Assembly: GCF_018977255.1 (NCBI RefSeq)
Contig: NW_024704742.1
Span: 119,042,001 to 119,106,000, forward strand
Direction of reading: 5' to 3'
Origin: Callorhinchus milii
Lineage: Eukaryota
DNA length: 64,000 nucleotides
How positions within the stretch are numbered: the stretch's first letter is position 1; each line of letters begins with the position of its first letter. The notes under the pieces were generated by a model. The model did not search any database and was not told where the DNA came from. It saw only the letters and a program-made list of their open reading frames with translations. Shown one piece after another: positions 1-64,000 of this stretch. Position numbers and translations under genes: made by a program.

Positions 1-122
1 AGTGTCTGAGCCAAATGGAAGCCAGCTGCAGCAATCAGGGATGGGGGATAATGCACCATATCATAATCCCCCATAGTTAGTTCCATCAGGTATTTGGCAA
101 GAATATGTTGTTCAGCACTAAC
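1..122 (-). CDS. cyclin B1 paralogue exon 7 (truncated by the window edge)
   Basis: [40 protein letters not shown]. Confidence 0.92.
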
Positions 123-3100
123 CTAAAAAGATGGTTTTTCTGCATCAGTTCAGTCAACTTCAGCTGAATATGGACAATTTAGATGTGATGAAAGCATTGA
201 CAATTACAGTAGTTGGACATACTCCTGATGCGAAAGGCACTATACAAATGTAATCTTGCTGTTGTTGTAGTTACTATGTTATTCTGTAAAGCCTGAAATC
301 AAACCTTTAATGGAGACAATAAACATTAGAATGAAAAAATCCTGCAAGATCCTGGAATGATATTACGCACTAGTTTAGGCCAAGCCTTCACTGACATTAC
401 TCAATGACATTATGTCCGCTGCAACTATAGGAAATGACTTACATCTGTAACTTTGGCAGCTCTTCGCAGAAAATGCAGTGGAATTGGCCGACAAAGAGAA
501 AAGTTTAGCCTTTTCAAAATCTCCTCTCCATCTCTCGTACCTGGACACCAGTGTAAGAATTGTCAGTAACAAAGACAAAGTCCCCAATTTCTGGAGGATA
601 CATTTCTTCATATTTGGAAGCCACCAACATTGCTGTAACACCAACAAGCTGTAGTCTCTTTGCAGTTACTAGATTGTTCTGTTTGGTGATAGAGGGGTGG
701 CAGAAGAAAAAAAAGCAAGAATTCATGTTTTGCAAAGTTAGTATTTCCATTAAAATGCACAGCAGTTTTTTTAAAAAAGTAAATGGCTTAACAAGTAGGG
801 AAGATAGATTTCTGACTACATCATCCCAGAAATATCAGGTTATAATGAACTATAGATTTAGCCTTTGTAAACTCTGACAAAGGGTTGTGGACCCGAAACA
901 TTCACTCACTTTGTTTTCTCCATAGATGCTGCCTGACCTGCTGAGTGTTCCCAGCGACTTCTGTTTTTAGCCTTTGAAAATCTTCATTTTCATGGATTTG
1001 GGGGAAAGAGGTTGAAAGCCAAATACTCATAAATGGTCTTTACCTGAAGAAATTGGTCCAAAATAGATACAGTCAAGTACATGGTTTCTTGAAGTAGTTT
1101 AAATTTTATCTGAACTTGCACAAGCCAGTCAATCAGGATAGCACGCATCCCTCCAGTTATCCTTTGTCCTGCCAAGTAGTGGTGTCTCACTGCCTGTTCA
1201 GTCTGCACTCAAAAAGAACAGGGTCATCAGATGATTCACTGCCATCAATCACCTCAATATACATAATGAAAGTTCAAATATTGTTTCATAGAAGATGTTG
1301 CAAAAGGGGGGAGGGAGTTACAACAAAACTTCTCAAATGTTTGGCTGAAATTCAAAATTAATTTAAGGAAAGAAAGAATTAGATAGATTTGCAACATCAA
1401 GTCTAGCACTACACTAAGAAGGAATTGTACCATTTAAGAGCAGGGAGTTTTGGTCAATATCTTCGATATTTGCCTGCCTTAGGTAAGCAACTCAATAATT
1501 CTAGTTTTTTTTCAGATTGATCCTTGAAGTCCCCTAAACAAGTCAAGTAGGCATATTGCTCTGAGGAAAACATAACTGACCAGAAGAGACATAGCAAATT
1601 AGGAAAACAAAATCAGAAGAACTTTCAGTCAATTAAGCCCCATTTAATTTGGGAGAATTTAATCCTAATGTCCCACCCTTTCACCATACTCTTTAATACC
1701 TCTACTGTCCAAGCAAGTATGTCTTTTAAGCATCCTTATAAATTCTCTCTGCACTTCTTTGGCTAGCCTAAACATTGGCACATTGGTCACCGCACACATT
1801 GGTGCTCCAACTTAGTTGTCTATTGCCCATCATGTAGTTTACCTACAGTATAATGAAGACTGACCTCAAGTTGTCTTAAGTAACTGTAGATGTCTTTTAT
1901 ATATTCACTGCACAGAAATGGGTTGTTGCCATCATTGATATCGACATCTTCAATAGGTAGCATTGCATCTGAAAAAGCCTGACATAACACTTCAGACACG
2001 TCAACTGAAGTTTCCATTTGGGATGGCAACATTTGCTATAATGAAGTTTAGAAATAAGATACAGTATGTAAGAAAACAAGCAGATTTACAGGACTGCAAG
2101 TCATATTTCAATACATGAAAAGCTAATCACAAGCAAACAGGTTCATACTCCTTTGCTCTATACAACTGTAGATAACCATTCTCTAGGTCTCAAACACATC
2201 TTTTCTTTGTATAATCTCCCGCTATTGCCTTCTTTTGTCTTGCACCATCAACACCTCTGATCTCGTCATCTTCTGTTCTCCACCTAAATGTTTCCTTTGT
2301 CTTTCTTTCCCTGTCCCCTTCGCTGCTTGTCCTAATAATCTGTTCCCTTCCAACATCTGATGGAAGGTCATAGACCTGAAACGTTAATTCATTTTCCTCT
2401 CTCCATAGATGCTGCGTGTTCCCAGTGACCTCTAGTTTAAACAATGATTTGGTGCAATGATTTGCCATCTTGTCCTACTCAACAATCTCCCAGGTAAAAC
2501 AACCAGTTATTGGCTGTTTGTGGGACTGCAAATGGAGTCTTCACTGCAACTGTAATACAACTGAAATCAATGCTTATAACAAAGCACTGTAGTTGCGATC
2601 CTCAGATGAAGGTTTGAGAAGTCCATACTTGGGATGCTCACAGGAAAATCCTTAGGAGCACTTAAAAAAAAAACTTTTTTTTTGAATGTTCCAAACCAGC
2701 TTTTAATATTTTTTGCAATATGCCATTTGAAACATTTTGCACAAGCAAGTCTGTTGCAGAACGTCTATACAATGGCTGTTGACTATCCAGTGAATAACTT
2801 ATTATTGGACCCAGCCAGATCTTTCATGATCTTAAGTTTTACCTCTGGAATCAAAGATTAGCTTAGTGGACAGGGACAATGTTCACATCGAAAAAAATAT
2901 GAAACTTGCAGCACCTACTTCAAATCCCAAGAATAAAAAGCTTTAAGGATAGCAGTTCATCAGTGTTTCGCAGAAAATTACTTAAAGTGTGGTGACTATT
3001 TCTAGGTAAACATTTGTACCAGGAGAGCCCAACATGTGTTATGACAAAGAGCCCCCAATTTGGAGAATTAATGAGCCCAATAATGCACCATTAAGAATCT

Positions 3101-5225
3101 AGCTTATATTGTGAATCAGAAATTCATTACAAACCTCCAATTGCTCAAAAATTTAATTTAGCCACAAAATTGTTTGGCACATGTTGGAATGTCCAAACTT
3201 TATGTACAATACAAGCTGACATCACATGAAAGATACTGTTTTTTTGCATTCAAACCTGAACTTTTGGAACATCTTCATTGGAGGGTTCCTTCTGCAGTAT
3301 ACTTTCTGATTGACATTTTTTCATTGATTCCACCTTTTTAACAGCCATACGTTTTGCCTATAGAATTAAGACACATGTTATTAGTTTCTATATTCAAAGC
3401 AACCCAAACTACAATTTGGCAATTCAAGTTATTATATACAAGCACACTCTACAAACAGGTATGAAGTGAATGACAAAAACATATTTGGAGGATTAGATTA
3501 TTGGCCAGGAGTTTCAAGATATGACAGGATCTTTAAATTCCACCAGAAGAAACAAATAAGATTTAATTAAAGATTTTATCCAAAGGATGGCAACTCTTGA
3601 TAATGCAGGTCAACTCAACTGGAGCATAACTTCCAACATGGGGCTTGAAACTACCTTCTGACCCAAAGACAAGAGTGCTACTAACTGAGCCAAGCTGATG
3701 CTCCAGTATTGCACAGTCATCTTACAGTCCTTGCATTTGGTTTAATATATTATCATGTCAGAAGGGCATCTCAAAGCACCTCACAGGATTTAGTTTGAAA
3801 TGGAGCAACTGTGCAACTGAAGGCAAATGCAGTAGCGCAACTACACATGGCATCGTCCCACTGCCACAAAACAAAGCCTAGAACTAAAGCCATCTTAAAG
3901 TGTATTTGTAACTCAACACGAAAATTGAAGGTATTAGCTCTCTTCTGAATATTAAAAGCAAGTTCACCTTTTGTAAAATTCTCTTTGGAAGTGTCTTATT
4001 TCTGATGTCCATCAAAGCATTTCTAGGCACCAAGCTAGCAACTATTCCATCTTTTGTTGAATTCACATGATTTACAACAGCTTGGGTAGCCTAAGAAAAA
4101 AACATTTCCAAATATAAGCTATTGCTGACAGTATCATGCAAGAACTGACAACATATGAAATTCATTGATCTCATGCACCATTTGTTTTTAATACATCATA
4201 TTAAATATTAAAAAAATCGAGCATTTTCATGTCAACATCATTAAATTTATCAAGATATTGCACAAGTACCCCGACTGCAACTACCTGCTGAGTGAATGTA
4301 ATAAACTTTATTTCCAACAGCAGGGAGAAAGAAAGAAGTTCAACAGCAGAAGACTAGCACAAATTATACGTCAAGTTCAAGCATTTTATTTAAACACGCA
4401 AGTGTTTGGCAATTCTGTTCTGTGAGTAACACACCCTCGTTTTTCTAGGAAGATTAACAAGAACTATAGATAGTTAAATATTTTGTATACCGCTGGATGG
4501 AAGTAGTATATTCAATTGGAGACAGCTGCCAGGGACTAATAAGCCCAAAATAATGATAATACATGGCTAGAGCGAAAACACTCTCCCAGCATATTGAGGT
4601 CAACCAATTTCTGAGTAAGCATCTTGACAGCTTATTAAATCATGGCCGATTTAATGTTAATTTCTTGTTCAAGTACGCTAGTTACCATGGGCAGAATGAT
4701 TATTAAATCAGCTGCATCCACTTGCTTCAAATAGTTCTTCAGGCACTTAACAGGTGCGACAAAGCAACCCTGGAAGAGAATCGCTTATTGTAGCATTACG
4801 TAGCAAATGCCATTGATGATCAGTAACTGCACAGATAAATGTAGTTTAAAAAAAGTGTTTACTTGAATAAACATATACAGATATTGCACACGACATTTCA
4901 AGAACCTGTGTCTAGTTCCCAGAACCCAAATCCAGCTCACTTCAATTCACTTTTACTGAGACACTAAAATGAATCAGCATCCAAACCATCCAAAACCCTC
5001 ACAAGGAGACAACACAAAGCTAGTTACTACATTACTACAAGAAATATTATGAAAATCCAAAGCACCGATTTAAAAAGCTTATTAAAGCACCGGCAATCCC
5101 CCAAATCTGACCACATGTTGACTACACGCTTTCCATTGCAGATGAAAGTTAAACAACTTGCTGGAAATCTCTACAATTTTAAATGCAACTCGTTTTTATC
5201 TCACCCGTCTTGACTGGAAAGCCAT
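1..5225 (-). CDS. Tandem cyclin B1 paralogue (partial, runs off the left edge), with one 1-nt frameshift in exon 6: young pseudogene or assembly error
   Basis: Exons (minus): 5205-5225, 3968-4090, 3256-3357, 1865-2035, 1044-1202, 443-678, <1-122. Same exon layout as CCNB1, with D-box [29 protein letters not shown] and [13 protein letters not shown]. Exon 6 is 236 nt rather than 237. Confidence 0.9.
443..678 (-). CDS. cyclin B1 paralogue exon 6 (1-nt deletion near 521)
   Basis: [34 protein letters not shown]...[30 protein letters not shown]. Confidence 0.9.
872..965 (+). mobile_element. Short Penelope-like terminal fragment with hammerhead-like motif, flanked by a 15-bp TSD
   Basis: CTGACAAAGGGTTGTGGACCCGAAAC...GATGCTGCCTGACCTGCTGAGTGTTCCCAGC; flanks TTTAGCCTTTG(T/A)AAA at 857-871 and 966-980. 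Confidence 0.75.
1044..1202 (-). CDS. cyclin B1 paralogue exon 5
   Basis: [10 protein letters not shown]...[35 protein letters not shown]; 159 nt. Confidence 0.93.
1865..2035 (-). CDS. cyclin B1 paralogue exon 4
   Basis: [26 protein letters not shown]...[17 protein letters not shown]. Confidence 0.9.
2180..2430 (+). mobile_element. Older, longer copy of the same Penelope-like terminus
   Basis: Pyrimidine-rich leader, then CTGATGGAAGGTCATAGACCTGAAACGTTAA...CTCCATAGATGCTGC. Confidence 0.65.
3256..3357 (-). CDS. cyclin B1 paralogue exon 3
   Basis: [34 protein letters not shown]; open, phase 0, weak similarity to CCNB1 exon 3 (KVE..K.C...EDV). Confidence 0.65.
3968..4090 (-). CDS. cyclin B1 paralogue exon 2 (D-box)
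   Basis: ATQAVVNH...[22 protein letters not shown]; tag|...|gtgaac. Confidence 0.83.
5205..5225 (-). CDS. cyclin B1 paralogue exon 1
   Basis: MAFQSRR, 21 nt like CCNB1 exon 1, donor gtgaga, just downstream of a CDE/CHR. Confidence 0.78.
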
Positions 5226-5355
5226 ATTTTTTCTCTCTAATGTCTAAACTTAGTAGATGAAAACTCGACTGCAAACAGCTGCAACTCCTGTTCCAGCCCG
5301 TAAATCAGTGCTCAGCCTGGCTAGCGCTCTCTGATAGCAGCTGCTCCTCTCCTCC

Positions 5356-5385
5356 TTTAAATCCAGCGCCATACACTGTGATTGG
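5356..5385 (-). promoter_or_regulatory. Paralogue promoter: CDE/CHR plus CCAAT box
   Basis: Minus strand GGCGC-TGGA-TTTAAA (5356-5370) and CCAAT at 5381-5385, same geometry as the CCNB1 promoter. Confidence 0.72.
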
Positions 5386-5460
5386 AGCAGGATTTATGTG
5401 TCCTTCAACTGGAAATACCTGCTACATGTTGGCTGAGCAGGTACCAGCCCAGCCTAAAAC

Positions 5461-5740
5461 TTGCAAGACCTGGGTTTGATTCCCGGCAGGGCAATCAGTG
5501 GGCAAGTTTCCTTACTCCACGCACCTGATAATAATCCCTCAAGAAAACACAATAATAATTTGGTCACTCAATTCACCATTGTTTGTGGGACGCTGCTATG
5601 CGCAATTGGCTGCCATGTTTCGCTCACAAATATACAGTCAATTCACTTCACAGTATATTCTGTGAAGCACTTTGACACGTCTAGAAGATGTGAAAAGCGC
5701 TATATCAAATGCAAGGATTATTATTATTTATTATTATTAC
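5461..5740 (+). mobile_element. tRNA-derived Deu-SINE (5'-clipped)
   Basis: B box, Deu core and tail; followed by a piece of the long-variant internal segment (5741-5830). Confidence 0.88.
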
Positions 5741-5829
5741 CCAGCAGTAAGTAGGAACTCGGTTGTTAGTCGATTGGTAAATCGCTTTGCTGGTGGTAAT
5801 AATCCCTTGAAATAATAAAAACAATTTGG

Positions 5830-6530
5830 GTTTTGGCTGCATTGGGGGTGAGGTACTGTCTGAGGCAGGCAATATGACAGAGATGGAGGAAAGCCGTCTT
5901 GGTTAGGGACCAGATTTGGGGGAGCAAGGACAGCTGGGGGTCGATCCCGACTCCCAGGTTACGTACAGGGAAAGGCCAGGGAAGTTGACGAGGTCAGAGC
6001 TGCAGAAGAGAAGTTGATGGGAGCCAAGGAGTAGGGCCTGTATTGTCAACGTTTAGCTATAGAAAGTTTGCACTCATTCAGGCTTTGATGTCTAACAGAA
6101 TATCATCGAACCTGGAGTTGCAGTTGTTTGAGGAATAGATTTGTGTGTCACCTGTATACATGTGGAAGTTTACCTCATATCTGTGCATGATATTGGCAAG
6201 AGGGAGCATGTAAATGTGGAAAACAAGAGGGTCAAGGGTGGAGTTTTGGAGTGCTGGGACAGGATAAAAAAATATTTCCAGAGACAAAGTGATAACGAGT
6301 GGTTAAGTAGGACTTGAACCAGGAGAGAGTGGTCCCACTGAGGTGGATGAGTGAGAAGCGGTGGAGGAGGATGGCATGTTTGACTGCGTTGAATGCAGAA
6401 AGATCCAGGAGGATAAGGAGGCAGGGGGATCCGTGGTCATAGAGAGGATGTCATTAGTGACTTTGATGAGTGCTGTTGCTGTGTCACAGGTAGGGCAGAA
6501 CCAAGACTGGAGGGGCTCGAGTAGGGAGTG
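5830..6530 (-). mobile_element. Old L2 RT fragment
   Basis: Degenerate LDPLVFHIYMLPL, FHMYTGDTQIY. Confidence 0.75.
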
Positions 6531-8218
6531 GAGGGAGAGGTGTATCTATCTGGAACACTATTCATCAATCCCTCCACCTTCCTTATTCTCTTCCCTTTTT
6601 CAAGTCCCACCCAAAAAACTTCCTCTTCGATCGTGCTTACAGGCACCTCCCACACCCCGGCTCGGGGTCAGACTTCACCACTGTGAAACGCTCTGAGACA
6701 CTACCCTGCGTGGAGGATGCAAATTGTTGTATTTGCACTTCAATCCATTTACCAACTGCAGTAAAGTATGCTTGCGCAATGTAGATCATTGATTTAAGTC
6801 ATAAATGATATGAACTATGCAAGTTTGCTTGAAATTTATACTTTCATACAAGTCATACTAAATGTAATGTTCCTAACTGATACAACTTATGCAAGTTTTA
6901 CTTTACAAGAGGCTGTTAATGTCCATCTATGGTCCACCTGCTCCACTAGTTTACAAAATCTTGTCAGATTTTATAAACCCATTTGTTACCATACATCTTA
7001 ATTCCTCTACAACCCATATATTTGACTATTTTATGACCTAAATACTAAGTAAACTGTAGTTTTGAATCTGCCATTACACAAAAGAAAACATATATATTTC
7101 AAGTCACATTAAAGGTGTAAATTGGATTTGAATGAAGGAGTGAGGCTGGAGATCTCAGAATGAGTGCGAGGATCAAACATTGAGACGTATTTGACAATCT
7201 ACAAGAACCTAGAATCATGGTACTTTGAACCATGGATATCTATAACTAATTAGGAGGCTATTCAACCAATTGCATAAGTATTGGTCCTTGCTCTTCCCTT
7301 TAATCCCAATCATAGTTTCTCAACAGGTCAGAAGGTTGTGAAATTAAGACCTACGATTAGAAAGGACTTTGAGCTCATAGTTTGTGCCAACACTCAGCGT
7401 TTAGGATTTGGTGCAGGGTAGCATTGCATTGCAGTGGAAGGAGGACTCCTCCTTCCATCTTGCCTTCTTTCCATTTTTCAGGAGATTGCTGCATTATAGT
7501 GGTGTTAGACAATATTTAACACGTATACATCATTTTCAAATCCCTTTACTCCCTAGCACCTACCTACCTTTACAACCTCCTCACTCCACCACATCCCCTT
7601 GACTGTCACTGGGCTCCTGCTCGTCTCTCTCTACTCTGCAAAACTGGAACCCTCTCCCTCAATTCCTCCACCTTGGGGTTTTTCAAGTCCTGCTGGAAAT
7701 CTTTCTTTTCAACTATGCTTACAGACACCTTCCCAGGCTCTGCCACTATTAAGCTCTCTGAGACCCTACCCTGTGTGGAGGATACAATGTAAGTGCAAGT
7801 TGATGTTCATACTGTGACAAAATACATGGATTGCATTGGTGGGGCCCTAACACAATGGCAGAATGTGATGCATGATTGTTGTGAGCAATTAACAAGTTGT
7901 TTGAATAAAGTATAAGAGTACAAGAATATATGGGAAGTCACCACTACATCTTAGTATTTTTGGAAAGAAGTCAAGTCAGTGTGACTGCTCAGTACGATCC
8001 CTCAGTGGAAGTGCTATTTCTTTTGTGTAAGAATTGAGTATGTTGTGGAGACGCTTGACAGATCTGACCCAATAAATTGTTTAAAACAAAGAAGAGATCT
8101 CTCTGCTTTAAGATTTGTCAATAAGCTTCTTGCTTGAAAGACCGACTCTTCAACTCACAAAAAGTGTAGTAAATTGTGGCAATACAGTAACTGTTGGAAG
8201 GCAAGTAGAGTTAAAGAT

Positions 8219-8278
8219 TTTATTCAGTTAAAAAGCACGAGAATAATGGAAACATTATTTACAGGAGCACATGGTGCT
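8219..8278 (-). promoter_or_regulatory. CCNB1 3'UTR elements: hairpin, Pumilio element, CPE-like U-tract, poly(A) hexamer
   Basis: mRNA sense: AGCAC-CAT-GTGCT (8266-8278), TGTAAATA (8256-8263), TTTTTAA (~8228-8234), AATAAA (8219-8224). Confidence 0.75.
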
Positions 8279-8315
8279 GACAAAGAATCTCTAAAAGTTG
8301 GTCAAGACAAGCATC

Positions 8316-8426
8316 TTATTTCTGGGGAAGCAGAGATTTTGACAGGTTAAGTATCACATCGGATCTCAGCTGTGAAATTGTACTGATCTTCATTTGCTTG
8401 CTGCTGGTATATTTGTTCTTAACCGT
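8316..8426 (-). CDS. CCNB1: CCNB1 coding exon 9 (last)
   Basis: [36 protein letters not shown]. Confidence 0.94.
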   Translation of the reverse strand, partial: TVKNKYTSSKQMKISTISQLRSDVILNLSKSLLPQK

Positions 8427-11400
8427 CTGAAAGGAAAGAGCAAAATCTTGAAGTTAGTATTGATATCAAAGAATTCTGACAAACGCCAATAGTGGTTTAA
8501 CAAGAGCCTCAAAATCAGTCATATGGATCACATCCTTCAAGTTTTGTATTGAGGTAGAAACAATATTTGTCCAATGAGTGATGACAGCAGATGTACATTT
8601 TAGTCAATTCCTCTAGACAGGGTTAGGGTGAAGCTTTGCTTTCACCATCACAGGTCAGTTATCACACCTCCCCCCCACCCATGGGGTCTATTGTAGACAA
8701 CAGCATAAGAGTATTTGGTTAGACTGTCAATGTTTTGAGATAACTCTGGGGCAAATTCTTGAGACAAGTAAACAGAGCTGCAGGTAGGGCTCAAAAAAAA
8801 AAGGAATGGAGAAAAAGGGCAGCCCCTCAACCTAAGAGATCCATACAAGGGCAATGAAACATTGCAAAATACAGATGGGAAGTCATTTGATGATTGGTTG
8901 AACCTCAAGCATTGGCATGATGAATTACGTCTTCAGTGCCAGAATCTGTACTTTATTGGAAAAGTGAATATTATACAGATTATAATTTGCAGAACAGGTT
9001 CTGACCACATAAGTACAAGTATCCCACCAAGCTACTCAAATTTGTAAAAATGCAACATTTCAGATTTCTAGTATAGGATAGTGCCCTAACCTGGTTAGAA
9101 AACCATTTACTTAAGATACTTTGCCAGTCAACCTACTAACTTGTGTATTAACTTACCACATGCTTAGTGAGCCCCTGGTTGACCTTCACAATATTCTTGG
9201 CCATATGCTGCATCACTGAAACCAGTTCATCCTCTTTATATGCCATGTAATGCTGCAGCACATCATTCTGAAAGAAATCAAACTGGTCAGTGCACAACCC
9301 AGAATTTCCTACGAAATAATTTCCAGAGAACCACAGCTCAAGTTTGGCATAAACATTCTCATACTTACCCAGTCGCCACTGTTTAACACTTTCTGAGCAA
9401 GGCAGAACGCAGCAGCAGCAATCTTGGATGGAGGATAATGCACCATCTCATAGTCCACTATGGTCAGCTCCATCAGGTATTTGGCAAGGGTGTGTTGTTC
9501 AGAGCTTACCTAGGGCAAGAGGCAATATTCAGTCAGCTAATTGATTAACATTACAATATACCTCCCTTTCCACTTGGAAGGAAATGTGTCATGTTCTCCC
9601 TGGAACAGCTCCTTGAAGACTCATTTGCACAACATGGGCATGAAGTAGTTTTGCAATCAACTGATATTTTAGAATTAATACAACTTCCACATGTCAGTCC
9701 TGTAGATAAGTCTATTGCTGCCTAAAAGTTGTGGTATTTATTTGAATCCAAGGCATAGGTGCTTAAAAAAATCTCTGGTGCAACTTAGAATTGATGGTGC
9801 CTTAGGATTTAAGACAATACAATCCTTTCCCCAACTGCACACAAGGTGGGGGCACCTTAAGATAACTATGCTACCCCCTGCCTCTGCAAGCTCTTTCACT
9901 CTGAGCCAACTACTCACTCACTTTGTTCAACAAGTACTGCTCTGCTTCATCCCCCTCTGGAATTTCATCCTCAATTCTCTCCACTCTTTCAAGACAGTCT
10001 TAGAGGTATATTTTTTGGCCAAACTGTTATCTATCCCCTCCTCATAGGTGCCTGTCCACCACTGAACGGCTTAAGTCCTTCCAACATGAAGGGTGCTATG
10101 CAAATTGTAATGTACGTCAAACATCATTTCAGTGAAGCTAATTTATAGTTGAAAGAAGAAAAATACTTCAGCTATCTTTGAAGATCTTCTCAGAAAGTGC
10201 AGAGGGAGGGGCCGACCAAGAGAAAAATCAAGCTCCCGCAGAATCCTCCTCTCCATCTCGCGAATCTGAGTACTGGTGTAGGTGCTGTCAGTGACAAAGG
10301 CAAAGTCCTCAATTTCTGGCGGATACATCTCCTCATATTTGGAAGCCACCAGCATTGCAGTAACACCAACAAGTTGTAGAATCTTCTTTGTTACTACATT
10401 ATCCTGCAAAAGACAGAAGCTCATTACCGGTGAATCTTTTGCTTTGGGAGCCAGTGGGTACAATTCCAAATCATACCCCGTCTGCTGTCTACATGCAGCC
10501 AAGAGATAATGTAAATTAAGATGCAATGTAAGGTTTCGACAGGCTAGACAAGGAAAAGCTGTTTCCGCTGGTAGGTGTGTCTGTGACCCGTGGTCACAGC
10601 CTTAAGATATCTACTAAAAGAAGCAGAGGGGAGGTTAGAAGAAATTTTTTCACTCAGCGAGTTGTTCAAATTTGGAATGATCTGCCTGAAAGGGTAGTGA
10701 AGTCCGATTCGATAACAGCTTTTAAGAGAGAACTGGATAGGTATCTGGGGAAGACGGGTTTGCAGGGTTATGGGGAGAAAGCTGGTGATTGGGGTTAGTG
10801 AAAGTGACTTGCTCTGTCAAAGAGCCGGCACAGACTCGATGCGCCGAATGGCCTCCTTCTGTGCCGTAACATTCTATGAATAAGACCGCAACAGCAACTT
10901 GAGCTGGAGCGCTGTACTTTACTTGGGCCTTAATTAGGGCAACCATTAAGATCAAAATGTTTGCATTTGACTGAATACTGGGGAACAACCCCATTACAAC
11001 TCAATTGTGGATGAAGTTTCAGGAATCATAAATAGGCATGAGTGGTGGTTAACAGGTTACTACAGGGCTAATACACATGGCACGCAGAAGTGATGCTAAT
11101 GCAACTTTATAAAGATTAGGTCAGTAGCTCTTCCCACATAGAACAATAGTAAACTGATGAACTGGAAGTCAGTCACGTTTCCATGATTGGATTTGTCAGA
11201 GCTCTCAACCAACATTTGTTCAGCAAGCCAAGCCTTTGAAAAAAGGCTTCCTTTAAATAACTATTAGGAAAATGTTCCATGAATTGATTCACAAGGTGTC
11301 TTAGACACACATCTAATTAACTGAAGCCGAAATACCTTGTTTAGAAGGGGATTTAAAGTGTGCCAACTTCTAGCTGGAATCTTAAGTCACAAGTAAGGGG

Positions 11401-14400
11401 TAATAGGCAGCAAGAAAACTTAATTCTTACCTACTTTCACAGGGTAATTCAGAAAGCATGGTGTAGTTCATTTCTGAAAGGAGTCTTAAGCTGGATCTCA
11501 AGTCCTTAAGCTGTCTGATTTCTGCAATATTAAATCCCACTAAACAAAACTTAACATTAATTATGGAACTACAGGAATTAGTTACGCAAACTACCCCAAA
11601 TTCTTACCTGAAGGTATCGATCTATGATTGCCACAGTTAGGTACATGGTTTCCTGAAGCAGCCTGAATTTCATCTGAACCTGAACAAGCCAGTCAATTAG
11701 GATAGCTCGCATATTCCCAGTTATTTCCTTTCCCTCCAAGTACTTTGGTCTCACTGGCTGCTCTGCCTGCATTGAGAAAGTATAAAGCACAACAGGTTAT
11801 TAATACTGCCAAAAAGGTGTTAAACTTCAATGCAGAAACAGCTTAGGTCAAATTGTCTTGCTTCAGAGAGTCGGGATTGTGGGTTCAAGACCACGACAAG
11901 ATGCTGATCTCAGTCAAAGGCTGACACATCAGCCTGTCTGCCTATTACTAGTGAAGCACTGCATTGTTAGAGGGGCAGTCTTTCAGACAGACAACTGAGG
12001 CTCTTTCTGCTATTTCAAATGAATGTTAAATAATAAAGCTTGCATTTGATATAGCGCTTTTCACATCTTCAACATCTCAAAGCGCTTCACAGAATATACT
12101 GTAAAGTGAATTGACTACATTTGTGAGCGAAACCCAGCAGCCAATTGCACACAGCTAAAGATCCCATGACACTATTAAAAAAATGTTCCGCTGGTGTCCT
12201 GGCAAACAATCTCCCAGATAAGTGATCATTAACTTCAGATGCTTGGGGAACATTGATTGCCATGTTTGCCTTCAAAACGAAGTCACCACAATTCCCTGTA
12301 AAATGACACGCTTTTGGACATCATCTCAACAAGAAAGGTGCTGTATCAAATGCCTACCCAACTACCTAATCTCAGTCTAAATGGTACAAGTTAAGAGGGC
12401 AAAGTTTAGATTTAAGTTCACCACTGATGTTACTTCCTGCACATTGCATTCAAGAAATACGATCACCTATTATCTAACATCAAGCACCTCCTATACACGT
12501 CAGCAGAAACCCGACAACTCAAAGCTGACCATTGCCCCCCCCCAACAATAATAGGATTTGTTCGACGTCTGTTTTTCAGGTAAGGAAAATCAGCATCCAT
12601 AACCTAGTTACAAGCAAACCCTTATGTGATTGCCCTCCAGCTTAAGACATTGAATAGATAGCCATCTGCTATCGTAGCTGGGCACAGAACTTAAGGGTAA
12701 ATATAATCATTTTGATTCCATGTGGAAGTATTGTGTTATGGTCCTTTGACAGTATTCTGATCAAGGCAGTGCAACCTAGATGTCCAATTTGAGAAAAATG
12801 CATACAGGTGTATGAATTTGCCCACCGAGTCACCATCTGCCATAAAGTGCACTATACAAAGTGGCTCACTCATAGATTATGACTCTATACTCTACATGAA
12901 CTAAACCAGATGACAATCACTTGGAGCCAATGTCCTACCCAGGAATTGGGGACAACCTTCAATGGATTGCAGATGCAGCATAGTAAACGTACCTCAAGTT
13001 GTCGCAAGTATTTGTAAATGTCTTTGACATATTCACTGCACAGCATAGGATTGTCACCATCATCTTCATCAACGTCTTTAACAGGCAGCAGCACCTCTGA
13101 GAAAGCCTGGCACAGATCATCAGGTATACATCCTGAGGTTTCCATCAGGGTTGGAGAAGCAGGAACTTGCAACTAAAAAGCAAAGTTTAGTATAAATGTA
13201 GGTGCACTTAAACCAATTCTAAAGTTACAAGAAAAGGTAAATTAGTTACCTAGTGATGCACATTGATCCAAAAGAGAATTTAGGAGGAACTACTTCATAC
13301 AGATTGTGGAACTCGCTGACTGAAGCAATGGTTGAATCAGATAGTATAAAGGTATTTAAGAGGTAGCCAGACCCTCACACGAAAGGGAGGGAAATAGAAG
13401 GTTGTGTGGGGGAGGAAGTAAGGAAGGGTTGGAGACTCAAAGACTGGATGATCAAGTGGCCTGTCTCTGTACATCGTTTAAACCGAGTATCTTGCAAGAG
13501 GAGCACAAGCGGAGCATGCTTTGCACCAGAAGGATGGCAAAGCAGGCAAACTTATCAGTCAGCTGAATCCATTCAGTCAGGAACACAAGAGTCAACCTCT
13601 CATAAGGAAACCAACACTATTAGAAATGTGGCTGTACAGTGAGTATGTAGTTACTGTTCTTCATGGGTACACCCAAGGAGCAAGTATGCAACCTGAAACT
13701 GTAGAGATCTTCCAAGTTTAGACATTCACCTTGCTGTGTAAAAAGCTTACCGTTAACACATCTTCTGGTTGGACAACTGGTTTGCAAGGTTTCACTTGTT
13801 CCACCTTAGGAGCAGGCACATTTTTCTCCTATATTGTAGAAAAGTTTTCAAAGATTAACCAGCTGTACATAATCATGAAAAGAATTCTACTCATCTCAAC
13901 CACCACCAGAACTCCACACAGAAGGAAACACTTGGGTACATATTGCTGCTAGTTGCTGAAACGCAAGCACACCAATTTGAAACCGTCAACCCAAAATGGA
14001 CCCAATTTTAAAGTGAAATGCAGTGAGAAATAGTTGGACAAGGCTGTGAACAGCTTTTTTAAAAAAAAAGTGAATATAATGAGCATACACATCACTGCAC
14101 ATTGACAGGGAAACCTAAACCACATGATTTTCCAGGCACAGCCACCACTGCATAGGTGGAGAATTCAAATGTTTGAGACCATTGATAGCTAAATGGTTGC
14201 CCATTCACCAACCATTTTTCTCTCAAATCATAGAGTCACCTTCTTAACTACTATGCATGCTTAAAAAAAGTGTAGTAAAAATAAAACTAAATCTTAATAA
14301 AGCTGCAAATGACCCATTAATAATAATAAATAATAATCCTTGCATTTGATAGCACTTTTCACGTCTTCTAGATGTCCTAAAGCGCTTCACAGAATATACT

Positions 14401-17400
14401 GTAATGTGAATTAACTGTATATTTGTGGGCAAACGCGGCAGCCAATTGCGCACAGCAATGTCCCACAAATAGTCATAGATTGAAAATGACCAATTTATTA
14501 TTGTTTTTGGTTTTAGAGGGATTATTATTAGGAGTGTGGAGTAAGGAAACTTGCCCAAGGTTTGGCCCTGCCTGGAATTGAACTCAGGTCTCTCACTTGC
14601 AAAGCGAGTGCTCTAACCACTGAGCTACAGGACTTCTACAATTATACCTTTTTCAAAGGTACCTTGGCTCCTACTACTTTCCCTCGTGCCTTGTTTCCGA
14701 TGTCCCCCAAGGCAGGTCTTGGTCTTAGGCGAGGTTTTGTTCCAGCTTTAGCCGCTGGCAGGTGTGTCGGTTCAACATTGTTGACAGCAACTCGGGTAGT
14801 CTGCAAGACAAAGAACACAAGTTATTGTAGAGAAATGTGGTTAGTACATAGAGTGCTAGTTAATATTTACTGAATAAAAATCCACAATATACTTAACATT
14901 ACACACGTTAGAAAATGTGACCAGGAGGCAGAATTTTGAAGGTGGGGTGGAGGAAAAAAAGGAAAGGACACTGAAAGTTGACAAGTTCTTTGAAGGCAGA
15001 GACTCTGGAGTAATATCTTTAATTTAACAAGTTAAAATAATTGGGTTGTAATTAACATTACTTTTATTTGTAGTATTCTTAACACAGCAAATAGCTATAC
15101 AACCCTGATCTCGGAATGATGAAGAGAATCCCACATTAAAGGCATATTATTATGTCCACAAAACTTAAGTGAATTTAAATCTTACCTCAAAAGGACAGAT
15201 CACACAAGCTGACTTGCATTACTCAACTGAATTAGTCTAAGCAAATTTGAAAATATACAAGCTTTAATTTTAATTCAACCTATATACAAATGCCATTGAT
15301 CACTCTCTCCCCAACGTAGAGGGAAGGAGATGTACTTGGGATGAAAATGTTTAACTAATTGCAACATGGTGTGAATGAAATTGCACTGGGCTCAAAATGC
15401 ACTGGGCAGAAAGTCAGCCTGAAATCCCAAGCAGTAATGACAAACCTTCACTTATAAGAATGTACTTATTCAACTGAAGCGTCTATACTATCTAGGGCAA
15501 GATTATACACAAGCACGCCTTGCCATCTCAGAATGTTAATTTAGTAAACGAGAACAAGACTCAAGTATCTGAGGCCAATTCATTTATTCTTGAATTTCAA
15601 TTACTGAAGACATGGCCCCTTTTGAAGCACTGAGAACAAGAGACCATTGAAACAAAGGGTGAATAACCAAGTCCCATTCTATTTGCTGAGGCTGTTTAAA
15701 GTTTGCACTTTAAAGTCAATCCACACTTTCATAATGGAAAATTTAACATAGGAACCACCAACACTCACTAAAAATAGCTGGAATAAGGAGTTCATTCACA
15801 TCAGGAATACCTTCAGTTTGGATAAATAGTTGATATCTTCTACAATGCTTCATTAATACGGCAAGTATCAAGTATTAATTAAGAGCCTGTTAACCCTGGG
15901 GTTGATAAAGCAACTTTTGACATAGACCTGACCATAAGGCTTCTCTTTTTTAAAAACATCTAAAGAGGGAGAAACTGATCATAATACAACAAGCCTTGCA
16001 TATGATACAGCAACTTATGTCATTGAAAGATCTCAAAGCACTTCACATGACCCACTATAAAGTGGATTGACTATTTTGTTCCTTGGTAAAAGAGGGGCAA
16101 TCGCTCATTACTCCTTAATCAAGATTCTCCATTCCCAAAGCACTCATTGCCGGGTTAGTTCAGAGGCACCTGCTCAGCCTTAACACTTAAGTTTGCATTC
16201 CTTGCTGCAGTACACTCCAACTGGTGTAGTAGCCTTCACCAAACTCCCAACATCTGCAAGGCAGCATTTCAGTTGTACCCAGATGACACGATTGCTACAG
16301 CTCCACAAGCGGGTCAAGTAACCCGCCAAACCAGTTAGCTTGTTTAAAGGAGTTGCTCAAATTAATCAATAATAAGCAACAGATGCATATAGCACCTTTC
16401 AGGTCAGAAGGAAGTCTCGAAGCACTTCACATAACTGACTGGGCACCCAAGTTCTTTTTGGGTGGCGGAAGAAGAGAAAAAGAGGTGAAATGAGTTAGAT
16501 TAGTGGATGGGAGAAGAAAATGACCCAGTCACTGAAAAGATGAGTGTAAAGATGGAGGAGGGGTGAAGTGACGACAGTGGGGACTCCAGACAGAGCTCTA
16601 GTGAGTAGGAGACATAATGGCTGAAGCTCATCCACCAATGGTGAGGCAGATCAGGCACTGCTGACAGAGCAGACGGACTGCAGGAGATTAGGACCAACAG
16701 AGGGAGTTGAATTCAAGGATATGAATTTTCAGTTAAATCCACTGGGGGATGGGGGGCAGTGAAGCCAAAGCAAATTGGTAAGAAGCAGTGAAATGTTCAC
16801 AGGGGCCACGACACCACATTTAGACCCACCCCGGATGAGTTAAGAGGAGAAGCGCTCTGCAACGCCGCCCCTGCCTTCGCCGCTTCCTCCCTTTCCTCCT
16901 TCAAGGCCGGTCTCAAAACCTTTCTCTTTGACCGTGCCTTCAGCTCCCCTCTCGACTCTCTACCCCCTCCTCACTCCCTCCCTTCCCTCCCCTCACCCTG
17001 ACCATTTCCCCCCTCCTCGCTCCCTCCCTTCCCTCACCCTGACCATTTCCCCCCTCCTCGCTCCCTCCCTTCCCTCCCTCACCCTGACCATTTCCCCCCT
17101 CCTTGCTCCCTCCCTTCCCTCACCCTGACCATTTCCCCCTCCTTGCTCCCTCCCTTCCTCACCCTGACCATTTCCCCCCTCCTCGCTCCCTCCCTTCCCT
17201 CCCCTCACCCCGACCATTTCCCCCCTCCTCGCTCCCTCCCTTCCCTCCCCTCACCCTGACCATTTCCCCCCTGCTCGGGTCATGACCCAACTGTGCAGCG
17301 CCTTGGGACGTCCTCCCGACGTGAAAGGCGCTTTATAAATGGAATCTTGTTGTTGTTGCTGCAATGAAGGGCACTATACAAAAGCACATTTACTCGAGTA

Positions 17401-18102
17401 AATACTACCAATGTACGGTGGGGGGTGAGGGGAGAAGAGCCCGAATGTACCGGTCACCCACGAAAACTGGGCAAATCCTGCTCCAGTTTAACTCGGTCAT
17501 GTGGATGGTGGACCTCGTTATTAACCAATAAAAGACCCAATTAAACCAATCGGATTAGTGCCACACGCTTATTAGTGCCTCACGCTTATTCAGCTTATTC
17601 AGCCAAAAGGTTTACCGTAAGCGCCTTTACTAAGATGGCGGACAGAGATGTGAAACCCCTTCTCTCGCTGGAGGTTTACACACACCGCTGGGATTTCGTT
17701 ACCACGACGAGGGGGTGAAGGCACCGAGTGCAGCCCCGCATTTGGGTGAGGGCAGTGGAGAGGCGCAAATGCATTTGGAAAAGCGACACCAGTTCAAACC
17801 CCTTTGTGCATCCCAACAATAACAAAAGGGAGACTTTCGGTTCAAACCCGAGCCCCGCACCCCCCCCCCACCCACCCGCCCCCCACCCAACAACGCCCCC
17901 CAATTACTTTAGCCCTTTCCGGGAATGAAAGCCGGGCAGCTCCTGGGCCCAGGGAGCCGATCTCCCATTAAGTGGGAGAACCCCGGGGCTCGGAGCTCCG
18001 CGCCTGGACCGTTACCCGCTGAGAGCCCTTCGATAATTATTATCAAATGCTGCGATTTTTTTTTTTAGAAAAAAAACTTACTTTTCTCAAACGAAGAGCC
18101 AT
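8316..18102 (-). CDS. CCNB1: G2/mitotic-specific cyclin B1, complete 9-exon gene, 396 aa
   Basis: Exons (minus): 18082-18102, 14648-14800, 13751-13828, 12993-13172, 11608-11766, 10167-10403, 9369-9509, 9157-9267, 8316-8426; total 1191 nt, all phase-0 GT-AG introns. Contains D-box [40 protein letters not shown] cyclin box, KYEEMYPPE and [10 protein letters not shown]. Immediately downstream of SLC30A5, the known vertebrate synteny. Confidence 0.96.
9157..9267 (-). CDS. CCNB1: CCNB1 coding exon 8
   Basis: [37 protein letters not shown]. Confidence 0.95.
9369..9509 (-). CDS. CCNB1: CCNB1 coding exon 7
   Basis: [47 protein letters not shown]. Confidence 0.96.
10167..10403 (-). CDS. CCNB1: CCNB1 coding exon 6
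   Basis: [30 protein letters not shown]...[16 protein letters not shown]; 237 nt. Confidence 0.96.
10530..10879 (+). mobile_element. CR1-clade LINE 3' fragment
   Basis: TRGHSLKI...[16 protein letters not shown]...GLQGYG; tail GGCCTCCTTCTGTGCCGTAACATTCTATGA. Confidence 0.9.
11608..11766 (-). CDS. CCNB1: CCNB1 coding exon 5
   Basis: [10 protein letters not shown]...[35 protein letters not shown]. Confidence 0.96.
12993..13172 (-). CDS. CCNB1: CCNB1 coding exon 4
   Basis: [27 protein letters not shown]...[17 protein letters not shown]. Confidence 0.93.
13751..13828 (-). CDS. CCNB1: CCNB1 coding exon 3
   Basis: [26 protein letters not shown]; tag|...|gtaagc; low-conservation linker. Confidence 0.8.
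14320..14635 (-). mobile_element. tRNA-derived Deu-domain SINE, full length
   Basis: A box TAGCTCAGTGG, B box GTTCAATTCC, Deu core GCTGTGCGCAATTGGCTGCCGCGTTT, L2-like tail, (ATT)n. Confidence 0.9.
14648..14800 (-). CDS. CCNB1: CCNB1 coding exon 2 (D-box)
   Basis: TTRVAVNN...[28 protein letters not shown]-box at 14693-14719. Confidence 0.9.
16855..17360 (+). mobile_element. L2 3' end with an internally expanded 39-46 bp tandem repeat
   Basis: Matches 53440-53670; CACCC(T/C)GACCATTTCCCC occurs 7 times in 16994-17272. Confidence 0.9.
18082..18102 (-). CDS. CCNB1: CCNB1 coding exon 1
   Basis: MALRLRK, 21 nt, donor gtaagt. Confidence 0.88.
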
Positions 18103-18246
18103 GACCGCGGCTGAGAGAGTATGATCTAAAATAACAGCTCAAAGTGTGTGTGTGTGTGTGTTTTTTTTTTCTCTCTTCTTCTGCCCCGGTCTCACTCCTC
18201 CTCTCTGTGCTGTGCCTCTCGGTCTGACCCTCACCGCAGCCGCACA

Positions 18247-18445
18247 TTTAAATTCCCCGCCGGGCCGAGCTCATTCGCTGCCGTTCCACGTTCCGCCTCC
18301 TCTGATTGGCTCGGCCCCCGAGCCGCGAGAATGCGTTGGCATGGCGACGGCCCGCGCTGACGTCACCGCCGCGTCGCCTTCGTTGGAGGGGATGTGGCTG
18401 AGGCTGAGTTTGAATCTTGGCGGGGGGTGGGGAGTGGGCGGGGCC
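18247..18445 (-). promoter_or_regulatory. CCNB1 G2/M promoter in a CpG island: CDE/CHR, CCAAT box, CRE, GC box
   Basis: Minus strand GGCGG-GGAA-TTTAAA (18247-18261); CCAAT at 18305-18309 plus a CGAAT variant 32 bp closer (18273-18277); TGACGTCA at 18358-18365; GGGCGGGG near 18436. Confidence 0.8.
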
Positions 18446-18817
18446 ACCGCGGCTCCTCCCCCTCCTCAGGCAGGTTGTCAATCCTCCTGATTTTCAAACT
18501 GCTTTGGAGACAACCTCCCGACCCGGAGGGCGCCCACAAAACTACACAGTCACTCCGCTGAACGGTGATATGTCCTGTGAACTGTTTTGCTGAGGCGCTC
18601 TGTCAAACACACAAGCGTTCAATTCTCCTAAATTCACACTCTGGAATCCCGAAGCCTTGGCTCTTGCAGACTTGAACCTAATTGTCTCTGGAATTAAATA
18701 AGTCTTTTACATCAATGTGGATTAGGCAACTGCCCTCCAGCTGTTTAATTATATGTTAAAACCCAACTTTTGCAGCTCCCTCCCGCGCTCAGGCAGTCAG
18801 TTGTGTGAAATGCTATG

Positions 18818-20262
18818 AGAACATAAGAACATCAGAATTAGGAGCAGGAGTAGGCCATTCGGCCCCTCGTGCCTGCTCCGCCATTCGATAAGATCATGGC
18901 TGATCTTCTGACCTAACTCTAATTACCTGCCCTGTCCCCATATCCCCTAATCCCTCTGTTTTTTAAAAATCTATCAGTCTCAGCCTTGAAGATGTTCAAG
19001 GACTGAGCATCTACAGCCTTCTGGGGTAGTGAATTCCATAAATTCACTACCCTCTGAGTGAAGAAATGTTTCCTCAACTCTGTTCTAAAAGGCTGACCCT
19101 TAATTTTAAGACTGTGACCCCTGGTTATAGATTCTCCTACCAGGGGAAACAGACCCTCAGTGTCTACTTTATCAGCCCTTTAAGAACCTTATATGTTTCA
19201 ATAAGATCTCCCCTAATTCTTCTGTACTCTAGAGAATACAGCCCTAGTTTATTCAGCCTATCCTCATAGGTCAGTCCCCTCATCCCAGGAACTAACCGAG
19301 TGAATCTACGCTGCACCCCCTCTAGGGCAAGTATGTCCTTTTTAAATAAGGAGACCAAAACTGCACACAATACTCTAGGTGCGGTCTCACCAAGGCCCTA
19401 TACAGTTGCAGTAAGACTTCCCTACTCTTGTACTCTAAACATTTGCAATGAATGCTAACATGCCGTTCGCCTTCTTAGTTGCACCTGCAAACTAACTTTT
19501 TGAGACTGGTGTACAAGGACACCCAAATCCCTCTGAACACGAACACTGTCTAATCTCTCCCTCTAGAAAATAATTTGTTTTTCTATTTTTGCTACCTAGG
19601 TGAATAACTTCCCCACATTAAATTCCATCTGCCACCTACTCGCCCACTCCCCAGCCTATCTATAACCTGTTGCAATCTTTTTGCATCATCCTCAGAGCTT
19701 ACTCCCTCACCTAGTTAGTGTCATCCGCGAATTTAGATACGTTACATTCAATGTCCTCGTCTCGATCATTGATGTAAATTGTAAATAGTTGAGGCCCAAG
19801 CACTGATCCTTGTGGCACTCCACTAGTCACATCCTGCCAATTCGAGAATGACCCTATTATCCCTACTCTCTGTTTTCTACCCGTTAGCCACTCTTCAATC
19901 CATGCTAATATGTTCCCATTAATCCTGTGGGCCTTAACTTTGTGCAATAACCTTTTGTGTGGCACTTTGTCAAATGCCTTCTTAAAATCTAAATATACAT
20001 CTACTGGTTCCCCCCTATCTAACCTGCTAGATACATCTTCAAAAAACTCTAAAAGATTAGTTAAGCATGATTTCTCTTTTGTAAAGCCATGTTGACTCTG
20101 CCTAATCTTGTTATGGTCCTCCAGGAATCCCATAACGACATCCTTAATTAAGGACTCACGAATTTTCCCTACCACTGATGTCAGACTAACTGGTCTATAG
20201 TTCCCCATCTTTTCTCTCCCACCCTTCTTAACTAGTGGTGTTACGTTTGCAATCTTCCAATC
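18818..20262 (-). mobile_element. CR1-clade LINE, 5'-truncated RT region through 3' tail
   Basis: [63 protein letters not shown]; tail with (GTTCTTAT)-like repeats. Confidence 0.95.
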
Positions 20263-20741
20263 AAGATTGGACATCTTCCCAATGTGAAAGGTATTTTTTT
20301 AAACATAGATTGTTGTTAATATGAATGTACTGTATAATGCATAAACTAATATTACTAACTCAACCCTAAGCAGCAATTTACTTGAGGGCCACCCCAGTAA
20401 TCCTCCAACCTCCTGTTCTAGCATGATAATCCATGGTCACATTTGTGTTAGGAAACACATTTCCAGCATGGAACTGGGTTGAGGGTGAACAATCATCAGA
20501 AAAAATGAAGAGGCTAAAGTTGTGCATAGACTGAATGGACCCCTGCTTGGTTGTGAGCTGCTGGGTGGCCACAAAGAGAGGATGATAGGGATCGCAACCG
20601 ACATCCCCACTCTCAATGGTCACAACCTTAGGAGTAGGATCTTCAGATCCTGAGTCTGAAGGCCATGATACAGATTCTCAATTGCTACCAAGTTAAGGTA
20701 CTCCCAGACCTAGTTATTCCAGAAACCCTAACTAATTTACC

Positions 20742-21008
20742 CACAGATAAATATTGTTGATTTTCAGGCCCATTGGTTGATGGAAAATCCCTTGGTATTA
20801 ATGTCCCAATGCTTGGTGCAGGTGAAGATGGACAAGAACAATTCTGCCTCTTGCTCGCTGATAAACACCATCATTGACACAAGTCAGAAAGCTTGTAACA
20901 TACATCCAATTGAATCGAAGGGGATCAGAAAATGGTTCCACATCTGGATTGCTTCATAAAATCTACCAAATTGGTACCATAATGAATGGAAAGAAGAAAT
21001 TGTTAAAA
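20742..21008. repeat. Copy 1 of a diverged ~270-295 bp local duplication
   Basis: Colinear with 22012-22305; shared blocks CCTTGGTATTAATGTCCCAATG, GGATCAGAAAATG, TTCCACATCTGGATT, AAATCTACCAAA, CCATAATGAATGGAAA. Confidence 0.85.
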
Positions 21009-22011
21009 TTATACATATTCTGCTGTCTGAAATCTATTGAACTACATTATAATCTTATTTTGTGCCATTCTGCATTGCTGCTGTACAACAGAATCCAGTA
21101 CGTCTTCCACTTCTGCTTGTTAATTTGCAATTTGATTTTAAAAGATGAGCACTTCCAAAGTACAAATTTCAATGCTTTACTTAAATTGCAGATTTTTTCC
21201 AGAAAAAGATGGTACTATTTATTCTATTCAATCTTTATATCTTCTGTGCCCAACAGACAAAACCTAAACTATAATTTAATTATTCGGTGGACTGAATGAA
21301 CAATCATAGGATCATGCTGAATGGAATATTTCAGAAATGAACACCAATTATTGTGGGAGCTAATGGAATCAGATTGCCATATGACCAGCTTGATAAATAC
21401 TGTAATACTTTGTTTTTCTGGCATAATCTAGAATCTATGAAGACAAGAAAACATTATTAGGGCAAGATATCTTCAAGGCCAATTTTGTTTCAAATCAAGA
21501 TGCTATCAATGTTATTGCAGTGATACGATTTTACTTTAGAGCTCCCATAAAATGATTCTGACACACCCGATGACTGTAGCATATTAATTTTATGTAACCG
21601 TCTTTCCTTATCTCAATCTATTCCAGCTACACATTTTACCTTTTTAATAAAGTTTATTGAACTCCATATATACTGATACTTAAAAGTATTTCAAAGTGCA
21701 CAGTATTCGAAATAACATAGATTGGTCTCATTGTACTAACTTATTGTACGCAAGCACTTGAGGAAGCTACCCTGCATGAGGGGCGCTATATAAATGCAAA
21801 TTGTTGCTGCTTATGCAACACAGTACATTAGCAAACAATTCAACAAATGCTTGACAAGAATGTCTGGTTATTATATGAAAGTGCATTTTCGAGACTTATT
21901 TTTAAAAGCTAGCTTAAGTGTTTAAGAGAAATAACTTGTGTTTTAAGAAGTGATGCACAGAACATATTAATAATTAAGACTATGAAACCCCTCATTACTA
22001 CTGTTTTAACC

Positions 22012-22305
22012 ACAGATAAACATTGTCATTTTCAGGCCTGTTGGTTGATGGAGGATGCCTTGGTATTAATGTCCCAATGTTTGGTGCAGGAGAAAAGGAG
22101 CAAAATGGACAAGAATTCCACCCTGAAAAACATGCCTTTTGCTGGCTGATAAAACACCACCATTGACAGAAGTCAGGAAATTAGTAGCATACATATGGTT
22201 GACTCGAACAGGATCAGAAAATGCTTCCACATCTGGATTAAGTTTCATCAAATCTACCAAAGTTCATCCCATAATGAATGGAAACAAGAAACACTGCTGT
22301 TAAAA
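22012..22305. repeat. Copy 2 of the diverged local duplication
   Basis: Colinear with 20742-21008. Confidence 0.85.
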
Positions 22306-22389
22306 GGTCCAAATCAATACTCCCACAGCTCTCCTTTACCTATAATGTTAGAACAGACTCAAATAGGAGCCCGGTGTGAAAATCAAATC

Positions 22390-22770
22390 AAACATAATAA
22401 AGCATTTCACAGGGTATAGTGCAAGTGGTGTAGTGACTGTGTTTTGTGAGCGAACACGGCAGCCAAATTGTGCACCACATTGTCCCACGAATAGCCATGA
22501 ATTGAATGACCAATTTTATTTGGGTGATTGTTGGCAGGACACGGGGAGAAACTCCCTTCTCTTTTTGAGTACTGTAGTGTCGTAGGATCTCAAGCATCCA
22601 CTTGCACAGGCACAGATGGGATCTGGATTTAACTCATCGGAAGGACGGTACCTTGACAACGCAGCACACCCTCCAAGATGCAATGGAGTGTCAATTTAGA
22701 CTAGTCCCGATATAAGGCTTGAACCTACAATATTCTGACTCAAAGGCAACAGCGCTACCAACTCAACCAA
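22390..22770 (-). mobile_element. Older Deu-SINE family (SacSINE/AmnSINE-like)
   Basis: GGCAGCCAAATTG...GGCAGGACAC.GGGAGAAACTC...CATCCAC.TG.ACAGGCA. Related copies at about 3440-3700, 23980-24270, 27430-27590, 39650-39900, 55855-56125 and 62722-62960 (-), and 40430-40740, 51460-51625 and 59280-59620 (+). Confidence 0.7.
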
Positions 22771-23605
22771 CTGGTCAATTGTATGTCATCTGGAGAAGAG
22801 CAAAGCGTTGGAAAACCACAGAGAGAAGCATCACTTCTACCAAGTGCATTTACTGAACTCTGTCAGGAGGTTTGCTGGTTGTTTGTTTCTGTAACTCCAC
22901 TACATCTTATTAAAAATATGTGGGAAAATAGTACATTCAACATTTTCAACACACACTGGTCAGACAATTCACAAAACAAAAGCTTCACAGGTTTTGGACA
23001 TTAAAAGAAATGCACAAAACAAACATGAAACTAACACCACCCATTAATGACTTGGCATGTCAATCATTAATAGGTCAATTTCACACAAGACGAAACCCGA
23101 TTTAAAAACATTAAAATAAGCGCAGATCTCCTGTAAACCCTGGAGTTTCTACTGGATACTGCCTTTTATATATCTTCTATATTTCCAGCAGTTGATTTTG
23201 AAGAGACTTATAGCCACCCAATCTTTCCCGATGTACAATACTGTACATAGAGAAATTTACAAATCCATCCCTTAAAAGCTGAAATGTAAACACCAGGTTA
23301 ACTTCCTGTAGATCCATATATTTAATATAATTGGCAATATAATACTTTATACACAATGTATCTAATGCTGACATTTGCCATTTCACTGTGGTTTCTTCAA
23401 ATATCCAATTATCAATTTTCTAATAAACAAAATGATCTTTTCAAGAATGCTGGTCCTAATCCAATACATATATTACATGATGTATAAATCTTGCCAATCT
23501 GTTGATAAATACTATTAGACCCTGAAATATGCCAGTCGTTGAAGTTATCTTGGTTCCTTTTCACCAGCTTTCATTCACAAGAAAGTTTGCCTTTGTCTTT
23601 ATTGG

Positions 23606-53950
<30,345 letters not shown>

Positions 53951-54072
53951 GGTTCGGGGGCGGGAGCCGCCTCAGCCCTCACCGCTGCTCATGGTCGGGG
54001 GGGAGGGAGGGAGGGAGGGAGAGGCCGGGAGGAGCCGCGCTTCACACACTCACACACACACACCGGCGGCTG

Positions 54073-54080
54073 ACACGTCA
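54073..54080 (-). promoter_or_regulatory. UPRE/XBP1-like site in the SLC30A5 CpG-rich 5' region
   Basis: TGACGTGT on the minus strand, about 125 nt upstream of the ATG. Confidence 0.5.
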
Positions 54081-54177
54081 AGTCAGGCGCCCGGACCTCG
54101 ATCCCGCCGTCACCCAGAGCGGAGCGGGGCCTGGAGGCGGCGGCGGGGACACAACACAGGCCTCACAGCAGAGCGGA

Positions 54178-54845
54178 GCTCCCCACACAGCGCCCCCCAC
54201 TGGCCACAACTCCCCACACAGCGCCCCCCACTGGCCACAACTCCCCACACAGCGCCCCCACTGGCCACAACTCCCCCACAGCGCCCCCCACTGGCCACAA
54301 CTCCCCCCACAGCGCCCCCACTGGCCACAACTCCCCACACAGCGCCCCCACATGGCCACAACTCCCCACACAGCGCCCCCCACTGGCCACAACTCCCCAC
54401 ACAGCGCCCCCCACTGGCCACAACTCCCCACACAGCGCCCCCCACTGGCCACAACTCCCCACACAGCGCCCCCCACTGGCCACAACTCCCCACACAGCGC
54501 CCCCACTGGCCACAACTCCCCACACAGCGCCCCCCACTGGCCACAACTCCCCACACAGCGCCCCCCACTGGCCACAACTCCCCACACAGCGCCCCCACTG
54601 GCCACAACTCCCCACACAGCGCCCCCCACTGGCCACAACTCCCACACAGCGCCCCCACTGGCCACAACTCCCCACAGCGCCCCCCACTGGCCACAACTGC
54701 CCACACAGCGCTCCCCCCCCCCAACTCCCCACACAGCGTCCCCCCACTGGCCACAACTCCCCCCACAGTGCCCCCCCAACTCCCCCACAGTGCCCCCCCC
54801 CCCCACTGGCCACAACTCCCCACACTACGCCCTCCACTGGCCATA
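54178..54845. repeat. 30-31 bp minisatellite, about 20-22 units, (CTCCCCACACAGCGCCCCCCACTGGCCACAA)n
   Basis: Direct tandem units read by eye; they differ mainly in C-run length and decay at the right end. Confidence 0.97.
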
Positions 54846-54869
54846 GTGCCCCCCGTACAGGCAGAGGGT

Positions 54870-55715
54870 GTAAGAGGGCGGCTGAGACACGGTCCAAAAG
54901 CAGGATCTTGAGTTCCAAAGAGTGGGGCAGAGAGGCTGAAAGCCCGGCCACCGATGGTAGGGCGGGAGACATGGAGCAGCCCGGAGACTGCTGAGCGGAG
55001 GGAGCGGAGAGGTTGATAGGGGGTCAGCAGGTCAGAGATGTAGGAGGGGGCAAAGCCGCGGAGGGCCTTGAATGTGAGGACGAGGATTTTGAATTCTACC
55101 CTCTGAGGGACGGGGAGCCAGTGGAGCTGGCGAGGGTGGGGGTGATGGGGTCACGGCGCCCGGTGCGGGAGAGGACGCGAGCTGCAGAGTTCTGGGTGAT
55201 CTTGTGGAGGGAAGAGTTGGGGAGGCCGAGAAGGAGGGAGTTTCTGTCGTCGAGCCTTGAGGTGAGGAATGCGCGATTGAGGGCTTTGATGGCCTGAGGG
55301 GTGAGGCAGTGACAGAGTCGGACAGTGTAGCGGAGGTGGGAGAGAAAGGGCAATTGAGGGTTGAGCAAGACGCCCGGGTTCCTGAGTGACTTGGTGAGGA
55401 GGAGTGTGAATCCGTGGATGCTGATGCTGCCGGTGCCTGAGGTGCGGAGGCGCTGACAGGAGCCAATCAGGAGAGCCTCAGTCTCGCTGACATTCAGCTG
55501 TAGAAAGTTGGCTCTCATCCAGGACTTGATGTCAGACAGACTGTCTGTCAGGACGTCAGTCGTCCTGGAATCGAGGGTGGAGACAGAGAGAGAGTTGGGT
55601 GTCATCCGTGTCCAGGTGGAAGTTGACCGGATGATATCACCAAGTGGGAGCGCGTAGAGGTTGAAGAGGAGGGGACCGAGACAGAGCCCTGAGGAACACC
55701 ACACGAGACTGTGCG
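54870..55715 (-). mobile_element. L2-clade LINE fragment
   Basis: LGPLLFNLYALPLGDII, WMRANFLQLNVSETEALL, QNSAARVL on the minus strand. Confidence 0.9.
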
Positions 55716-57739
55716 GGGCCTGGAAGAGACAACTTAATTTAGGCAGTACTGTTCATGAGGGTACTATCTCAGAGCACTTGACAGTGTTCCCCCCTTCTCC
55801 CCCCTTTATAAAGATAATGCTTACATTTGGTGCTGCTCCTTTCTCATCAGGACGCGTCTTAATGCGCTTCACAGCATTTACTGTAAAGTGTGGAGATTGG
55901 GTATTTTGTTGGTGAAATGCAGTCGCCAATTTGCGCAGAGCAATGTCTCACAAACACCTACAAATTGAATGGCCTATTTTATTTGGGAGATTGTTGGCTC
56001 GGACACCGAGAGAAACTCCATTCTCTAATTGAACAGTGTTATGAGATCTTTAACATCTACCTGAACTGGCAGACAGGCTCGGTTTGACATCTCATCCAAA
56101 AGATGGCACTTTGAATAATGCAGTTTGAACAAAACTGTTCTGGTTTAACTTGCCAGTCCCCAAATAAAAAAAAACACTCTTTCTTTCAAAGCCCAAATTC
56201 ACCAAATACAGTAGCTAGCTAATCCCCTCTTGAATTTGCTGTCACAATCTCCCTCCTTCCATTCACTGGGTGTATTCCACATATTCGTTGCTCTCTGTGT
56301 AATTATAGTCTGACCCTGTTATAGTGCCCCGTGGGTTCAGATATAGTGTGGGAACACAGTGGACCTGCACATTTGCTCACTCAAGCGCTCTGGGATGCTA
56401 TCCCGCATGAAGGGTGCTATATAAATGCAAGTGGTTGTTGTTGTTGACTTCAGCTCTAACTGGGCTCCAAAGCACAAAGGTTTCAACAGAGCCCCCAGCA
56501 AAGGCCAAAATGCTCAAGGTAGTCGATACTGCGCACCAGCCGGCTTTCTGTACATGACCTGTAGGTGCAGAGGGGCTCAATGACATCAACAGCATCAGCG
56601 GTGACCCTGACAGCCCTAGAAGTGCTTGCGAGTGACCACACTATAACGTGCTATTTTAAAACACGGGGTCTCATTTTATGGATCCAAATGGCAAATTACA
56701 ATGGAGTCAGACTGTATATCAAACTGTCTGTTCATCTTCCTTCTCCTGAGCTTGAGTCAGCGTCCTTGAGATTGTGACTGAAAACTGTATTCCTAGGGTT
56801 CAGTTTATCTACAGGATCTATTCTGGGATTTCCCATTATAAAGATATAATGAAAAGTTTGCTATTTTTAGCACTTAGCACACGATCGACTCTGAAGAGTT
56901 CAGAAAATGATGTGGTTATTGCACAGGACCCTTACTGTAGGACTATCAGTGTCTCAGAGCTATCTCCAGAATCAGCCTGGAAAAATCCATCACAGTGCAT
57001 TCAGTGGGCAGTATAAAATAAAACATATTCAAATATTTTCTTTCCACCCACGAGCTAGAAGTGCTGTTCTTGGCCGAGTTATGGATATACCCTCCCCCCG
57101 CTCGGCAAAACCACCGATGACAAACATGTATAACCATCGTTAAGGAAAATTATGCCCCTTGTCCTTTAGCTCAGAGAGAAAATGAGTCAAAAAGGTACAG
57201 TTAGATTTGAGTGGATGCGCAAATTTCTTCGAGGAGACTGATGCCCAAATGGATTATTGTGACATCTCTGACTTAAGTTATATAAAATAAGATTGATAGC
57301 TGTGATTGGGAATGTACAAGGATATTTCACTGCTTTGATCAGCGATAATCCACCAGAGCACGAAGGAACTGCACAGAGCCAGGTACAAGATAAAACATAA
57401 CACATGTTGCACTCTGCAACAGTATCTTGTCTCAGGATCTGCAAGAGACTTGTTTGCACAAAGTGAGATGCAATTTGTCCCATCCCCCAATTCCCCAAGT
57501 TTTCTTTCTCGTTCCCAGAAACAGTGAAAATAGAATCTCTAAGAACAGTGAACAGAAGACCAGACTGATTCAAACTATAGCATATTCTGAATGAGGTTCC
57601 AGTGCTGTGATATGAGGCTGTACTCAAGTAAAGTATTTTTTAAAAAATTCACTTTTAAATGTTTTCAACATGCAGTATGCTAAGTAAGACCTGCCATACG
57701 TATGCAGAAACGTGCAGTGTCAGCAGGTCTGAGGTGACA

Positions 57740-58805
57740 TCAACAACAACAAGATTACATTTGTATAGCGCCTTTTACATCAGGAGGACGTCCCAAGGCG
57801 CTGGACAGTGTACAGCATTTCAGACCCGAGCTGGGGTCGGGGGGGGTGGGGGTGGGGTGTGGGTAAGGGAGGGGAAGGGGGGGGGTGGCCGGTGGCATGG
57901 TCGAAGAGGAGGGTTTTGAGGCGGAACGTGAAGGAGGCTAAGGAGGGGACAAGGCGTAGTGGTTGGGGGATGGAGTTCCAGAAGTTGGGGGCAGAGTGGC
58001 TGAAGGCTCTCCTGCCAATGGTGGGGCGGGTGGGTCAGGGGACGTGGAGCAGACCAGAGCCGGCTGAGCAGAGGTAACGGGTGGGTTGGTAGGGGGTTAG
58101 GAAGTTGCAGAGGTAGGGTGGGTCGAGGCCATAGAGGGCTTTGTATGTGAAGACCAGGATCTTGAACTGGATCCTCTGAAGGATAGGGAACCAGTGGAGT
58201 CGGGCGAGAATGGGGGAGATGGGGTCACGGAGTTTGGTGCAGGAGAGGACACGGACTGCAGAGTTCTGGATTATCTGCAGTCTGTGGAGGGAGGAGTTGG
58301 GAAGGCCGACAAACAGGGCATTTGCGTAGTCGAGCCTGGAGGTGATGAAGGTATGAACAAGAGTTTCAGCGGCCTGAGGAGTGAGGTAGTGGCGGAGTCT
58401 GGAGATGTTATGGAGGTGAGGGAACGCAGAGTGGGTTATGGCTTGAATGTGGGGGAGAAAAGACAGTTGAGGGTCGAACAAGACACCTGGGTTCCTGACT
58501 AGGTTGGTGAGCTGTAGTGTGCAACCATGGAGGTTGATGTTACCAGAGCCTGAGATGCTGAGGTGCTGTCGTGAGCCAATCAGGAGGGCCTCAGTCTTGT
58601 TCACATTCAACTGTGGGACATTTGCCCTCATCCAGGACTTGATGTCCGACAGGCAGTCTGTCGGGACAGCAGTGTTCCTGGAGTTGAGGGTGGAGGCAGA
58701 AAGATAGAGTTGGGTGTCATCCGCATACATATGGAAGTTGACCCCATGTCTGTGAATGATGTCACCAAGATGGAGCATATAGATGTTAAAGAGGAGAGGG
58801 CCAAG
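57740..58805 (-). mobile_element. L2-clade LINE 3' fragment
   Basis: YADDTQLY...SRLDYANAL...LHWFP ORF (58035-58865) and 3' tail near 57740. Confidence 0.93.
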
Positions 58806-59754
58806 CTGTACACCATCACACTGTCCAGTTACTATTTGTGGAGCAAAGTGCCAGCCAAGAGTCACAGCAAGCCTGTCTGTCCGGGTATAAAGATAGGTCT
58901 GAGTAACTATGCTGTCTGCCTGAAGACTATTTCCAAAAAAACTAAATATTTGTGGAATATATTGAGGGTAACTGATAAAAAGGTAGTCTTCCTACAGGCT
59001 ACAGTTCATGTAAATGACGAGATGTGTGTTACCACTGGGACTGGAATAATCCAGCATATTTCTGCTGGTGGTAAATGTCAGTCAGTGCTGCTTCTACTGG
59101 AGATAAGCCAGTTTCCACCTGGGTTAAGAGTAAAAAAGGACTATTAGCAGTTTCCAGTTTTCCCAACTCTTGGCGTTAGCAGATGGAAGCTAAATCCAGG
59201 ACTCAGGAAGGAAGTTGGCTGGTCAATTGGTGGTGTTGGTGGTGAGGGGAGGGAATGTTTGAGAACAAGTCGCATTCTGGGCCTACACTTCAGTGCAGTT
59301 CTCAATCATTGTCGGAGATGCTGTCTTTAGGTTTAAACAGTAAACGGGCCCCATCTGCTAGTTTTCAGGAGGATGTTAAAAATCCTGTGATACTTTTGGA
59401 AAAGAAGAGAGTTCCTCCCTGGCTAACAATTTTTTAAATAATCCTCCAGGTTAATTGTGCACTTAATGGCTGACTGGTTATGAATGCCCGACCAGGACAC
59501 TGCTCTCTTAGATTACTCATCCCAGTCCTGCTGGACTTGCCTTCAAAATAAACAGCCAACTATACTTTGCAGTAAGTTCTGTGAAGCGAACTGTATCAAA
59601 AGCAAGAATTATTATTATCAAGACCTAGGTATCGTCTTATGTCTCCTCATCTGTTCCCTGTCTGTGGGGTATATTGATCACTCGTCTGCTTTCACGGTTC
59701 ACTTTATTACATAATCTGTACTGATGTACTGATGAACTAACAGTCCATCGGCAG

Positions 59755-61172
59755 ATCTGGTTTCACCACACCAAGATCTACCGCTGCGCTCTTGCCTCCG
59801 CCAAATCCTCCTTCTGCTCCAAGGTTATCTTGGAGGCAAAGGACAACCCCCAGCTCCTCTTTTCCACCACAAATCGTCTCCTCCATCCACCTTGCCACGC
59901 CTCGCCCATCCTCTCCTCAAACTCCAACTGTGAGGAGATGCTGGATTTCCTCGAAACCAAAATCGAAGGGATACGTTCAGCCACCTCTGCCCTGTCCACA
60001 GCCACCCCCACATCACCTCTCCCTCATGACCCACCCCCCCACCCATCCCCCCTATACTCCTTCAACCCTATCTCTCCCTCCTCCCTCTCCGCGATTGTTC
60101 GCAAACTCAAACCCATCACCTGCTCCATCAATCCCATCCCCACCTCTCTCCTCATCTCTCCAACTCCACCTTCTGGGCCCCTCCTGTTCGATGTCGTCAA
60201 CCTCTCCTTGTCAACCGGTTCAGTTCCAACCCCCCTAAAAACAACCATCATCACCCCCATCCTGAAAAAACCTTCCCTGGACTCATCCCTCCTCTCCAGC
60301 TACCGCCCCACCTCTAACCTCCCATTCCTCTCCAAGGTCCCAGTTCCGCTCCTTTCTCTCCCGCCATTCCCTCTTTGAACCCCTCCAATCCAGCTTTCGC
60401 GCTGCACAGCACGGAAACAGCCCTGGTCAAAGTCACTAATGACATTCTGAAAATCTGTGATTAGAACTCCCTCTGCCTCCTTGTCCTCCTCGACCTCTCT
60501 GCCGCCTTTGACACTGTCGACCACTCCATCCTCATACACCGCCTCTCCCCCTTACTTAATCTTCGCAGACCTGCCCTTGCCTGGTTTGATTCCTATCTCT
60601 CTCACTGTCTCCACTTTGTTACCTCTAACGGTTTCTCCTCCAGCCCCTGCACTGTCATGTCTGGTGTCCCATAGGGCGCTGTCCTTGGCCCTCACCTCTT
60701 TAGTATCTACATGCTCCCTCTTGGTGACATCATCCGCAGACATCGGGTCAACTTCCACATGTATGCATATGACACCCAACTCTATCTTTCGACCCTCAAC
60801 TGTCTTCTTCCCCACATCAAGCCATGACCCGTTCTACCTTCCCTCACCTCCATAACATCGCCCGACTCCGCCACTACCTCACCCCTCAGGCTGCTGAAAC
60901 TCTTGTTCATGCCTTCATCACTTCTAGGCTCTGCCCCCAACCTCTGGAATTCCATCCCCCAGTCACTCCACCTCACCCCCTCCTCAGCCTCCTTCAAGTC
61001 CCGCCTCAAGACCCTCCTCTTCGACCATGCCATCGGCCACCCCCCTTCCCTTCCCTTACCCCCCAACCCCAGCTCAGGTTTGAAATACTGTACTCTGTCA
61101 GCGCCTTGGGATGTCCTCCCGACATGAAAGGCGCTATACAAATGTAATCTTGTTGTTGTTATTGTTGTTGTT
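59755..61172 (+). mobile_element. L2-clade LINE, internally deleted
   Basis: [20 protein letters not shown] remnants; canonical tail and (TTG)n. Confidence 0.9.
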
Positions 61173-61799
61173 ACAGGGATGGATGGGGAAAAAACTAACT
61201 GGCTGACTTGTTCTTTATTGTTTTTTGGGTGGAGTTTTGGTGACTTTGACTTCAGCTGACACTCAATCCACTGACTCCCTGTGATCTTTAGCTAATGTTT
61301 TAATGGTAGTCATCACGAGTCTCCCCTTCTCTGCCTCCTCCCTCCACTCTCCTCTGCACGTTTTCTTCCCTTCTCTTACTTCTCACTTTCTTTTTGTTCC
61401 TTCTCCTTTCTTCTCTCTCTCCACCCACTCTTCCACTTCTCACCTCCTCCTTTCCCTCCACCTTTCCATTCCTCCCTCCCTCCCTCCCTGCCTTTGCCTT
61501 GTTCAAAGCTTGGGCCTCCTACTGGTTGTGAAGTTGACCATCAGCTTGCCTGTGACCCTTGTTTAACATAATGACCAGGTCCTTAGCCTGGCTTGACCTT
61601 TCTGCCAGCTACTGTCGTCCTTCTTTTATCTTACATGACTGCAAACAGCGCAGGAATGTTTCCTATCAGCTTTGCTTAACACCTGACTTCCTGCCAAAAA
61701 CACCACAAAAGGAAAAAAATGCATCACAATATATAAAAAAACAGAGCAATTCAGAGGTACTAAAACTTTATCAGCCGTTTGCTCCCTCCACTGGCAGGC

Positions 61800-62046
61800 A
61801 CTGGCCTGCTCTATGTCCCCTTTCTGCCCCCACTCTCTGGAACTCCATCCTTGAGCCCTTACACCTTGTCCCCTCCCTTGCCTTCTTCAAAGCTCGTCTC
61901 AAAACCTTCCTCTTTGACTGTGCCTTTGATCATCCTCCCACCTCCACTGCCCTAGCCCTCCACCCCTCTTGACTTCATCCAGCCCCTCAGGATGTCCTCT
62001 TGATGTTTGAAAGGTGCTATATAAATGCAATTTGTTGTTGTTGTTG
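61800..62046 (+). mobile_element. L2 3' fragment
   Basis: CTCTGGAACTCCATCC...CTCAAAACCTTCCTCTTTGAC and tail with (TTG)n. Confidence 0.75.
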
Positions 62047-62064
62047 TAAGAAAGATGGAAATTA

Positions 62065-63385
62065 AAGAAGAAAATACAATGTAATACAGAAACTTAGTGC
62101 AGAAGTTTGCAGGCAGTTATGATGGAGTGGTGAATGAGTGGGCAGAAGTATGACAAATGCGATATAATGTAGCCAAATGTGAGGGGTTGGAAATATAAAC
62201 ATTAAATGTTGATGGGAATCTTAGATAGGGTGGACAGAGATAGATTATTTCTGGGAGTCAGGGGGTCTGGAAATACAGGGCACAGTTCCAGAATCAGAAC
62301 TGGGAAGACCAGAATGGAGATAAGGAAAACCTTTTCACACAGAGAGTGATGGGAGTGTGGAATTCTCTATCCACAGTCAGTTTTTGGGGTGCGACCATGT
62401 GCACTTCCAAAAGAAAACTAGACACGTGGTTAAGAGAAGGAATAAACGAAGGATATGGGAAAAAGCCAGAATGTGGGACTGGGGATAGGATCTAGGATTA
62501 GCACTCGATAAACACCAGCCTGACAGGATGGGCCCAAAGGCCTGTTTCTGAGCTGTATCATTTATGAACATAAGAATCTAAAAGTTCTTGAGGGAATAGA
62601 TGAACAAAAGGAACTTCAGTGTGCTAGTAAACAAATCACTAAAAACTAGCACATGGAGAGATATAGAGAGCCATCGGCAAGGAAATGGAATGCTGGGAGT
62701 CCTTGCTAAAGGAATAATTTATATTAATCCCTGCATTTGATATAGCGCCTTATCATGTCATTGAGATGTTTCAAGCGTTTCACAGGATATACTATAAAGT
62801 GGATTGACTGTCGAACTGTGGCAGCTAGTTTGTGCACAGCAGTGTCCCACAAACAGCCATAGAGTAAGTGACCAATTTTATTTTTGGGGATTGTTGGCCA
62901 GGAGAAACTCTCTTCTTTTTCTGAATAGTACCACGGGATCTTTAACATCCACCTGAGCAGGCAATTTACAAGCAAAGAGGGATTGTTGAGGTTTTACAAG
63001 GCACTGATGAGACTGCACTAGTTCAATTTAGGGCACCTCAGTACAGAAAGGATATATTGTCTTTGGAGAGATGCAGCATAGGTTCTTTGGACTGATACCA
63101 CAGAACCAGGGAAGTGGGAGAGGCTATTTGATCAAAGTGTTTAGAATTACGAAGGGAGCAATGAGTATTTCTTCCCAAAATTGGGTCCATCAGTTACTAG
63201 AAAACATAACCTCAAAATTGGGGCAAAACAGGTTAGAAACAAGATGCAGAACATTTTTCTGCTCATTGAGTAATGAGAATCTGGAACATACTGCCCCAGA
63301 AAGCCATAGATGAGAAACAGTTGAGGGAATTAAGAGCGAGATGGATAGATACTTAGAGGTTAAAATATTAAGGAAGTATGGCATT
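62065..63385 (+). mobile_element. Cluster of degenerate CR1 fragments, interrupted by a Deu-SINE
   Basis: TTTTCACACAGAGAGTGATGGGAGTGTGGAATTCTCT and other CR1 ORF2 3' remnants. Confidence 0.65.
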
Positions 63386-64000
63386 AACAGTAGACGTTCG
63401 TGTGCTCCAGACAGATCTGTTGATGGACCATGAGGCCAGATTTGAGCCACATGCATTCAGCAGCAAGTGGCTTGTATTTTAGAGATTGGAGGTGGCTGTT
63501 GTACCAAGGAGACTTGCAAGGGTAAGAGATGGTTTGCGATGTGTTAGAAGCGAGAGTGTGGAGCAAGGCAGCAAAAGAACGATGCAGAAGGTCCTACAGA
63601 AGAGGTAAGGTCAAGGCATGTAATATATATATAACGAACACACTCTGACATGGAAACACAGGTATTAAAAGAAAACTCTATCCTCCAAAACAACGCATAA
63701 TAAATGCACAGAGCCATTCTCTGATGCCTGAGGGATGGGGCTTGTTTTCAAACCATTCTTCATTGCTATGCTATAGTAAAGAGCGTTCATGCTGACAAAG
63801 CAGCTGATTCTTTTCCACAGCTTGTATTTTCACAGCTCTGGCAACACAACAGTGCAAATGCAACTCTTAAAAATGATAAATTACTGTTAATATTTTGAAA
63901 GTTGCAAGAGTTCAGCATTTATATCCAACATGCTGTTGTACACAGGTGAGAGAACTGGCTGTGGCAGGCAAACTGGCTTGATGCTAGCTGAACATAGCCG

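Follow-up and report, generated by a model that had tools for sequence, protein, structure and literature searches.

Directly behind CCNB1 (gene A) the elephant shark Callorhinchus milii carries a second cyclin B1 gene (gene B), which is transcribed and spliced and which very probably represents a class-wide tandem paralogue of CCNB1 dating from the chondrichthyan stem. On balance we think it probable that gene B is a functional second cyclin B1 ("CCNB1b"), duplicated before the split of the two subclasses, and about even odds that the two copies have divided the regulatory work.

Genomic context and gene structure

The window analysed in this work is a stretch of 64,000 nt (C1:119042001-119106000) of a genome of 991.5 Mb; plain numbers below are positions in the window, while those with the prefix C1 are positions in the contig. 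The order of genes on the - strand is a cation-efflux gene, gene A (18102-8316), gene B (5225 to C1:119040951) and CENPH, of which a CENP-H exon was located at C1:119004096, downstream of gene B; all four genes are on this strand. The cation-efflux gene, whose first exon is near 53950, was identified by Pfam to family level, and we take it to be SLC30A5, as did an earlier note on this DNA. The human order is SLC30A5-CCNB1-CENPH. The position of gene B, between the cation-efflux gene and gene A on one side and CENPH on the other, is that of the CCNB1 locus, with the upstream gene assigned to its family. No third cyclin copy was found in the 29 kb beyond the window start (downstream of gene B). 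A search for the MRPS36 family had no match, but it had none in 14 controls either and so carries no information. The features of the locus are as follows:

27831-29888, - strand: two exons of the cation-efflux gene (Pfam hits), synteny marker upstream of gene A
8316-18102, - strand: gene A, canonical CCNB1, 9 exons, 396 aa
5381-5385, - strand: CCAAT box of the gene B promoter
5356-5370, - strand: CDE-like GGCGC, 4-nt spacer and CHR TTTAAA of the gene B promoter
5205-5367, - strand: gene B exon 1, with 5' UTR from at least 5367 and 21 coding nt at 5225-5205
3968-4090, - strand: gene B exon 2 (123 nt), carries the D-box
3256-3357, - strand: gene B exon 3 (102 nt)
1865-2035, - strand: gene B exon 4 (171 nt), cytoplasmic retention/nuclear export region
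1044-1202, - strand: gene B exon 5 (159 nt), carries MRAIL
443-678, - strand: gene B exon 6, 236 nt in the assembly, one base short near 521
1-122, - strand: part of gene B exon 7 inside the window (141 nt in full)
C1:119040875-119041880, - strand: gene B exons 8 and 9 and 3' UTR, outside the window

The translation of gene A is identical to P0022, the C. milii cyclin B1, apart from residue 365. The earlier note had placed a second cyclin gene of the same exon layout about 3 kb downstream of CCNB1, and this proved correct: the ATG of gene B is at 5225, 3.09 kb beyond the stop of gene A at 8316, and each gene has nine coding exons separated by eight phase-0 introns, all GT..AG. The coding exons measure 21/153/78/180/159/237/141/111/111 nt in gene A and 21/123/102/171/159/236/141/111/123 nt in gene B, those of equal size being exons 1, 5, 7 and 8 (21, 159, 141 and 111 nt). 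The gene is real, but its earlier description omitted a frameshift in exon 6 and the last exons, which lie past the window start (the remainder of exon 7 and exons 8-9, at about C1:119040951-119042000). Our model of gene B and the public protein P0005 (395 aa) disagree at two places, T/A at residue 140 and the break at 245. Proteins A and B are 64% identical, rising to 72% in the cyclin core, and the 12-residue and 11-residue cyclin B1 signature peptides are both present in gene B. Comparing gene B with gene A by blastn yielded 15 HSPs, of which the strong ones lie on exons or on stretches that we read as interspersed repeats. The earlier impression that the introns show no visible similarity holds to this extent, but one HSP (70% over 371 nt, exons included) spans intron 7, which is 100/101 nt long in the two genes.

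An open stretch of intron 1 at about 4770-4630 was considered as exon 1 and rejected, being skipped by the splice joint 4089-5204; the odd start of the protein P0001 derives from directly beside this stretch. Two apparent polymorphisms were seen in gene B, one at residue 140, which is Thr in the window (site 1202) and in run X5 and Ala in P0005, and one at window position 463, where runs X1 and X6 have T>G.

Transcription, promoters and 3' UTRs

Four runs were compared as contigs. Run X1 has genome-wide cover with about 1% other letters and looks genomic, X6 is spliced, and both X5 and X6 were classed as RNA by guess. A single 857-nt contig of X5 extends from 5367 to 540, and its five joints are introns 1-5 of gene B; four of these five joints recur in X6 and none in X1. 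The joints shown were 15 of 553, with the exon 6-7 joint not among them. Canonical joints that are missing from the genomic-looking X1 are hard to account for by anything other than splicing of gene B. Gene B is transcribed and spliced, and spliced contigs of both A and B are present in X5 and X6. Among eight runs guessed to be RNA, three had 0.15-0.17 of the words and five had 0.00, and X16 had a spliced gene A contig with next to no cover on the exons of gene B; such blanks are no proof of absence. One joint that "goes back" (11765->1864) is not a case of trans-splicing, since the reference did not include exon 4 of gene A, and the loose end at 1935 consists of gene A sequence.

Gene B has its own promoter, as had been claimed, with CCAAT at 5385, GGCGC at 5370 and TTTAAA at 5361, and the spliced contig begins at 5367. 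The promoter of gene A has GGCGG, 4 nt and TTTAAA at 18261-18247, and CCAAT together with CDE/CHR is found in both promoters, as a match of sequence only. The CHR of mammalian Ccnb1 reads TTTAAA, and a CDE spacer of four bases is the arrangement described in the accessible part of PMC4176359. The two promoters differ in class: that of gene A is a CpG island (about 17900-18500, CpG o/e 0.90), whereas that of gene B has a CpG o/e of 0.41-0.48 and no CpG island, against a window mean of 0.39.

The 3' UTR of gene B is short and has one consensus CPE (TTTTAAT) 10 nt ahead of AATAAA. This is not beyond chance, since 38% of 20000 shuffles also have one, and the CPE was for this reason dropped as an argument for oocyte control of gene B. 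At window 8263-8219 (- strand), in the 3' UTR of gene A, we noted TGTAAATA, presumably a Pumilio-like site, and also TTTTAACT immediately ahead of AATAAA; no consensus CPE was found in this 3' UTR.

The missing base in exon 6

In the assembly gene B has an exon 6 of 236 nt, versus 237 in gene A, and translation runs into a stop after residue 246. An extra C behind 520, which restores the frame, is present in X1 and X6 (depth 7.9/16.6 and 11.5/11.5, respectively); X5, whose main contig breaks off at 540, has a depth of 158 at the site and no listed insertion, and X16 has no cover at the break. The proteins P0001 and P0005 read through, no further stop or indel occurs in the 395 codons of gene B, and all splice sites are canonical. 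The open frame in X1 and X6, together with the public protein of 395 aa, points to either an assembly error or a rare allele and away from a lost gene; an assembly error is likeliest, and the missing base may be a rare null allele. Because of this missing base gene B may pass for a pseudogene in this assembly. Exon 6 also holds a cryptic CAG/GT donor at 541/540, in frame (138 nt used), and its use might account for the X5 contig ending at 540; among the 15 joints shown of 553, none uses it.

Phylogeny and age of the duplication

Trees were built from 75 of 123 proteins plus two B2-side models from the same genome. The quick tree of 67 rows left out ten near-redundant bony rows, and the further trees were a 62-row mixture tree (quick version) and two careful 32-row trees, one of them on the core only with a mixture model. 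Across the four trees Callorhinchus B and the second copies of elasmobranchs formed one clade (99; 99; 100/99; 100/99), and the chondrichthyan A and B copies fell together into a single clade (100; 99; 100/99; 99/98), with lower values for the A clade by itself (85/60, 93/77). Gene B fell within the vertebrate B1 clade and apart from B2 (100/99), which agrees with the earlier assignment to B1 rather than B2 from signature peptides. The AU test spoke against two duplications, one in each subclass, since it rejected both a Callorhinchus-only A/B pair (p 0.0013) and an elasmobranch-only clade (p 0.0054). In an alignment of 25 rows, eight residues link Callorhinchus B to at least 7/9 elasmobranch B rows and are found nowhere else, and only one residue links Callorhinchus A and B alone. 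Judged from these trees and residues, the duplication most likely took place on the chondrichthyan stem, before the split of holocephalans and elasmobranchs. The chondrichthyan stem dates to over 400 million years ago. The earlier idea of an old tandem duplicate was well founded.

The genome has separate B2-side cyclin genes on contigs C26 and C391. The latter gene (G000:C391:12384-14420, + strand, on a 70.7-kb contig) forms a long B2-side branch apart from the former, to which it is 65% identical; this brings the B-type cyclin genes of the elephant shark to at least four, two of B1 type and two on the B2 side. Ascaphus truei has a second B1-like protein, P0145, which forms a long branch within the amphibians (98/95) and whose contig is not the one that carries the other Ascaphus B1; our guess is that it belongs to the B4/ccnb1.2 lineage. 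Xenopus B4/ccnb1.2 was not recognisable among the matches listed (120 of 652).

Distribution in cartilaginous fishes

A homologue search with P0001 gave 1026 matches, 120 of which were listed, and three cluster look-ups were added. Among these 120 of 1026 matches chondrichthyan proteins held the top ranks, after two proteins with internal repeats. Both copies are present in 21 of the 23 chondrichthyan species covered, 13 by tree and eight by 90% cluster membership, and only A was found in Stegostoma and Rhincodon, which is no proof of loss of B. The claim that the duplicate is restricted to a lineage stands at the level of the class, but not at that of the species. In 19/20 elasmobranchs A and B are on contigs of equal size, Pristiophorus being without a contig record; the two genes have consecutive locus tags in Scyliorhinus torazame (scyTo_0016391/92, on a single contig of 112,873 bp) and consecutive accessions in Chiloscyllium punctatum (GCC28357/58), and it is these tags, accessions and contig records that point to a tandem position in elasmobranchs. 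Hypanus sabinus has a third B1-type protein (P0025), near the B copy of that species and on a contig of different size, which is a recent transposed or retro copy.

The NCBI/UniRef entries named "G2/mitotic-specific cyclin-B1-like" in sharks and rays are orthologues of gene B, so these genes have already been predicted; the "cyclin-B1-like" label is also carried by A copies and marks no orthologous group. A literature search with thin coverage of subscription journals and supplements returned no description of a chondrichthyan CCNB1 duplicate, and the accessible portions of PMC13052469 and 10.1101/2022.11.14.516384 contain nothing about gene B.

Rate, selection and conserved residues

The mean root-to-tip distance from the A/B node is 0.58 for B and 0.26 for A; gene B evolves about 2.3 times faster than gene A. 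Relative-rate tests found B to be faster in 15/15 comparisons at p<0.01 (five species by three outgroups, which are not independent), and no end branch in the B clade is longer than that of Callorhinchus B (0.40). The many synonymous differences reported earlier correspond to a pS of 0.57 (dS 1.06), and the purifying selection proposed for gene B is matched by a pairwise A/B dN/dS that is not near 1 (0.23, and 0.19 in the core).

The D-box, whose consensus is RxxLxxxxN, is kept in 10/10 B rows (R42, L45, N50), and so are MRAIL and W208, K257, E286, R307, H320 and K324 (human numbering). The Pfam domains of P0005 are complete (PF00134, Cyclin_N, 1-127/127; PF02984, Cyclin_C, 1-118/119), and all six solved-structure matches to gene B under 1e-60 are cyclin B1 (best E about 1e-131). 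Conserved residues and constraint together argue that the product of gene B is most likely a CDK1-activating, D-box-degraded mitotic or meiotic cyclin.

Export signal and proline-directed sites

According to the accessible part of PMC13041915, the export signal at human residues 142-153 confines cyclin B1 to the cytoplasm up to the phosphorylation of Ser147, and the signals of B1 and B2 are modelled in this preprint with a 3-3-0 spacing, a register that by our own count does not use residue 149; F146A is export-defective (PMC2150562, in the text available). Residues of the region were tallied in 77 rows against the cyclin B1 reference signal LCQAFSDVIL. V149 is present in 42/42 bony B1 rows, in 13/14 A rows and in 0/17 B rows, which have Glu (11), Ser (4) or Ala (2). 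Residue 144, Q in the reference, is acidic in 15/16 elasmobranch B rows, L142 is lost in six and kept in 11 of the 17 B rows, and F146 and S147 are kept in all 17. Callorhinchus B has the least changed export region among the B copies and departs from the B1 consensus, at the positions tested, only at 149 (Ala) and 150 (Met). Ala at 149 is also found in 4/4 B2-side rows. This shared Ala149, the 3-3-0 register, the invariant F146 and the little-changed Callorhinchus copy all argue against a loss of export, and the change of the signal in B may be neutral; what it does depends on the register in which the signal is read.

In a gappy alignment around human 126-129, shark A copies keep Ser126-Pro and have lost the Pro after Ser128, and elasmobranch B copies keep Ser128-Pro, with the aligned Ser126 mostly missing. 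A split of proline-directed sites between A and B copies is possible.

Discussion

Compared with vertebrate CCNB1, as represented by the human structures 9skq_B and 7nj0_C, gene B has the same domains, D-box, MRAIL, exon layout, type of CHR and locus. It differs in being second in the tandem, in evolving at some 2.3 times the rate, in its CpG-poor promoter and in never keeping V149; in addition elasmobranch B is acidic around S147, and Ser126 is absent or unaligned in most B rows. We think it probable that gene B is a functional CCNB1b. The whole CCNB1 gene with its promoter was duplicated in tandem at the DNA level before the holocephalan/elasmobranch split, both copies were retained, and B is spliced and changes at about twice the rate of A under purifying selection. 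On the strength of its conserved residues the B protein would bind and activate CDK1, dock substrates and be destroyed via its D-box, and transcription of B would be gated at G2/M through CDE/CHR. Gene A, whose promoter is a CpG island and whose export signal is intact, would have remained the general mitotic cyclin, and gene B, with its CpG-poor promoter and altered tail and export region, would be a restricted M-phase cyclin, likely of the germline or early embryo. For a regulatory division of work between A and B that includes such a germline or early-embryo role the chances seem to us about even; the CDE/CHR retained by B is typical of a mitotic promoter and counts against a restricted germline role.

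Gene B might instead be a dosage copy, in other words one more cyclin B1 of the usual mitotic type, expressed together with A and retained for quantity, in which case its faster rate would reflect nothing more than relaxed constraint. Both promoters have kept CDE/CHR and CCAAT, all of the core residues tested are kept, X5 and X6 contain spliced contigs of the two genes and the CPE of B is at chance level, all of which would suit this explanation; on the other hand B has been retained in 21/23 species with fixed clade-specific residues, the increase in rate is one-sided and the promoter classes differ in CpG content, and we consider a mere dosage copy rather unlikely. It is also improbable that B is functional in sharks and rays and decaying in the elephant shark, with the exon 6 deletion as a segregating null allele. 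The frameshift of the assembly would fit with such decay, as would the end branch of 0.40, the extra base in only about half of the X1 depth at 520 and the X5 run without a listed insertion, but the frame is open in X1, X6 and P0001/P0005, the 395 codons have no other stop or indel, dN/dS in the core is 0.19 and the splice sites are canonical.

A duplication older than the bony-vertebrate split, followed by loss of B in that lineage and by early gene conversion or shared drift which mimics the sisterhood of A and B, appears quite improbable. A split before jawed vertebrates, in which A joins bony B1, was not rejected by the AU test at full length (p 0.061), but was rejected on the core with the mixture model (p 0.022). 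Ten columns are common to A and the bony rows and missing from B, a pattern also predicted by the faster rate of B, whereas seven columns common to A and B are absent in 6/6 bony rows; the clade of A and B reached 100/99 and 99/98, and no bony row fell inside the B clade (42 in the 77-row residue set, 32 of them in the 67-row tree). Two further identities for gene B, orthology with frog cyclin B4 (ccnb1.2) or a CCNB2 that has been misplaced, we hold to be very improbable. Frogs do have a further B1-like protein (P0145 of Ascaphus) and B shares Ala at 149 with CCNB2, but a grouping of B with P0145, the one second frog copy in the set, was rejected (p-AU 7e-5) and P0145 sits inside the amphibians (98/95); as for CCNB2, the genome has its own B2-side genes (C26, C391) and B lies inside the B1 clade (100/99).

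For gene B as a CCNB1b kept throughout the class, there are parallels in frogs. We take frog cyclin B4 to be ccnb1.2. Cyclin B4 is named as polyadenylation-activated in oocytes in the accessible part of PMC7348711. Like gene B it supplements the canonical cyclin B1 with a further one of B1 type, and both groups of animals would share large yolky eggs, but its origin is independent as far as tested, and the reported oocyte regulation belongs to B4. The frog parallel drawn in the earlier note would, as far as the sequences were tested, be one of convergence, since the second Ascaphus copy groups with amphibian B1. Xenopus ccnb5 is a tandem copy of ccnb2, and CcnB1 and CcnB2 are the jawed-vertebrate set, according to the accessible text of PMC9178385, which mentions no chondrichthyan ccnb1 duplicate and cites a companion manuscript in preparation. 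Like gene B, ccnb5 is a mitotic B cyclin that was duplicated in tandem within one lineage; its source was ccnb2, whereas that of gene B was CCNB1, and gene B extends over a whole class.

A second CCNB1 kept throughout a vertebrate class enlarges the inventory given in the available part of PMC9178385, and calls for caution with the "cyclin-B1-like" labels in shark and ray data, which mix two paralogues. The significance is that of a gene-family fact, with no new mechanism. Genes A and B form a natural pair whose main differences are the class of promoter, the tail and the export signal, and such a pair could help to separate the features of cyclin B1 that serve meiosis from those that serve mitosis. 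More speculatively, and in our view doubtfully, CCNB1b might be a class-wide germline cyclin in which the acidic residues 144 and 149 of sharks and rays, with some loss of Leu142, mimic the phosphorylated, export-resistant state, so that its CDK1 complex would be nuclear without the prophase switch. If true, this would be a separation-of-function allele of cyclin B1 kept for over 400 million years and convergent with frog B4.

Other features of the locus

Several repeats were seen by eye in the window. A tandem array with a unit of ~24 nt, at about 54170-54830, immediately precedes exon 1 of the cation-efflux gene, and intron 1 of that gene holds a LINE-like reverse-transcriptase remnant at about 51600-53650, of which shorter copies occur at about 44500-45000 and 50200-51000. 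A C/T-rich array of ~40 nt units lies at about 16970-17280, in intron 1 of gene A. Some 26 kb behind gene B, at C1:119014400-119015100, there is a CpG island, accompanied by CCAAT boxes and a short array of tandem repeats, which is likely to be the CENPH promoter.

What the first reader, a model, noticed from the sequence alone, without database searches (positions are those of the whole stretch)
54178..54845. Promoter-proximal minisatellite whose unit is a CTCF-like motif: candidate tandem insulator array
Seen: each unit reads TGGCCAGTGGGGGGCGCTG on the minus strand; about 11 units have exactly this spacing and others have one G fewer. The last unit is TGGCCAGTGGAGGGCGTAG. All share one orientation, pointing into SLC30A5-CCNB1, and sit between the CpG-rich promoter and an upstream L2-dense block. 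CpGs are retained. Known: the CTCF core is CCASYAGRKGGCRS, and the unit differs only by A to G at position 6. Inference: amplification of one CTCF site into a ~20-copy directional boundary or cohesin barrier with VNTR-tunable strength, protecting a housekeeping/cell-cycle cluster.
Basis: partly seen in the sequence, partly recalled or inferred. Interest (0 to 1): 0.72.

Follow-up and report, generated by a model that had tools for sequence, protein, structure and literature searches.

The report
CTCF-motif minisatellite at SLC30A5 promoter
A short DNA repeat pressed against the start of a zinc-transporter gene in the elephant shark carries eleven strong, same-direction matches to the binding site of the genome-folding protein CTCF; it most likely is an ordinary promoter CTCF site that was copied many times, a kind of repeat already known from mammals, and its role as an insulator is untested.

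Summary
The array is real: 31 bp x about 22, 229 bp upstream of the SLC30A5 start codon in a Callorhinchus milii-type genome. Eleven of 20 motif-anchored units score 19.7 bits on a recalled CTCF matrix (p 1.3e-7); 2 of 100,000 shuffled units reach that. Five units lacking one G score -1.7, so it holds 11-15 sites, not 20. Two other samples carry the same perfect unit. The insulator reading is unsupported: L2 elements lie on both sides of the promoter, no strong convergent partner lies in the window, no binding or Hi-C data were found, and tandem non-boundary sites do not insulate. A spliced RNA contig reaches the first unit, so the sites sit at or just above the transcription start, pointing with the gene: the geometry of promoter CTCF that activates housekeeping genes. 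Best reading: a promoter CTCF site amplified by ordinary minisatellite growth. CTCF-motif tandem repeats are known (DXPas34, ICCE, human VNTRs). The scan noted a similar array upstream of XPA in this genome (unchecked). New member of a known kind; interest 0.37.

The parts
54179..54846 (.). 31-bp minisatellite, 22 units; 17 homogeneous units next to the gene (differences almost all in C-run length), 5 diverged units at the L2 end; C-rich on +, G-rich on -
54188..54693 (-). 11 identical CTCF-motif matches (19.7 bits) starting at 54188, 54219, 54279, 54371, 54402, 54433, 54464, 54525, 54556, 54617, 54675, same direction as SLC30A5; interleaved with 5 one-G-short units (-1.7 bits) and one 11.2-bit variant
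   Evidence: first motif confirmed letter for letter in contigs of runs X1, X2, X3
54735..54843 (-). three diverged distal motifs (8.5, 9.5, 13.5 bits); the last borders the L2
53951..54178 (-). unique 5' leader/core promoter of SLC30A5 (GC 0.70, CpG o/e 0.72 with exon 1); covered by a spliced RNA contig up to the first repeat unit
53880..53950 (-). SLC30A5 coding exon 1 ([24 protein letters not shown], identical to the start of C. milii zinc transporter 5)
   Evidence: splice to exon 2 seen in X3 and X9
47526..47557 (-). start of SLC30A5 exon 2, the piece joined to exon 1 in two contigs
54863..55730 (-). L2-type LINE fragment whose 3' end abuts the distal end of the array
51716..53670 (+). 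L2-type LINE in intron 1 (RVT_1 hit), the repeat flank on the gene side
53683..53824 (+). G-run block at the start of intron 1 (G4Hunter mean 2.87), opposite skew to the array

Best explanation
The SLC30A5 promoter carried one forward-oriented CTCF site just above its transcription start. That site was caught in a 31-bp unit and copied head to tail by ordinary minisatellite growth, with the units next to the gene homogenised most recently. CTCF probably binds some of the 11 intact motifs (zinc fingers 3-7 on the 15-bp core, weakened at one base). The one or two gene-proximal sites would then act as promoter CTCF does at mammalian housekeeping genes: keep the promoter open and help polymerase II load, while sites further up damp antisense transcription toward the neighbouring L2. 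The extra copies are mostly redundant; any loop-anchor effect is secondary. Shown: the array, the motif score, orientation, position, presence in other samples. Inferred: binding, origin from one site, activation, neutrality of the expansion.
For: Motif far above chance for a unit of this composition and absent from the window's other repeats. Unit and the G at core position 6 confirmed in other samples: X1 and X2 each hold a 61-bp closed-loop contig of the perfect unit with 0 differences. A contig of X3 joins exon 2 to exon 1 and runs to the end of the first unit, with no loop contig laid (1 record laid), so RNA reaches about 54,210; motif centres lie 13 bp inside and 18, 78, 170 up to 624 bp beyond that point. 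In mouse cells genes activated by CTCF have it a median of about 79 bp upstream, almost never in reverse-only orientation (2%), and are broadly expressed; sites further upstream repress antisense transcription (PMC12695661). The vertebrate motif is the same in lamprey, chicken and human and marks skate TAD borders, so a mammalian matrix applies. The CpG lies at the methylation-insensitive position. Neutral capture of real sites is 13 to 80 times likelier than a chance match in a rough estimate (0.17-0.50 against 0.006-0.013 expected arrays in 161 windows; assumed inputs).
Against: No binding data for this species were found. The changed base is the A seen in 93% of matrix sites (G 3.5%, cost 4.7 bits), the base read by zinc finger 6 triplet. 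No upstream motif for fingers 9-11 by inspection (recalled consensus) and no GAG at positions 19-21 for finger 1. The X3 contig has no strand and could join mRNA to antisense RNA or DNA, so the start site is not mapped; X9 stops at 53,989 at a simple repeat. 'Forward' in the mouse paper is assumed to mean the JASPAR direction; I did not see it defined. No orthologous single site could be looked for.
Confidence: 0.5

Rival explanations
1. One reading: the array is a directional boundary or loop anchor. Many same-direction sites stop cohesin coming from the SLC30A5-cyclin B side and shield the cluster from upstream enhancers or L2 chromatin, with strength set by copy number.
For: Insulation rises with the number of tandem boundary sites (model prediction); skate domains follow the CTCF orientation code; CTCF-rich tandem repeats anchor loops on the inactive X; a human VNTR's CTCF-site number tracks predicted folding change. 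CpG loss only in distal units fits a methylation edge.
Against: Non-boundary sites do not insulate even as 6 or 15 copies, gains shrink beyond two sites, and flanks matter; those tests used 139-bp units, and about 15 bp of flank counts, whereas here each motif has 12 bp to the next. L2 lies on both sides. No strong convergent site in 54 kb. The distal CpG signal is 2 units only.
Confidence: 0.2
2. An inert minisatellite: a decayed or chance CTCF-like word, not bound or bound without effect, multiplied because G-rich repeats grow next to CpG islands.
For: Mismatch at a highly conserved base; 5 units have lost the motif and were tolerated, if they are not assembly errors; the window holds other locus-specific repeats and earlier notes report many promoter-side minisatellites in this genome (unchecked); in voles the CTCF sites of DXPas34 vary widely and are absent in one species.
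Against: A pure chance match is unlikely (2 of 100,000); the score exceeds most matrix-drawn sites and score correlates with occupancy; the site lies in promoter DNA, where access is likely.
Confidence: 0.2
3. The array acts through something other than CTCF: G-quadruplex/i-motif formation or G-run-binding zinc-finger factors (EGR, SP/KLF, MAZ), or as part of a long 5' leader.
For: G4Hunter mean -1.46 over the array; the one-G-short unit is 1 mismatch of 9 from a recalled EGR consensus; RNA reaches the first unit; the insulin VNTR binds MAZ.
Against: Of 17 recalled consensus motifs only CTCF fits with 1 mismatch over 14 specified bases; the others are short or fit worse. One loop per unit is 13 nt, and a strict G3 N1-12 pattern matched only two short distal stretches. 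No loop contig from X3, so no sign that transcripts span several units.
Confidence: 0.1

Closest known systems
DXPas34 minisatellite beside the mouse Tsix promoter (PMC3149622, passages read)
   Same: Promoter-adjacent minisatellite with 30-34-bp monomers, CpG-bearing, described with one CTCF site per monomer; lineage-restricted; copy number differs between species.
   Different: DXPas34 has binding and deletion data and regulates X inactivation; here a housekeeping gene in a chimaera, match to the full genome-wide motif, nothing tested; no homology implied.
Forward-oriented promoter-proximal CTCF sites of housekeeping genes (PMC12695661, passages and section 16)
   Same: Same direction as the gene, at or just above the start, broadly needed gene.
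   Different: Those are single sites shown by depletion in mouse cells; here 11-15 copies over 650 bp, start site not mapped.
CTCF-bound human VNTRs and the HRNR repeat (PMC5007689; PMC10234305; passages)
   Same: Tandem repeats forming clustered CTCF motifs; 171 repeats, mostly simple VNTR-type, were bound by CTCF and BORIS in K562.
   Different: Binding or length-expression links measured there; neither measured here.
DXZ4, FIRRE, ICCE tandem repeats (PMC6125249, abstract and outline only)
   Same: High density of CTCF motifs in a tandem repeat.
   Different: Large repeats, inactive-X-specific binding, superloop anchors; this array is 0.67 kb and sits on a promoter.

Membership tests
CTCF binding site | Significant match to the core motif | tested here: met
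   19.7 bits, p 1.3e-7, relative score 0.94, for 11 units (recalled matrix); 2 of 100,000 shuffles
CTCF binding site | A at core position 6 (finger 6 triplet) | tested here: not met
   G in all motif units of the window (T-G variant in one) and in X1, X2, X3; 3.5% of matrix sites have G
CTCF binding site | Optional upstream (fingers 9-11) or downstream GAG (finger 1) extension | tested here: not met
   Positions 19-21 read TGG, not GAG; no upstream motif by eye against a recalled consensus. Optional, so not excluding
CTCF binding site | Occupancy in vitro or in vivo | not testable with these tools
   No run with a library description was listed; Kadota 2017 states no ChIP-seq for elephant shark at that date
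CTCF insulator / TAD boundary cluster | Several sites in tandem | tested here: met
   11 strong and 4 weaker of 20
CTCF insulator / TAD boundary cluster | Convergent partner site or divergent pair | tested here: inconclusive
   Best plus-strand hit below the array 12.3 bits; no plus-strand hit above 12.1 bits upstream; only 64 kb available, skate domains are about 800 kb
CTCF insulator / TAD boundary cluster | Insulation in Hi-C or enhancer blocking; cohesin accumulation | not testable with these tools
   No contact data on hand
Activating promoter-proximal CTCF site | Motif in the direction of transcription | tested here: met
   Motif and SLC30A5 both on the minus strand; 'forward' assumed to be the JASPAR direction
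Activating promoter-proximal CTCF site | Within about 200 bp upstream of the start site | tested here: inconclusive
   One spliced contig reaches 54,209; strand and true start unknown
Activating promoter-proximal CTCF site | Expression falls on CTCF loss or motif mutation | not testable with these tools
   Needs an experiment
Minisatellite | Head-to-tail 10-60-bp unit, present in other individuals | tested here: met
   TRF; closed-loop contigs in X1 and X2
VNTR | Copy number varies between alleles | tested here: inconclusive
   Loop-to-flank depth differs between X1 and X2, but contig depth is no copy number
L2-derived repeat | Unit homologous to an L2 segment | tested here: not met
   Best alignment to the rest of the window matched or beaten by 279 of 500 shuffles (unit) and 40 of 500 (terminal piece)

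The most novel reading that the evidence does not exclude
Two such arrays in 161 windows have a probability of only 1-9% under uniform neutral capture (rough), although promoter bias of both repeats and CTCF sites would raise it.
Probability: 0.15. Interest if true: 0.68.

Novelty: new member of a known kind. Interest (0 to 1): 0.37.

Why it matters
If bound, this is a natural, ultra-dense array (one site per three helical turns, 31/10.5 = 2.95) at an endogenous promoter, useful for asking whether CTCF dose at 31-bp spacing adds activation or insulation, and whether the activator role found in mouse cells reaches back to cartilaginous fish. Natural length alleles, if they exist, would make the dose question testable without engineering. 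As a single untested example of a class known in mammals it is of moderate interest; a genome-wide class in chimaeras would be more.

Tried and rejected
Whole-genome search for other copies or other CTCF arrays: no genome is held. Orthologous site in other species: all 24 listed runs carry one species label; earlier notes gave no look-alike stretch. No RNA holder is listed on record (no evidence either way); 10 of 24 runs held part of the stretch, 4 were laid. Copy number from contig depth: loop 5.47 against flanks 6.93 and 11.4 in X1, 30.3 against 9.25 and 12.4 in X2, where the window's array predicts 8.6-fold; the tool says depth is no copy number and G-run dropout would do the same, so it is not used as evidence. 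Whether the 5 one-G-short units are real: no such variant listed in X1 or X2 (3 records laid each), but contigs drop rare variants; all three covering runs have an extra CA at 54,050 against the window, so indel errors or alleles in simple tracts are plausible; unresolved. The uncovered stretch near 53,990-54,035 in X1 and X2 is a skipped simple repeat. L2 origin of the unit: looked suggestive by eye, not significant. Coding role: long open frames cross the array in several frames as expected for a G/C repeat; the ATG at 54,844 is in frame with SLC30A5 but stops after 244 codons. RNA family: none in the array. Zinc-related elements (MRE, ZTRE half-site; recalled): no exact match in the unit. 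Paper searches for this locus or CTCF repeats in chimaeras or sharks listed none; the library is limited and the shark CTCF ChIP study cited was not read. PMC8282625 and bioRxiv 2026.10.19.759930 added little.

Full report
WHAT IS THERE. Tandem Repeats Finder gives a 31-bp array at 54,179-54,843, 21.9 copies, 90% matches. Split into units it has 17 nearly identical copies next to the gene, differing almost only in C-run length, and 5 diverged copies at the far end. 20 of 22 units keep their CpG; two distal ones show TpG.

CONTEXT. A 94-residue exon is 99-100% identical to Callorhinchus milii zinc transporter 5 and 83-85% to shark and coelacanth proteins; the frame starting at 53,950 gives the first 24 residues of that protein. 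So this is SLC30A5 of the elephant shark or a very close relative, on the minus strand, and the array begins 229 bp above its ATG. Two cyclin B1-like genes follow. An L2-type LINE abuts the far end of the array from about 54,863; another fills intron 1 at 51.7-53.7 kb. The unique promoter and exon 1 are only about 350 bp, so the array is all the DNA between the leader and the upstream LINE, and LINEs lie on both sides.

IS THE MOTIF MORE THAN CHANCE? With the JASPAR MA0139.1 matrix (recalled, not fetched) the unit scores 19.7 of 26.1 bits, p 1.3e-7 on a uniform and 3.0e-6 on a 70% GC background, above 68% of sites drawn from the matrix; the one poor position is A to G at core position 6. Copies are not independent, so the test was made on one circular unit: 0 of 200,000 mononucleotide and 2 of 100,000 dinucleotide shuffles reach the score. 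Four other repeats of the window score at most 5.2. Outside the array the window has 14 hits at p<1e-4, about the 13 expected, the best 14.4 bits. The one-G-short units score -1.7: the array has 11 strong and 4 weaker sites, up to 16 strong if the short units are sequencing errors.

OTHER SAMPLES. Ten of 24 listed runs hold part of the region, all under one species label. Four were laid on 53,830-54,209, the unique promoter plus the first unit. X1 and X2 (one study) each give a promoter contig ending at the repeat and a 61-bp closed loop of the perfect unit with no differences, so the tandem unit and its G at position 6 are not assembly artefacts. X3 (another study) gives one 519-bp contig that joins exon 2 (found at 47,526) to exon 1 and runs to the end of the first unit; no loop contig was laid from it. 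X9 shows the same splice and stops at a simple repeat at 53,989. RNA therefore reaches about 54,210 in one sample; strand and true start are unknown, and antisense RNA or DNA could extend the contig.

MECHANISM. [quoted passage not shown] The unit has CpA at C2 and its only CpG at C12, so methylation need not block it, but it lacks the usual A in the finger-6 triplet and the finger-1 extension. The motif is the same in lamprey, chicken and human (PMC5504073, passages), C. milii has a CTCF orthologue (PMC7471279, passages) and skate domains follow the orientation code (PMC10115646, passages); matrix score correlates with occupancy (PMC3091324, passages). I put in-vivo binding at about 0.7 (inference). 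What the binding does depends on position. In mouse cells CTCF bound a median of about 79 bp above the start, in forward orientation, activates broadly expressed genes without cohesin, and sites further up block antisense transcription (PMC12695661, passages and section 16). Here the motifs point with the gene and their centres lie from 13 bp inside to 624 bp beyond the furthest RNA end. That is the best-supported model (0.5). The boundary model (0.2) gains from dose-dependent insulation by tandem sites, but the same study found that six or fifteen non-boundary sites did not insulate despite strong binding, that gains shrink beyond two, and that flanks decide (bioRxiv 2020.07.07.192526, passages; PMC11828424, passages). 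Nothing in the window marks this place as a boundary. An inert repeat (0.2) and non-CTCF effects such as quadruplexes (G4Hunter -1.46; 0.1) remain.

ORIGIN. The diverged terminal unit already holds the motif with the same G (13.5 bits), which fits amplification of one pre-existing site. A resemblance to an L2 segment did not survive shuffling (279 and 40 of 500). An earlier, unchecked note reports an 11-copy CTCF array upstream of XPA in this genome; two cases have a probability of 1-9% under uniform capture, which is the only support for a recurrent class, and other notes report many promoter-side repeats without CTCF motifs.

COMPARISON. Also close: 171 repeats, mostly VNTR-type, bound by CTCF and BORIS in K562 (PMC5007689, passages), the HRNR repeat (PMC10234305, passages) and DXZ4/ICCE (PMC6125249, abstract). 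PMC7087399 and PMC4333095 were seen only in search listings. Six searches listed no paper on this array or on CTCF minisatellites in chimaeras; the library is incomplete. No supplements or figures were read; the promoter motif logo of PMC12695661 (Fig. 4d) and the supplements of the two bioRxiv preprints could bear on how well G at position 6 is tolerated.

VERDICT. Observation confirmed with a lower site count; interpretation partly supported. A real CTCF-motif minisatellite at the SLC30A5 transcription start, most likely an amplified promoter site, new member of a known kind. Interest 0.37; the recurrent, selected copy-number-dial reading has probability 0.15 and would merit 0.68.

Noticed in passing
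window 375-2035 and 9148-18102 (minus): Two cyclin B1-like genes in tandem downstream of SLC30A5; matching exons hit Cyclin_N and human cyclin B1 (92 and 80 bits), so one copy looks more diverged. B1 against B2 was not resolved by a tree.
   Followed up: partly
window 16963-17277: 46-bp minisatellite (7 copies) built from an L2 3' tail in intron 1 of the first cyclin B gene; the same unit occurs unamplified at 53,518-53,602.
   Followed up: no
window 16865-17013 and 53429-53577: L2 3' ends 96% alike over 149 nt sit in intron 1, close to exon 1, of two neighbouring CpG-island genes: a young family, possibly favouring open promoters.
   Followed up: no
window 51716-53670 and 54863-55730: Both L2s flanking the SLC30A5 promoter keep CpG o/e 0.65-0.68, against 0.41 for the L2 at 58 kb and 0.35 for the gene body: young age or protection from methylation.
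   Followed up: partly
window 53683-53824: G-run block at the start of intron 1, strong quadruplex potential on the template strand; GC skew flips across the leader.
   Followed up: no
window 53972-53992 (minus): Six-codon upstream ORF in frame with the SLC30A5 ATG.
   Followed up: no
window 54050, 54082 and exon 2 near 47548: Differences between samples: extra CA at 54,050 in X1, X2, X3; G to T at 54,082 in X2, next to a CRE-like word (label recalled); one-letter difference in exon 2 between X3 and X9.
   Followed up: no
window 14563-14634, 32892-32963, 33622-33693, 34322-34393, 46440-46511: Five tRNA-family hits; two lie inside a 287-nt dispersed repeat 91% alike, so probably tRNA-derived SINE heads.
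   Followed up: no
window 18240-18440 (minus): Cyclin B promoter shows GC box, CRE-like and CCAAT words by eye (labels recalled) and no CTCF motif (0.5 bits).
   Followed up: no
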